The notes below the pieces were generated by a model that saw only the letters and a list, made by a program, of their open reading frames with translations, was not told the DNA's origin and searched no databases. DNA of 64,000 nucleotides from Candidatus Babeliales bacterium (GTDB lineage Bacteria; Babelota; Babeliae; Babelales; Vermiphilaceae), in the NCBI GenBank assembly GCA_963743635.1, contig CAVUQO010000003.1, forward strand, positions 128,001-192,000, in the 5' to 3' direction. The translations under genes were made by a program, and so were the position numbers. Within the stretch, counting starts at the first letter, position 1. Each line of letters begins with the position of its first letter. This document shows, one piece after another, positions 1-64,000 of this stretch.

Positions 1-1
1 C

Positions 2-154
2 TCAATTACGAATGCATTCAAATCAAGTCCGCATGATTTAATGGTATATGGCACAATGTTCAGTTTCGGATTAACTGGCATCTGGCTCTTGGCAGCGCTC
101 TTTGTTGGTAAGAAGAATGCACAGTTAATCGCTGATAATGAAATCATTGAGTAG
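2..154 (+). CDS. 3' end of a membrane protein, possibly an NTT/TLC-family nucleotide (ATP/ADP) transporter (partial)
   Basis: Open frame from window edge: SITNAFKSSPHDLMVYGTMFSFGLTGIWLLAALFVGKKNAQLIADNEIIE*. One TM helix resembling the last NTT helix; followed by a hairpin. Confidence 0.4.
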   Translation, partial: SITNAFKSSPHDLMVYGTMFSFGLTGIWLLAALFVGKKNAQLIADNEIIE

Positions 155-177
155 CTTCTCGCCCTTTAAATGATTCG

Positions 178-210
178 CACCCAGAAGGCTTTGTGGCATT
201 CTGGGTGTTT
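178..210 (+). terminator. Intrinsic terminator
   Basis: CACCCAGAA...TTCTGGGTG followed by TTTT, just after the stop at 154. Confidence 0.6.
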
Positions 211-246
211 TAATTTTGGTGTTGTAAAGTAGTATTTTTTTAGATT

Positions 247-331
247 AAAAGGGCTCTCGTAATTGAGGGTTCTTTTTGTTATTATTTAAATGATTTTTTT
301 GATATATCTGCAGTGTTAATTGAGGAAAAAT
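247..331 (+). promoter_or_regulatory. Conserved hairpin/promoter/RBS unit, copy 1 (diverged)
   Basis: AAAAGGGCTCTCGTAATTGAGGGTTCTTTTTG; same unit at about 2444, 4881 and 6227. Confidence 0.7.
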
Positions 332-2419
332 ATGAAGCGTATACTCGGTATGGTTGTTGCGGGGGTTTTAAGCGGCAGTATACATGCGATGGAGCAAGTG
401 GCGTTGCTTACATCGGATAATCAAACGGTAATGCTTGATGTAAATAAGGTGCCATTATTTGGAACGATCCAAAGTGTAGTGGCCGACACATTTCCAAAAA
501 CAACGGATGGTAAATTGGATTACTCGGCACAAAAAGATCCGATTCCACTACGTAACGTTTCGTATGATGTATTAACGCAGTTAGTTGATGATACCGATGG
601 CATGCGTGATAAGGGAGCCTTGCAAATACCCACTTATTCGGATGAAACACTTTCTCATACGATGGGCTTGCTCAACGCGGCAAATTATTTGGGTACGCAT
701 CCTTTGTTGTGCGCAAAATATGCAAAAAAAATAGCCGGATTATTGATATCGGATCGATCATTGGAGCAATTGCAACAGGCCCCAACGAAGCATCCTGCTT
801 TCAAGCCATATGCATTGGCGTATTGCGCAAAACAGATGATTTATCCATATATGCCGCAAACATGGGTTGATCGATCTACGATTGAGCATGATGGGATTGC
901 ATCGGTAGAATGTTCACCAGATAGCAGTGCAATACTGACTAAATCGCGATCGCGTGAAGGATCGACTTTCTTGCATGAAGCAAAAATGGCGAATGTGGCA
1001 ACGGGTAAAGTACAGTATGAGATTAGATATAAATGCGACAATAACTGCGTATATTTAGTTCCAGGTGCACTTGTAGAAGATCCAGGAAGTAGTTATGTGT
1101 GTGTGTGCGACGAGGATGAAATAAGTATAGAGAGTGCAGCATCGGGCGAGGTATATAAATTTGCTAGCAGCCACGCTCGTTTTTATCCGTTGATAATGTA
1201 CATGATTCAGCGACAGATGTTCTCGTTCAATAGCGTTATGGCAATAATGCCCCGCCGGGATGATACACTAGAAGTAGCGGACTTAGTGACGGACCGATTA
1301 TTGCATGAAATCAAGTGTGAGGGTCCGATTGCATCAGGAGTCCTTTCATCAGATGGCCGCGCGGCTGTTGTTAAATCAGAGGATGGAGTTGTAAAAATAG
1401 TAATGATTGAAACAGGCACAGTGTTTGACATTGAGCGCGAAAATACTGTTCTGGGGGCAACGGCTTCACCAGATAATAGCAAGGTTATGATTATGTTAGA
1501 TGATGATACCGCAGAGATAGTAGATATGGCAACGCATGAGGTATTGCATAGATTTAAAGGTGAATTTGGTGGACATGAAGGGTTTTTTTCGTCAGATAGT
1601 AGCATGGTGGCCAGTGTGTGGGATGGTGTTGGAAAAATACTAGATGCAGAAACAGGCCGAGTGTTGTACGAAACTGATAATAGCGGACGGCGCCGAGGAC
1701 TGGTGAAGTTTTCGCCGGATAGTAGTAAGGCGATGTTTTGTACCTACGAGTCTTCAAGTTCAATAATAGAGATAGTAAGCGTGGCAACGGGTACAGTGCT
1801 GGAGATTAAGCACGATACTCCCCTTGCAGGGGCGTTTTTTTCACCAGATAGCAATAGAGTGATGCTTTTTTTCGATAAGTCTAAGTCAGCAGAGATAATA
1901 AATGTGGCAAGGGGTGACGTAGGATTGCACGAGTTTGCGGCAAGGAATATACGCCTCTCGGGATGGTGGTTTGATAGTAAATCGGATACGCAATTTTTAC
2001 CCGACGGAAATAGGGCGGTTGTGATGTCGAAAAATACAGCAAAAATAATTGAGAAGGCCGCAAGTAACTTTGATCAGGCATTATTAATGCAATTAATGGA
2101 ATGGTGTCGCACAAATAAGCGTTCTGTGCCGCAATGTGGATGGGTGGAAGATGTAGTACATAGTTATACTGACCAGTTAACACTCAAGGCAGCAACTGAA
2201 CGAGCATTTTACATCGTCAATAGGTCCAAACAACCTTCGCAGACTATGTCAGCAATCTTGCAAGATGGTCGCCCCATAGATTCGGAAGATGACACGCCCG
2301 TGGAATCTACAGGGTCGCAGTCTGCGCATTTAATGGAAGATACATCAGATAGTCGAGTAAGACGTCTTGCCAGACAACTGAGAGCATCCTCACGAGATTC
2401 GAAATGTACGATTTCTTGA
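332..2419 (+). CDS. Secreted Skp1/BTB-like + WD40 beta-propeller protein with C-terminal CaaX (CTIS); candidate effector
   Basis: Signal peptide MKRILG...IHA-M. Skp1-like motifs LLTSDNQ, PIPLRNVS, LLNAANYLG. Repeated (F)SPDS blades. Ends DSKCTIS*. RBS GAGGA. Confidence 0.8.
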   Translation: MKRILGMVVAGVLSGSIHAMEQVALLTSDNQTVMLDVNKVPLFGTIQSVVADTFPKTTDGKLDYSAQKDPIPLRNVSYDVLTQLVDDTDGMRDKGALQIPTYSDETLSHTMGLLNAANYLGTHPLLCAKYAKKIAGLLISDRSLEQLQQAPTKHPAFKPYALAYCAKQMIYPYMPQTWVDRSTIEHDGIASVECSPDSSAILTKSRSREGSTFLHEAKMANVATGKVQYEIRYKCDNNCVYLVPGALVEDPGSSYVCVCDEDEISIESAASGEVYKFASSHARFYPLIMYMIQRQMFSFNSVMAIMPRRDDTLEVADLVTDRLLHEIKCEGPIASGVLSSDGRAAVVKSEDGVVKIVMIETGTVFDIERENTVLGATASPDNSKVMIMLDDDTAEIVDMATHEVLHRFKGEFGGHEGFFSSDSSMVASVWDGVGKILDAETGRVLYETDNSGRRRGLVKFSPDSSKAMFCTYESSSSIIEIVSVATGTVLEIKHDTPLAGAFFSPDSNRVMLFFDKSKSAEIINVARGDVGLHEFAARNIRLSGWWFDSKSDTQFLPDGNRAVVMSKNTAKIIEKAASNFDQALLMQLMEWCRTNKRSVPQCGWVEDVVHSYTDQLTLKAATERAFYIVNRSKQPSQTMSAILQDGRPIDSEDDTPVESTGSQSAHLMEDTSDSRVRRLARQLRASSRDSKCTIS

Positions 2420-2443
2420 ATATCCATAAATAAAAACATATTT

Positions 2444-2528
2444 AAAAGGGCTCTCGTAATTGAGAGCCCTTTTTTGTATAATGTGTGGCGTTAAATTTTT
2501 ATGCATAGCTACTGTAAGGAAATGCGTT
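2444..2528 (+). promoter_or_regulatory. Conserved hairpin/promoter/RBS unit, copy 2
   Basis: AAAAGGGCTCTC-GTAATT-GAGAGCCCTTTTTT, then TATAAT, then AAGGA RBS. Confidence 0.75.
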
Positions 2529-2777
2529 ATGAAGCGTATATTTGGTATGGCGGTTGCTGTAGCAATTTTGGGTGGAAGTTTGCATGCGATGAAGCCAGAA
2601 AAGAAAAAAGAAGCATCTACAAATAATGCATCTACAGGCGAAGAGAAAAAAAAAGGGGGTGCATATTATTGGGCAGAGTACACAGCGCTTTTGGCGCAAA
2701 ATATAGAAACACAGGAAGATCGCGTAAAAGCGCTTGATAAGGTGATGGATAAAATGCCTAATGACTCTAAATGGTAA
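2529..2777 (+). CDS. Small secreted protein of the cassette family
   Basis: Same signal peptide (MKRIFGMAV...LHA-M); ends DSKW*. Confidence 0.7.
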   Translation: MKRIFGMAVAVAILGGSLHAMKPEKKKEASTNNASTGEEKKKGGAYYWAEYTALLAQNIETQEDRVKALDKVMDKMPNDSKW

Positions 2778-2867
2778 TGAAATAATATGGTACGGAACTC
2801 GTTATTTGTGGATATTCTTTTAAGATAATTTATCCACTCAATACTACCCAATGAAAGGTATACAACT

Positions 2868-3251
2868 ATGCAAAAACTACTATTCATCTCTCTGATATGT
2901 TTGTCATCAGGATTGAATGCGATGTACCCCTGGAATTTATCCGAAAAGGAACGTGAAGCACGGGAGGCTGAAGGAGAGGAGCGGGCCCGAGCGCGGCATG
3001 CTCAAAGAGAGCAGGAGAGGCAAGAGCAAGAGCGCCAATGGCGAGAGGAAAGGCAGCTACAACGGCAAGAAGAAGAACGTCGACGACAACAAGAAGAACA
3101 CCAACGGCAAGAAGAAGAACGTCGACGACAGGAAGAAGAACGCCAACGGCAAGAAGAAGAACGGCTACGACGACAAGAAGAATTAGTGTATCGATTTGAA
3201 CGTGCAGTGCAATATGCCGAGGAAATGAATAAAAAAAATGAACAAAAATAA
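2868..3251 (+). CDS. Secreted Glu/Arg/Gln-rich single-alpha-helix or coiled-coil protein
   Basis: Signal peptide ...LNA-M; QRQEEERRRQ repeats encoded by 21-nt tandem units. Confidence 0.7.
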   Translation: MQKLLFISLICLSSGLNAMYPWNLSEKEREAREAEGEERARARHAQREQERQEQERQWREERQLQRQEEERRRQQEEHQRQEEERRRQEEERQRQEEERLRRQEELVYRFERAVQYAEEMNKKNEQK

Positions 3252-3289
3252 GTAAAATCCCCATGTTCATATTAATAAAGGAAGATCTC

Positions 3290-3646
3290 ATGATTAAACG
3301 AATGTTATTAGGGTTGGTGTTGATGCCATGCTTAGCTTATGCGATGCAGCAGGAGCATCCAATGCAGTATATGTTCGGATTGACCAAAGAGGAACTGCTT
3401 ATTAAGAAGAAGGATACAGAAAATGAGGTGGAATATACGAGGAGCTTGCCCCCAAAGCTGTGCTGTGTCACGAGCCTAACTGTCTGGCTCACCAAAACAT
3501 CAAATGAATATATGTCAAGTTTAGAATCTGAGACTCCAGTGCGCTGTGGAAATTGTTGTTGGTATAAGTTCGGACAAAAAGATGAAAAGCGGGATGAGGA
3601 GCTGTTTAAAGAAATGGCCGCAGAATATGAAAAGCAACAAAAATAA
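3290..3646 (+). CDS. Secreted hypothetical protein, Cys-containing
   Basis: RBS AAGGA; MIKRMLLG...AYA-M signal peptide. Confidence 0.7.
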   Translation: MIKRMLLGLVLMPCLAYAMQQEHPMQYMFGLTKEELLIKKKDTENEVEYTRSLPPKLCCVTSLTVWLTKTSNEYMSSLESETPVRCGNCCWYKFGQKDEKRDEELFKEMAAEYEKQQK

Positions 3647-3744
3647 ATTGAAGCGAAGGCAAATCATTGATAACCATTTTAAATATTGTTATTTTTTACC
3701 AGCGAATGTCCAAAATATAATCACGTAAAACCGTAAGGAACAAT

Positions 3745-4170
3745 ATGATCACAATACGAAACACCTTTTGCACAATAATGTTGGCGAGCACTGTATCGCT
3801 CTTTGCTATGGATGCGAACAGAGAAGCGCGTATGGAGGCGGACTCCAAAGCGAATAAGGAAATGACATACCTTGATTATGTGAAGTCTAATGCGGAAATG
3901 GAAGAGAAGATGGCATACAAAGAAGCGTATGTGCATGCGCAGGTAAGATCTGCATTTAAGCGAGCAACAAAGCCTGCAATTTTGACTAAAGAGCAATGTG
4001 AAGAGGCGTGTAAAGATGCAGAAAGATCAGCGCTAGGTGGTATACGAACTGCTGCTGATCTTTCTGCAAGCGAGTATGACGGACTGATTGCACGTGCTCT
4101 CTGGGATCAAGAGTTCAGGGCGAAAATAACCTATCCTGGATGGTTCAAGGCGAAATATTTCCACAACTAA
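3745..4170 (+). CDS. Secreted hypothetical protein
   Basis: RBS TAAGGA; signal peptide ...LFA-M. Confidence 0.7.
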   Translation: MITIRNTFCTIMLASTVSLFAMDANREARMEADSKANKEMTYLDYVKSNAEMEEKMAYKEAYVHAQVRSAFKRATKPAILTKEQCEEACKDAERSALGGIRTAADLSASEYDGLIARALWDQEFRAKITYPGWFKAKYFHN

Positions 4171-4202
4171 GACTCATCTGTTAGATCGAGTTCGCATTAA
4201 AT

Positions 4203-4232
4203 AAAAACCCCACTAAAAATAGTGGGGTAAAA
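4203..4232. terminator. Bidirectional terminator
   Basis: ACCCCACTA/TAGTGGGGT stem between convergent ORFs. Confidence 0.65.
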
Positions 4233-4233
4233 T

Positions 4234-4742
4234 TTAAACGTTAACAATTGGTGTTATTTTTTTAATGCCAAAAAGCGCTAACATATCCTTTGGATCAACA
4301 CCGGATGCAAAAACAAGCCTTGCGTCTTTGTAGTACGGTCCGGTGGCACCAGTTGCGCCAATATCGCCAGCAACACCCGTTATCTCAGTAGAGCCCGTAA
4401 GGCCTGTATTAGAAGTCACTCCCACCGATTGGATCGTGAGCCGCTTTCGATATTGTGGAAAGGGGGTAATCCGTTTTTCAAGTTTTGTTTAATTAGCGCC
4501 TCCGCATTCTCTATATATCGTTTCGTACTGTCGTCGTGCTTGGCCAATTCAGCTAGACGTTGTGCTCTCCACTCTAGGTATTTAGGGTCTTTAAAGTCCA
4601 TAGCAGGAGCACTCGTAGACTGGCCTGAGATATTTTGGGCGTTGGCAGTATTAGGCGTTTCATTAGGGTTCATCGCGTGTAAATAATTCGCTGATGCAGA
4701 GGTAGCGACAAACAAAAGGAAATTCAACGACTTTGTTTTCAT
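4234..4742 (-). pseudogene. Secreted protein (LHA-M signal) with short Gly-X-Thr collagen-like segment, apparently frameshifted near 4435
   Basis: ORFs 4416-4742 and 4234-4425 overlap in different frames. The second has [23 protein letters not shown] and no RBS of its own. Confidence 0.5.
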
Positions 4743-4880
4743 AAGACATATCCTTTAGAAAAAGAACAACATTAAAATTTTGATCTAATGTACATTCATA
4801 ATGAGAAAAAACAAATTATGTGAACCAAATTTAGATCTCCAGTTTTTTCATATAAATAAACATTAAAAATAATGTCTTTA

Positions 4881-4965
4881 AAAAGGGCTCTCGTAATTGA
4901 GGGCCCTTTTTTGTATAGTGGGTGACGTTAAAATTTTATGCATAGTTACTGTAAGGAAGCGGACT
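4881..4965 (+). promoter_or_regulatory. Conserved hairpin/promoter/RBS unit, copy 3
   Basis: AAAAGGGCTCTCGTAATTGAGGGCCCTTTTTTGTATAGTGGGTGACGTTAAAATTTTAT. Confidence 0.75.
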
Positions 4966-6201
4966 ATGAAACGGATATTCGGTATGGCGGTTGGTTTGGG
5001 AATTTTGGGTGGAAATTTGCATGCGATGGAACAAGGGCAATCGAGTCAACAGCTTGATTATTCGTTTGTAAAAGCAGGCAATTATGAACATAAGAATGTT
5101 GATTTTGCAACTATTTCACCTGATGGCAACACCATCGCGAGCGTCTCGTGTTTGGCTAGAACGGTAAAGATTAAGTCATTGAGAACAGACGAACCTCCCT
5201 GTTGTTTTTCATTGCCCCATGAATACGAGGTAAAACTAGCAGAATTTTCACCCGATTCCAGCAAAATTGCGGTTGTGACTAAATATGATGCTCCTGGATG
5301 TTTTTTCATACTTGATGTAATTAAGAAGCAGAAAGGAGATAACGCTATAATATCTCCAAAGGCTTTCATGTTTCCCTGCGAATCAATAACGTTTGTACCC
5401 GGCAAAGAAAAGGTGATTGTGGCTGATCAAAAATCGGTAAAAGTTGTTAATATTTCTACGGGGCAAGCCGAGCATGAAATTGCGCTCGACCACTTCAAGT
5501 ATATTCGAGCATATTATTTACAAGGAGCTACTACGTTGCTTGCCTTATTGAATAATGGCATAGCAAAAAGAGTGAATCTTTCTACAAATGAAGATTTATC
5601 GGATATTACTTATCAAAGTGGTTCGATTGGAGGGAATGCTGGCTGGGGTGCAAGAATGGGCAACACGTCGGCTTTATCGGGCAATAAGATGGTGATCATC
5701 TCAGATGATAATAGCGTTGATGCGAAAACGGGTGATAATAGCGTGGGGGTCTATGATGCGACAACGGGTGAAAAAAAAATTGTAGTACCTACAGACCTTG
5801 TTAAGCGGGCGAGTACGGTAGCTTTATCTCCAGATGGTAAGGTTTTAGGATTTGCGCATCGTACTAGATACGTTTCTATAGTAGATGCAGAGACGGCTGA
5901 ATTGAAGCATACGGTACCTAATAAATCGAGCGGCTCTATCGTCTCTATAACGTTTTCACAAGATAATCGTTTTATGTTGGTTAGGCCTTGTTGGAACGGT
6001 GGGCCAGTCACTCTCTACGATGTTCAAACAGGTGAGAGTAAATTTGAATTTGAAGGCAGAATGCATACTTCGGGAGTATTTTCGACCGCAGGTGATTATG
6101 TGGTAGTCTCATCGTGTGATCTGAGCAAGGTCATGATTGTTCGGCGAATAATTGCCCAGTCTGCGCAATCCTCACAAGATTCGAAATGTATAATTTCTTG
6201 A
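4966..6201 (+). CDS. Secreted WD40-like beta-propeller with C-terminal CaaX (CIIS)
   Basis: Signal ...LHA-M; SPDG/FSPD/FSQD blades; ends DSKCIIS*. Confidence 0.8.
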   Translation: MKRIFGMAVGLGILGGNLHAMEQGQSSQQLDYSFVKAGNYEHKNVDFATISPDGNTIASVSCLARTVKIKSLRTDEPPCCFSLPHEYEVKLAEFSPDSSKIAVVTKYDAPGCFFILDVIKKQKGDNAIISPKAFMFPCESITFVPGKEKVIVADQKSVKVVNISTGQAEHEIALDHFKYIRAYYLQGATTLLALLNNGIAKRVNLSTNEDLSDITYQSGSIGGNAGWGARMGNTSALSGNKMVIISDDNSVDAKTGDNSVGVYDATTGEKKIVVPTDLVKRASTVALSPDGKVLGFAHRTRYVSIVDAETAELKHTVPNKSSGSIVSITFSQDNRFMLVRPCWNGGPVTLYDVQTGESKFEFEGRMHTSGVFSTAGDYVVVSSCDLSKVMIVRRIIAQSAQSSQDSKCIIS

Positions 6202-6226
6202 ACATCCATAAATAACAAGGCTATTT

Positions 6227-6312
6227 AAAAGGGCTCTCGTAATTGAGGGCCCTTTTTTGTATAGTGGGTGACGTTAAAATTTTATACATAGGTATCGTGA
6301 AGGAAATGGACT
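6227..6312 (+). promoter_or_regulatory. Conserved hairpin/promoter/RBS unit, copy 4
   Basis: Identical to copy 3 over about 60 nt. Confidence 0.75.
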
Positions 6313-7701
6313 ATGAAACGGATATTTGTTATAGCGGTTGTGGCGGGATTTTTGGGCGGCAGTGTGCATGCAATGCAGCAGAAACAATCGAGTCAGCAGC
6401 TTGAATACTCTTTCGTAAAGGCAGGCAATTATGAACATAAGAATGTTGATTTTGCAACTATTTCACCTGATGGCAAGGCGTTATTAACAACATCGCATGG
6501 AGGGTGGAAAGCCCCATACCGCGGAACTATAATGCTCAAACATATTGATAGTCGGGAAGAACCCGTTTGCTTTGAGCACAGGAGCAGTGAAATGTTGGCG
6601 GCCTTTTCATCCGATAGTAAACGGGCTGCAGTTTCGAGTCGGTATCACGCCAATAATGGAGCATTAATTATACTTGATGTGGTTAAGGGTAAGATAGAGA
6701 AGGAAATCCCTACTAATGATAAGGGTTGGCATTTTTTGTCGTTTGCATCAGGTGACACAAAGGTGATTACAGTTGGATATAGCTCGGTGCATATCTTTAA
6801 TAGCGATACGGGAGAAATAGAGCGTAAGATCGACGAGTATAGCGATAACATTGGAATATGTTTTTTTAAAGAGAATGTCTTGATGGCATTATTGCATAAT
6901 GGCGTGATAAAAAGTGTAGATCTCGGCACTCTTAAAGACTTGCCAGATATTACCTGTTTAGATGCACCCAAGGCTTGGGATTCTTGGGTAGGATCTGCAT
7001 CTGCGTTGGGTAATCGGGTGGTTATTGTTGGAGAAGCCGATGATGTGAACGTGTACGATGCGCAAACAGGCCATAAAATAGTGAAAATGCCTATGGGGAG
7101 AGTATCTGACTTTCATAATCGGTATCATGTGAGGCGGACTGGGTTATCATCAAGTGGCGATACTCTTGTACTTGGATTGCAGGGGAACCGAGGAGAGAAG
7201 GCAATGGTAGCTATAGCAGATATAAAGGGATGTTCAGGAATACATACTTTCAATCTTGAAATTTGTTTTAAAGAAGATGGTCTCCTAAGCCCCATAAATG
7301 CACCAGCAATAAAATTGTCGCCGGATGACCGTTCAATGTTAGTTGAGCCTGGGGATTGGAATTGTACAGGGCCCGCAGTTATCTATGATGTGCAAACGGG
7401 TGAAAAGAAATTTGAATTTGAAGGCGGCGAGAAGAATTCTACATATGGATTATTTTCTCCTAATGGTGAGTATGTGGTGGCTGCATCGGATGGAATAGTG
7501 CAGATTGCTCGGCGGATAATTGCGCAGTCCTTACAGGCGTCGGGACCATCAGAGCCTGCGCGTGCTTCACAAGCAGATGAAGATGATAAACCCGTGCAGT
7601 CTGGAGGTTCGCAATCTTTGCAGTTAGTGGAAGTGACATGGGGGAGTCGGGTCAGAAATCTTACCAGACGGCTGATAGCATCTTTACAATTTTCGAAATG
7701 A
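6313..7701 (+). CDS. Secreted WD40-like beta-propeller; CaaX Cys codon replaced by stop
   Basis: Paralogue of 4966-6201; ends TCG AAA TGA ATG GTT TCT TGA. Confidence 0.8.
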   Translation: MKRIFVIAVVAGFLGGSVHAMQQKQSSQQLEYSFVKAGNYEHKNVDFATISPDGKALLTTSHGGWKAPYRGTIMLKHIDSREEPVCFEHRSSEMLAAFSSDSKRAAVSSRYHANNGALIILDVVKGKIEKEIPTNDKGWHFLSFASGDTKVITVGYSSVHIFNSDTGEIERKIDEYSDNIGICFFKENVLMALLHNGVIKSVDLGTLKDLPDITCLDAPKAWDSWVGSASALGNRVVIVGEADDVNVYDAQTGHKIVKMPMGRVSDFHNRYHVRRTGLSSSGDTLVLGLQGNRGEKAMVAIADIKGCSGIHTFNLEICFKEDGLLSPINAPAIKLSPDDRSMLVEPGDWNCTGPAVIYDVQTGEKKFEFEGGEKNSTYGLFSPNGEYVVAASDGIVQIARRIIAQSLQASGPSEPARASQADEDDKPVQSGGSQSLQLVEVTWGSRVRNLTRRLIASLQFSK

Positions 7702-7860
7702 ATGGTTTCTTGATCATCTTATGTGCGGATTTTTCCTGTCATCGCCTACGGATTGGGATCTTTCCAACGACGTCTTTGCGACCGTGAGTTTGACCATCTA
7801 TCCCTTTTTACCTACACTAAAATAAGTACCAATATAAAGTCCTTTAGCATTAGTAATTCT

Positions 7861-8526
7861 ATGTATTTAACGTTAGACGTCGTCAAATCGCTCATTAATC
7901 TCCTTACTTTGATCATTACCTATTTTTGGATGGTTCCCCTTTTAGGGTGCTTTCGCGCATGGGTTGCCAAGAAGATGGGAGATTCAACCCCAGAAATGCT
8001 TGGTTTTCTAACTCTTGATCCCTTCGTGCATATCGATTTTATCGGATTAACCGTTCTGTGTCTTTTTAACATAGGCTGGGGCGTCTATTTCCCTATTTAT
8101 CTCAATAACATTCAGGGTCGCTTTGCAAATGTAAGACGCATGATTGCATTGTTTTCAGATACTCTTTTGGGCTTTGTAATCGGGGTGCTTACGGTCATTA
8201 TTATCGCATTATTCGGTTATAGCTATGATCAAATAATGTCTTCTGGTAGCCAGGCGCCATCAGCGATTGTTGCATTCTATTTATTACTTCGCAGAACGCT
8301 GGGCTTAGCTGTCTTTCTTATGCTCATTAACTTTATCATTAATTTTGTGTCGGCTATTGGATGGTTTGTTTCTCGCAGTACTTCTTTCTATAATATGTAC
8401 CTTCAAATGTTTTTAATTGGCGGTCCGCTGCTTATTTGTATCGTGTTTGGTAATGTTATTAATCAACTGATGTTTTACGCTATCGTGTATGTAGGCACAT
8501 CAATTCTTAGCTTATTTGGAATGTAA
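7861..8526 (+). CDS. Polytopic membrane protein, degenerate site-2 protease (M50)-like
   Basis: AWVAKKMGDSTP...LTLDPFVHIDFIG matches the M50 N-terminal motif, but HExxH is absent. Confidence 0.6.
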   Translation: MYLTLDVVKSLINLLTLIITYFWMVPLLGCFRAWVAKKMGDSTPEMLGFLTLDPFVHIDFIGLTVLCLFNIGWGVYFPIYLNNIQGRFANVRRMIALFSDTLLGFVIGVLTVIIIALFGYSYDQIMSSGSQAPSAIVAFYLLLRRTLGLAVFLMLINFIINFVSAIGWFVSRSTSFYNMYLQMFLIGGPLLICIVFGNVINQLMFYAIVYVGTSILSLFGM

Positions 8527-8530
8527 TAGT

Positions 8531-9706
8531 ATGGCACATCAACTTGCAAAAAATACCGTACAAGTTTTGCCTGAAGGCGAACTTGAAAAAAAATTAGCAA
8601 CGGGCAAAAAGCTCAACATTAAGTTAGGAATGGATCCTACATCTTCCGATTTACATCTTGGTCATGCAGTTGTACTTTCCAAACTCAAAGAATTCCAAGA
8701 TGCGGGCCATAACGTTATTTTCTTGATTGGTGATTTCACCGCACGCATTGGCGATCCAACGGGGCGCTCAAAAACGCGTCCACCATTGACTGAAGAAGAT
8801 ATCAAACATAATACCAAGACCTATTTCGAACAGGTCAGCAAAATTCTTGATCCAAAGAAAATTACCATTCGATACAATTCAGAACTACTCGATCCATTAA
8901 GCGCAAAAGATATCGTGAAATTGTGCGCGAAAGTTACTCTTGCACGATTAACGGAACGTGAAGATTTTAAAAATCGTATCGAAGCAAATCAACCAATTGG
9001 TTTTCATGAGCTGCTTTATCCGCTCTTTCAAGGCTATGATTCAGTGGCATTGCATGCTGACGTCGAGCTCGGCGGAACCGATCAAACATTCAATCTTTTA
9101 ATGGGCCGTTACTTGCAAGAGCAGTATGGCCAACCCGCGCAAGTGGTGATGACGATGCCGTTACTTGAGGGCTTAGATGGTCAGCAAAAGATGTCTAAAT
9201 CATTGGGCAATACCATTGGTTTAACCGAATCTGCCGATCAGGCGTTTGGTAAATTGATGTCTATCTCAGATGTTCTTATGTGGCGCTATATGCGCGTATT
9301 GCTGAATAAAGATCAGCAAGAAATGAGCAGTTGGGAAGCGCGTGTTGCCGGAGGATCGACACATCCCATGGAATTGAAAAAAAACATGGCGCGCAATATC
9401 GTTGCAAAATTTTGGTCTGAAAAAGAGGCGGATGCTGCATTCAAACAATTTGAAGCGGTGTTTCAGAAAAAAGATTATTCCCAAGCGCAAGAAGTTTCGC
9501 TGGGCGATCTTGCCAATCCAATTTGGATCGTCGATCTTTTAAAAGCGCTCGATGCAATTAAAACATCCTCTGAAGCAAAGCGATTAATAGAAACAGGTTC
9601 AGTATCCATTGATGAGAAACCAGTCACCGAATTTAAAGCCGAAGTTGCATGGAAATCGGGCATGACCATTAAGGTTGGTAAACATAGGATATATCGCATC
9701 GCGTAA
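8531..9706 (+). CDS. tyrS: Tyrosine--tRNA ligase
   Basis: GMDPT..DLHLGH (HIGH motif), IGDPTGRS, GGTDQTFN, KMSKS, C-terminal S4 domain. Confidence 0.98.
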   Translation: MAHQLAKNTVQVLPEGELEKKLATGKKLNIKLGMDPTSSDLHLGHAVVLSKLKEFQDAGHNVIFLIGDFTARIGDPTGRSKTRPPLTEEDIKHNTKTYFEQVSKILDPKKITIRYNSELLDPLSAKDIVKLCAKVTLARLTEREDFKNRIEANQPIGFHELLYPLFQGYDSVALHADVELGGTDQTFNLLMGRYLQEQYGQPAQVVMTMPLLEGLDGQQKMSKSLGNTIGLTESADQAFGKLMSISDVLMWRYMRVLLNKDQQEMSSWEARVAGGSTHPMELKKNMARNIVAKFWSEKEADAAFKQFEAVFQKKDYSQAQEVSLGDLANPIWIVDLLKALDAIKTSSEAKRLIETGSVSIDEKPVTEFKAEVAWKSGMTIKVGKHRIYRIA

Positions 9707-9730
9707 CCCATTACAGTGCGAAAACAATAT

Positions 9731-9767
9731 AAAAAAAACGAGCGATCATCATGATCGCTCGTTTTTT
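9731..9767. terminator. Bidirectional intrinsic terminator
   Basis: A-tract CGAGCGATCA TCA TGATCGCTCG T-tract between convergent genes. Confidence 0.85.
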
Positions 9768-9784
9768 AGTCGATAGTAAGAAAA

Positions 9785-10261
9785 TTATCGATATTCAGAC
9801 GCAAGATATTCTTCAGTAGTTGCGATTCTTTTCAAAGTAATTCCTAACCTAGTAGCTAAGTGCTCCAGAGTTCTAGTGAGGTGCTTGCATGAGTGTTTTA
9901 ACTGGTTTAACTGATGCTGCGATAATGATGTTCCCGCTTGATCGGGAGTTGTCCAATCCATCGCAGTGTTGTAACAAACTGATAGACGACTATTAAATGA
10001 ATTTTTGGAGCCTGCGCTCAGAAGATCGTAATTATGTCTGCTTGCATGTAATAACTCATGACTTTTATGGCTTATCGTTTTTATTGTGCTCTCCACTCTA
10101 TCGAACGTGTCACCGTCTGTGCCAAGGGAAAGCATGTTGAGACTATCAGTAACAGTTTTCATGTCGAGGGAAAGTTGGTTAAAAAACTCTTCTCTATCTG
10201 CCAGCGCCGATTGTCCATAACACACCAGGGCTATAATAGCCAATTGCTTTAGTATCTTCAT
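9785..10261 (-). CDS. Small secreted helical protein (MKxLKxxAIxAL family, 1 of 3)
   Basis: RBS AAGGAG; signal peptide MKILKQLAIIALV. Confidence 0.75.
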   Translation of the reverse strand: MKILKQLAIIALVCYGQSALADREEFFNQLSLDMKTVTDSLNMLSLGTDGDTFDRVESTIKTISHKSHELLHASRHNYDLLSAGSKNSFNSRLSVCYNTAMDWTTPDQAGTSLSQHQLNQLKHSCKHLTRTLEHLATRLGITLKRIATTEEYLASEYR

Positions 10262-10373
10262 ATTCTTTTTCTCCTTTATTATGAAGATTAATACTATTAT
10301 CAATTCTCAGTCTAATTAAAAAAGGGGCTAAAAAGCAATGGTTTAGCGGGTTATTTTTATTTTTAAACACGAA

Positions 10374-10411
10374 ACAAGCATCCATAGCCACCTTTGGCTA
10401 TGGATGCTTGT
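10374..10411. repeat. Perfect 17-bp inverted repeat
   Basis: ACAAGCATCCATAGCCA-CCTT-TGGCTATGGATGCTTGT. Confidence 0.8.
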
Positions 10412-10461
10412 GGAAAATACCAATCAAAGGGGTTATTTGTAACCCTTCCGCCTACGTTTAT

Positions 10462-10655
10462 TCAGTCTTCGCTCCTTTTTCGAGCTACGCCTGACAGGCC
10501 GGTCTTGTCGGGCAGCGTCCGAGCGTCTTTCGATGAACTCCCTACTGCGCTATCCTTCGACCCTTCGACCAGCTCAGGGCTCAGGACGAGCGGGACCCCG
10601 TTCATGGTAGTCCTGAGCGAAAAGCGAAGGGACGAACCACGAAGGGCAGGCAGGA
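10462..10655. repeat. REP/MITE-like palindromic element cluster
   Basis: About 10540-10652 is a near-identical reverse complement of about 52306-52413; GC-rich, with CCTTCGA/GCTCAGGA motifs. Confidence 0.8.
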
Positions 10656-10677
10656 TGCACGGGATGAAGACGGAGGT

Positions 10678-10848
10678 TTATGGTGCGCGATTAAGCACAA
10701 ACGATATGACGTAAATAATCAAGAATACAAAGAATAAAATTTTCGCGATTCCTACGCTTTCTCCTGCAATGCCGCCAAATCCAAGAATTCCTGCTACGAT
10801 AGCAAGCACCAAGAAAATGAGCGTCCAATGTAATAATCCACCGTTCAT
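10678..10848 (-). CDS. DUF1328/UPF0391 (YtjA-like) small membrane protein; not in the ORF track
   Basis: [66 protein letters not shown]. Confidence 0.9.
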
Positions 10849-11246
10849 GACGTCTCCTTATATAGAGGCCCAGAGTTATACCGAGTTAGATTCTAAAAAA
10901 GATTAATGGTTAAAGGCAATAGTCCGGAGAAAATCTTTCTCTCATTGATGGGCTGGTTACCGGGGGGCATCAAGGGGATTTTTTTAGGGTTTTTTGCGTC
11001 TTGGTAACGTCTTTAGGGGTGAATTTCGCGTGCTGCCTGAGTGCCCAACCTGCCCATATCCTTAGAGGCATATAGCATTGATGGATAAGCTTTATCGATA
11101 TATTTAAAATCCGATATCATCTCCAGGAGGTTCTTTTGAATGTATGGATTTAAAAAAAGCGCTAAACTATTGCATTTCTGGGCTTGGATCGCATATTATC
11201 AGTATTGATAATAATATTAATCTTCATAAATAAGGAGAAAATGAAT

Positions 11247-11603
11247 ATGAAGACATTAAAAAACCTGGCTATAGTAGCCTTGATCATGACTGGGCAATCA
11301 TTGATTGCTGGGCCTAATCCTCACGTGCCATCCCATGCAGAAGTTAAAGCGATAGAGGATCGACTCGCGAAAAAAGGCTCAAAGGAGGCCGCAACTGAGT
11401 CTTGCATAGTTGCCTTGGGAAAGGATCGCGAAACCCTCAGAAGTTGGAAAGATAGCACTGGTAGACTTTATGAGTACGTTACAGCAACCTTGAATAAGGC
11501 TCAAAATGAACTAACTGCAGCTCGAAAAGCCTTCATGACCAAGTTGTCAACTCAGGTAAAATCAATGCAGGCGGTTGTTGAGGCAGAAAGCTCGGCTCGT
11601 TAG
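11247..11603 (+). CDS. Small secreted helical protein (family, 2 of 3)
   Basis: MKTLKNLAIVALI; TTGCAT...TATTAT promoter and AAGGAG RBS. Confidence 0.75.
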   Translation: MKTLKNLAIVALIMTGQSLIAGPNPHVPSHAEVKAIEDRLAKKGSKEAATESCIVALGKDRETLRSWKDSTGRLYEYVTATLNKAQNELTAARKAFMTKLSTQVKSMQAVVEAESSAR

Positions 11604-11635
11604 TGCAATCATAGCTCATGCACAATAAAAGAACC

Positions 11636-11669
11636 AAAAGGGGCGATCTAAAAAGTCGCCTCCTTTTTT
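11636..11669 (+). terminator. Intrinsic terminator
   Basis: GGGGCGA...TCGCCTCC followed by T6. Confidence 0.7.
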
Positions 11670-11891
11670 CGATTCTGGTCCGTTTTTATGAAACGGAGAC
11701 TATCATGATTTCCCCCCCCCGATAATTTCGCCTCATAAAACTCATTTTTTTAACTGAATTTTTGGCTCTAGAAGGCACTTGTTGCTATAAAATATTCAAA
11801 AAAATATTAAATTGTTGCATTTTGATGAACGATTTGCGTAACATAAGACTTGATAATAGTATTAATCTTCATTAAAGGGGAGACTAAAAAT

Positions 11892-12272
11892 ATGAAGATG
11901 CTAAAAAATGTGGCTATCATAGCCTTGGTGATTTGCGGTAAGTCAATGAATGCCGTTTCTGATCCAGTTGTTCCAACTACTGGTACACTAAATAAGATAC
12001 AAGAAAACGTTAAAAATAAGTGGACCACTATTGCTGATATCAAACATCTTAAGCAAGCAGTCATTGAACTTGATGGCTTCATGGATGCTACGACTCGCTT
12101 ACTAAATCATGCAAGAACAGTTCAAATGAATGCCGTTAACCAGCTTACTGCATTAAGAAAAGCTGAAATTGCGAAGACAAAAGAAAAGCTACAAGGTATG
12201 GAAGAAGAAATTACGAGCGAAACTGCTGGTAAGGATCTTTGCGAAACAATGCCAATGGCGATGGAGCGATAA
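11892..12272 (+). CDS. Small secreted coiled-coil protein (family, 3 of 3)
   Basis: MKMLKNVAIIALV; TTGCAT...TAACAT promoter and GGAG RBS. Confidence 0.75.
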   Translation: MKMLKNVAIIALVICGKSMNAVSDPVVPTTGTLNKIQENVKNKWTTIADIKHLKQAVIELDGFMDATTRLLNHARTVQMNAVNQLTALRKAEIAKTKEKLQGMEEEITSETAGKDLCETMPMAMER

Positions 12273-12304
12273 GTAATACCTTTAAGCATCAAGCAACAAG
12301 TCAT

Positions 12305-12337
12305 AAAAAAGAGGCAGTTCTATGGGCTGCCTCTTTT
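12305..12337. terminator. Bidirectional terminator
   Basis: AAAAGAGGCAG...CTGCCTCTTTT. Confidence 0.8.
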
Positions 12338-12367
12338 AGTTTTTGAATATTCTCCAGATTTTTTTTC

Positions 12368-12862
12368 TTATGAACAGCATTGTGTTACGGTCACACTAAT
12401 TGCTGTAGATATATTCCCATATGCATCAACCGATACAATGTAATAACTGTAGACCACATTTGGTTGGCGATTGTGATCATAATATTGTAGTGGATCATTT
12501 GCCGGGATGGTTGCAATAAGTTCAGTGAGTGCTTCATCACGATAGATATTATACGCAATTGGCGCATCGCCATATGCGGGTGTAGTCCAGGTTATTTTAT
12601 TAATGAAATCGGTTTGCAAGAGAAAAACGTTTTGTATTTTACATCCTTGTACTGAATCCGGCGGGAATACTGGCGGCGGTTGGTTATTGAGCGTTGGAGG
12701 CGGTGGTGGTGGCGGTCCTCCGGGACCAAAAGGAAGGTCTGTTCTAAAGTCGGCAGCATTGGCACTGGAGTCAAAGGACTCATCGGGGGTTTGCGTGTTG
12801 ATGGTTGCATACATTGCTAAGCAGGTAAGCAACAGTAATGCTTTAATGCTGTTGCATTTCAT
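12368..12862 (-). CDS. Secreted protein: poly-Pro linker + stand-alone FN3-like C-terminal domain
   Basis: Signal peptide; GPPPPPPP; GCKIQNVFLLQTDFINKITW...VTVTQCCS. Confidence 0.75.
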   Translation of the reverse strand: MKCNSIKALLLLTCLAMYATINTQTPDESFDSSANAADFRTDLPFGPGGPPPPPPPTLNNQPPPVFPPDSVQGCKIQNVFLLQTDFINKITWTTPAYGDAPIAYNIYRDEALTELIATIPANDPLQYYDHNRQPNVVYSYYIVSVDAYGNISTAISVTVTQCCS

Positions 12863-12908
12863 AGTGCTCTCTCTCTTTATTTAAGGGCTGTAAATGCATT
12901 AAAGATCG

Positions 12909-14318
12909 CTACGAACAGCATTGTGTTACGGTCACACTATTTGGCGTTGATACAGAGCCATTCGCATCAACCGATACAATGTAATAACTGTAGACCACAT
13001 TTGGTTGGCGATTGTGATCATAATATTGTAATGGTGCATTCGCTGGAATCGTTGCAACGAGTTCCGTGAGAGCTGGATCGCGGTAGATCTTGTATGAAAC
13101 TGGTACGGGACCGCTTGTGGGCGCTGTCCACGTAATATTGTTAATAAAATCAGTTTGCAGAAGAAATACGTTTTTCGTTTTGCATCCCTGTATTGAATTA
13201 GGAGGGTTTGGGGGTATAGTAATGACGCTTACACTGCCTAAATTGTAGGGGCCTCCGGTATCATTGACTACATACGCTCTTGTACCATCAGGAGTAAGTG
13301 CAATCCCAGTGGGAGTATTAAATGAGGGATCGTTGATAACATCAGTCACCGTATTAGAGGCAGTGTTAATGACGGTGACGCTTCCTGTGCCATAGGCGCC
13401 GCCCATCTGATTGGTTACATAGGCTGTTGCGCCATCAGGGGAAATCGTAATTACTACGGAAGTATTAAATGAGGGATCGTTGATAACATCAGTAACCGTA
13501 TTAGACTCAGTGTTAATGACGCTGACGCTTCCTGTGCCATAGGTGCCGCCGCTCTGATTGGCTACATAAACTGTTGTGCCATCAGGGGTCATTGCAAGTA
13601 CTGCAGAAATATTAAATGAGGGATTGTTGATAACGGCAGCAACCGTATTAGAGGCAGTGTTAATGACGCTGACGCATCCTGTGCCATAGGTGCCGCCCAT
13701 CTGATTGCCTACATAAGCTCTTGTACCATCAGGGGTAAAGGTTATTAATGCAGGATCATTAAATGAGGGATCATTGATAACATCAGTCACCGTATTAGAG
13801 GCGGTGTTGATGACGCTGATGCTTCCTGTGCCATAGGCGCCGCCAGTCTCATTGGCTACATAAACTGTTTTATCATCAGGAGTAATTGCAATTCCGAGGG
13901 GCTCATCAAATGAGGGATCATTGATAACGTCAGTCACCGTATTAGACACAGTGTTAATGACGCTGACGCATCCTGTGCCATGGGTGCCGCCAAGTAGATT
14001 GGCTGCATAAGCTGTTGTACCCTCAGAGGTTACGATTATTATAGGCCTATTAAATGAGGAATCGTTGATAACATCAGTAACAGTATTAGAGATGGTGTTA
14101 ATAACGGTGATGCTTCCTGTGCCGGAGGTACCGCCAGCTTGGTTGGGGACATACGCTGTTGGATTATTAGGGCTAATTTCAATCCATAAGGGCGTATCAA
14201 ATGATGGATCATTGATAACATCAGTAACCATAATTGATGAGGTGGCATAAAGCCCATGCGCGACAAGTAATGACGTGGATAATAAATATACTATACGATG
14301 AGCAACTTTTTTTAACAT
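12909..14318 (-). CDS. YVTN/YncE-like beta-propeller with FN3-like C-terminal domain
   Basis: About seven 50-aa repeats VTDVINDPSF..TPDG..AYVxN..VSVINT..NTV; same C-terminal domain as 12368-12862. Confidence 0.85.
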   Translation of the reverse strand: MLKKVAHRIVYLLSTSLLVAHGLYATSSIMVTDVINDPSFDTPLWIEISPNNPTAYVPNQAGGTSGTGSITVINTISNTVTDVINDSSFNRPIIIVTSEGTTAYAANLLGGTHGTGCVSVINTVSNTVTDVINDPSFDEPLGIAITPDDKTVYVANETGGAYGTGSISVINTASNTVTDVINDPSFNDPALITFTPDGTRAYVGNQMGGTYGTGCVSVINTASNTVAAVINNPSFNISAVLAMTPDGTTVYVANQSGGTYGTGSVSVINTESNTVTDVINDPSFNTSVVITISPDGATAYVTNQMGGAYGTGSVTVINTASNTVTDVINDPSFNTPTGIALTPDGTRAYVVNDTGGPYNLGSVSVITIPPNPPNSIQGCKTKNVFLLQTDFINNITWTAPTSGPVPVSYKIYRDPALTELVATIPANAPLQYYDHNRQPNVVYSYYIVSVDANGSVSTPNSVTVTQCCS

Positions 14319-14401
14319 TATGACCTCCTAATGTGAACTATAGATATCTTAGATCTACTATTTTTTGTGTTTACAATCAACACGCAAAAAGAGTCTCATC
14401 A

Positions 14402-15337
14402 CTAAAATACGATCGACACATCGGCCCAGACGCTGAACGTGCGCGCGTGAAATAGATTTGCGGTACTCGCGTTAACGCCGCCGCCAACCACAATGGGTTT
14501 ATGCGGAATGGTACTGCGAATAAGATGCAGTACGTTAAAGTATGCTGCGTTGCGCGTGAAGTTGGGAGTTGAAACGGTCGCGGTTGGCGCTATCACTCCT
14601 TGATTCGTAAAGAAGGTAGGGTTGTAACCAGCTTCATACGCAGTGATATTTTGGCGATATTGCAGCGTCACTAAAAGATCGGTGAAGTTGCCCGGTTCAA
14701 TGATATCGCATGGCGGTAAAACCGGATTCCATGAGCGATTAAAAAGATGCACAAATCGTTGCTGAATGATGACCGACAATGTTCTTTTTTCATTTTCAAT
14801 AAATGCGTATGATCCCTCGACGCCAAATCCTGCGCCATAAAAGCGTGAGCCAACGAGGGGGCCGTAGCGATCATCTAATCGCACGGTTCTGCCTGCAGGT
14901 AATCCCGCTAAACCGTATGCTACTATTTGTCCCCTATCGCCAATAAAGTAGCGATATCCTCCAGTAAATAAGAAATCATCAAAGGCGGTGCGTGATGCAG
15001 AAAAAGGATCAGACCCGGTGAAGGTGCTGTGATCATTCTCTAATCCGGTGGTCAATTCGATCCATGAGCTCAGTGAAGGAAGATAGCGCACGTTAAACAG
15101 TGCGCCCACCACATTGCGGTATTCGTGCACATCAACTGCGGGCGTTTCGGTAACGATATGACTCCTGCGCCCGAAATAAACGGGTAGCGCGGAAACGAGC
15201 ACAAAAGATTTCTTTTTAAGCGCAAAGGGAACATGAAATGCGCGGCGTATACGCATGTTGTAGACGAGTGGATATGCTTGGATTGATGCGAAGTGCAGAG
15301 CAAACAGGAGCGCCATTAACCATTTATTGTTGTACAT
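14402..15337 (-). CDS. Putative outer-membrane beta-barrel protein
   Basis: Signal peptide; alternating aromatic/Gly strands; ends WADVSIVF (BAM-type terminal Phe). Confidence 0.65.
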   Translation of the reverse strand: MYNNKWLMALLFALHFASIQAYPLVYNMRIRRAFHVPFALKKKSFVLVSALPVYFGRRSHIVTETPAVDVHEYRNVVGALFNVRYLPSLSSWIELTTGLENDHSTFTGSDPFSASRTAFDDFLFTGGYRYFIGDRGQIVAYGLAGLPAGRTVRLDDRYGPLVGSRFYGAGFGVEGSYAFIENEKRTLSVIIQQRFVHLFNRSWNPVLPPCDIIEPGNFTDLLVTLQYRQNITAYEAGYNPTFFTNQGVIAPTATVSTPNFTRNAAYFNVLHLIRSTIPHKPIVVGGGVNASTANLFHARTFSVWADVSIVF

Positions 15338-15350
15338 GCATCACTCTCTC

Positions 15351-16640
15351 TTATGCGACCACTACCGGCACATGCATACTTTCTGTGCCATCGCTGTAAA
15401 CAGTGCTTATCGAGTAATTATTTTTGTCGTTACATGAAGGCAGATAAATGTTAGTTACGGGGGGACAATTTGCAGAAACTGTTTGTACCAAAGTAGTGCC
15501 CTGATAGACGTTATATGCGGTGGGATATGCCATCGCATTAGCAGTATTAGGTGTCCAGGTGATAGCCAGTACGAACCCAGTTTGAAGTAGGAAAACATTT
15601 TTTTTCACAGTTCCTGAAACGCCAGCTGGATGATTAACGGTTGTTATTGCCATGCCTACGGGCTCACTGCCCACTGGTATATCAGTTCCTGCAACCGGCG
15701 CTGCGCGATTGGTGATATTAAGTGGTGTAACAGAGTTATCACCAGTATTGGGTATATACGCATAGGAACCTTCAGGGGCAATTACAAGAGATGGGTTAGG
15801 CCCTATGCCTGCTGTGACTGATGTTCCTACTACGGGTGATGCAGGGTTTGAGATATTAATCGGAGTGACACTGCTAGCAGTGTAATTAGTTGCATAGAGA
15901 TAACCGCCATCGGGAGTTACGGCTACGCCAATAATGACACCTGGTGGCAGTGTTATCGTATTTGAAACGGTGGGCGCGAGTCGGTTTGATAGATTGAGTT
16001 GTATCACACTGCCTGCATCATTGTTAGCCACATACGCATAGCTGTTAGAAGGGTCAATGGTAATATCATAAGGAAATACTAGGGGAGCTCCCGTTACTGG
16101 AGTGCCCAATGTATTAGTTGCTATATCAATAGGGATAACGCCTATGGAGGCGCCAGTATCACATACATAAGCAGTCAAACCATTAGGTGCGATAGCGATG
16201 GCAAAAGGTCCGCTGAATCCTGGAATAACGACGTCAACACTATTGGTTGCTATATTGATGCGTTGTACGGTATCAGTACCCGCGTCAGCGCACGTGACAT
16301 ATACATAGAGGCCGTCCGGTGTTACTGCAGTAAACTGTGGTGTTGAAGAGCCGAAGGAAATATCAGGAAGGATGTGTGTGTTGGTTGCAACATCAATGCG
16401 TTTTACGGTGTTATCCGTTTTGCACGGGACAAATACCGTACTATTATCCGGGGTCACGCTGAGGCCAGGGTTAGATTCAGCGCCGAGGTCTACCGTAGCA
16501 ATCACCAGATCGGTGGCAGCATCGATAACAGAGACGGTGGTATCATTATCATTACCGACGTATATAAAGGGCGCTGTGTGAATAATGAGTCCAGCGTGCA
16601 ATGTCACAAGCGTTAACAGCATTCGTTTACGAATATTCAT
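15351..16640 (-). CDS. YVTN/YncE-like beta-propeller with related C-terminal domain
   Basis: YVGND..TVSVIDAAT and TPDG..YVT repeats; GTVKKNVFLLQTGFVLAITW. Confidence 0.85.
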   Translation of the reverse strand: MNIRKRMLLTLVTLHAGLIIHTAPFIYVGNDNDTTVSVIDAATDLVIATVDLGAESNPGLSVTPDNSTVFVPCKTDNTVKRIDVATNTHILPDISFGSSTPQFTAVTPDGLYVYVTCADAGTDTVQRINIATNSVDVVIPGFSGPFAIAIAPNGLTAYVCDTGASIGVIPIDIATNTLGTPVTGAPLVFPYDITIDPSNSYAYVANNDAGSVIQLNLSNRLAPTVSNTITLPPGVIIGVAVTPDGGYLYATNYTASSVTPINISNPASPVVGTSVTAGIGPNPSLVIAPEGSYAYIPNTGDNSVTPLNITNRAAPVAGTDIPVGSEPVGMAITTVNHPAGVSGTVKKNVFLLQTGFVLAITWTPNTANAMAYPTAYNVYQGTTLVQTVSANCPPVTNIYLPSCNDKNNYSISTVYSDGTESMHVPVVVA

Positions 16641-16706
16641 ACTTTTCCTTTTTGAAATGGTGTATCGAGACTGTATCAAAGATGCGATATGGTGTGCAAG
16701 AAAAAG

Positions 16707-17858
16707 TTATACCACCGCGCAGGGAATTTGAGTGGGGAGTCGCGTAGTGATTTCTCGTGGATTAGCGCTGCCCAGACGCGCTGCAAGATCATGGGCGCGT
16801 ACGCCATCAAAATCACCCATCAAAATTACCTCATCTCCAACGCGAGCATGCGGAACGTCTGTAATATCGATGATCATAAAGTTCATGCATATGCGGCCAA
16901 GTACGGGTGCATAATAGTGAGTTTTGCGCGTGGTATCATTGGCGCTGATGATCACGTTACCATTGTTGCTCAGTTTGCGATCATATCCTTCATAATAACC
17001 AACGGGCAGAATTGCCGTGGTTGTTTCGCGTGTTGCGATAAAAAGGCGATCGTAGCTGACCGATGAGCCAGCAGGAATTGTTTTAGTGTAGATGATGCGT
17101 GTTTTCCACGCGAGCGCTTGTTTGAGTTGGATTGTATCGGTATGACGATCTAGAATATGTTTTGGCACGATTCCATAGACGCCGGCGCCAATGCGTACAA
17201 GATTATGATGCGCATCACTGATGCCTAAAACAGCAGCAGAATTTGAGGTATGTTTTATTGGAATGGTGAGACCGTGTTGCGCTAATTGAGCAATGAGGTC
17301 AGTGAATAGTGCGAGTTGTTGGCGTGTGAAGGTTTGATCTTCTTTGTCTGATTGTATGAAATGCGTGGTGATGCCACGGATGACAAGATTGGGTAATCGT
17401 GCCATGCGCATGATGACGTCAAATGCTTCATGAGCAAAGAGCCCAAAGCGCGATAATCCCGTATCAATTTTTATGTGTATGTATGCGTTTTTGCGTTGTT
17501 TTTGTGCAAACATGCTGAGCAGCACTGCCGTTTCATAATCATAAATCACCATATCAAGATCGTAGGTAACAACTGTTTCAGGATCCGCGTTCAAAAAATA
17601 CATTGCGAGGATTGGTTTTGTGATACCCGCTTCGCGCAATGCGATCGCTTCGGTAACGTTTGCGGTACATATATAGGAAACGTTATCATTGGTTTCGCAC
17701 ACGCCGCCCACTTGTAGTAAACCATGTCCATATGCATTGCTTTTCACCACAACGCCGAGCATCGCATCATTGCCAATGCGTTGTTTGTAACATGCGATGT
17801 TATGTTCCATGGCTGCGCGAGAAAGCTCAAGCCATGTCTGAGTGTATTGCGTATACAT
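16707..17858 (-). CDS. alr: Alanine racemase
   Basis: VVKSNAYGHG PLP-lysine motif, HIKIDTGLSRFG, SNSAA, VRIGAGVYG, GRICMN. Confidence 0.97.
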   Translation of the reverse strand: MYTQYTQTWLELSRAAMEHNIACYKQRIGNDAMLGVVVKSNAYGHGLLQVGGVCETNDNVSYICTANVTEAIALREAGITKPILAMYFLNADPETVVTYDLDMVIYDYETAVLLSMFAQKQRKNAYIHIKIDTGLSRFGLFAHEAFDVIMRMARLPNLVIRGITTHFIQSDKEDQTFTRQQLALFTDLIAQLAQHGLTIPIKHTSNSAAVLGISDAHHNLVRIGAGVYGIVPKHILDRHTDTIQLKQALAWKTRIIYTKTIPAGSSVSYDRLFIATRETTTAILPVGYYEGYDRKLSNNGNVIISANDTTRKTHYYAPVLGRICMNFMIIDITDVPHARVGDEVILMGDFDGVRAHDLAARLGSANPREITTRLPTQIPCAVV

Positions 17859-17981
17859 ACGGTATCCTGGGGAAAAACTTACGTTTAATGCATTTCCAGG
17901 CTACCGTTTTTACATTATATACGCAAGTATTCGCCCTGAGTATTTCGAGCCTAAAAGCGAGAACTGTGTCGAAGGGTATAG

Positions 17982-19262
17982 TTAAGCGGTGTAGCGTATG
18001 AGTGAAAAAGTACTATCACTTAGTCCGGCGGTTACCGCTTCTCCGTCTGACTGAATACCGACAGCCTGAGCGAAAGCAAATGATCCGACGCTGGTAGAAG
18101 TGTAGCCATTGGTGCCATACGAGAGATTAAGAGATCCCGACGGAGTATATCGTGCGATATTCGTGTTATAAGTTAGGCCGGCGCTACTGTATCCAGCCGC
18201 TATAATATCATCGGTATAAGAATAATCATTGGTTTGTAATGCGAGTGCGTAGAATTCAGAGCTGTAGTTTATTTGCGTGGTAACATATCCTGTGCCATTA
18301 AATGAGGTGTCAAGGGCGCCACTTGGAGTGCATCTGATAAGAAGAGAGTTATAAACCTGATCAAAATCATCTTCCGCAACAAAAATGCTTCCGGCTATAA
18401 CGATGTAATTATTTTGATCAAGTATCATATCGTATCCAACTGCAACGTTGCCAACGCTGGGCATAAATATTCCTGATGAGCCAAAGCTAGGATCAAGTGC
18501 ACCACTTGGCGTGTAGCGCGCAAGCGTAATTTGTTCGTCTGAATTGCCCAGCACAATAATATAATCCTGATAAATACCACTGGGTACGATAGCAATTGCT
18601 TGTATGTATGAGATAACCCCAATTTGGGTAGTAGTGATGCCGGCTGTTCCAAAAGAGGTATCAAGAGTTCCCGCATAAACTCCCGAAGCGATAAAGCGTG
18701 CGAGTGTAAATTGAGGAGTCTCATTATTGATGCTAACGCCTGCGACAATAATATTTCCTGAGCTTTGTATGCCTACCGCATATGCAGCAGATCCATCGCC
18801 GGTGGTAACGGTAGCATAACCATTAGGGCTATTGAATGCGGTGTCGAGGGTGCCGTTCGTATTATAACGAGCGACGAGCATGTTGGTTTCAGTTTGAAAG
18901 GTAAAGCCTGATACCACAATTTTTTGATCAGAAGGTTGCAATGCAAGATCATATCCTTCAGCGCGGGTGCCAACTAAAAGCGCGTTGGTGCCTGGTGTGC
19001 TGCCTCCGCTGTTAAATGTAGTATCAAGAACGCCATTATTTGTGTATCGCGCTAAAAAAAGTTCTGGATATGTCTGCGAGCTGGTTCCTGTAATGACAAT
19101 GTCATTGTTAGTTTGTATTTGAAGACTTCTCAGAATGTCGCGACGACTTGCTTGTGTCAGAGTAAAACCAACATTACCAAAGCTGGTATCAATTTGGCCT
19201 GAAGTAATAATAGATACACTGTGTATAAGGTAGATTGCGGTGATAATATATTTCATATTCAT
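17982..19262 (-). CDS. Secreted delta-60/DUF5122-type repeat beta-propeller
   Basis: Repeated LARY..G.LD.SFG..G and Q.D.KIVVxG motifs. Confidence 0.85.
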   Translation of the reverse strand: MNMKYIITAIYLIHSVSIITSGQIDTSFGNVGFTLTQASRRDILRSLQIQTNNDIVITGTSSQTYPELFLARYTNNGVLDTTFNSGGSTPGTNALLVGTRAEGYDLALQPSDQKIVVSGFTFQTETNMLVARYNTNGTLDTAFNSPNGYATVTTGDGSAAYAVGIQSSGNIIVAGVSINNETPQFTLARFIASGVYAGTLDTSFGTAGITTTQIGVISYIQAIAIVPSGIYQDYIIVLGNSDEQITLARYTPSGALDPSFGSSGIFMPSVGNVAVGYDMILDQNNYIVIAGSIFVAEDDFDQVYNSLLIRCTPSGALDTSFNGTGYVTTQINYSSEFYALALQTNDYSYTDDIIAAGYSSAGLTYNTNIARYTPSGSLNLSYGTNGYTSTSVGSFAFAQAVGIQSDGEAVTAGLSDSTFSLIRYTA

Positions 19263-19273
19263 GAACTTAACCC

Positions 19274-21844
<2,571 letters not shown>

Positions 21845-21915
21845 CTATATATAGCAAACAACAGAGTAAGAATGAACATTCGATAACGTTTACACTACAA
21901 TGAGGAGCCGTACAG

Positions 21916-24900
21916 ATGAAACAAAAATATTTTTTTCTATTGATAATAGGGTTCTTGCCTCTGAATGCGCTGAAGATTGATAGAGTTATTTTGGCAACTG
22001 ACAATAATCCGGCATATATAGAATTTTGGCCGGTAGTGGCAAAGGCGTGGAAAGAGCGTATTGGCGTACAACCAACCTTGGCATTAATAGCACCCAGCGA
22101 CGTGCGGGTAGATGAATCATTGGGTGATGTTATACGCTTTGAGCCCTTGCCCGACATTCCAACATCCCTGCAAGCGCAAACAATACGCTTATTGTTACCC
22201 GCATATTTTCCCGATGAGGTATCGATCATATCAGACATCGATATGATTCCGTTGAATAAAGAATATTTCGTAGATTCTGTTGCTGATGCTCCTGATGATG
22301 CATTCGTGGTGTATCGAGAAGTGGCAGAGATTCCAAAGTTTCCTATGTGTTATGTGGCGGCAAAAGGGAGCACTTTCAAAGATATATTTCAAGTACATTC
22401 TGTGCATGATATTGGCTCGATTATTACCTATTGGCATTCATTGAATATTGGTTGGAGCACTGATGAGATGGTGATGTATCACTCTTTATTGCAATGGCCG
22501 AAATATGCGCAAAAATGTATCAAATTAGGTCATGGGGTCCAAAGACGCATTGATAGATATTGGGGCTTGGAGCATGATGATCAGTTGCTTGAGCAGGGAT
22601 ATTACATCGATGCTCATTGTCCACGGCCTTACAGCGCGTATAAAAAAGAAATAGATGCACTTATAAAAACTTCACGATCTCAGAATAAATCTCATCAACA
22701 TGAAAAAAAACCAAAAGTATCCATCATAACCTCCCTCTTTAAAGGCGATGATTTTATTGTTGGATTCCTATCGGATATTACGAGACAAACGATTTTCAAT
22801 GAATGTGAACTGATCATTATCAATGCAAATTCTCCGGGGCACGAAGAACCCATAATCAGAGAGTACATGCAACGATTTCCCAATATTGTGTATAAAAAAT
22901 TAGATCATGATCCAGGGCTTTATGCCGTCTGGAATATGGCGATTAAGATGGCACGTGCTGATCTTATTACGAATGCGAACGTAGATGATAGGCGAAATCC
23001 TGAATCGCTTGAGGTGCAAGCTCGTGCACTGGAAGAAGATCCTACTGTTGATTTAGTGTATTCAAATTGTCGAGTCACCTATACTCCTAACGAAACCTTT
23101 GAGTCTAATACGGGAGAATGCATACTATGTCCGTCGGATTTTTCATCGCACCGCATGTTTTGCTGTTTACCCGGGCCGCAGCCAATGTGGCGCAAATCGA
23201 TGCATGAAAAATGCGGATTATTTGATGAGAGCTTTCAGTGTGGCGGCGATTTTGAAATGTGGAATAGAGCGGTATATGTGGGCTCGCAATTTAAAAAAAT
23301 TCCTGGGCAAAGCGGAGTCTTCTATGTTAATCCCAAGGGGCTTTCAACCGATATAGAAAAAAAATCAATTCAAGAAGCAGAGCTCGGTAGAATTTGTGAA
23401 AAATATGCATCTTTATGGCGAATGCCTCACTTCTTTTGTACAGCTGCCGATAGCAACTATTTTCCGCATCTTTTAAATCTTATTGGGAGTATACATGAAA
23501 CCAGTTTTGACGCGCTTGGCGCTATTGCGGTGTTTGATTTGGGGTTAACTGAAGAACAAATACAGCATTTGAATACTATTGAAAAGGTTTCGGTCCATAA
23601 AATAGAAATGACGCATGCTGATCTTTTAACGCGCTTTAAAACAAGTCATTCAGGAAAAGTGGCACCTGGTTGGTATGCATGGAAATTTGTAGTGCTCAAG
23701 CAAGCGCTCGAGATGTTTCCCTATGTATTATGGGTTGATTCAGGTACTACTATTTTAAAACCGCTAGATTCGATGTTTAAGTATATTTTAGAATCGGGAT
23801 ATTTTTTAGCCACTATAGGTGATGAAAAAATCAATAAGGCTATTCAGCATCCAATTCGATGGGGAGCAACGGAATATGTAAAGCAAGCATTTGATCTTTC
23901 ACGCGCTGAGCGTGCGTATGTTCTGGAAAAAGAGCCATTATTGTCTGGTACTATCGGTGTTTCACGCAAAGCTGTGGACTATTTAGTCGGCCCTTTATAT
24001 AGCCTCACCAACAACCTTAGATTATTTGAAGATGACGGCACCACGCCACATGGATTTGGTACGGGAAGACATGATCAGGCTATTTTGAGTATTTTTGCGT
24101 ATTTGCATGGACTGACGGTGCATCGCCAAGATCATACGCAAGAAACACCCCTCTGCCTCAATGTAGCCGGTAAGAATGAAGAAGTTTACATTACATGGAA
24201 TGGAAGCTGTGTAAATGAAAAAACTCATCTTTATAATTCAAGAGGTGATTTATCTCGCCATGACCATTACAGCAAAGCAATACGACGCACTGTTCGTGAA
24301 CCGGAAAGAAAAGATGATGAGTCCAAGAAGCCAAAAATTGTTGCGCTTGTGCCGGGCCGCAATGAAGCGGTATTGCTGCATCAACATTTAAAGGCGCTCT
24401 CACTCTTTGTGGATGCGATTGTGTATCTTGATGATGCATCAGATGATAGCAGTATGGAAATTCTGCAATCAATTGCTGCCGAGTGTAAGATAGAGCGTAT
24501 TATGCGCAAGGATACGTGGTACAGAGATGAGCCGGGCGATCGTAATAAGCTCCTTGCAGAGGGCAGAGCCATAGGGGGCACTCATTTTGTGGTGCTTGAT
24601 GTTGATGAGATGTTTACCGCAAATTGCCTTGATAATAATTTCTTACGCAATGCGATATTGTCGCTCAATCCAGGGGATCAGCTCGGTCTTGTCTGGATTC
24701 AGCTTTGGCGCAGTCTCGATGTATATCGCTTTGATGATTCAGTCTGGACGTGGAATTATAAGAATTTTATTTTTTGTGATGATAAAGAATGTTTTTATTC
24801 ATCTGATTTTCTGCATACATCGCGTTCACCTTGGAATTTAAAAGGCAAATCATTCATTATTCATGGATATGAGCATGGCGTGCTCCATTTCCAGTTTGTG

Positions 24901-25218
24901 AACTGGAGAAATGTAGTAATAAAGCACTGCTGGTATCGTTGTTTGGAGCATATACGTAATCCATCCAAATCAATATCTGATATTAATGCGCTGTATGGAG
25001 CGAGTTTAAATGAAGCAAATCTTAAAACGGTAAAAAGTCCGGACGCATGGTTTTCAAACTACGCTCCCTTCTTCAATCCAACGCTTTATAGTAAGCCAGA
25101 GGGCTGGAGAGAGTCTGAGATACAAAATTGGTTCAGTCAGTACGGAAAAAACTTCTTTGAATCGTTGGATATCTGGAATATAGATTGGGGATTAACCTTG
25201 ACGAATCAGTGTCAGTAA
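21916..25218 (+). CDS. Multidomain glycosyltransferase (about 4 GT-A-type domains) with signal peptide
   Basis: SDID; KVSIITSLF..NVDD (GT2); TAADSNYF..YAWK..WVDSG..RHDQ; VPGRNE..DDASDD..LDVDE. Confidence 0.85.
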   Translation: MKQKYFFLLIIGFLPLNALKIDRVILATDNNPAYIEFWPVVAKAWKERIGVQPTLALIAPSDVRVDESLGDVIRFEPLPDIPTSLQAQTIRLLLPAYFPDEVSIISDIDMIPLNKEYFVDSVADAPDDAFVVYREVAEIPKFPMCYVAAKGSTFKDIFQVHSVHDIGSIITYWHSLNIGWSTDEMVMYHSLLQWPKYAQKCIKLGHGVQRRIDRYWGLEHDDQLLEQGYYIDAHCPRPYSAYKKEIDALIKTSRSQNKSHQHEKKPKVSIITSLFKGDDFIVGFLSDITRQTIFNECELIIINANSPGHEEPIIREYMQRFPNIVYKKLDHDPGLYAVWNMAIKMARADLITNANVDDRRNPESLEVQARALEEDPTVDLVYSNCRVTYTPNETFESNTGECILCPSDFSSHRMFCCLPGPQPMWRKSMHEKCGLFDESFQCGGDFEMWNRAVYVGSQFKKIPGQSGVFYVNPKGLSTDIEKKSIQEAELGRICEKYASLWRMPHFFCTAADSNYFPHLLNLIGSIHETSFDALGAIAVFDLGLTEEQIQHLNTIEKVSVHKIEMTHADLLTRFKTSHSGKVAPGWYAWKFVVLKQALEMFPYVLWVDSGTTILKPLDSMFKYILESGYFLATIGDEKINKAIQHPIRWGATEYVKQAFDLSRAERAYVLEKEPLLSGTIGVSRKAVDYLVGPLYSLTNNLRLFEDDGTTPHGFGTGRHDQAILSIFAYLHGLTVHRQDHTQETPLCLNVAGKNEEVYITWNGSCVNEKTHLYNSRGDLSRHDHYSKAIRRTVREPERKDDESKKPKIVALVPGRNEAVLLHQHLKALSLFVDAIVYLDDASDDSSMEILQSIAAECKIERIMRKDTWYRDEPGDRNKLLAEGRAIGGTHFVVLDVDEMFTANCLDNNFLRNAILSLNPGDQLGLVWIQLWRSLDVYRFDDSVWTWNYKNFIFCDDKECFYSSDFLHTSRSPWNLKGKSFIIHGYEHGVLHFQFVNWRNVVIKHCWYRCLEHIRNPSKSISDINALYGASLNEANLKTVKSPDAWFSNYAPFFNPTLYSKPEGWRESEIQNWFSQYGKNFFESLDIWNIDWGLTLTNQCQ

Positions 25219-25242
25219 CTGTTGAACAGGTAAGGAGAATAT

Positions 25243-26136
25243 ATGGCGAGCATGATTCTTAAGTGGCGATGGGTATGCCTTTCGATTTGCTTTGCATTAT
25301 GTGTTATGCATACTACCTATGGTGATGGATTGCATGAGCATTCTGATGTGCAGCCGATTGAGTATGTAACGATTGCTATTTTGGCCAAAGATAAAGAGCA
25401 TACGTTGCCGCTTTATCTTTCATGTATAGAAAAACAAACATGGCCGTCTCAAAAAACCTATCTCTATATTCGCACCAATAATAACAATGATCGTACTTCA
25501 GATATTCTGCGCGACTGGATTGAAAAAAATCATGAAAAGTATGCAGACATTTATTTTGATGATACTGATGTTCCAGAACCGGTGCAGCAGTATAAACAAC
25601 ATGAATGGAACTGTGAACGATTTAAAGTTCTTGGAAAAATTCGGCAAGATTCTATTGCATGGGCACATGCGAAAAAATCACACTATTTCGTAGCGGACTG
25701 TGATAATATGATTAAGCCGCACACGTTGCAAGCGCTTCTTGATACGAATCTTGCCATTGTAGGACCATTATTAAAAACCGGGCATAACCTGTATGCCAAT
25801 TATCATGCTGCAATCGATGAGCAGGGTTACTATGTAGGTTCCCCACTTTATGACTCCTTATGGAGTCAAGAAATCAAAGGGCTTGTTGAAGTGCCCGTAA
25901 TACATTGTACGTATCTCATTAGGTATGAATTTCTCGATAAGCTTTCATATGATGATGAAAGTTATCGCTATGAATATGTAATTTTTAGTGATTCTGCACG
26001 TAAAAAAAAGATCCCTCAATATCTCGATAATCGAGATATGTATGGATACATAAGTTTCGCAGAAAATAAACAGCAGTTACACAATGAGCCTTGGTTGCCT
26101 AATTTTGTTGCGGCTATGTCCCTTCACCTTCAATAA
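25243..26136 (+). CDS. Glycosyltransferase resembling the N-terminal GT domain of procollagen galactosyltransferase (COLGALT)/PLOD
   Basis: VTIAILAK, TNNNNDRTSDILRDW, YFVADCDN, VGPLL, QGYY, GLVEVPVIHCTYLI parallel COLGALT1 motifs. Confidence 0.75.
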   Translation: MASMILKWRWVCLSICFALCVMHTTYGDGLHEHSDVQPIEYVTIAILAKDKEHTLPLYLSCIEKQTWPSQKTYLYIRTNNNNDRTSDILRDWIEKNHEKYADIYFDDTDVPEPVQQYKQHEWNCERFKVLGKIRQDSIAWAHAKKSHYFVADCDNMIKPHTLQALLDTNLAIVGPLLKTGHNLYANYHAAIDEQGYYVGSPLYDSLWSQEIKGLVEVPVIHCTYLIRYEFLDKLSYDDESYRYEYVIFSDSARKKKIPQYLDNRDMYGYISFAENKQQLHNEPWLPNFVAAMSLHLQ

Positions 26137-26329
26137 GCTCGACCGCTCTGATCCTGATCGCAAGCAACGGGAAAGGGAGGACGAACGGGATAAAAAATAA
26201 CCTCTTAAATATAACCTCTTACATAGAGTTCGCGTTATTGTTAAGAAAATTATTGTATCTTTGCCAAGGACCTTATAGTGTAAATACAAAGTTGTCCAGG
26301 GTGAATTATAGTAAAAAAGCCAGGTGCCT

Positions 26330-28024
26330 ATGAGTACGCACGTATCAAAATTAATGCTGTTATGTATAGCTTTGAACATATCCTTTATCATTTCGGGTGC
26401 ATCCGAGTGCTTGTTTGTTACCGGCGTAAATTGTCCAACAAATTGTGATGATAACTCACTGTATAAGACGTGCGACGGGGATTTGTATGGGAAAACATTT
26501 TTCTCATTTCGGCCACAAGATTCAGATTCATCACGCAGAATTTTGGGTTGGTTCAATAAAGACCATAAAATTGCGTTTTTTAAATTTAAAAAACATGTGA
26601 TCCTAACCATATCGCCACAATACACACGTTCTTTTGACACGAATGATATTGCGCAATGGTTCTTTTTTAATGGACGAGATCGTATGTCCGTCGGCATTCC
26701 CAGCGCAACGGAATCGTTTGATATTGATGGAGAGCAAATTGGGTTGAGTTTGGGAACTATCTTTGACGAATATGAAAATACCATATCTCCTGTGGTAGGC
26801 AAAATTGGCAATGTATGGGCAAAGCCACTTGTAGAAAACTACATCGTCGACGTTGATTTGTGGTGCGATTTGAGCGCATGGCACGATGATCTATGGTCAA
26901 GGATTGAGTTCCCTATTGTGAACATGAAAACGAATATGCGCATGCGTGCATCAGGAAAAGGCACACAAAACGATGAGTATGTACCAGGACTATTTTCCCT
27001 TGAGTCTACTCCGTTTGATGGGTATGAAGATTATGCCTGCAATGCAACGCCAGTTCCTTATAGTTCCATACTCTGTGCATTGGATGGCAATCAAGGGTGG
27101 GGCGCGGTAGAGCCGCTCAAATCAGGTAAGTTTTCTCCGCGCGGGCAGAGCAAGTGGGGAGTTGCGGGGCTGCATTTTGATCTCGGATATGACATATATG
27201 ATACAGCGCCATGGTACTGTGCGGGCAGTATTCATGTAGTGTTTCCAACGGGGACACGGCCAAAGGGAACGTATGTATTGGAACCGGTCATTGGCGCAAA
27301 TAAATCATGGCAAGTTGGTGCAACGGCGATTGCTCGCTATATAAAAGAATTTGGGAAGGATGAGCTTGGTGTTTATTTCTATGGAGTTGGCACTCACCTT
27401 TTTAAAGCAGCCCAAGATCGTGTCTTCTCGTTGATTACCAATGGCCCTGGCAGTCAGTTGCTCTTGCTTAAGCAGTTTAATAGTTCAGCCAGCGGTTTAA
27501 TCAATGCAGAGCGAGAAGCAAATATTTTTTGTGGACGCACAAAAATCGGATCAGCATTCATGTTTGATGGTTCATTAATGCTGCAATGGAGTCGTAAAGA
27601 AATCGTAGTAGATCTGGGATATAATTTCTGGATTCGTACCAAAGAAAAGCGTTCCAAGAGCGTTTTATTCAGAGGCTTTTATGAAAATCAATTGGGCATT
27701 AAGGGCTATACGCCCATGGAAGACAAGCAAGCAGTTGAATCTATTTATGCACCATTGCAATGTCTTCCCGATTTGACGACGGATCATTGCGTCACCATTG
27801 CGGGCGGTTCATTTGAAGCAGATAACCCAGCAGTATTTATTAAGCCTTGTAATGTGAATTATGGATCGGCTCTTGCTCCGACTTCAATGTCGAATAAAGT
27901 ATTTGCCGCGATCGGTTATAAATCTTCGTGGTTCATCTTGTTGTCGGGTGAAGCAGAATTCGGTATCAGCAATGCAGCGATAAACCAATATGGCGTGATG
28001 TTAAAAATCGGCAAAGATTTCTAA
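26330..28024 (+). CDS. Cys-rich putative outer-membrane beta-barrel protein
   Basis: Signal peptide; amphipathic strands (DLGYNFW, SGEAEF); ends QYGVMLKIGKDF. Confidence 0.7.
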   Translation: MSTHVSKLMLLCIALNISFIISGASECLFVTGVNCPTNCDDNSLYKTCDGDLYGKTFFSFRPQDSDSSRRILGWFNKDHKIAFFKFKKHVILTISPQYTRSFDTNDIAQWFFFNGRDRMSVGIPSATESFDIDGEQIGLSLGTIFDEYENTISPVVGKIGNVWAKPLVENYIVDVDLWCDLSAWHDDLWSRIEFPIVNMKTNMRMRASGKGTQNDEYVPGLFSLESTPFDGYEDYACNATPVPYSSILCALDGNQGWGAVEPLKSGKFSPRGQSKWGVAGLHFDLGYDIYDTAPWYCAGSIHVVFPTGTRPKGTYVLEPVIGANKSWQVGATAIARYIKEFGKDELGVYFYGVGTHLFKAAQDRVFSLITNGPGSQLLLLKQFNSSASGLINAEREANIFCGRTKIGSAFMFDGSLMLQWSRKEIVVDLGYNFWIRTKEKRSKSVLFRGFYENQLGIKGYTPMEDKQAVESIYAPLQCLPDLTTDHCVTIAGGSFEADNPAVFIKPCNVNYGSALAPTSMSNKVFAAIGYKSSWFILLSGEAEFGISNAAINQYGVMLKIGKDF

Positions 28025-28110
28025 AGTCGTACTCATTTTTGAACGTAGAACAATAATAAAAAAAGCCTGATTAAGTATTAACATATACTGAAAGCAGGCT
28101 TTCTTTTAAA

Positions 28111-29025
28111 TTACTTCAACAATGATGCGGCAAAATGTACCGTTTGTGTGCCAGTGCTAAAGGAGATGCTAAGGGCTGTGGGACTTACTGAAGCTAATGT
28201 GACGGTAGATGATCCCGATGAACGGAAGCCGGTCGCTTGCACCGATGGTGTGGCTGGAAAAGAGGGAGTAAAATTAACGGTGATTACAGAGCCAGAGACC
28301 GTATATATATATCCCGGTCCGCTACCTGATCCTGAGGTGGGAACATCTCCTTCTACGATACGCGCTTGCGTAGTGCCTGTTGGAAATAAGATTGGTATAT
28401 TGCTGGTAATATTTATTGTGTTGCTTGCTAAGATGCCGTAATCGTCGTAGTAGTAGTCGTGGTTGGGGTCAAGCAACTCTATTAAAAAAGTATGCGATCC
28501 ATTTGTAGCATTGAGTATGTATGAATATTGCCAATTACCATTGTTATTCGTAGTGGTGCTTGCTACAAACGTGCCATCACATGAAATATTTATGGTTGCA
28601 TTAGCGAGCGATGCGGTTCCAGATAGTATAATTGGATTTATAAAAACAGTACTTCCCTGCGCTGGTGTATTGGTATTGAGGAAGGTTCCATTATCTACCG
28701 TAAATGTAGTGGTCTCCAGCGCGAGAGTTGCCAAATATGGCGTGATGAGCGATGCGGATAGGGTGTAGGTTCCATTGCAAAGAGGATATGATGATCTCCA
28801 ATTCCCGAACATATCAGTATATGTAGAGGTTATTTGGGCACCATTTAAAAAAATACCGATCTCCATATTTGGTTGTGATGAGGTGCCGTAGAAAATCGTT
28901 GGGTTTCCATTAACGCTTCCATAACCACTTTCTATAGGATCATTAATAGTAACAAAATCGGCAGCATTGGGTGTTACAGTGGAAAAAAACAAGATGATGG
29001 GTAATATGAATATCATTTTTTTCAT
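28111..29025 (-). CDS. Secreted bacterial Ig-like (Big) repeat protein with beta-rich C-terminal tip
   Basis: T...GNW.Y..L.NG.HT Ig motifs twice; paralogue of 44413-45297. Confidence 0.75.
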   Translation of the reverse strand: MKKMIFILPIILFFSTVTPNAADFVTINDPIESGYGSVNGNPTIFYGTSSQPNMEIGIFLNGAQITSTYTDMFGNWRSSYPLCNGTYTLSASLITPYLATLALETTTFTVDNGTFLNTNTPAQGSTVFINPIILSGTASLANATINISCDGTFVASTTTNNNGNWQYSYILNATNGSHTFLIELLDPNHDYYYDDYGILASNTINITSNIPILFPTGTTQARIVEGDVPTSGSGSGPGYIYTVSGSVITVNFTPSFPATPSVQATGFRSSGSSTVTLASVSPTALSISFSTGTQTVHFAASLLK

Positions 29026-29180
29026 AGGACTCCTTTTGTGTTCTTAAAATTTTAACAATACACAACATATTAGATGATTGTTTTTCAATCTAACAAGTCA
29101 AGGCATTAATTTCTATAAATAACGCGAACTCGATTTAAGGCGTTCATATTTAGTGATGTATTCATCTCAAGGCATAGACG

Positions 29181-29250
29181 GACGGAAGCCCGTCCTTCGT
29201 CAGGCTTCCGACTTCGCTAAAGCTTCGACGGACAGGCAGGACGATCGGGG
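29181..29250. repeat. Nested REP-like element
   Basis: TCCTTCGTCAGGCT[insert]CAGGACGATCGG, compared with the uninterrupted reverse-complement copy at 54238-54263. Confidence 0.65.
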
Positions 29251-29344
29251 CAAATCCTATTGTCGTGTCGTGCAGAATTTGGTATGAACAATGCAGTGAT
29301 AAACCGAGAAATATAAATATCTAAAAAAGGTAAAGATCTCTAAC

Positions 29345-30538
29345 ATGCTCAAAAAAATAATACTGCTGTGTCTCGTGATAACCTCAGTCTATACCATCAA
29401 TGCATACGATATTGTGACTGTCGTATTGATGGTGAAAAATGAAGAAAGCGTGATTGCTAAAACATTAGAACCATACGTAAAGGCGGGCATTACCTCATAC
29501 TTAATATTTGATACTGGATCTACTGATGACACTATTTCTAATGCCAAAACATTCTTCAAGCTTCATGGTATTGAGCATTACCTCATTCTTCAAGAGCCCT
29601 TTATTGATTTTGCAACCTCGCGAAATCGGGCCCTTGATTTAGCGGACGAACACTTTCCCGATTCTTGCTTTCTCCTGATGCCCGATGCAGAGTGGTACAT
29701 GCATAATGTTGAAGGGTTGCTTAATTTTTGTGTTGAACAATGCGATAAAAATACCCCGTGTTATTTGGTGCGCATTATGAATGAAACCGTTGATTTTTCT
29801 GTACCGCGGCTCATCCGAGCGCGCGCTCATGCACGCTTCGCGGGAGCAGTGCATGAAAGTATTCCCGTAGAATCTACTGCAAAAGTACCGAGTAATGTGT
29901 ATTTTGAACTTGGAGCAAGCAGGCAAGGTATGGAAAAATCGCGCAAACGATGGGAACGAGATCTTGCTATACTCTTGAAAGAATATGAAAAAAATCCAAA
30001 TCATTCACGCACTACCTTTTACTTAGCGCAAACCTATGAATGCTTGGGAGATCTTAAAAATGCCCATCATTACTATACACTTCGCTCGGCGCTCAAGGGT
30101 TGGCTCGAGGAAGATTATGAAACCTTCTATCGACTCGGCTATATCACTGAGCGATTATCTCAAACTGATCCTGATTATACCTGGCATATGGCCTACGATT
30201 ATTATACTAAGGCACATGATATGCTACCAAGTCGCGCAGAGCCGCTGGTGCGTATTGCTAATCATTATTGGCCAGATGGCGGCGCGCCGTTAAATATTGC
30301 GTTGTGTTATATCTTTGCAAAGCGTGCCTGTGAAATAGACTATCCAGAAAATGCATTCTTGTTCGTAGACCCCAATACGTATACGTTTCAGCGATACGAA
30401 CTTTTAAGCAAATCAGCCTGGCATATCGGTGATTTTGAAAATGGCGAAATCGCCACAAGAAATGCATTGAAAAAAAAGGAGTTGCCATATCTTCTGAAGA
30501 ATCTTGCCTATTATCTTGAGCGTCGTGCTGCAGGATAA
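29345..30538 (+). CDS. GT2 glycosyltransferase + TPR repeats, with signal peptide
   Basis: VLMVKNE, DTGSTD, FIDFATSRN, DAEW, GAVHE, FYLAQTY. Confidence 0.9.
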   Translation: MLKKIILLCLVITSVYTINAYDIVTVVLMVKNEESVIAKTLEPYVKAGITSYLIFDTGSTDDTISNAKTFFKLHGIEHYLILQEPFIDFATSRNRALDLADEHFPDSCFLLMPDAEWYMHNVEGLLNFCVEQCDKNTPCYLVRIMNETVDFSVPRLIRARAHARFAGAVHESIPVESTAKVPSNVYFELGASRQGMEKSRKRWERDLAILLKEYEKNPNHSRTTFYLAQTYECLGDLKNAHHYYTLRSALKGWLEEDYETFYRLGYITERLSQTDPDYTWHMAYDYYTKAHDMLPSRAEPLVRIANHYWPDGGAPLNIALCYIFAKRACEIDYPENAFLFVDPNTYTFQRYELLSKSAWHIGDFENGEIATRNALKKKELPYLLKNLAYYLERRAAG

Positions 30539-30543
30539 TTACT

Positions 30544-31731
30544 ATGATGAAAAAGCTACTACTCATCTACCTTATTTTGATTGCCCACTCTCTTTGCGCA
30601 TATCAAGATGTTGTCGTTATAGTTTTAATGGTTAAAGATGAAGAAGCTTTTATGGCTAAAACATTAGAGCCATTTGTTCAAGCGGGGCTCCACTCATTTG
30701 TAATCTTTGATACCGGCTCAACGGATAATACCATTGCGGTAACTGAAGACTTTTTCAAAAGTCACCATGTTGCGCATTATGTGATTACACAAGAACCATT
30801 TATTGATTTTGCAACATCAAGAAATCGCGCGCTTGATTTTGCAGAGGAGCAGTTTCCTGATTCTCCCTTTTTTCTCATGATCGATGCCGAATGGTATATG
30901 CATAATGTAAAAGGCTTGATCGATTTTTGTGTGCAGAATCTTGAAAATCCTATTCCTGCTTACCTGATAAGAATTGTTAATCCAATTATTAGTTTCACGG
31001 TGCCGCGGCTCGTAAGAGGCAAAAGCGGAAAACGTTTTATTGGCGTTGTTCATGAAAACATTCCATTGGATATTGATGCAAGAGTGCCGAATGATACGTA
31101 TTTTGAGCTTGGAGTGAGTCGATATGGGCATGAGAAATCTAAAAAGCGATGGGAGCGAGATATCAATCTCCTTTTGAAAGAACATGAAAAAAAACCGCAT
31201 GATTCGCGAACAACCTTTTATTTAGCGCAAACATATGAATGTTTAGGTGATGCCTATAATGCCTATCGCTACTATACAATAAGAGCAGGGCAAGTGGGGT
31301 GGCCTGAAGAGGATTATGAAACATTGTATCGACTTGGTTATATAGCCGAATTCCTTTCTTTCACCGATAAAAGTTATACGTGGGATATGGCGTTTAGTTA
31401 TTATTCTATAGCACATAAGATATTGCCACATCGTGCAGAACCGCTCATACGCATCGCAGAACATTATTGGTCAGACGCTGGATCCAACATTCCATTATGT
31501 TATTTATTTGCAAAACGGGCATGTGAATTGCCATATCCAGAGCATGATTACTTATTTATAAATCCCTATTTCTATAACTTTAAGCGCTATGAAGTGTTGA
31601 GCAATGCCGCTTTAAGCATGCAGGATTGGCAAATTGGTGAAGCGGCAACAAGGCACGCTCTTTCTGTTGCCGATCTGCCGCATTTGCGCGCTAATCTTGC
31701 GGCATATGAGCAGCGGCAAGTTAAATCTTAG
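30544..31731 (+). CDS. GT2 glycosyltransferase + TPR repeats (tandem paralogue)
   Basis: Same motifs as the upstream gene. Confidence 0.9.
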   Translation: MMKKLLLIYLILIAHSLCAYQDVVVIVLMVKDEEAFMAKTLEPFVQAGLHSFVIFDTGSTDNTIAVTEDFFKSHHVAHYVITQEPFIDFATSRNRALDFAEEQFPDSPFFLMIDAEWYMHNVKGLIDFCVQNLENPIPAYLIRIVNPIISFTVPRLVRGKSGKRFIGVVHENIPLDIDARVPNDTYFELGVSRYGHEKSKKRWERDINLLLKEHEKKPHDSRTTFYLAQTYECLGDAYNAYRYYTIRAGQVGWPEEDYETLYRLGYIAEFLSFTDKSYTWDMAFSYYSIAHKILPHRAEPLIRIAEHYWSDAGSNIPLCYLFAKRACELPYPEHDYLFINPYFYNFKRYEVLSNAALSMQDWQIGEAATRHALSVADLPHLRANLAAYEQRQVKS

Positions 31732-31733
31732 GA

Positions 31734-34700
31734 TTAATACATTTCTACGGTTGCAATAGCGCCTATTACTCCCGTTCCGCCCGCTATAGCCATATTAATC
31801 AGATCGCCTCCGTTGCAGCTGACAACGTTAGTATTGTTTTGGGCAAAGCCGGCAGTTCCGAGTGTAGTAGTGAGGGATGTAGCGGCGCCATTTTTATATA
31901 CAGTAAAAGTAGGACCCGTAGCGGAAACAATAGAAGTAGCTACCAAGTTTTTAAGTACGAGCGGATGAGGAGCTGTGATGGCGACACCAGTGTAGCTCGC
32001 ATATCCTGTTGGCGATACTGCTGTGCCCAGAATCATAAAATTGTTATTTACCGCGTTTACAATTTGTCCTGTAGTAGCCCACGTAATAAGCGATGAAGGA
32101 GAACTGGTAAAAAAGCCATTGGTTGTATTATCTATTAGTTTTGTACTATTTAAAACTATATTGCCAGACGATGGATTAATATCATACGCAGTGCCTCCGC
32201 TGCTGCTGCTGATTGTTGAATTGTTGACCGTTGTTGTTCCACCGGCATTTTGCACCCCATAAACCGTACTGCCGGATCCTGATGATGCAATAATAGGGCA
32301 CGCTGTAAGTGTACATGCAGTGCCGGTATTATAGACGCCAATAGCCTGGCCACTACCAGTTGACGTAGCGGTAATAGAAGATGAATTTACTATAGCCGGT
32401 GTAGGCGTATTATAGAGGGCATAAACGTAGCCTCCATTTGTACTTGCAACGCTGATCGGAGATCCATTGATAGTCAATACCCCCGACGTATTATAAACGC
32501 CGTAGTTAGCAGCGCCCTGTGAGGCACCGGTATTTGCCGATGATACAGTAATAGGCGATTCATCGATGATAAGCGGGGAGCTGGAGGAAAAATTATTGAT
32601 GCCATATACCCGAGCGGTAGTTCCTGATACGTTGATGGGCGATGAGTATATGCTGACGGTTCCCGAACTAGAAAAAACGCCATAAACGAAATAGCTGCCG
32701 CCACTAGCGCCTGCAGAAACGGTTATCTTTGATCCTATTATGGTAGACGTTGCTCCATTATTGACTCCCCATATACCAGCATTTGAAGAATTTGAAGAGG
32801 TAGCAGTAACCATTATAGGGGAATTAATAATGTTAACGGTACCTGATCCAGGAGTTACTCCCTGTATGCCATTGGCAGTAACGGCGGCAGTAATCGTGAC
32901 GGGGGAGTTAATGAGAGATAATGTTCCGCCGCCGCTCGGCGTATATGCGCCGAAGGTCCGCCGTACTTGTAGATGAGATAGTTAGGGGTGATGATGTTAA
33001 GGTAGTTGTTCCGGAACCATTACACTGTATGCCAGTTGTAGTACCACTAGCAGTTCCCGTTGAAACAGTCAGAGGTGATTCATTGAGCCTTGTGTTGGCG
33101 GAGCCAGTAGTATATAAAAAGTATGATGTACTGGAACTAGTGGTTGCCTAATGGTAGTAGCGATAATTAAAGGTAAGGCTGTTGCTGCCTTGCGAATAAA
33201 TAGCATAATAAATTCCTGAACTAGTCATGTTTATGGTTATGGATGATGAGTTTATGGTGCAAGTTCCGTTATTATTTACTCCATACAAAGTAAGAGTGCT
33301 GGAAGAAGATGCGCTAATATTTGAGGTGTTTACACCAACCGTTAATCCTGATGTTTCATTATATAATCAATAGCACGATTGTGCGGTGGCGCCTGAGCTC
33401 GTAGCCGCTATCGAGCAGTTCGTGATATTAAAGTTACCAGAGGCGGCATTAAGGAGCACGCCAGCGATAGTGGCGGTGGATGTGCTAGAAGTACATTGCA
33501 CCGCGATGACGCAATCTTCCAATACGGAAATTTCAGCACCAGGTGTTCCTGTGCTGGTAGAAGAAACGCCGGTCGCCGCTGCGGTACTTGAGGTGCTGAC
33601 ATTCAAGTTGACCGATTTGATTCGCGCGGTAGCTGATTGAGTGCCAGAAAGAGCAATACCCGTTAATGCAAAGGCGCTTGCGGTGCTCAAATTTAAAGAA
33701 ACGTTTTCAAGCCGTGAATATGAAGACATGGTTACTAATGTTGTTGCACTGGTAACGCTGAGCATTTCAAGCGTAACTCCCGAGGTGCCGACGTTGGTGC
33801 CAATGGTTCCGCTCGACGTAACAGTTAATCCCGCTCCTTCTGACATTCCAATTAAGCTTACATATGATGGTATCGTTATGCCGGCGGCGAGACTATAAAT
33901 GCCTGGCATTACCCAAATAACAATGGGATTGCTTGCGGAAGCTGGAAAACTTGATGCAGCAGTAATGGCAGCACCGATTGTTAGAAATGGTGCGCCATTT
34001 ATAGCTCCCGTACTATCATTTCCATTCACCGCATCAACACGCGCAACGTTACCAAGAACGGATACGCTCTGATACTCAGTGATCCCGCGCCAGTTGCATA
34101 CACAATAGACTTATCCGGAGTTGTGAGGTATGCAAAAACCGGATTGGCGCCCGTTGAGCCGAGCAAGACTTGTCCATTATTGCCAACGGGAATAGAGGTT
34201 AAATTTCCCGAACTGTTACCGACTTGCACGGCGAAAGGAGTCGTTGCTTGTGATGATACCACGCCCGTTGCGTTGGTGCTCATGACGCCGGTGCCGAGTG
34301 AGTTGAGTATAGTAGTTCCTGTAACATTGAGTCCGCCGGCAGTTGCAATCAATCCATTGCTTGCAGTGATAGTGTTGGATGCATTAATCCTGCCCGTTAC
34401 ATTGAGATTACCAAACATATTGAGATTTCCGGTCATATTGAGATTGCCCGGCACATTCAAATTTCCGGTCATATTGAGATTGCCCGTCATATTGAGACTG
34501 CCCATTGAGCTGATGCCGCCAGCATTTACCGTTAAGCCGCCCGCAGTTGCAATGAGTCCATTGCCTGCAGTAACCGATCCAGAAACTGATGGGCTATTTA
34601 CTAAATTGACGCCAACAGTATTTCCCGATCCGGTGGTGGTGATATTTGATCCACCAGTAATATTAAGAGCACCGGCAGATGGAACTGCAGTTCCTGAGTT

Positions 34701-36250
34701 TGTAGGGAATGAAGCAGGAATGGTGCCTGAAGTTTCCAAATCAAGACTGTTTGCGCCGGGTGTGAAAGTAATGGTATTGCCGGTAGAAGTGAGTGAAGCA
34801 AACGCAGGAGCAGCACTCGTTGAGCCGATGAGAACTTGTCCGTTACCGCCAACGGCAATTGAGGTTAAATTTCCTGCTGCATTACCAATTTGCACGGCAT
34901 TGGCAGTCGTTGCTTTTGATGGTATTACGCCCGTTGGACTGGCGCTCATGACGCCCGCGCCGAGTGAGTTCAGTATAGCAGTCCCCGTAACATTGAGTCC
35001 GCCGGCAGTCGCAATCAATCCATTGCCTGCAGTCACTGATCCAGAAACTGACGGGCTATTTACTAAAGTGACGCCAACAGTATTTCCCGATCCGGTGGTA
35101 GTGATATTTGATGCACCAGTAATATTAAGAACACCGGCAGATGGAACTGCAGTTCCTGAGTTTGTAGGGAATGAAGCAGGAATGGTGCCTGAAGTTTCCA
35201 AATCAAGACTGTTTGCGCCGGGTGTAAAAGTAATGGTGCTTGATGTTAAATTTGCAAACGCAGGAGCAGCGCCTGCTGCGCCGATGAGAATTTGTCCGTT
35301 GCCGCCCACACCAAGAGATGTTAAATTTCCTGCTGCATTACCAATTTGCACGGCATTGGCAGTCGTTGCTTTTGATGGTATTACACCCGTTGGACTGGCG
35401 CTCATGACGCCCGCGCTGAGTGAGTTCAATATAGTAGTTCCCGTAACATGGAGTCCGCCCGCAGTTGCAATCAATCCATTGCCTGCGGTTACTGATCCAG
35501 AAACTGATGGGCTATTTACTAAATTGACGCCAACAGTATTTCCCGATCCGGTGGTAGTTATATTTGATCCACCAGTAATATTAAGAACGCCGGCAGATGG
35601 AATTGCAGTTCCTGAATTCGTAGGAAATGAGTCAGGAATGCTGCCAGTAGTGCTGATCGTGACCATAGAGTCTGAGCCACTGGTAGTGATATTTGATCCG
35701 CCAACGATATTAATATTGGCCGCAGCAGGAAAAGCTGATCCATTATTAGTGTTGCAAAGAAAGATTGTTCTTTTTTCCGCGGCGATCTCATCGATATCAA
35801 ATTCTCGCTCAATAATCACCTGTGGATAATGTGCGTGATCAGTTTATCAAGATACGTTTGCAAGATATTGATGGTCTTATTCTCAGGATCGATTGTTTTG
35901 AGTGCTGATTGTTCAAGGAGATTAATCAATGCTGTAATGGTTACCGAAAGGAGCTCAAGCGAGTGAATGTGCTGCGCTTCCTTCAGAAAAAGCGTGAGAT
36001 CTATACGCTTATCAAGTTCTGGATATTGAGATCTGAGTGATTCAATTGCATTTTTGATGGAATCGGGAATGTAGGCAAAAGTGATCTCAGAATGTTCAAG
36101 CATGAAGATGCGATCTGCATCGGTAAGATATTTTTTTGGTGTGGCAATGTTTGCTGCAAAAGTGCTGAGTGCCGGCTCGCTCATGCCATCACAAGAGAAA
36201 ATGGCGGTTAAATAGAGAAGAGTCCATAATAATGTATTGATTTTCTTCAT
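31734..36250 (-). pseudogene. Disrupted paralogue of the 1539-aa fibre/beta-helix protein (real decay or assembly errors)
   Basis: Colinear with 36277-40896. Indels at about 35835, 34070 (GGG to GG), 33150 and 32960; in-frame TGA at 33367. Confidence 0.75.
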
Positions 36251-36276
36251 GCAGTTCCCTTTTTTATAAAACTCTT

Positions 36277-39200
36277 TTAATACATTTCTACGGTTGCAGT
36301 GATGACGCCCACTCCGGTTCCACCAGTCATAAACATATTGATCCGATCGCCTCCAGCGCAGCTGACAACGTTGGTGTTATTAAGGGCGTAACCGGTAGTT
36401 CCCAGCGTAGTAGTGAGTGATGTGGCACTGCCATTTTTATATACCGTAAAGGTAGGCCCAGTAGCAGAAATAGCGGAAGTAGCTACCAAGTTTTTAAGAA
36501 CGAGCGCATGAGGAGCAGTGAGGCCTACGCCAGTGGCGTTAGTATATCCAGTTGGCGATACTGATGTGCCCGGGATCAAGAAACAACCAGCAGATGAGCC
36601 AGACGCAATTTGTCCTGTAGTGGCCCATGAAAGCAGTGATGAAGGAGAGCTGGTAAAAAAGCCAGTCGATGGCGTTGTATTATCTACCAGTTTTGTACTA
36701 TTTAAAACTATATTGCCAGTTGATGATGATGGATTAATATCATACGGAGTAGTGCCTCCGCTGCCGCTGATTGTTGAATTGTTGATGGTTGTTGTTGTTC
36801 CACCGGCAGCATTTTGCACACCATAAACCGTACTGCCTGTTCCTGATGATGCAATAATAGGAGATGCGGTAAGTGTGCATGCAGTACCGGTATTATAGAC
36901 GCCAATAGCTTGACCAGTTCCTGTTGAAGTCGCTGTAATAGAAGATGTACGTATTGTGGTCGGCGTGCTTGTATTATAAAAACCATAAACCCAACCTACA
37001 CCTGAAGTTGAGACGCTCATGGGTGATGCATCAATAGTAAATGTTCCGGCTGTATTAGAAACGCCATAGTTGGCGCCTGGTTGAGTAGTAGTAGCGTTTG
37101 TAGATGATGCCGTAATCGGCGATTCATAGACGCTGCACGCTGTACCAGCATTTGATATGCCATATACTTGGGCGGTAGTTGCTCCTGTTACACTCATGGG
37201 CGATGTATAGATATTCATAGTGCCGGCTGTATTTTGCGCTCCATAGAGAGTTCCCGTGCCTGATGAAACGGTCATATTAGATCCCGCTAGAGTAAACGTT
37301 GTGCCGCTATTAAATACACCCCATGCCAGCCCGCCGCCTGTTGTAGTAGCAGTAATGGGTGAATTGTTGATGGTGCACGTTGTTGCCGTGTTATAGACGC
37401 CATAGACGGTAGCAGTACTTGTTGAGGTAGCGCTTATGGGCGATGAGTATATGTTGACGGTTCCCGCAGTAGTGGCATTTACTGCATATGTGGTGCTGGT
37501 TGCTAATGAAGATGATGCGGTAATGGGTGAGTTGTTGATCGTTATGCTGTTGCTAGCACTTCCTGCTGGTTGGGCTATTCCGGTTACTACAACAGAACTT
37601 CCACTACTATTAGTACAGGTGACTGTAATAGGAGATGAGTTTATTGCCATTGAAGCATTGGAGATGGTATTATCAACTCCCGTTATAGTCGTGGCAGTCC
37701 CTGAGCTTGATACCGTCACCGGTGATGCATTCAGTGTGTTAACGCCGCTTTCTATGCCATATATATTTGAGGCGCCGGTTGAAGACACGTTTATTTGTGA
37801 ATTATTTACGGTTATTGTATAGCCGGTGCTAGTGCCAGGTGCTAAAATGCCCCATGCTGTTCCAGAACTCGGAGTTGATGTTGAGAGACTAATATTAGAA
37901 TTATTTATTATGGTGCTGGAGGTGGTTGCGCTGTATATAACGGCTATGCCGGCAGATGGGGGAATGGTTTGTGTCCCAGAGAGCGCAACGTTTATAGAGC
38001 AGTTGGTGATGTTAAAATTGCCAGCGCCATTACCTCCAGTTACTCCGAGATTATTATATATGCCATAGGTGATGCGCCCCAGATTAGAGGCTTGAATCGC
38101 TATGGTACAATCTTCCAATACTGATATTTCGGGCCCGGGCGTTCCTTTCGAGTTATTCAGAACACCGTAGACGTTGCCTATATTAGTTCCATTCCCGGTA
38201 ACGGTCATATTAAGATTAACCGATTTAATACGGGCGGTAGCGCTCACGGTGCCCGGCGTGCTCGTAGTACCGAGCTGTATGCCGACATCATTAGTGGGTG
38301 TTGTGTTTGTGAATGATAGATCATTGATAATTAAATTCACATTTTCAAGGCGGGAATAATCTGTCATAGTGACCAGTGTAATCCCGTTTGGATTGTTTGG
38401 TGATTGAATGGTAACTCCCGAAGTGCCGACATTGGTGCCGATGGTTCCGCCAGAAGTAACGGTTGATCCGGCGCCTTCTGAAAGCCCAATAAGACTGACG
38501 TATGATGGTATTGTTATGCCGGCGGCGAGAATATAAACGCCTGGCATAACCCAAATAACTACGGGAGTGGAACTTGTTGCTACTGCGCTTGCAGCAGTTA
38601 TAGCAGCGCCGATTGTTAGAAATGGTGCGCCATTTATAGCTCCCGTACTATCATTTCCATTCACCGCATCAACACGCGCAACGTTACCAAGAACGGGATA
38701 CGCTCTGACACTTAATGATCCAGCGCCAGTTGCATACACGATAGAATTATCCGGGGATGTGAGGTATGCAAAAACCGGATTGGCGCCTGTTGAGCCGAGC
38801 AAGACTTGTCCATTATTGCCAACAGCAAGAGAGCTTAAAGTTCCCGAACTGTTACCGACTTGCACGGCGAAAGGAGTTGTTGTTTGTGATGATACCACGC
38901 CCGTTGCGTTGGTGCTCATGACGCCAGTGCCGAGTGAGTTCAGTATAGTAGTGCCCGTAACATTGAGTCCGCCGGCAGTTGCAATCAATCCATTGCTTGC
39001 AGTGATGGTGTTGGATGCATTGATGGTGCCCGTGACATTGAGATTACCAAACATATTCAAATTGCCGGTCATATTGAGATTGCCGGTTAAGTTCAGATTG
39101 CCGGTCATGTTGAGATTACCGGTCATATTGAGATTGCCAATTGAGCTGATGCCGCCGGCATTTACCGTTAATCCGCCCGCAGTTGCAATCAATCCATCGC

Positions 39201-40896
39201 CTGCAGTAACCGATCCAGAAACTGATGGGCTATTTACTAAATTGACGCCAACGGTGTTTCCCGATCCGGTGGTAGTTATATTGGAGCCACCGGTAATATT
39301 AAGAACACCGGCAGATGGAACTGCAGTTCCTGAACTCGTAGGAAATGAGTCAGGAATAGAGCCCGCAGTTTCTAAATCAAGACTGTTTGCACCGGGCGTG
39401 AAAGCAATGGTGTTGCCGGTAGAAGTGAGTGTAGCAAACGCAGGATTAGCGCCTGTTGCGCCGATGAGAACTTGCCCGTTACCGCCAACGGCAATTGAGG
39501 TTAAATTTCCTGCTGCATTACCAATTTGCACGGCATTGGCAGTCGTTGCTTTTGATGATACCACGCCCGTTGCACTGGTACTCATGATGCCGGTACCGAG
39601 TGAATTCAGTATAGTAGTCCCCGTAACATTGAGCCCGCCGGCAGTTGCAATCAATCCATTGCCTGCAGTCACTGATCCAGAAACTGATGGGCTATTTACT
39701 AAATTAACGCCAACAGTATTTCCCGATCCGGTGGTGGTGATATTTGATCCACCAGTAATATTAAGAACACCGGCAGATGGAACTGCAGTTCCTGAGTTTG
39801 TAGGGAATGAAGCAGGAATGGTGCCTGAAGTTTCCAAATCAAGACTGTTTGCGCCGGGTGTGAAAGTAATGGTATTGCCGGTAGAAGTGAGTGAAGCAAA
39901 TGCGGGTGCAGCACCCGTTGCGCCGATGAGAACTTGTCCATTATTACCAACACCAAGAGATGTTAAATTTCCTGCCGCATTACCAATTTGCACGGCATTG
40001 GCAGTCGTTGCTTTTGATGATACCACCCCCGTTGCATTGGTACTCATGATGCCGGTGCCGAGTGAGTTCAGTATAGTAGTACCCGTAACGTTGAGTCCGC
40101 TCGCGGTTGCAATCAATCCATTGCCTGCAGTCACTGATCCAGAAACTGATGGGCTATTTACTAAATTGACGCCAACGGTATTTCCCGATCCGGTGGTAGT
40201 TATATTTGATCCACCAGTAATATTAAGAACGCCGGCAGATGGAATTGCAGTTCCTGAATTCGTAGGAAATGAGTCAGGAATGGTGCCTGCAGTGTTGATC
40301 GTGACCGTAGAGTCTGACCCACTGGTAGTGATATTTGATCCGCCGACGATATTAATATTGGCCGCAGCAGGAAAAGCTGATCCATTATTAGTGTTGTAGA
40401 GAAAGATTGTTCTTTTTTCCGCGGCGATCTCATCGATATCAAATTCTCGCTCAATAATCACCTGCGAATCATGTGCGATCAGTTTATCAAGATACGTTTG
40501 CAAGATATCGATTGTTTTATTTTCCGGATCAATTGTTTTGAGTTCTGATTCTGCAAGAAGTTCAATCAATGCCGCTATCGTTGCGCTGAGAACATTAAAT
40601 GAGTGGACGTGCCGCGTAGTCTGCAGAAAGAGCGTGAGATCTATGCGAGTGTCAAGTTCAGGATATTGAGATCTGAGTGATTCAATGGCCTTTTTGATGG
40701 TATCGGGAATGTAGGCAAAGTGGACATCGGCGTTTTCACGCATAAAAATGCGATCTGCATCGGAAATATATTTTTTTGATGTGGAAATAGTTGCTGCAAA
40801 AGTGCTGAGTGTAGACTCGCTATTGCTATCGAACGAGCAAAAGGTTCCTAAAAATATGAATATCAATAACAATAATAATGTACATTTTTTCATCAA
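36277..40896 (-). CDS. Large secreted fibre/adhesin: pro-domain, about three 154-aa tail-fibre-like repeats, GNLNMT hexads, right-handed beta-helix
   Basis: 462-nt internal repeats; VDAVNGNDSTG..PFLTIGAAI beta-helix cap; S/T/G/N-rich. Confidence 0.85.
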   Translation of the reverse strand: MMKKCTLLLLLIFIFLGTFCSFDSNSESTLSTFAATISTSKKYISDADRIFMRENADVHFAYIPDTIKKAIESLRSQYPELDTRIDLTLFLQTTRHVHSFNVLSATIAALIELLAESELKTIDPENKTIDILQTYLDKLIAHDSQVIIEREFDIDEIAAEKRTIFLYNTNNGSAFPAAANINIVGGSNITTSGSDSTVTINTAGTIPDSFPTNSGTAIPSAGVLNITGGSNITTTGSGNTVGVNLVNSPSVSGSVTAGNGLIATASGLNVTGTTILNSLGTGIMSTNATGVVSSKATTANAVQIGNAAGNLTSLGVGNNGQVLIGATGAAPAFASLTSTGNTITFTPGANSLDLETSGTIPASFPTNSGTAVPSAGVLNITGGSNITTTGSGNTVGVNLVNSPSVSGSVTAGNGLIATAGGLNVTGTTILNSLGTGIMSTSATGVVSSKATTANAVQIGNAAGNLTSIAVGGNGQVLIGATGANPAFATLTSTGNTIAFTPGANSLDLETAGSIPDSFPTSSGTAVPSAGVLNITGGSNITTTGSGNTVGVNLVNSPSVSGSVTAGDGLIATAGGLTVNAGGISSIGNLNMTGNLNMTGNLNLTGNLNMTGNLNMFGNLNVTGTINASNTITASNGLIATAGGLNVTGTTILNSLGTGVMSTNATGVVSSQTTTPFAVQVGNSSGTLSSLAVGNNGQVLLGSTGANPVFAYLTSPDNSIVYATGAGSLSVRAYPVLGNVARVDAVNGNDSTGAINGAPFLTIGAAITAASAVATSSTPVVIWVMPGVYILAAGITIPSYVSLIGLSEGAGSTVTSGGTIGTNVGTSGVTIQSPNNPNGITLVTMTDYSRLENVNLIINDLSFTNTTPTNDVGIQLGTTSTPGTVSATARIKSVNLNMTVTGNGTNIGNVYGVLNNSKGTPGPEISVLEDCTIAIQASNLGRITYGIYNNLGVTGGNGAGNFNITNCSINVALSGTQTIPPSAGIAVIYSATTSSTIINNSNISLSTSTPSSGTAWGILAPGTSTGYTITVNNSQINVSSTGASNIYGIESGVNTLNASPVTVSSSGTATTITGVDNTISNASMAINSSPITVTCTNSSGSSVVVTGIAQPAGSASNSITINNSPITASSSLATSTTYAVNATTAGTVNIYSSPISATSTSTATVYGVYNTATTCTINNSPITATTTGGGLAWGVFNSGTTFTLAGSNMTVSSGTGTLYGAQNTAGTMNIYTSPMSVTGATTAQVYGISNAGTACSVYESPITASSTNATTTQPGANYGVSNTAGTFTIDASPMSVSTSGVGWVYGFYNTSTPTTIRTSSITATSTGTGQAIGVYNTGTACTLTASPIIASSGTGSTVYGVQNAAGGTTTTINNSTISGSGGTTPYDINPSSSTGNIVLNSTKLVDNTTPSTGFFTSSPSSLLSWATTGQIASGSSAGCFLIPGTSVSPTGYTNATGVGLTAPHALVLKNLVATSAISATGPTFTVYKNGSATSLTTTLGTTGYALNNTNVVSCAGGDRINMFMTGGTGVGVITATVEMY

Positions 40897-41194
40897 CCGT
40901 TCCTTTTTTAATTCTTTTTAAGAACGTAACAATTTTATGCTCTATTTGCCCAGTTTTTTGATATGTTCCATGATTTTTGCATACTACAATAAAAATAAAT
41001 GCGGCACAATATTAGCCATTAGTGCCTGTATTATCTGTTCTTCTTGCTTTTTGCATCGAGCGTTGCGGCTCAGAAGAGACAAGCTCAATCTTAAATATAA
41101 AACTCATCATTGCTCTTCACGAGTTGCTTTGTTATATAGTATTCAAGTTTAATCCAAACATGTACGTACTATGTTTTAAAAAAGGAGCAATCGC

Positions 41195-41836
41195 ATGATG
41201 AAGCAAAGAATATCTCTCGGCAGCTTAATAATGGCCATAATATTGAGTAATACTTTGTATGGCGCTGGCGCAGTGAGTTCAGCAAATTCCACTATAGACT
41301 TCCCTCATGATCAGGCATACATCAATACGAACTATCCCACTATTATTGGCACACTGCGTGATGATAATGGCAATCCGGTTACGAGTGAAACGGTGCAAAT
41401 TATACTCGATGGTTATTCCATTGGCAGTGCAACATCAGATGGAAATGGTATCTATCGATTTCCCGTATCGCAGGCATTGCCCGATGGACAATATCAACTT
41501 TCAATCTTTTGCGTAGAATCCCAAGTAATTATAGAATCCAATCAATTTAATATTGATACCATCGCGCCTTCTATCACCATCACCTATCCGCAAGATGGTC
41601 AAGCCATCACCACCAATTCCGTACTCTTTGCGGGTACTACTGAACAAAATGCAATGGTTATGGTTTTTGTTGACGCAGATATGTTTGGCAACATATGTTA
41701 TGCCGATGAAAATGGAAACTGGTCTATTGAGTATGAGTTAGAGAATGGTAATCACACGATTGCAGCACAAGCAACTGATATAGCGGGCAATCAGGGATAT
41801 ATGTCTGATGTAATCAATTTTTCAGTGAATTATTAA
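41195..41836 (+). CDS. Secreted Ig-like (Big) domain protein
   Basis: SDGNG.Y, LPDGQY, IDTIAP.ITITYP, ATDIAGN. Confidence 0.85.
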   Translation: MMKQRISLGSLIMAIILSNTLYGAGAVSSANSTIDFPHDQAYINTNYPTIIGTLRDDNGNPVTSETVQIILDGYSIGSATSDGNGIYRFPVSQALPDGQYQLSIFCVESQVIIESNQFNIDTIAPSITITYPQDGQAITTNSVLFAGTTEQNAMVMVFVDADMFGNICYADENGNWSIEYELENGNHTIAAQATDIAGNQGYMSDVINFSVNY

Positions 41837-41945
41837 TCCGCCGCCACTTCGATGGCGCACGGCCACGCCGAAATGCAATGGAGGTGGGTGATAAATCCGC
41901 CGTCGCACATAGTGCTATGGCGCGATAAATCCTCCGCCTGCCTCG
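41836..41945. repeat. GC-rich short palindromic repeat cluster
   Basis: ATCCGCCG..../GATAAATCC recurring with small hairpins in an intergenic region. Confidence 0.45.
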
Positions 41946-42032
41946 ACGTAAGAAGGTCGCGTTAAAAAGGAAAGGGATGTGTATCTCACTAATTCGTTTG
42001 TACTTATCATTGTTCAATAAAAGGAACTTTTT

Positions 42033-42998
42033 ATGTTTATAAAAAATAATATCTCAAAAATAGTTGCATTATCGCTCATTGCATCAACGATTCATGCGGT
42101 ATCGCTTGATCCTCTTTTTTCATTTGTTGCCTCTCCACGTTTGCACGATACGATCGTGGTGCGTGGACCAGTGGTAATGGGCGTGGTTACTGATACGAGT
42201 GGCAAGCCAGTAAGAAATAAATTAGTAACGGTTTACGTTGATAAACGTAAAGTGGCGGTGGTGCCAACTAATAATCATGGTGTATGGTCATATACCCTGA
42301 ATCAAGCGCAATATCTGCAAGACAGTGCGCATATGGTGGAAGCGTGCGTAACGTTGTCTGCAACAAATATGGTGTGGACGCAGGCAACAATGTTTACGGT
42401 GCAAGCATCGCGGCAAGCTACGCATAGATCTGGCAATGTAAATGTTGCTAATTCTGTAATCAATTTCCCATTTGGGTACGTCAATACGACGACTCCAATT
42501 ATAGTCGGCAGTTTGTTAGATGCGGGATATAACCCAGTGGGTAGTGAAACAGTTAACGTACAAATAAATGGCGTTACCGTTGGAACGGTTACTTCTGATA
42601 GCAATGGCGTATTCTCATATCCGGTTGCCACCGCGTTAGCTGAAGGTAATTACACGGTCGGAGCACAGTGCGTGCAATCTGCAGTTGATTTAACGATCAA
42701 TGATTTCACGGTTGATATAACGCCACCCGTTGCACCAATCATAACCTATCCTGCTCAAAATAGTACGCTTACAACCACTGATGTGATAATTACCGGGGTT
42801 ACTGAGCCAAATGCAACGGTTACGATTTATCTCGATGGTAATACCTTTGGTGATATCAGTTATGCAGATGGATATGGTAACTGGTCTATGGAATATATCT
42901 TAAATGATGGGTTCCATTCGGTGAATGCGCAAGCAACTGACTTGGCGAATAATACTGGTCCAGTATGCACTACCATCAATTTTAACGTGAATGCGTGA
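42033..42998 (+). CDS. Secreted Ig-like (Big) protein with extra N-terminal Ig domain
   Basis: Paralogue of 41195; SDSNGVFSY, VDITPPVAP, ATDLANN. Confidence 0.85.
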   Translation: MFIKNNISKIVALSLIASTIHAVSLDPLFSFVASPRLHDTIVVRGPVVMGVVTDTSGKPVRNKLVTVYVDKRKVAVVPTNNHGVWSYTLNQAQYLQDSAHMVEACVTLSATNMVWTQATMFTVQASRQATHRSGNVNVANSVINFPFGYVNTTTPIIVGSLLDAGYNPVGSETVNVQINGVTVGTVTSDSNGVFSYPVATALAEGNYTVGAQCVQSAVDLTINDFTVDITPPVAPIITYPAQNSTLTTTDVIITGVTEPNATVTIYLDGNTFGDISYADGYGNWSMEYILNDGFHSVNAQATDLANNTGPVCTTINFNVNA

Positions 42999-43096
42999 AG
43001 AGAAAGAAAAGAGCATATTAAGAAGCGCTGTTATGAGATAAGGTGAATTAAAATTGAACCTATTTTTTTTTTACGATAAAATACAAAACTTTTTCC

Positions 43097-43270
43097 CCGT
43101 TCGCCCTGAGTGTTTTTCATTGCCACGCTTGCGAGGAATGAAAAATGTGCCGAATGGGTTAGGGGTAAAAGGGCTTTGGATTTTATTATAAATAACAGTC
43201 ATAATTTGATTCCGTATCACCCATTCGATACATTTCGATCCATGCGGATCGAAACACTCAGGGCGAACGG
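43097..43270. repeat. REPIN/MITE-like element with 19-bp perfect terminal inverted repeats
   Basis: CCGTTCGCCCTGAGTGTTT ... AAACACTCAGGGCGAACGG, plus inner IR CGAATGGGT/ACCCATTCG. Confidence 0.75.
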
Positions 43271-43359
43271 AGACGACAATCTCTTTGGGCGAATATTGCT
43301 TTCTGGATCAATTGAATAAGAAACGATATATCAGAATGTTTTTAATAATAAGGAAATTC

Positions 43360-44340
43360 ATGGTTATAAAAAATACGCTCCTCAGAATGATGACTGCCCT
43401 CTCAATGCTTACACCAATGATGTACGCCAATCCTCTTGATCCGCTCAACTCATTGGTTGCATCACCCGCTCTGAATGATACCATTGTGGTGCAAGGCCCG
43501 TTGGTCATTGGTATCGTAAATGATATTTATGGCAAGGCGGTAAAAAACAAAAGAGTTGTTGTATACCTTAATAAGCGCAAGGTTGGCGTAGTTTACACCA
43601 ACAAATATGGCGTGTGGTCTTATATACTTAATAGCGGACAATCTTTACAAGACGGCACGTATATTGTGCAAGCATATGTTCAGCTTGCTGCGGGCAATAA
43701 TGTGTGGACGCAAGCAACCTTATTTAACGTGCAGGCATCACGCACTCCAACTCCAGTGAGATTGGGTGTTGTCAATGCTGCTAATTCTGCAATTAATTTC
43801 CCATACGAAGGCGCGTATATCAATACCTCAACACCAACTATTGTGGGCAGCTTAGTTGATTCTAACTACAATGCAGTTGTTGGCGAAACGGTGAATATTA
43901 GTATCAATAGCGTGAATATTGCGACTGTTACTTCTGATAGCAATGGCGTATTCTCCTATCAAGTGAGCGCTACCTTAGATGATGGTAATTACACCGTTGG
44001 TGCACATTGCGTGCAATCTGACGTCAATTTAACCACCAATGATTTTGTTATCCTCACCGTGCCGCCTGCTGCTCCCGTGGTTACATTCCCGAGCGAATAT
44101 TATGTGGTGGATAATAGTACGGTGATTGTAACTGGTACTACTGAATCATATGCAACGATCACCACGTTTATGGATGGTGATACATTCGGCGTAGTATGTT
44201 ATGCGGATCAATATGGCAACTGGTCTAATGAATATGATGGCCTTGCAAATGGTTCACATTCAGTGACGGCACAAGCATCTGATCTGGCAGGCAATACCGG
44301 CCCGGTATCAGGAGCAACGGATTTTAGCGTGAGTGCATAA
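43360..44340 (+). CDS. Secreted Ig-like (Big) protein, tandem paralogue
   Basis: High similarity to 42033-42998; ASDLAGN. Confidence 0.85.
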   Translation: MVIKNTLLRMMTALSMLTPMMYANPLDPLNSLVASPALNDTIVVQGPLVIGIVNDIYGKAVKNKRVVVYLNKRKVGVVYTNKYGVWSYILNSGQSLQDGTYIVQAYVQLAAGNNVWTQATLFNVQASRTPTPVRLGVVNAANSAINFPYEGAYINTSTPTIVGSLVDSNYNAVVGETVNISINSVNIATVTSDSNGVFSYQVSATLDDGNYTVGAHCVQSDVNLTTNDFVILTVPPAAPVVTFPSEYYVVDNSTVIVTGTTESYATITTFMDGDTFGVVCYADQYGNWSNEYDGLANGSHSVTAQASDLAGNTGPVSGATDFSVSA

Positions 44341-44357
44341 TTCTCTAGATAATAAAA

Positions 44358-44392
44358 AGGCGGGAGCGAAGTGTAATACTTCGCTTCCGCTT
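44358..44392. terminator. Bidirectional terminator
   Basis: GCGGGAGCGAAGT...ACTTCGCTTCCGC between convergent genes. Confidence 0.75.
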
Positions 44393-44412
44393 ATCTTATT
44401 AATGTAGGCGGG

Positions 44413-45297
44413 TTATTGTAACGCTGTTGCAGTGAAATGTACGGTCTGAGTGCCACTACTAAATGCAATGCTGACCGCAGTAGGAGTTACTGATGCAATA
44501 GTCACCGTAGATGATCCTGATGATCGTTGCCCTGTAGCAATCACCGATGGAGATACTGAGAAGCTCGGAATAAAGTTGATAATCATTGTTGAACCAGAAA
44601 CTATATACGTATATCCCGATCCGCTGCCTGATCCTGAAGTTGGTATATATCCATCAATGACGCGAATTTGAGATTTTCCGGTAGGCAGTATAAGCGGTAA
44701 GTTAGCGTTGATATCAATGATAGCACTTGAAGGATAACCTGTTTCTTGTAGTACAGCTTCTAAAGTATGGATGCCATTCGCATTAATAGGGCATAGGATT
44801 TGCCAATTGCCGCTTGCATCACTTGTGGCAGTTCCTACGACTGCATCATCAAGTAATAATTCTACGGTGGTTGAAGGCGCGGTAGATACACCGGTGACCA
44901 TGATGAGGTTGGTCATTATATCATCACCATCTGCAGGATCCGTTATCGCTATGGTATCTGTATTTTGCACGGTGAAAGAGACCGTAGTTGTCGCAAGAGT
45001 GCGATAATCAGTATCAATGAGATTTGCGGTCAGCGTGTAATCTCCATTCATGAGTGCTGCTATGGTAAAACTCCAATTGCCATAACTATCAGTGGTAACA
45101 CTTCCTATATAGGTATCATTGATAGTTAATTGAACTTGAGCATCATCTACGGATGATACGCCGTTTATGGCAAGAGGGTCGCCACTTACCTTAGCCGTAT
45201 TTGCGGGATTATTAATGGCAATGACGTTGATAGCGCTGAGCGTGACTGTGCTAAAAAATGTGCATGCCATGGTTAAAAGGAGTATCGTTTTTTTCAT
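44413..45297 (-). CDS. Secreted Ig-like protein, paralogue of 28111-29025
   Basis: Shared C-terminus PTSGSGSG.GY.Y.VSGS...FS.GTQTVHF. Confidence 0.8.
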   Translation of the reverse strand: MKKTILLLTMACTFFSTVTLSAINVIAINNPANTAKVSGDPLAINGVSSVDDAQVQLTINDTYIGSVTTDSYGNWSFTIAALMNGDYTLTANLIDTDYRTLATTTVSFTVQNTDTIAITDPADGDDIMTNLIMVTGVSTAPSTTVELLLDDAVVGTATSDASGNWQILCPINANGIHTLEAVLQETGYPSSAIIDINANLPLILPTGKSQIRVIDGYIPTSGSGSGSGYTYIVSGSTMIINFIPSFSVSPSVIATGQRSSGSSTVTIASVTPTAVSIAFSSGTQTVHFTATALQ

Positions 45298-45333
45298 AGT
45301 TAAATTCCTCATTCTATTTTCGTTAACGGTTAT

Positions 45334-47514
45334 TTAATATACTTCTGCAGTTACTGCAATGTCAGATGCCCCGACTGTGCCGGTAACTATTTGTAATGTC
45401 AGAGTATTGCCGGCAACACAAGAGACGCTTACATTAGAAGCAGTCGAATTAGCACTGTTATTGCCACTTGCTAGGGAGACGGTCAATCCTGTAGCTATGC
45501 CATTTTTCAGCAAGGTAAAGGTAGTTCCGGCAGCGCCTGCGGCTGTTGCTGACTGTGCATACATATTTTTAATGATACATGGCTGTGTCGCAACATAAGG
45601 GATAGAAGTTACGAGCGTTGCTTGTGTTGCTGCAGTACCAGGAGTCATGTAGGCAGTTCCAACTGCTGGTGTGGTATTAGTTGCCCATGTGATGGTCGAT
45701 GCAGGCCCAGTAGAGGTAAATCCGAATGAGTTTGCATTGGAATTTACGAGATTCGAATTTGATACTATTAGAGTACCAGCCGATTGGGCAATATCTGCCG
45801 TGGGGTTTCCGCTTACTGTTGAAGAACTTATGATGCATGATGCGCCTGCAAGATTGGTTTGCACACCGATGGCACTACCGCCGCCAGAATTTGTTACCGT
45901 AATACTGCTGGTGCGTATATTGAAGGTATTCACGGCAGTATCAACAATAACGCCTCGGGCAACTTGTGTGCCTGAAGTGCTCACGGTTACCGTTGAATCT
46001 TGTAGCGCAAATAAATTGGTTCCAGCGTTACCAGTACCAATGGAATGAATGCCATACGTATTGCCTCCGGCATTTCCCGTATTGGTAACGTTGAGGTTAA
46101 CCATGCTCACAGTAGAAGTTTGAGATGTAGTGTCAAGAAATACGATCCCTCGCAGTTGCACGTTTGATCCCGCATTGGATGTAAGATTTAGGGTGACATT
46201 TGAGAGGCGTGAACTTTCGCCCATAGTTACTAAATCTGTATTGGCGGTTACATTGGTTTGTTGGATTCGAACACCGCTTGAGTTATAACCACCCGAAGTG
46301 ATTCCAGCTACGCTCACCGCATTTTTGATAACAACGGCTTCATTGTACGTTCCCGGGAATATCCATATCGTGGTTCCCGAAACTGCAACAGCCATAGCCG
46401 CAGCAATAGTGGCAAAAGGAGCGCCATTAAGAGCGCCGGTAGCATCGTTGCCATATACTGCATCAACGCGCGCTATGTTGCCAAAAACCGGTACTGATTG
46501 GAGGTTAAGTGTTCCAGCTCCTGGCGTAAAAATAATAGAATTATTCGTTGATGTCAGCGCATTAAATACAGGTGGATTGCCGGTGGAGCCTATCAGTACT
46601 TGACCATTGGTACCAGGAGCTGAAGCTAGAATGCCTGTGCTGGTAGAAGTGAGTGCGCCTGCGGTGAACGGAAATTTGATAGCGCCTGCACTAACCGTAA
46701 GCCCATTGCCTGCAGTTATGGATCCATCTACGGCGAGTGAACCAGGAATTACTACATTGTTATCTAAATTTATAGTGACGGTTTGCCCTGAGCCACTGGT
46801 ATTAATATTTGATCCGCCAACAATATCAAGCACTCCTGCAACAGGAATTGCAGTTCCCGCATCGGTCACAAAGCTTTGGTTGCTGCCAGCACTTCCTGAT
46901 TGGCCATTGATTGTGCCCGCTACGGTTAAATTGCCACAAATCGTTGCATTGCACGATACGTTGAGAGAGCCAGTGGTTAAATTATCAATAACCCATAGAT
47001 TACAGAATTTTTTACAACGTCGGCCACGAACTTGGGTTGTTTGCTCTTCTTCTAATTCTTTTAATTCTCCCAAGGTAATATGCGCATTGCCATTTTGAAG
47101 AATGCCTAGATAGTGCTCAATAATGTGTAATGAGTTATCTTCTGGATGATTTTTCTTAACATCGGCAGCAGTAAGAAGGTTAAGTAACTGCAGGCTAATG
47201 TTTTCTACTGCTTTTGTTGGTGCAACGTGCACATTCTCATCGAGAAAGAGTGATAGATCTATGAGTTCAGCGAGGTCAGTATAGTTGATTTTTAGTAATT
47301 TAACGGTTGTTTTTAGAGCCGCGGGGATGTATACAAAATCAGTTTCGGGATTTTGTGTAAGAAGTTTAGTATCTTGCTCGGATAGAAAAGTTTCAACGGC
47401 AGGCAACTCCTCGATGCCGATTTCATTGATATGCTCCTCCGATTGATTTGCATATGATGGTAGGTATATGATAATTCCCATACATAATAACATCAATAAT
47501 AAAGTTTTTTTCAT
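45334..47514 (-). CDS. Secreted fibre/beta-helix protein with pro-domain
   Basis: Pro-domain, RGRRCKKFCN, FVTDAGTA.P, GQVLIGSTG, VDAVYGNDATG..PFATIAAA. Confidence 0.85.
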   Translation of the reverse strand: MKKTLLLMLLCMGIIIYLPSYANQSEEHINEIGIEELPAVETFLSEQDTKLLTQNPETDFVYIPAALKTTVKLLKINYTDLAELIDLSLFLDENVHVAPTKAVENISLQLLNLLTAADVKKNHPEDNSLHIIEHYLGILQNGNAHITLGELKELEEEQTTQVRGRRCKKFCNLWVIDNLTTGSLNVSCNATICGNLTVAGTINGQSGSAGSNQSFVTDAGTAIPVAGVLDIVGGSNINTSGSGQTVTINLDNNVVIPGSLAVDGSITAGNGLTVSAGAIKFPFTAGALTSTSTGILASAPGTNGQVLIGSTGNPPVFNALTSTNNSIIFTPGAGTLNLQSVPVFGNIARVDAVYGNDATGALNGAPFATIAAAMAVAVSGTTIWIFPGTYNEAVVIKNAVSVAGITSGGYNSSGVRIQQTNVTANTDLVTMGESSRLSNVTLNLTSNAGSNVQLRGIVFLDTTSQTSTVSMVNLNVTNTGNAGGNTYGIHSIGTGNAGTNLFALQDSTVTVSTSGTQVARGVIVDTAVNTFNIRTSSITVTNSGGGSAIGVQTNLAGASCIISSSTVSGNPTADIAQSAGTLIVSNSNLVNSNANSFGFTSTGPASTITWATNTTPAVGTAYMTPGTAATQATLVTSIPYVATQPCIIKNMYAQSATAAGAAGTTFTLLKNGIATGLTVSLASGNNSANSTASNVSVSCVAGNTLTLQIVTGTVGASDIAVTAEVY

Positions 47515-47759
47515 ACACCACTCCTTTTTTTTTAATATTTTTTTTCAATATAACAATTACCTGATCTCATTCCTAGAAAAATCATCGATGACCTGATTGT
47601 ATTAATAAAGACGATGTTATTGCAATAGGTGACACAGCAAAAGGGGCGTTTGTGCCCGTGCTAATTCTTTCTCTTTTTTAAAATCACTCAATGCATTATG
47701 CAGCAGTAGCGAGTGCATGCATAAGATGTTAAACAAGAACATATTTTTTTTGATGTCAC

Positions 47760-49349
47760 TTATAATGCCCCATAGAGTTCAAACGTTCCGCCAGTGATAT
47801 TTCCCGAGCTGAAGAATAATTGAAAGGCGTTGCATCCGGCGGTGGCGACATAGCCTCCAACGAATACTGATGACACCCCAGGATTAGTTATACGTAAATA
47901 GGTAGATCTCCCATAAAAGGCTGGATAAATAGTTTGAGAGGCGCCTATATTGCTCAATAGCATTTCGCCGCTACAGGCATAATGAGCCACGTTAAGAACC
48001 GAATAGGCAAGCAATAAAGAACTTCCATTACTGGTACCGATACTTGCAACGTCACTATAAGAGTCTGAAGTTGCAAAAAGAGAAACCCCATAATATCCCG
48101 TAGACACCCACGAGGTTCCGTTATTCGTTGAGCATTGTAATTGAATGCTTGCCCCAGATGTGGGAGGAAGCATGTTGTACCATTTGATTTGAAAGCTCGT
48201 ATAACCTGTCGGTAGATTGATAAAGGTAACTGCTGAAACGTTACTCACCGTTTGCGTTGATAGTAATCGATATGGATTTGAATTATCGGCATATGCTGTG
48301 GTGGCCAATTTTGTAGAATCATCATTAGCGCTTTGAGTGCTAGCCGTTGCAGTTCCGGTAATTGCTATGCCGTTTGTGCTGCCGGTAAGTACTATATTGC
48401 CAGTTCCTGCTTGTATGGTTGTGAGGCTTGAAGTATTCGTGGAGCCGAGCGTGGCTGTTTTTGCGCCGTTGCCAGTAGTAATGGAAATGGTAGAGGAGGA
48501 AGCATCAGTAGAAACGTTTAAAGCATTAGTGCCTGAGTTGAGCGTGATAGTTCCGCCAGAGATAGAAGAATTTCCGGTAGCATTAATGCCGCCAGTAGTT
48601 GCAATGAGTCCGGTGCCAGCTGTTACTGATCCAGAAACTGAGGGACTATTATTCAGATTTACTGTTACGGTTGACCCTGACCCACTGGTATTTACGTTGG
48701 ACCCCCCATGTATAGTTAATGCACCACTCGATGGTGTTGCAGTTCCAGAATCGGTTGGAAATGAGGTTGAGACAGAGCCACTCAGTCCGATAGTGATGGT
48801 TGAATCTGCGCCGGTGGTAGTGATATTTGATCCGCCAACGATATTAATATTCGCGGCAGTAGGAAATGCCGATCCGCTATTGGTGTTGAATAAAAATACC
48901 GTTCTTTTGCCGTCATGAATATCATCCTCATCAATGCATACCTGTATCGCTCCTGATTCAACGGCACGCGCATACTGCTCTAAATCGGCGAACATTTTAG
49001 GGGCGGGGCATTTTGCATTGGCAAGAGCGGTAAGAAGTTGTTCTATAGATGATAGTACATATTCTTGCGGGACAATATGAGTATCTTGATCAATGAATAA
49101 TGATAGATCGATAAAAGTATTAATTTCTGGGTGCAGCGCATTTAACATTCTGATGGTTGCTTTGATATCTTCAGAAAGGTACGTAAAATCTACCGTGGGA
49201 TTATTGATTACTCGGTCATAATCCTGTGCGGATATCACATAGCATGGCGCGTGAGTATCTATCATCGTTGGAGATACATCCTGATGAGCAGCTAAGGGAG
49301 AAGCTCCAAGGCAGGCATTCAATATTATGAAAATGAGCAATAATATCAT
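47760..49349 (-). CDS. Secreted phage-tail-fibre-like protein with pro-domain
   Basis: GKRTVFL; TATASTQSANDDSTKLATTAY; LLSTQTVSNVSAVTF...GTFELYG. Confidence 0.8.
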   Translation of the reverse strand: MILLLIFIILNACLGASPLAAHQDVSPTMIDTHAPCYVISAQDYDRVINNPTVDFTYLSEDIKATIRMLNALHPEINTFIDLSLFIDQDTHIVPQEYVLSSIEQLLTALANAKCPAPKMFADLEQYARAVESGAIQVCIDEDDIHDGKRTVFLFNTNSGSAFPTAANINIVGGSNITTTGADSTITIGLSGSVSTSFPTDSGTATPSSGALTIHGGSNVNTSGSGSTVTVNLNNSPSVSGSVTAGTGLIATTGGINATGNSSISGGTITLNSGTNALNVSTDASSSTISITTGNGAKTATLGSTNTSSLTTIQAGTGNIVLTGSTNGIAITGTATASTQSANDDSTKLATTAYADNSNPYRLLSTQTVSNVSAVTFINLPTGYTSFQIKWYNMLPPTSGASIQLQCSTNNGTSWVSTGYYGVSLFATSDSYSDVASIGTSNGSSLLLAYSVLNVAHYACSGEMLLSNIGASQTIYPAFYGRSTYLRITNPGVSSVFVGGYVATAGCNAFQLFFSSGNITGGTFELYGAL

Positions 49350-49365
49350 TTGTTTCTTCCTATAA

Positions 49366-50595
49366 TTATAAAACCGCATAGAGCTCAAAGGTTCCGCTGG
49401 TGATATTTCCCGAACTAAAAAGTAACTGGAAGGCATTGCATCCAGTAGCGGCTACATAACCGCCAGTGAGTGCTACGCCAACTAATGGTGTGTTTGAGTC
49501 TAGATAGGTAACTATGCCATAAAAAGCTGGATAAATAGTTTGAGAGGTTCCTATATTGCTCAGTAGCAGTTCACCACAACAGGTATAACCTGCTACGGTG
49601 TTAATGATAGCTTGTGTAAGAGTTACGGAAGATGTATTAGAAGAGGCTATAGTGTTACCACTACCTGCTGAAGTATTGTAAAAAAAGGATCCATAATATC
49701 CGGTTGTTATCAACCCGCCACTATTAGATAATTGTATCTCAAGGGATGAGCCTGATGTGGCAGGAACTACGTTGTACCACCTGATTTTAAATTTCGAATA
49801 TCCTGAAGGTAGACTGTTAAAAGTAACTGCTGTGACGTTACTCACCGTTTGCGTTGATAGTAATCGATATGGATTGGAATTATCCGCATATGCGGTGGTA
49901 GCCAATTTTGTAGAATCATCATTAGCACTTTGGGTGGTAGCCGTTGCAGTTCCGTTGAATGCTATGCCGTTTGTGCTGCCGGTACATACGATGCTTGCAG
50001 TTCCTGCTTGTATGGTTGTGGAGCTTGAAGTATTGGTGGAACCGAGCGTAGTGGTTTTTGTAGCATTGCCGGTTGCGATATTAACGGTAGTAGTAGCACT
50101 ATCGGTAGAAACGTTTAAAGCATTTGAGCCGGGGTTAAGCGTGATAGTTCCGCCAGAGATAGAAGAATTTCCGGTAGCATTAATGCCGCCAGTAGTTGCA
50201 ATGAGTCCGGTGCCAGCCGTTACTGATCCAGAAACTGAGGGACTATTATTCAGATTTACCGTTACGGTTGACCCTGACCCGCTGGTATTTATGTTGGATC
50301 CCCCATGTATCGTTAATGCATTATTAGAAGGCGTTGCAGTTCCAGAATCAGTTGGGAATGAGGTTGAGATAAGGCCAGTAGCTGCAATAGTGATGGTTGA
50401 GTCTGCGCCCGTGGTAGTGACATTTGATCCGCCAGCGATATTAATATTCGCGGCAGCAGGAAATGCCGATCCGCTATTGGTATTGTAGAGTAAGATTGTT
50501 CTTTTGCATTCACTCAGATTATCCTGATCATTTGCAGCTAACGGAGCAGCGTTAAAACAGGCATTCAATATCATGAAAATGAGTAAGGATATCAT
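49366..50595 (-). CDS. Secreted phage-tail-fibre-like protein lacking the pro-domain
   Basis: Signal peptide followed directly by DQDNLSECKRTILL; same body as its neighbours. Confidence 0.8.
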   Translation of the reverse strand: MISLLIFMILNACFNAAPLAANDQDNLSECKRTILLYNTNSGSAFPAAANINIAGGSNVTTTGADSTITIAATGLISTSFPTDSGTATPSNNALTIHGGSNINTSGSGSTVTVNLNNSPSVSGSVTAGTGLIATTGGINATGNSSISGGTITLNPGSNALNVSTDSATTTVNIATGNATKTTTLGSTNTSSSTTIQAGTASIVCTGSTNGIAFNGTATATTQSANDDSTKLATTAYADNSNPYRLLSTQTVSNVTAVTFNSLPSGYSKFKIRWYNVVPATSGSSLEIQLSNSGGLITTGYYGSFFYNTSAGSGNTIASSNTSSVTLTQAIINTVAGYTCCGELLLSNIGTSQTIYPAFYGIVTYLDSNTPLVGVALTGGYVAATGCNAFQLLFSSGNITSGTFELYAVL

Positions 50596-50611
50596 TTGTT
50601 TCTTCCTATAA

Positions 50612-52168
50612 TTACAATACCGCATAAAGCTCAAAGGTTCCGCTGGCAATATTTCCCGAACTAAAGAACAAATGGAAGGCATTGCATCCCGCAGTGTTTA
50701 CCGATCCGCCGGACATTGAATTCAATGTTTTAGTAGTAGTCGTATTATTATATAAAGAGGTAGATCTTCCGTAGCAATTAGGATAAATAGTTTGAGAAGC
50801 TCCTATATTGGTAAATAGTATTTCGCCGCTACTGGAATAATTAGTTAAGACAATAACGGCTTGTGATATTGCTAAGGAACTTGCGTTATTTGAGACGGTA
50901 GTGCTAAAAGTTCCTGCTGAATTACTAAAAAAGTCAATCCCATAATATCCTGATCCTATCCAAGAAGAACCATTGTTATTTGACCATTGTAATTGAATGT
51001 TTGACCCTGATGTGGCAGGAACCACATTGTACCATCTAACCAGAAATTTCGTGTATGCCGTCGGTAGATTGATAAAGGTAACTGCTGAAACGTTACTCAC
51101 CGTTTGCGTTGACAGTAAACGATATGGATTTGAGTTATCGATGTATGCGGTAGTAGCCAATTTCGTAGAATCATCATTAGCGCTTTGCGTGGTAGCTGTT
51201 GCAGTTCCGGTAATTGCTATGCCGTTTGTGCTGCCGGTAAGTACTATATTGCCAGTTCCTGCTTGTATGCTTGTGATGCTTGAAGTATTGGTGGAGCCGA
51301 ACGTAGTTGTTTTTGCAGCATTGCCAGTTGCTATGCTAACCGTGGTATTAGCACTATCGGTAGAAACGTTTAAAGCATTAGTGCCGGAATTGAGTGTGAT
51401 AGTTCCCCCAGAGATAGAAGAATTTCCGGTAGCATTAATGCCGCCAGTAGTAGCAATGAGCCCCGTTCCTGCCGTGAAGGATCCAGAGACGGATGGGCTA
51501 TTATTTAGATTTACCGTTACGATTGCTCCGGTACCGCTGGTATTCATGTTGGATCCGCCATGAATGGTCAATGCATCATTCGATGGAGTTGCAGTTCCAG
51601 AATCAGTTGAAAATGAGGTTGAGACAGAGCCGCTCATTCCGATAGTGATGGTTGATCCTGCGCCGGTGGCAGTGATATTTGATCCGCCAACGATATTAAT
51701 ATTCGCGGCAGCAGAAAATGCCGATCCATTATTGGTGTTATAGAGAAAGATTGTTCTTTTGCCGTCACTCAGATTGTCTTGATCGATATGGACTTGTACC
51801 GTTTGCGCTTGAAGTTCCTGCGCATATTGTTTTAAATCAGTAAGCAGTTTAGTTGCAGGATATTCTGCATTGGCAAGCGTTGCCAGCAGTTGTTCTAAAA
51901 ATGTTAGCAAGGTATCTCGCGGGGTAATATGCGTATCTTGATCAATCAACCATGTTAGATCGATAAGAGAATCGATTTCTGGGTATTGGGCTTTAAACAT
52001 TCTGAGTGCTGTTTTGATATCTTCCGGAATGTACGCAAAATCTACTGCAGGATTATTAATAACAAGATCATAATCCTGCCCAGAAATCATGGCATGAAGG
52101 TTTTGCTGATGCATCGAAAGTAAGAAAATAAATGCGATTAACGCTATTTTTTTCACGGCAATCTTCAT
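50612..52168 (-). CDS. Secreted phage-tail-fibre-like protein with pro-domain
   Basis: LHA-M signal, pro-domain, DGKRTIFL, same body. Confidence 0.8.
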   Translation of the reverse strand: MKIAVKKIALIAFIFLLSMHQQNLHAMISGQDYDLVINNPAVDFAYIPEDIKTALRMFKAQYPEIDSLIDLTWLIDQDTHITPRDTLLTFLEQLLATLANAEYPATKLLTDLKQYAQELQAQTVQVHIDQDNLSDGKRTIFLYNTNNGSAFSAAANINIVGGSNITATGAGSTITIGMSGSVSTSFSTDSGTATPSNDALTIHGGSNMNTSGTGAIVTVNLNNSPSVSGSFTAGTGLIATTGGINATGNSSISGGTITLNSGTNALNVSTDSANTTVSIATGNAAKTTTFGSTNTSSITSIQAGTGNIVLTGSTNGIAITGTATATTQSANDDSTKLATTAYIDNSNPYRLLSTQTVSNVSAVTFINLPTAYTKFLVRWYNVVPATSGSNIQLQWSNNNGSSWIGSGYYGIDFFSNSAGTFSTTVSNNASSLAISQAVIVLTNYSSSGEILFTNIGASQTIYPNCYGRSTSLYNNTTTTKTLNSMSGGSVNTAGCNAFHLFFSSGNIASGTFELYAVL

Positions 52169-52296
52169 TTCATAGACGCCTTTCTTGAATCGCTGTTAGG
52201 ATAAATTTTGTTTACTAACCTAATTATAGATACAGTTTTCTGCTAAAGTCTATGGGCGAGAATAAATTTAATCTCTTAGGGGTTTAATTCGGAGAG

Positions 52297-52415
52297 CCGA
52301 TCGCTCTGCCTGCCCCTCGTGGTTCGACCCTTCGCTTTTCGCTCAGGACTACCATGAACGGGGTCCCGCTCGTCCTGAGCCTGACGAAGGGGTCGAAGGG
52401 TAGCGTAGTAGGGAA
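52297..52415. repeat. REP/MITE-like element (inverted copy of about 10540-10652)
   Basis: Shared core CCCTTCGCTTTTCGCTCAGGACTACCATGAACGGGGTCCCGCTCGTCCTGAGC. Confidence 0.85.
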
Positions 52416-52530
52416 CGATAGTGAAGAGTAGGAGCGAGTTTTTTTGAGATACTCAAAGGATTATTGTTATTTTTTGGAATGTTTTATAGCGTAGTAATAG
52501 TAGGATTTGCAAGAGACGTAAAGGTATGTA

Positions 52531-54222
52531 ATGAAAGTATCGAGAATACAACTATTATTGATTGTGATGGGTTTATGGGGAGTGGATGCGCAGGGGGTGG
52601 ATAATTCTCTGTATCAAACATGCGATGGAGATTTATACGGTAAAACATTCTTCTCATTCAGGCCGCAAGATTCAGATTCTTCACGCAGGATTTTGACATG
52701 GTTTAATGCGGATTATATAGCAAAACCTCACAAGCTTCAGGATAATACATGCTCGTGGCCTATAACGGGCCGATATCAGAACATGCGCTGCATGTTAGTG
52801 ATATCTCCTCAATACACGCGTTCTTTTGACACGAAGTGGTATTGCGCAATGGTTTTTCTTTAATGGGTGCGACCAAATGTCGGTCGGTATTCCCGATCAA
52901 TACGAAACATTTGATATTGATGGCAGCCAAATTGGATTAAGTTTGGGAACCATTACTGGTGAGTACGGGGAAATCGGTATCGCTTACGCCAGGTAAGATT
53001 GGCTCAGTATGGGCAAAGCCACTCATAGAAAACTTCATTATCGATCTTGATTTTTGGTACAATCTGAGCGATTGGCATGAAAATCTTTGGGCAAGAATTG
53101 AACTTCCCGTTGTATATATGAAAACTGATATGCACATGCGGGCATCAGGCCGTGGCGTACAAACGGACCCCTATCCTTATGGATTATTTTCACTTGATTT
53201 TACTAACACTCAGAATGCTTATGGCGATCAAATTTGTGATCAAACGCCAGTACCATATAATTCTATTCTCTGTGCGCTTGAGGGCAATCAAGGATGGGGC
53301 GCAGTTGAGCCCCTTAAATCGGGTAAATTTTCTACGCGGGAGCTCAGTAGATGGGGCGTAGCAGGGCTGCATTTCGATCTTGGATATGATTTTTATGATA
53401 GTAGGCCATGGTATGCAGCGGGTAGTTTGCATGTGGTGTTCCCAACTGGCACAAAGCCTAAAGGTGATTATGTGTTAGAACCGGTCATCGGCGCGAATAA
53501 ATCATGGCAACTGGGTGCAACGGTGATTGCCAATTACATTAAAGAATTGAGCAATAGCGAATTTGGCGTCTATTTTTACGCCGTAGGAACTCATCTTTTC
53601 AGATCAAAACAGGATCGCGTCTTTTCCTCTACTTGCGAATGGGCCAGGAAGCCAAGTTGTTCTTTTAAAGCAGTTTAATGTTGCCAATACAGAATTATTG
53701 AGTGCTACACGAGAGGCAAATATTTTTTGCGGAGAAACCAAAATTGGTGCATCGCTCATGTTTGATGGGTCATTAATGTTTCAATATAGTCGACAAGAAT
53801 TTGTATTAGATGCGGGATACAATTTCTGGGTACGCACGAAAGAAAGAAGCTCTAATAAAGTTTGCTTTAGAGAATTTGCTGATAATGAATTTGGTATTAA
53901 GGGCTCTATGCCCATGAAAGAAAATCAAGCGGTTGGATGTATTTATACACCATTGCAATGTCTTCCCGATTTGACGACTGAGCATTGCGTCACCATTGCG
54001 GGCGGTTCGCTTGAAGTTGATGATCCAGCAATTTTTATTCAAGCCTCTGACGTCAATTATGGATCAGCGCTTGCGCCAACTTGCATGTCGAATAAAGTAT
54101 TTGCCGCGATCGGTTATAAATCATCATGGTTTGTGTTGCTGTCTGGCGAAGCTGAATTCGGTATGAGCAATGCAGCGATAAACCAGTGGGGTATAATGTT
54201 AAAAATCGGCAAAGATTTTTAA
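52531..54222 (+). pseudogene. Frameshifted paralogue of the Cys-rich beta-barrel 26330-28024
   Basis: Three ORF pieces colinear with the paralogue; +1 insertions at about 52834 and 53628; ends MLKIGKDF. Confidence 0.8.
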
Positions 54223-54237
54223 CATCTATTCCGAAAT

Positions 54238-54349
54238 CCGATCATCCTGAGCCTGACGAAGGATGGGGCGTGATGGTGAAGATAGGTAAAGATTTTTAAA
54301 GCGGCGCAGCCCGAAGTCCTTCGGTCCCTTCGGGCCTCAGGATGATCGG
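54238..54349. repeat. Inverted REP-like pair flanking a duplicated barrel C-terminus
   Basis: CCGATCATCCTGAG...CTCAGGATGATCGG. Confidence 0.7.
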
Positions 54350-54466
54350 GGCGTAGACGCAAAGTCCTTAAAAAAAAATATCCTTGCAATTTGAACCTGT
54401 AAAGTAATACGATCTTTTACAAAAGGAAAAAGATTAAAAAAAAGTGACATATTAAAGAGGGGCTCT

Positions 54467-57403
54467 ATGAAGAAATGTAGCTTTTCCTGTATCATAGTGC
54501 TCCTGATAGCGTGTGTCCCATTACTGCAAGCGTCGACGTCAATTGCAGTAATAGAAAATAAAGATCGCTTTGATACTATTGTCCGATCAGATACGCCAAG
54601 CGTGATCGTGTTTACCGCTCAGTGGTGTGCTGCATGCCAAGATCTGGAAACTTCATTGCAAAAAGTTGCTGCCAATCCAAAATTTAAACACGTTGTTTTT
54701 GCAACCATAAATGCTGATGCCAACAAAGCACTTGCACGTCAATACAAACTTCACACGAAAGGCATACCAATAATGCTTTTCATGCAGGGTGGTGTGAAAA
54801 AACATGTGATAGTCGGTGCACAAAATGAAGAAGTCATCAGTGCTGCAATCAAAGCCGCGTTTCCATCTTCCCTTGAAGAAAAACTGGATACAGTAGCGCA
54901 TGAGCTCAGGGAGATTACGATAACAGCGAGTAAAAAAGTAGAACAAAAGCTGGATGCGATAGTCGACGAAATCCGAGATGCTGCAACCAAGAAAAAAGCC
55001 GACAAAATCGCAAGGCAAGCATCTGTGGCAACCTTGTTTCAATCATCATTCACGGACACCAAGGATATGATTAACGGGCTTATGCACAACATTAAGAGTG
55101 GCATTGAAAATATGATTACAGCGAAGGTTTCCACTCTTTCAGAAGAACAGCGGCAGGCAGTAGCGCGAGAAATTCAAGATGCTACTCGAGTGGCAGAGAA
55201 AAAAGTAGAAGCGAAACTGGAGATGATAGCGCAAGATATCAAAAATGCCGTGGTTAAAAAAGAAGTAGAATCAATTGAAGAGCACCATGAAAGCACTGCT
55301 GATCAACAAAGCATAGCGCTATCTCAAGAAGAACCCACTCGTGCCCAGCCAGCGGCATTAACCCCATCTGCTATGATAATAACGCAAACATTCCTCAGAG
55401 AGATGCTGAGCGATCTTACCAATAAGGTTAAGTGCTGTTGTAGTGATATGTGCACGGCTACCAGTAATGCCGCACTTGCTACAAAAGCAACATTGTCGGA
55501 TGTAGGCAATAGGGCCGCAACTGGCGCTATTGCAACGGGCAAAAAAACTCAAGAATCGCTGAGCAATCTGACTAATAAGATCAAGTGCTGCTGTAGCGAT
55601 ATGTGCACTGCTACCAGCAATGCCGCACTTGCCACAAAAGAAACATTGTCAGATGTAGCGAGTAGGGCAGCAAATGGTGCTATTGCAACGGGCAAGAAGG
55701 CTCAAGAAACTCTGACTCACGTAGCGCAGAAGACTAAAGATGGCGCTATCGCCGTAGGAAGTAGCGTGAAAGAAAAAATGGCAACTGCAATGCAAATGTC
55801 CATAGATACTGCTATCGCAGCAGGAAGCACCGTGGAAATGACGCTGACAAGCGCAGCGCAAAAGACTAAAGATGCCGCAATTGCTACACAAGAAAGACTG
55901 TCAGACTTGGCGCAGAAGACTAAAGATGGCGCTCTTGCAGTAGGAAGTAGCGTGAAAGAAAAAATGGCAGTTGCAATGCAAATATCTATAGATACTGCTA
56001 TCGCAGCAGGAAGCACCGTGGAAATGACGCTGACAAGCGCAGCGCAAAAGACTAAAGATGCCGCAATTGCTACACAAGAAAGACTGTCAGACTTGGCGCA
56101 AAAGACTAAAGATGGCGCTCTTGCAGTAGGAAGTAGCGTGAAAGAAAAAATGGCAGTTGCAATGCAAATATCTATAGATACTGCTATCGCAGCAGGAAGC
56201 GCCGTGGAAATGACGCTGACAAGCGCAGCGCAAAAGACTAAAGATGCCGCTATCACAGCAGGCAACTCGATAGCATCATGTGCTACAAATCTGTGGCAGG
56301 CCTTTGTTGATATCATGGTATCTGCATTCAATGCTGCTAAGGAAATGCTGAGCAATCTTATCAATAAGATTAAGTGCTACTTTAATGATATGTGTACCGC
56401 TACCAGTAATGCCGCAATGGCTGCAAAAGAAACATTGTCAGACGTAGGTAATAAGGCCGCAAATGGCGCTCTTGCAACGGGCAAGAAAGCTCAAGAAGCG
56501 TTGGCAAGCGCAGCGCAGAAGACTAAAGATATCGCTATCACAGCAGGCAACTCGATAGCATCATGTGCTACAAATCTGTGGCAAGCCGTTCTTGATATCA
56601 TTGTACGTGCATTCAATGCTGCTAAGGAAATGCTGAGCAATCTTATCAATAAAATTAAGTGCTACTTTAGTGATATGTGCACCGCTACCGGTAATGCCGC
56701 AATGGCTGCAAAAGAAACATTGTCAGATGTAGGCAATAAGGCCGCAAATGGCGCTATTGCAACGGGCAAGAAGGCTCAAGAAACTCTGACTCATGTAGCG
56801 CAAAAGACTAAAGATGCCGCAATTGCTACACAAGAAAGGATGTCAGACTTAGCGCAAAGGACTAAAGATGGCGCTATCGCGGCAGGAAGTAGAATGAAAG
56901 AACAAATGGCAGCTGCAATGCAAATATCCGTAGATACTGCTATCGCGGCAGGAAGCGCTGTAGAGATGACGTTGGCAAGCGCAGCGCAGAAGACTACAGA
57001 TGCTGCACTTGCTACAAAAGAAACATTGTCGAATGTAGCGAATAAGGCCGCAAATGGCGCTATTGCAACGGGCAAGAAGGCTCAAGAAACTCTGACTCAC
57101 GTAGCGCAGAAGACTAAGGATGGCGCCCTTGCAGTAGGAAGTAGCGTGAAAGAAAAAATGGCAGCTGCAATGCAAATGTCCATAGATACTGCTATCGCAG
57201 CAGGAAGCACCGTGGAAATAACGCTCACAAGCGCAGCGCAGAAAACTAAAGATGCTGCTATCACAGCAGGCAACTCGATAGCATCATTTGCTACAAATCT
57301 GTGGCAGGCCGTTGTTGATATCATCGTACGTGCATTCGATGCCGCTAAAGAAATGCTAAGCAATCTTGTCAATCCGCACCGGGCGCAGCCCGAGCAGGGG
57401 TAG
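54467..57403 (+). CDS. Secreted thioredoxin domain fused to long LEA/apolipoprotein-like helical repeats
   Basis: FTAQWCAAC, GIP.MLF; AQKTKD repeats, 186-nt tandem units, KCCCSDMC motifs. Confidence 0.8.
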   Translation: MKKCSFSCIIVLLIACVPLLQASTSIAVIENKDRFDTIVRSDTPSVIVFTAQWCAACQDLETSLQKVAANPKFKHVVFATINADANKALARQYKLHTKGIPIMLFMQGGVKKHVIVGAQNEEVISAAIKAAFPSSLEEKLDTVAHELREITITASKKVEQKLDAIVDEIRDAATKKKADKIARQASVATLFQSSFTDTKDMINGLMHNIKSGIENMITAKVSTLSEEQRQAVAREIQDATRVAEKKVEAKLEMIAQDIKNAVVKKEVESIEEHHESTADQQSIALSQEEPTRAQPAALTPSAMIITQTFLREMLSDLTNKVKCCCSDMCTATSNAALATKATLSDVGNRAATGAIATGKKTQESLSNLTNKIKCCCSDMCTATSNAALATKETLSDVASRAANGAIATGKKAQETLTHVAQKTKDGAIAVGSSVKEKMATAMQMSIDTAIAAGSTVEMTLTSAAQKTKDAAIATQERLSDLAQKTKDGALAVGSSVKEKMAVAMQISIDTAIAAGSTVEMTLTSAAQKTKDAAIATQERLSDLAQKTKDGALAVGSSVKEKMAVAMQISIDTAIAAGSAVEMTLTSAAQKTKDAAITAGNSIASCATNLWQAFVDIMVSAFNAAKEMLSNLINKIKCYFNDMCTATSNAAMAAKETLSDVGNKAANGALATGKKAQEALASAAQKTKDIAITAGNSIASCATNLWQAVLDIIVRAFNAAKEMLSNLINKIKCYFSDMCTATGNAAMAAKETLSDVGNKAANGAIATGKKAQETLTHVAQKTKDAAIATQERMSDLAQRTKDGAIAAGSRMKEQMAAAMQISVDTAIAAGSAVEMTLASAAQKTTDAALATKETLSNVANKAANGAIATGKKAQETLTHVAQKTKDGALAVGSSVKEKMAAAMQMSIDTAIAAGSTVEITLTSAAQKTKDAAITAGNSIASFATNLWQAVVDIIVRAFDAAKEMLSNLVNPHRAQPEQG

Positions 57404-57494
57404 GCAGATCAGCAGTTGAAAGTGAAGACGCGGGGGTAATGTTACAAACTGAGAGACTGAGGCAGAATAGTAACAAAATGGTATGTTTCTTCAT
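57369..57494 (-). pseudogene. Truncated 5' remnant of a fibre-family gene
   Basis: MKKHTILLLFCLSLSVCNITPASSLST...*; upstream 25-nt block identical to that upstream of 40896. Confidence 0.55.
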
Positions 57495-57566
57495 GTACTT
57501 CCCTTTTTCTAAAAAAGTATTTTTAAGAACGTAACAATTTTATGATATGCTTCCTAGCGAGGATTT

Positions 57567-59384
57567 TTAGTGGAAATTTTTTATGAGGTTTATCCAGTAA
57601 TCTGCATATATTTTTTCTAAAAAATACGATTGATGTTTAAGTTGTTGATATTTTTGTTCCAAAAAATATTCATTAATCTCAGTCCAATCATTTACGAATA
57701 TCACCGGAAGCCCATCATAGAGAGCATCAAGAGGTGAATGCCTGATAATGGGAATGCAGCCAATCAAGAGCGCTTCCCAAATGCGATGACAATCAAATCC
57801 ATTTCCCGGCGGATTGACGATGTATCGATAGCATTTCATCTCTTTTAAATATTCAGCGGGCGATTTGAATTTGGCGTGATGGGAAAATGATAGATCAGCA
57901 AGAATATCGAGCGCTCGTTGCCGTTCCATAGGATTATTTTCCACCAAAAAATTTAAATATATTTTTGGCACTCGTTGTTCAAGCGGGGGAATATCCTGGA
58001 TAGCGTGTAAAAAAAGTTCCACATTGCCATGAGGCCATCGACTATTGGCAAGGCCGATCGGAATGGGTATGAGCTTTGGATGGTTGTAATCAATGTTTTG
58101 CGCAAACCAGACGACGAGTTTTGGATCATCAAGATACGCTGATAAATCTGTTTTCAAAGACGAGCAATTATTCGAGAGTAAAAATATCGGCGATAGATCG
58201 CTGTTATGGGTGATGAGAATGTAGGGGTTGGTTATTTTTGGGTGCATGATCTCAAAGAAACTCGGAGCATAATCAGTTTTTAGAAAAATGATATCGTAGG
58301 GCTTAACCGTATTAGGATCAAGCGATAGATTGGTTTCATCAAGAATATGATTCGCTATTGCTCTGAACGTATCTCCCGATATAAAGGGATAGCTGGAGCC
58401 GCGGATATCTTGCGCCTGCGGTGAGGCATCTATGAGTGATGAGTATGCATCATATTCGCGTAAGAAAAAATTCTGCAGATGAGCAAGTGGGCAATTTCGA
58501 TGCAGATCTTCACCATCAATATACGCTATTTTCTCCGGAGGATAATGTGCTGTAACGGTATCATGAAACATGCATCCATGGTGCACATAGCCATATATAA
58601 TGCATTCAAACTCTTTATTTTTTATGCGATTTTCAATATCAGTTCTATCGACCGACACATCATTGATAACTTTTGTACGCGTAAATCCTTTGCCCCACAT
58701 ATTTTTGGTATTGCCTTGGTAATTGGTATATATGAGATCTACTTTCGGAAAATCTATGACAATTGCGGGATTAATTTGCTTTAGGCCGATCAGTATAGCG
58801 GTTTTAAGATAGTCTCCATCAGCATCGAGGCCTAAAAATAAAATCTTGCCCTTTCCAGAATACCCGATGGTATCGAGTAGGTATTGCGCCATACTGCGTG
58901 TGGAAAGATGTGTTCTGGTGTATTCAAGAAGCTCAGCGAGAATTTTATAGTATCGCTTCTTATCAAAAATGGTGTGGTTAATTTTGCCATATGATACGCC
59001 AGGCAGATTCATGGCCTCTTTTATCAATTTTTTTGGTAATAAGTGCATGTTGGTTTCAGGGCAATCATCAAGATCAATAAAATAGGGAATGCATCCATTA
59101 GCAAGAATTTCATAGTGACGCATGCAATCCCAGCCGCCTTTTTTACACGTGATGCCAAAAAAAGAGCGCTGATAATCTTGGTAATAGTCTTGTTCATTTT
59201 CGTAGATATACGTATTTAAATTTCCGGGAATAATGAATGCAAAGTCTTGCGTTTTTTCGGGAATGTCGCTCACTATTTTAGTTTCTGAAATAGCAAAACT
59301 TATGGGAAATGGTTTGCTTTCTGCTGCGTGATAGGGGGAGCATAGTAATAGAATGCTTAAAAATAGATGGTTTTTTGGGTGCAT
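57567..59384 (-). CDS. Two-domain exostosin/GT47-like glycosyltransferase with signal peptide
   Basis: GWDCMRHYEILANGCIP and PPGNGFDCHRIWEALLIGCIP motifs. Confidence 0.75.
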   Translation of the reverse strand: MHPKNHLFLSILLLCSPYHAAESKPFPISFAISETKIVSDIPEKTQDFAFIIPGNLNTYIYENEQDYYQDYQRSFFGITCKKGGWDCMRHYEILANGCIPYFIDLDDCPETNMHLLPKKLIKEAMNLPGVSYGKINHTIFDKKRYYKILAELLEYTRTHLSTRSMAQYLLDTIGYSGKGKILFLGLDADGDYLKTAILIGLKQINPAIVIDFPKVDLIYTNYQGNTKNMWGKGFTRTKVINDVSVDRTDIENRIKNKEFECIIYGYVHHGCMFHDTVTAHYPPEKIAYIDGEDLHRNCPLAHLQNFFLREYDAYSSLIDASPQAQDIRGSSYPFISGDTFRAIANHILDETNLSLDPNTVKPYDIIFLKTDYAPSFFEIMHPKITNPYILITHNSDLSPIFLLSNNCSSLKTDLSAYLDDPKLVVWFAQNIDYNHPKLIPIPIGLANSRWPHGNVELFLHAIQDIPPLEQRVPKIYLNFLVENNPMERQRALDILADLSFSHHAKFKSPAEYLKEMKCYRYIVNPPGNGFDCHRIWEALLIGCIPIIRHSPLDALYDGLPVIFVNDWTEINEYFLEQKYQQLKHQSYFLEKIYADYWINLIKNFH

Positions 59385-59489
59385 GATTAAAATCCTTTTG
59401 TGTTTTTTCAAAAAACACGTGGTTATACCTGGGGTTCATGCTATTTTAATGGGGTTATTTGTCAAACCGGTTTTTTTAAAAAAGGAATC

Positions 59490-60299
59490 ATGATGAGCAT
59501 GTGTTGCGCACGATTACTCATAAGTATAGTGATATTTTTAACTACAACGTTTTCTCTCTGCGCGAACAATGAAGGCGATGTTCAGAAAAAGGAAATCAAA
59601 GTCTTAGTGCTCATCATTGCTTCCGATGATAAGCCTATTTATAGCTCGCTTCAAACGATCTGGAGAAGTTATATGCATAATGATCCAGAACATGTAGAAG
59701 CTTATTTTATTAAAGCTAATCCCGAGTTATCATCTGACTATCAGATCGAAGCAGATGTGATATGGTCAAAAACGGTTGAAAATATTACGCCTGGCATTGT
59801 TAATAAAACGATCTTATCTCTGGAAGCGTTGCTCCCGCGCATAAAAACAGAATTTGATTATGTGTTACGCACTAATCTATCATCTTTTTATATCTTCCCA
59901 CGGTTATTAACATTCTTGGAAAGATGCCCGATCCGCAATTTCTATTGTTCTGGCGGACATGCTCATTTTGCTTCAGGATCTGGTTTTCTTATGTCGCCTG
60001 ATGTAGTGGAACTATTAGTAACTCACAAGTATGAGTTGATTAATGGCGTTTCTGCCAATGATGACGTGGTTATAGGAAATTTTTTGTATCAGAAAAACAT
60101 ATTCGTAACGCATCATCCAAGAATAGATATTCTGAATGTGGGAGATTGGGATATTGTAAAAAATCATATTCCAAATGATGTGTTTCAGTTAAGAGTCAAG
60201 AATGATGATCAGGTGCGCTTAAGCAATGATATGTATATTCAGAATCAGCTATTGGACATGTTTTATTCCAAATCGATTTTTAACAAGGAGCGTCAATGA
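59490..60299 (+). CDS. GT31/Fringe-like glycosyltransferase with signal peptide
   Basis: FDYVLRTNLSS, ASGSGFLMS.D, DDVVIG. Confidence 0.65.
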   Translation: MMSMCCARLLISIVIFLTTTFSLCANNEGDVQKKEIKVLVLIIASDDKPIYSSLQTIWRSYMHNDPEHVEAYFIKANPELSSDYQIEADVIWSKTVENITPGIVNKTILSLEALLPRIKTEFDYVLRTNLSSFYIFPRLLTFLERCPIRNFYCSGGHAHFASGSGFLMSPDVVELLVTHKYELINGVSANDDVVIGNFLYQKNIFVTHHPRIDILNVGDWDIVKNHIPNDVFQLRVKNDDQVRLSNDMYIQNQLLDMFYSKSIFNKERQ

Positions 60300-62011
60300 A
60301 ATTTGTTATCTCTATTCGATCATTGTTATTATCGCTATTTTTTATCACGACGCTTTCTATACACGCTCATTATCGGCAACATGCTGAGATTTTAGTCTAT
60401 GCCGAGAGCAATGATTCCCAAAAATTAGTAGATAGTATCTTCAGGCAATTCGATCTACGGTATAAAAATATTCACACTTTAGATTCTCAAGATGAGAAGC
60501 ATTTGTATATTGTGGCTGGTAACTTGACTGGGTTAACTGTATCCATGATGCCCAAGCGTTATATAATCTATAAAACAGAGCCATCTGTTGTGGATATGGG
60601 CCTATTAGCTGGTGCGACAGCGGTGTGGGATACGAGTGTAGAGAGTATTAACTCTTATAAAAACAGTGTCCCTCATTATTATTATCTTCCCAATGATAGG
60701 TATGAATTTTTAGACCCTGTTATATTATCTTGTTTCTTGCCATTGCATGCATTAGATGCTTATCGCAGTATGTTGGCATATAGTAATGCCTATCCATCAG
60801 ACATCTCGAGTCACATTCCCGCACTATTTTGCCATTGCCTCTCTGTTAATCCTGAAGTTATTGTGGAAGCGGGTATCCGCTGGGGAGATGGATCGACGGT
60901 AGCGCTGCGTGCGGTAAAAGATATTTCGGCAGCATATATGATAGGAATTGACGTGAATGATTGCTCGCATATTTATAGAGGTATGAGCAATGCGCGCTTT
61001 TTGCATATTAATGATCTCGATCTTCCGCAGCATGTAAAAAACATGCCGCTGAAAAAAAATACCATAGATTTTGCATTTATAGATACCACGCACCTCTATG
61101 ATCATACTTTGAAAGAACTTGCACTTTTTGAATCTATGCTTTCAGAGGATGGTATCATTGCGCTCCATGACACCAACCCTTTACCTACAGATCCTCAAGG
61201 GGTCCGTAATGCTCTCAGGGATTATTATAATCTCAATCTTGATGTGAATAAATATTGCTCACAAATCATAGAAAAGAACAATTATTACTGGAGAATCACT
61301 CATTATCCATTTTGTAATGGCATGTCGATCATTCAACGATTAGAAAAAATAAAGGCTGGAGTATTGCATCCGCAGAACATAACCTATTCAGGCCTAGATT
61401 ATCGTAGAGTCCCCTTAGATCATATGCTTACTCAGATACTGAACATGCAAAATGGGATCTTTATTGAAGTAGGTGCACATGATGGTGTATTTCAATCCAA
61501 TACAAAACTCCTAGAAGATTATTATGGTTGGAGGGGCATTCTGATAGAACCGTCTGAAATTGTTTTTAATAAACTCAGTCATAATCGACCTCATGCAAGA
61601 TGTTTCAATTGTGCGCTTGGCACCTTTGAAGAGCATGATACCTATGCATATGGCGATTTTGATGAAGATGGCATGTCAAGTTTGACCGGTAGGTTGAATC
61701 GCCCTAAGACATGTAAGGTGTATATGCGTAGCCTCCAATCAATCCTTGATGAGTGTGGCGTGCATCACATAAATTTCTTTTCACTGGATACTGAAGGGTA
61801 TGAGCTTAATATTTTGAAAGGCATAGATTTTAATAAAACCACGTTTGATTATCTGCTTATTGAGATCTATCCGCAGGCATATAGCGATATTGTTTCGTTT
61901 TTAGATAGCAAGGGATACGTCTTAGTAACCTGCCTTTCAAATTATAATCCTCAAACTAATCCCCTTTGGGATGGAACCCATAATGATTATTTATTCAAAA
62001 GAAGAGTTTAA
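60296..62011 (+). CDS. Double SAM methyltransferase (Methyltransf_24-like + FkbM family) with signal peptide
   Basis: VEAGIRWG, FIDTTHLY, LHDT; IEVGAHDG..SNT, LIEP, SLDTEGYE. Confidence 0.85.
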   Translation: MKFVISIRSLLLSLFFITTLSIHAHYRQHAEILVYAESNDSQKLVDSIFRQFDLRYKNIHTLDSQDEKHLYIVAGNLTGLTVSMMPKRYIIYKTEPSVVDMGLLAGATAVWDTSVESINSYKNSVPHYYYLPNDRYEFLDPVILSCFLPLHALDAYRSMLAYSNAYPSDISSHIPALFCHCLSVNPEVIVEAGIRWGDGSTVALRAVKDISAAYMIGIDVNDCSHIYRGMSNARFLHINDLDLPQHVKNMPLKKNTIDFAFIDTTHLYDHTLKELALFESMLSEDGIIALHDTNPLPTDPQGVRNALRDYYNLNLDVNKYCSQIIEKNNYYWRITHYPFCNGMSIIQRLEKIKAGVLHPQNITYSGLDYRRVPLDHMLTQILNMQNGIFIEVGAHDGVFQSNTKLLEDYYGWRGILIEPSEIVFNKLSHNRPHARCFNCALGTFEEHDTYAYGDFDEDGMSSLTGRLNRPKTCKVYMRSLQSILDECGVHHINFFSLDTEGYELNILKGIDFNKTTFDYLLIEIYPQAYSDIVSFLDSKGYVLVTCLSNYNPQTNPLWDGTHNDYLFKRRV

Positions 62012-62934
62012 AGGTGCATTGTACTTTTAATAATAGTACTGAAATCTTGCTTGATCTTTTCTTTGCGGTTCAACCACCATTGATGGCACGTAATTCTATA
62101 TTGTTCCAATTCAATAGGATTACATAACAAGTCGCGAATAATGTGCGTTGCTTCATCCCAAGAATCAACTGCTAAAAAGGGATGATCGCCAAATTGAAGG
62201 TGAAAATAGTCGATTGGATTTTTTTCTACTATTGGAATACAGCCACACTCAAGTGCTTCGTAAACCCGGAACGAATCAAGATTCCAATAACCGGTAGGAC
62301 ATGGAACAAAGATTGTGTTTAATAATAGATTTTGATATGCATCAACGGGCAAAGAATTTGGGGCGGCAAAATAATCTATGGGATGAATATAATAGTGAGG
62401 AATAGTCTGCAATGCATGAATCATTGCCGCTCTGGTAGGTTTTTCAGTTATTTGCCCTGCAAAGCTCCATATGTATGTTCTTTCCTGTACTTTTTTAACC
62501 GTCCTTGAACAATGTTTCCAAAATCCGGCCTTATACCCCAAGGGGAATATATAGACATTATCATATGAGGCGAACTGCTTATGCCAGTAATTACGGAGCA
62601 CAAATTGTGCATATTTATAGTAGTCAGTCGGCTCTAGATAACATTCATCACTCAAAAGAATAACGCCAAATTTGTAATTCATATCGTGGAGTTTTTTAAA
62701 ATATGCTGAATTTCTTGGGCATCCTGCAAAGGTAATCACTATTGCGTTATCCAAAAAAACTTCATGCTTGCCATCATCGATATGAGTGATATCAAAATCA
62801 CTCAATAATTCATTGAGCCAGTCTGGCTCCCAGCACGTTGCGCGTTGAATCTGCCATACCAAATTAAGGCCATGGGTCTGCGTAGATGCAATAAGCCCCA
62901 CTATAAAAAATAGGCGAGTGAGTATTTTTTTCAT
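62008..62934 (-). CDS. Exostosin/GT47-like glycosyltransferase with signal peptide
   Basis: WSFAG; FVPCPTG..LDSFRVYEALECGCIPIV. Confidence 0.8.
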   Translation of the reverse strand: MKKILTRLFFIVGLIASTQTHGLNLVWQIQRATCWEPDWLNELLSDFDITHIDDGKHEVFLDNAIVITFAGCPRNSAYFKKLHDMNYKFGVILLSDECYLEPTDYYKYAQFVLRNYWHKQFASYDNVYIFPLGYKAGFWKHCSRTVKKVQERTYIWSFAGQITEKPTRAAMIHALQTIPHYYIHPIDYFAAPNSLPVDAYQNLLLNTIFVPCPTGYWNLDSFRVYEALECGCIPIVEKNPIDYFHLQFGDHPFLAVDSWDEATHIIRDLLCNPIELEQYRITCHQWWLNRKEKIKQDFSTIIKSTMHL

Positions 62935-62962
62935 ATTTGTGCTCCAGGATGATTGCAAAAAA

Positions 62963-63184
62963 TTACTTTTGAAGTGCACCAACATATAAACCATTCCACC
63001 AATTTTCTCTATCAGCTCCTATGCCGGGTAAAATTTCCTCAACTCCCTGGGATAGGGTTGATTTAAGGCTGAGTGCGTTTTGAATGCTTTTTTTTACATG
63101 GTCAATAAGCATTTGAGTATCAAATGCATGCAGGGGAGCAGTAAGAAAATAGAAAGAAAGAATAAGTTTTTTTGAATAATGCAT
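62963..63184 (-). pseudogene. Internally deleted methyltransferase-like remnant
   Basis: Signal peptide + HVKKSIQNA..KS.L start joined directly to a WWNGLYVGAL end. Confidence 0.45.
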
Positions 63185-63240
63185 GCGAAATATCCTTTTT
63201 TGGGATTGTGGGTGAGGATATTCCCTTTCTTAACAAAAAT

Positions 63241-63270
63241 AGAGCAGGAAATGAAGCACTTCCTGCTCTA
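63241..63270 (-). terminator. Intrinsic terminator
   Basis: AGAGCAGGAA...TTCCTGCTCT stem downstream of 63296-63859. Confidence 0.7.
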
Positions 63271-63295
63271 TGGATTATTCAGTATGCGGCAAAAA

Positions 63296-63859
63296 TTATT
63301 TCTTTTTTATCGTGATTGGTATGTTTTTGCCCATGTCTTTAGGGATGATGATGGTTAAGATCTGCATATCTTGATTGTATTCAACCGATACATCATCGAG
63401 CGATACTTTGTTTTTCAATAATTGAGATGATGATGAGCTGCTCATGCTATAAGCAGTACTTTTGAGCCCCTTATTTTCTTGTTTGTGTTCTTCTTTTTGC
63501 GTAACTTCGAGGGTCAATAATCGATCTCGAGTACGCAGTGTGATAGTGCCTTGCGGGGTTTGAATTGTCAGTTGGTTGCCTGAATCTCCTGCGATAGCAT
63601 TGAGCTCTTTGTCCGACTTGATGCCTTTGAGCTGGACTTGTACGTTTTGATCATTTTCTGAAATTTCAGAGGTAATGGCAGAAGTTGCGCTGAGTCCCTG
63701 CCTCGTTTGCATCATGTTTTCCATATGCTTCATATGTTCTTCCATCTGCTGCATGTGCTGATTCATGCTTTCCATCATGCTTGAAAAGACATCGGCGCGG
63801 GAAATCGGGGTCGAAAAGAGGCATGAAAGTAGGAGGGGTTTTAGTGGATACATATACAT
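63296..63859 (-). CDS. Hsp20/alpha-crystallin-like protein with signal peptide
   Basis: Met-rich N-arm; EISENDQNVQVQL.GI; V.VEY...ILTIIIPK; terminal IPI motif. Confidence 0.6.
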   Translation of the reverse strand: MYMYPLKPLLLSCLFSTPISRADVFSSMMESMNQHMQQMEEHMKHMENMMQTRQGLSATSAITSEISENDQNVQVQLKGIKSDKELNAIAGDSGNQLTIQTPQGTITLRTRDRLLTLEVTQKEEHKQENKGLKSTAYSMSSSSSSQLLKNKVSLDDVSVEYNQDMQILTIIIPKDMGKNIPITIKKK

Positions 63860-63953
63860 CCTTTCTTTTAGGAAGGTTAAAAGAATTTTCAAGAATGAGT
63901 ATAATGACCTACGATTTCAGGTTCAACCGATTTTTAGAAATATTGCAAAAAGC

Positions 63954-63962
63954 TGCTATAAT
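63954..63962 (+). promoter_or_regulatory. Extended -10 promoter for a gene beyond the window
   Basis: TGCTATAAT. Confidence 0.4.
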
Positions 63963-64000
63963 AGGGGATAATTCTACTTTTGCGAATATAGCCTCACCAG

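Follow-up and report, generated by a model that had tools for sequence, protein, structure and literature searches.

A candidate exported Skp1-WD40 fusion protein with a CaaX-type end in Candidatus Babeliales, a possible F-box-independent mimic of host SCF receptors

The open reading frame at positions 332-2419 (+ strand) of the window, i.e. of the whole 64,000-nucleotide stretch of contig CAVUQO010000003.1 of an uncultured, amoeba-parasite-type Candidatus Babeliales bacterium that was analysed, encodes a protein of 695 aa. Its four parts are, in order, an N-terminus resembling a signal peptide, a domain of Skp1 fold, a WD40 propeller with a small helical domain behind it, and a basic, floppy tail whose last residues are CTIS. 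The reading that we favour, with a probability of roughly 45%, is that this protein could be an exported, host-prenylated and F-box-independent single-chain mimic of a substrate receptor of the host SCF (Cul1) ligase. In that proposal, we infer signal-peptide cleavage, secretion, arrival in the host cytosol, prenylation, cullin binding and the identity of the cullin, as well as ubiquitination.

Gene, features and signal-like N-terminus

The reading frame begins with an ATG at 332 and closes with a stop codon at 2417-2419; an alternative start, TTG at 320, lies 4 codons upstream. The open reading frame 332..2419 and all the motifs quoted for it in the first-pass annotation, including the terminal CTIS, were found in the translation. 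Contigs from four runs, which belong to two studies, carry an identical gene, with not one letter different; it is therefore not an assembly artefact. The features of the locus are the following:

245..285 (+): conserved intergenic hairpin cassette, with a terminator-like stem-loop at 247-276 followed by a T-run (repeat family D6)
322..334 (+): ribosome-binding site GAGGA (322-326) and ATG start codon (332-334), by direct sequence reading
332..391 (+): signal-peptide-like N-terminus, aa 1-20, from the translation (pLDDT ~41 in the full model)
398..751 (+): Skp1-homologous BTB/POZ domain, aa 23-140, including PIPLRNV and AANYL (hhalign, PDB profile matches, AF2 model)
752..862 (+): family-specific helical linker, aa 141-177 (two helices in the full model, 141-149 and 164-173)
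863..2056 (+): divergent WD40 beta-propeller, aa 178-575 (Pfam, PDB, full model, Foldseek)
2069..2209 (+): small C-terminal helical domain, aa 580-626, with an FDQxLL...W motif (family alignment, full model)
2210..2404 (+): low-confidence, probably disordered tail, aa 627-691, closing in a basic Arg-rich helix, aa 673-684 (the tail mostly at pLDDT 29-54; sequence)
2386..2473 (no strand assigned): shared 3' cassette comprising the last codons (..DSKC-x-IS), the stop codon and downstream DNA (repeat family D10)
2405..2419 (+): CaaX-type end CTIS, aa 692-695, and stop codon, from the translation

Several of these elements are shared with neighbouring genes. Copies of the D6 hairpin cassette, with 83-85% identity to the copy at 245..285, precede three more exported-protein genes (at 2442, 4879 and 6225), the coding stretch for the N-terminus is common to neighbouring genes (repeat families D5 and D8, at 2528, 4965 and 6312), and the D10 cassette is 90% identical to the 3' end of a neighbouring WD40 gene (6168-6218). 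A two-way hairpin (2444-2473), a terminator-like site, follows the gene.

Read from the sequence alone, the N-terminus consists of MKR, 12-14 hydrophobic residues and HAM/EQ. The motif [GHQNS]AM[EQ] occurs within the first 75 aa in 53 of 1446 crude genes of the genome, versus 8 within aa 75-150. We infer that the protein is exported through a Sec-type signal and not through an injection system. A Sec signal delivers proteins to the periplasm, and two secretins are encoded in the same genome. The closest TyrRS, at 70% identity, belongs to a 'Candidatus Babeliales bacterium' MAG, in keeping with this lineage. In the available text of two studies (PMC4378268, PMC6561590), this phylum is known solely as intracellular parasites of protists, and a Sec system, signal peptides on most ankyrin effectors and proteins of the ubiquitin system are described for it.

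Skp1 homology of the N-terminal domain

The likeness of the N-terminal domain to Skp1 goes beyond chance at the family level only, since the single sequence has no Pfam match and a profile of its paralogs was decisive. Indeed, the N-terminal 183 aa (aa 21-203) match no Pfam family at E<=10, neither Skp1 nor BTB, and the generic BTB family (PF00651) does not match copy 332-2419 itself. A six-frame scan with PF03931 (Skp1_POZ) gave 11 bits, which is below the gathering threshold of 21.9 bits; this cut-off was passed by one of the nine own-genome matches (one paralog, 31.1 bits). The full-length homologue search was dominated by WD40 proteins and was uninformative on the N-terminal domain. On these sequence scores, copy 332-2419 is a divergent family member that lies below the Skp1_POZ threshold by itself.

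About 21 paralogs of the gene are present in the same 1.45-Mb genome, and a domain profile was built from 19 of them. In brief, (i) this profile retrieved 50 PDB sequences at E<=10, namely 33 of Skp1 (best 9.9e-8), 11 of Elongin C (E 0.67-2.1) and six unrelated ones, with no further BTB protein listed; (ii) in Pfam, Skp1_POZ is matched by 7/19 paralogs (best 1.2e-6) and BTB by 4/19 (best 0.0016); (iii) hhalign against 11 canonical Skp1 sequences gave a probability of 99.1% and an E of 7.7e-19 over 128 columns, covering Skp1 profile positions 1-130 of 165; (iv) the AF2 model of residues 23-179 (pLDDT 89, pTM 0.83) yielded SKP1/ASK1 entries throughout among the Foldseek matches listed; and (v) all 50 of the 50 VIA-align rows came from SKP1/ASK1 entries (Z 9.7-11.2, rmsd 2.2-3.8 A), with model residues 1-137 laid on Skp1 4-142. 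Furthermore, the nearest relatives outside the bacterial fusion proteins are canonical Skp1 proteins, and both Pfam Skp1 domains are carried by 11 of the 14 tested matches of ~160 aa.

Judged by the profiles and by the predicted structure, the N-terminal domain is thus a true Skp1 homologue with the Skp1 fold, more than a BTB look-alike. The first-pass annotation had proposed a Skp1/BTB fold here and had named its absence beforehand as a refutation; the fold withstood the PDB profile, hhalign, Foldseek and VIA-align comparisons. A generic BTB/Cul3-adaptor reading was our first choice initially and was then put second, every search ranking Skp1 above BTB.

Compared with eukaryotic Skp1 (PF03931 + PF01466; PDB 1FS1, 2ASS and 6V88), the domain has the same BTB/POZ fold at 16-27% identity over 88-119 aligned residues, and shares with it an I-x-L-x-S/T-x-D strand, P-I/V-P-L-x-N-V and AANYL; the position of the variable acidic loop of Skp1 is matched in most paralogs. 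The last ~35 residues of Skp1, which clasp the F-box, are not detectable in the bacterial protein. Canonical Skp1 is moreover a free protein of ~160 aa, whereas the bacterial domain has a signal-like peptide before it and a WD40 propeller fused after it.

Across the 19 paralogs, Skp1-conserved residues persist as far as position 125 or so. Of the AA-Y-L motif, 19/19 paralogs have the second Ala and the Leu, and 13/19 have the Tyr, which is Phe in the other six. From Skp1 position 130 on, eight of the nine conserved columns are kept in 0-1 of the 19, and N144 is kept in five. The linker (aa 141-177) stands in place of the F-box-binding C-terminal extension of Skp1, and a family-invariant Trp (W156 of the domain alignment) closes it directly before the propeller. 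According to the available text of PMC5282575, Skp1 binds Cullin-1 through its BTB/POZ domain, the ~35-residue C-terminal extension folds around F-boxes, and Cul1 and Sgt1 use one common surface on Skp1. Given these domain roles and the confinement of the homology to Skp1 1-130, the retained part is the cullin-binding one.

In the own genome, which is 85% complete, no match to PF01466 (Skp1 C-terminal domain) was found at E<=1 and no F-box (PF12937, PF00646) at E<=0.01, the protein itself included for the F-box, and no cullin was found either, so that any partner would have to be supplied by the host. The earlier idea that a direct Skp1-WD40 fusion would bypass the F-box gains support at the sequence level, the homology being limited to Skp1 1-130 and the genome being without an F-box.

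All paralogs lack several Skp1-invariant residues, e.g. the Trp at 89 and HH at 65-66, and copy 332-2419 is the only one of the 19 to have the Asn of AANYL. If this Asn contacts Cul1, as we assume, then the cullin surface is not conserved family-wide. Among five tandem paralogs, the dN/dS of the Skp1-like domain is 0.36-0.97, indicating weak constraint.

WD40 propeller, C-terminal region and CaaX-type ends

Beta-propeller families of Pfam match the region after the linker, the best at 5.4e-8 and all under their curated cut-offs, and WD40 sequences of the PDB match it at 5.6e-7. In the full-length model, about 34 strands lie between aa 178 and 575, and to judge from this strand list the propeller probably has about eight blades; inserts at aa 244-251, 282-301 and 529-549 are of low confidence. 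Foldseek with the full-length model retrieved WD40 propellers at E 1e-17, only generic ones (ODA16, Apaf-1, RACK1, G-beta), and no solved chain covering both the Skp1-like domain and the propeller. The WD40 propeller announced in the first-pass annotation was thus recovered by Pfam, by the PDB matches and by the full-length model.

The propeller is followed by a helical domain (helices 580-594, 603-611 and 615-626, pLDDT ~90), which is conserved across the family and includes a W604 that is nearly invariant in the family alignment; the C-terminal 139 aa match no Pfam family at E<=10.

At the true C-terminus, CTIS places a Cys at -4 and an aliphatic residue at -2, and its last residue is a permissive one. 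Genome-wide, CaaX-like ends occur in 12 of 1446 crude genes versus 1.25 expected and 0-3 at shifted control positions (Poisson 1e-8). Ten of these 12 genes have hydrophobic, exported-looking N-termini, and four belong to the Skp1-WD40 family, in which a CaaX box is present in only these 4 of about 21 paralogs. Paralogs with a CSIL end are predicted to be geranylgeranylated. Not every CaaX end arose independently, as the CTIS tail is part of the DNA cassette shared with the neighbouring WD40 gene. This excess on exported-looking proteins lends weight to the prenylation box read at the terminus in the first pass.

Among 65 relatives outside the own genome, a signal-like N-terminus is present in 50 and a Cys at -4 in six (CVIQ twice, CTIS, CIIM, CAII twice). 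In a genome of the same order, four of five tandem copies have, in place of a CaaX box, a hydrophobic terminal segment that resembles a tail anchor. One relative, from another genome, carries WD40 and has a Skp1_POZ score of 55 bits, and the pairing of a Skp1-type domain with a propeller recurs in several genomes. No description of the Skp1-WD40 fusion design was found in the literature searched.

Proposed function, rival explanations and known systems

In the mechanism that we propose, the Sec-type signal peptide would lead to export and then to release from the intracellular bacterium. In the host cytosol, CTIS would be farnesylated by the host, and the lipid together with the preceding basic stretch would tether the protein to a membrane. 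The Skp1-derived BTB/POZ domain would dock on the N-terminal domain of host Cullin-1, replacing host Skp1, and the WD40 propeller, fused where Skp1 clasps the F-box, would present a host protein to be ubiquitinated; with their different propellers, the about 21 paralogs could then act as a panel of receptors. As to its origin, the family might tentatively be seen, at somewhat less than even odds, as derived from a captured eukaryotic Skp1, whose cullin-binding half was welded to a propeller and then multiplied into ~20 F-box-independent Cul1 receptors. CaaX prenylation would pin some of these to host membranes, and a tail anchor would do so for others in related bacteria; such a design is not known to occur in eukaryotes.

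Three other explanations were weighed against this one. The protein could be a host-directed scaffold that works without a cullin, its Skp1/BTB fold serving as a stable or self-associating head and host proteins being bound or sequestered (on a membrane in the CaaX copies) without ubiquitination. BTB folds commonly mediate oligomerisation, and the loss of many Skp1-invariant residues, the AANYL Asn included, the dN/dS values and the lack of a CaaX box in most paralogs all speak for a scaffold. We nevertheless consider it unlikely: what has been retained coincides exactly with the Cul1-binding domain, in which the H5 motif (A, A/G, Y/F, L) shows the strongest conservation, and the recurrence of a Skp1-type domain with a receptor-type propeller in several genomes mirrors the logic of cullin ligases. 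That same retention of the Cul1-binding part, with loss of the F-box-binding part, would also suit a decoy or inhibitor of the host SCF, which could cap Cul1 unproductively: the Skp1-like domain would occupy Cul1, or a partner of the same surface such as Sgt1, and block SCF assembly, while propeller and lipid tail would localise the protein. The single Skp1 surface used by Cul1 and Sgt1 is in keeping with such a role. A decoy, however, has no need for a propeller, still less for ~21 diversified ones, and WD40 propellers are typical substrate receptors, which makes it rather improbable.

It is very improbable that the protein is not host-directed at all but is a WD40 protein of the bacterium's own envelope or periplasm (TolB-like or surface-associated), with a CaaX-like end that is coincidental or bacterial in purpose. 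The putative Sec-type signal would fit, as would the weak matches (E 3.9e-4 to 4e-3) between TolB and a portion of the propeller, which had prompted a periplasmic TolB-like reading; the latter was judged unlikely given the Skp1 homology and the CaaX excess. Indeed, the domain is a Skp1 homologue whose nearest relatives outside the fusions are canonical Skp1, CaaX-like ends are over-represented about tenfold, specifically at the true C-terminus, and recur in relatives, and the intracellular, protist-parasitic habit of the phylum likewise argues against a purely bacterial function. The mimic of an SCF substrate receptor is the reading retained here.

Imitation of the exchangeable receptor, for instance an F-box, BTB-box or SOCS-box protein, is a known way for intracellular bacteria and viruses to hijack cullin-RING ligases. 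From its sequence, the part imitated in the present case would be the adaptor Skp1, trimmed to its cullin-binding domain and fused to a receptor, which would make the protein a variant within the known bacterial mimicry of cullin-ligase receptors. F-box/WD40 receptors (Fbw7, beta-TrCP, Cdc4) likewise place a WD40 receptor beside Skp1, the WD40 of Fbw7 being a weak match (9.3e-5), but they join Skp1 through the F-box/Skp1 interface, whereas in the bacterial protein the link is covalent and no F-box is present. Cul3 adaptors of the BTB-propeller type (BTB-BACK-Kelch; poxvirus BTB-Kelch; plant BTB_2 with an At2g24240-type propeller) also unite a cullin-docking BTB-fold head and a propeller receptor in one chain, as is proposed for the bacterial protein. 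In a language-model search with the homologue P0111, clusters of BTB plus propeller were nearest (0.75-0.77), which is a lead only. Unlike the Cul3 BTB-Kelch adaptors, the bacterial protein has a WD40 and not a Kelch propeller, and no BACK/3-box was seen in Pfam.

Giant viruses of protists possess Skp1-fold proteins of their own, the best BFVD matches being Skp1-family proteins of Pithovirus (7.6e-5) and Pandoravirus (3e-4); there too, Skp1 proteins rank above BTB proteins. The top viral Skp1 matches are 171-254 aa long and thus too short for a propeller. The BTB/POZ proteins of Mimivirus (513-550 aa), which we take to be BTB plus WD-repeat proteins, are a weak match (E 0.1).

Among bacteria, AnkB of Legionella pneumophila (F-box, ankyrin repeats and CaaX) is an SCF-type effector whose CaaX box is farnesylated by the host and which sits on a host-derived membrane, according to the available text of PMC2916131 and PMC5506055; the likeness lies in an SCF-type mimic with a CaaX end. 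AnkB, however, mimics an F-box protein and needs host Skp1, whereas the Babeliales protein would mimic Skp1; a type IV system injects AnkB, whose receptor part consists of ankyrin repeats, whereas the Babeliales protein has a putative Sec-type signal and would use WD40 repeats as its receptor. A 2014 study of amoeba-associated intracellular bacteria (PMC4209131) describes, in its available text, large, fast-evolving and partly tandem families that pair ligase-docking with repeat domains, an expansion similar to the present one, and treats BTB-box proteins as functional equivalents of F-box proteins. Those families belong to a different phylum and combine F-box, BTB-box or RING/U-box with LRR/TPR as type III substrates; the term 'WD40' is absent from that text (0 occurrences), in which Skp1 appears solely as a host partner.

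In summary, if the proposed reading is true, the family would represent a minimal, naturally evolved wiring of an arbitrary binder to Cul1, and its about 21 paralogs with differing propellers would be ready-made probes for host targets, in other words a bacterial, membrane-addressed 'degrader toolkit'. The phylum would join the organisms that exploit host prenylation, and the fusion would provide a way into the question of how Babeliales/Dependentiae, which are almost unstudied, control the protists that they live in.

The Skp1-WD40 gene and its neighbourhood

The first-pass annotation had described the ORF 332-2419 as encoding a secreted protein with a Skp1-like domain, a WD40 propeller and a terminal CTIS, a candidate membrane-tethered mimic of an SCF ubiquitin ligase, and all the motifs that it quoted, CTIS included, were recovered in the translation. 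A TTG four codons upstream of the ATG is a less likely start. The ORF is not an assembly artefact, since four public metagenome runs (two studies, peat and soil) yielded contigs that match its covered parts without differences.

Features of the gene and its surroundings (coordinates in the window)
245-285, 2442-2482, 4879-4919, 6225-6265: hairpin part of the 5' cassette, four copies
247-276 and 2444-2473: conserved hairpin cassette flanking the ORF, upstream and downstream copies
322-326, + strand: ribosome-binding site GAGGA, upstream of the ATG
331-398, 2528-2598, 4965-5035, 6312-6382: signal-peptide-coding part of the 5' cassette, four copies
332-2419, + strand: ORF of the Skp1-WD40 gene, ATG at 332, stop codon 2417-2419, 695 aa
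2386-2436 and 6168-6218: 3' cassette encoding a CaaX tail
2868-3251: one of the five small ORFs at 2529-4742, made of Arg/Glu/Gln-rich repeats that a 21-nt tandem repeat at 3042-3182 encodes
4966-6201, + strand: WD40 protein with the same signal peptide, without Skp1-like domain, ending CIIS
6313-7701, + strand: WD40 protein with the same signal peptide, without Skp1-like domain, no CaaX
16707-17858: alanine racemase, adjoining the collagen-like and delta-60-repeat proteins
17982-21832, - strand: collagen-like Gly-rich repeat protein

A modular 5' cassette, composed of a GC-rich hairpin with a T-run, a TATAAT-like stretch and a conserved signal-peptide-coding start, is common to four consecutive exported-protein genes. 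The 3' cassette (repeat family D10, 90% identity) is found in two of the four; it spans the last codons, the stop and downstream DNA of the Skp1-WD40 gene, and its partner lies in the WD40 neighbour ending CIIS. These shared cassettes look as though modules for export and anchoring had been shuffled, or gene-converted, among effector genes. The two WD40 neighbours share 85% DNA identity in their 5' parts (repeat family D2), and five small ORFs of ~80-140 aa at 2529-4742 (four on the + strand, one on the - strand) have signal-like N-termini and no Pfam family. Further on, the collagen-like protein, which overlaps the delta-60-repeat protein, resembles two adhesins, SclB (3e-58) and Lcl (1e-49), with scores under the cut-offs of both. 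Of 27 large ORFs tested at 12909-62994, 23 matched nothing in NCBIfam at E<=1e-20. Most of the window is effector-like coding sequence specific to the lineage.

Relationship of the N-terminal domain to Skp1

Single-sequence searches gave little: the full 695-aa protein matched weak beta-propeller families only in Pfam, its N-terminal 183 aa matched no Pfam family at E<=10, and on the Skp1_POZ model the window's copy scored 11 bits against a threshold of 21.9 bits. About 21 paralogs of the Skp1-like domain are encoded in the source genome (22 matches, two of them in one gene, plus one further copy), all laid out as a signal-like N-terminus, the Skp1-like domain and WD40 repeats. Pfam detected Skp1_POZ in 7 of 19 single paralogs (best 1.2e-6) and BTB in 4 of 19 (best 0.0016). 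A profile built from these 19 matched 50 distinct PDB sequences at E<=10, namely 33 Skp1 from human, Dictyostelium, Arabidopsis and yeast (best 9.9e-8, alignment spanning Skp1 residues 3-126), 11 Elongin C (E 0.67-2.1) and six unrelated proteins; no BTB protein other than Skp1 and Elongin C was among the matches listed. Profile-profile comparison of the paralogs with 11 canonical Skp1 gave a probability of 99.1% (E 7.7e-19, 128 columns).

The AlphaFold2 model of the domain, computed from the paralog alignment, is confident (pLDDT 89.0, pTM 0.83). Among the Foldseek matches listed, all were chains of 116-163 residues from entries containing SKP1/ASK1 (best E 2.6e-5), and 50 of the 50 VIA-align matches listed came from SKP1/ASK1 entries (Z 9.7-11.2, with 88-119 aligned residues at rmsd 2.2-3.8 A and 16-27% identity). 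Against viral models, giant-virus Skp1 family proteins ranked top, above giant-virus and poxvirus BTB proteins. The Skp1/BTB fold on which the first-pass annotation depended was thus borne out by profile, profile-profile, AlphaFold2, Foldseek and VIA-align, and the rankings identify the domain as specifically Skp1-type.

Only part of Skp1 is retained. The profile-profile alignment stops at position 130 of 165, and conservation was followed in 34 columns in which at least 9 of the 11 canonical Skp1 agree. As far as about position 125, the 19 paralogs keep many of these columns, for example the first-strand Asp and the third-strand P and L in 14 each. Of the helix-5 motif A-A-x-Y-L, the Tyr is kept in 13, with Phe in the other six, and both the second Ala and the Leu in all 19. 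From position 130 on, eight of nine conserved columns are kept in 0-1 paralogs and N144 in five; three of these columns show, where Skp1 has its conserved residue, a different one that is peculiar to the family and the same in all paralogs. Searched with the Pfam model for the C-terminal domain of Skp1, the source genome gave no match at E<=1. According to PMC5282575, the BTB/POZ domain at the N-terminus of Skp1 binds Cullin-1 and a C-terminal extension of ~35 residues folds around the F-box helices. The part kept in the bacterial family, Skp1 positions 1-130, is thus the one with which Skp1 binds cullin. Where Skp1 has its F-box-binding part, the family has instead a helical linker, ~40 residues long, leading straight into the first propeller blade.

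Regions of the protein in the full-length model (35-sequence alignment, pLDDT 77, pTM 0.75)
aa 22-173: Skp1-like domain
aa 178-575: propeller, ~34 strands, with three low-confidence inserts
aa 580-626: three-helix domain, confident and family-conserved, no known relatives
aa 627-691: tail of ~65 residues, low-confidence, with a basic helix
aa 692-695: CTIS, C-terminal end

With ~34 strands, the modelled propeller probably has about eight blades. Foldseek with the full-length model returned generic WD40 propellers only, and no solved chain with both Skp1 and propeller domains.

Distribution and C-terminal ends of the family

Searching 1.84 billion representative proteins with the paralog profile gave 151 hits at E<=1e-3, 62 of them at E<=1e-10. 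Pfam families were read for 42 of the 150 hits listed: 38 have WD40/propeller families, three have no family and one (P0123, 778 aa) has several tandem Skp1_POZ domains only. In another public hit, P0195 (546 aa), Skp1_POZ is combined with leucine-rich repeats; both are Skp1 fusions without an F-box. Hits below about E 1e-7 in the list are proteins of ~160 aa, 11 of 14 tested with both Pfam Skp1 domains and three with Skp1_POZ alone, and are canonical Skp1. In 200 other genomes sampled from the phylum, eight had a match at E<=1e-5, all from the same order and with 1-5 copies each, whereas the source genome has 19 scored matches; in one relative the domain scores 55 bits on Skp1_POZ and adjoins WD40 repeats. 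On this sampling, the fusion is a patchy speciality of the order, greatly expanded in the source genome. Paralogs cluster at the ends of its contigs C2 and C3 (C2:4-1698, C2:1852-3777, C3:1311-8038), and the copy at the very start of C2 carries two in-frame TGA codons. An array of paralogs was probably interrupted by the contig breaks, and the genome may therefore have more copies than were counted.

In a crude set of 1446 non-overlapping ORFs of this genome, 12 end exactly in a canonical CaaX-like pattern, where pattern density predicts 1.25 (Poisson P ~1e-8) and eleven shifted control positions gave 0-3 each (examples: C1:27437-28957, C2:148043-149644, C3:370570-372201, C3:392561-393358). 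Of the 12, ten begin with a hydrophobic, signal-like stretch and four belong to the Skp1-WD40 family (CTIS, CSLQ, CSIL twice). A CaaX box is farnesylated when its last residue is Ser or Gln and geranylgeranylated when it is Leu. At about ten times expectation, the ends suggest that this genome makes wide use of host prenylation; they are not all independent events, since the two CSIL genes stem from a recent tandem duplication and the CTIS tail is shared through D10.

Relatives from other sources numbered 65 (representatives at 50% identity); a signal-like N-terminus was seen in 50 of them and Cys at -4 in six (CVIQ twice, CTIS, CIIM, CAII twice). A same-order genome carries five tandem signal peptide/Skp1-like/WD40 genes (locus L056, G138:C1:403000-414500, - strand; WD40 confirmed by Pfam on two), four of which end in a hydrophobic segment and a few polar residues, tail-anchor-like and without CaaX. 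With CaaX ends in some copies and tail-anchor-like ends in others, membrane tethering by one device or another is predicted to recur in the family; most copies have neither.

Source lineage and proposed function

The source genome (1.45 Mb, three contigs, ~42% G+C, estimated 85% complete) encodes two secretins, as reported for the phylum, and in it neither an F-box (two models, E<=0.01) nor a cullin was found. The closest relative of its tyrosyl-tRNA synthetase, 70% identical, comes from a MAG titled 'Candidatus Babeliales bacterium'. The Dependentiae/TM6 phylum is known solely from bacteria that parasitise protists intracellularly (PMC4378268, PMC6561590). For published genomes, PMC6561590, PMC4378268 and PMC4776705 describe a Sec system, type II secretion components, ankyrin-repeat proteins mostly with signal peptides and, in Babela, an F-box protein, a RING protein and deubiquitinases; a bacterial Skp1-like or BTB protein is mentioned in none of the three texts ('BTB' occurs 0 times in two of them, 'Skp1' solely within a reference title).

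Bacterial mimicry of cullin-ligase receptors is already well known: examples are Legionella F-box effectors, farnesylated AnkB included (PMC2916131, PMC5506055), and the F-box and BTB-box expansions in Parachlamydiaceae (PMC4209131). Giant viruses encode Skp1 and BTB proteins, as found in the viral-model search. In the full texts searched, which cover few subscription journals, no bacterial fusion of a Skp1-derived domain with WD40 was described; this is not proof of absence.

The most economical reading, given a probability of roughly 0.45 and predicted from sequence and fold, is that of a Cul1 receptor, a single-chain substitute for Skp1 plus an F-box protein. Against it stand the score of the window's copy below the Skp1_POZ threshold, the loss of several Skp1-invariant residues in the paralogs, the restriction of the Asn of AANYL, and so of the full motif, to one of 19 paralogs, the window's copy, and a domain dN/dS of 0.36-0.97 among five tandem paralogs, which indicates weak constraint. 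Instead of a Cul1 receptor, the protein could be a scaffold acting independently of cullin, which is unlikely; an SCF decoy is a little more doubtful, and an envelope protein serving the bacterium itself is the most improbable of these alternatives.

In such a Cul1 receptor, docking on host Cul1 would fall to the Skp1-derived head and recruitment of a host protein to the propeller, and the lipid tail would position the complex at a membrane. BTB-propeller proteins serve Cul3 by this logic, which here would arise from Skp1 itself; BTB-box proteins are described in PMC4209131 as functional equivalents of F-box proteins.
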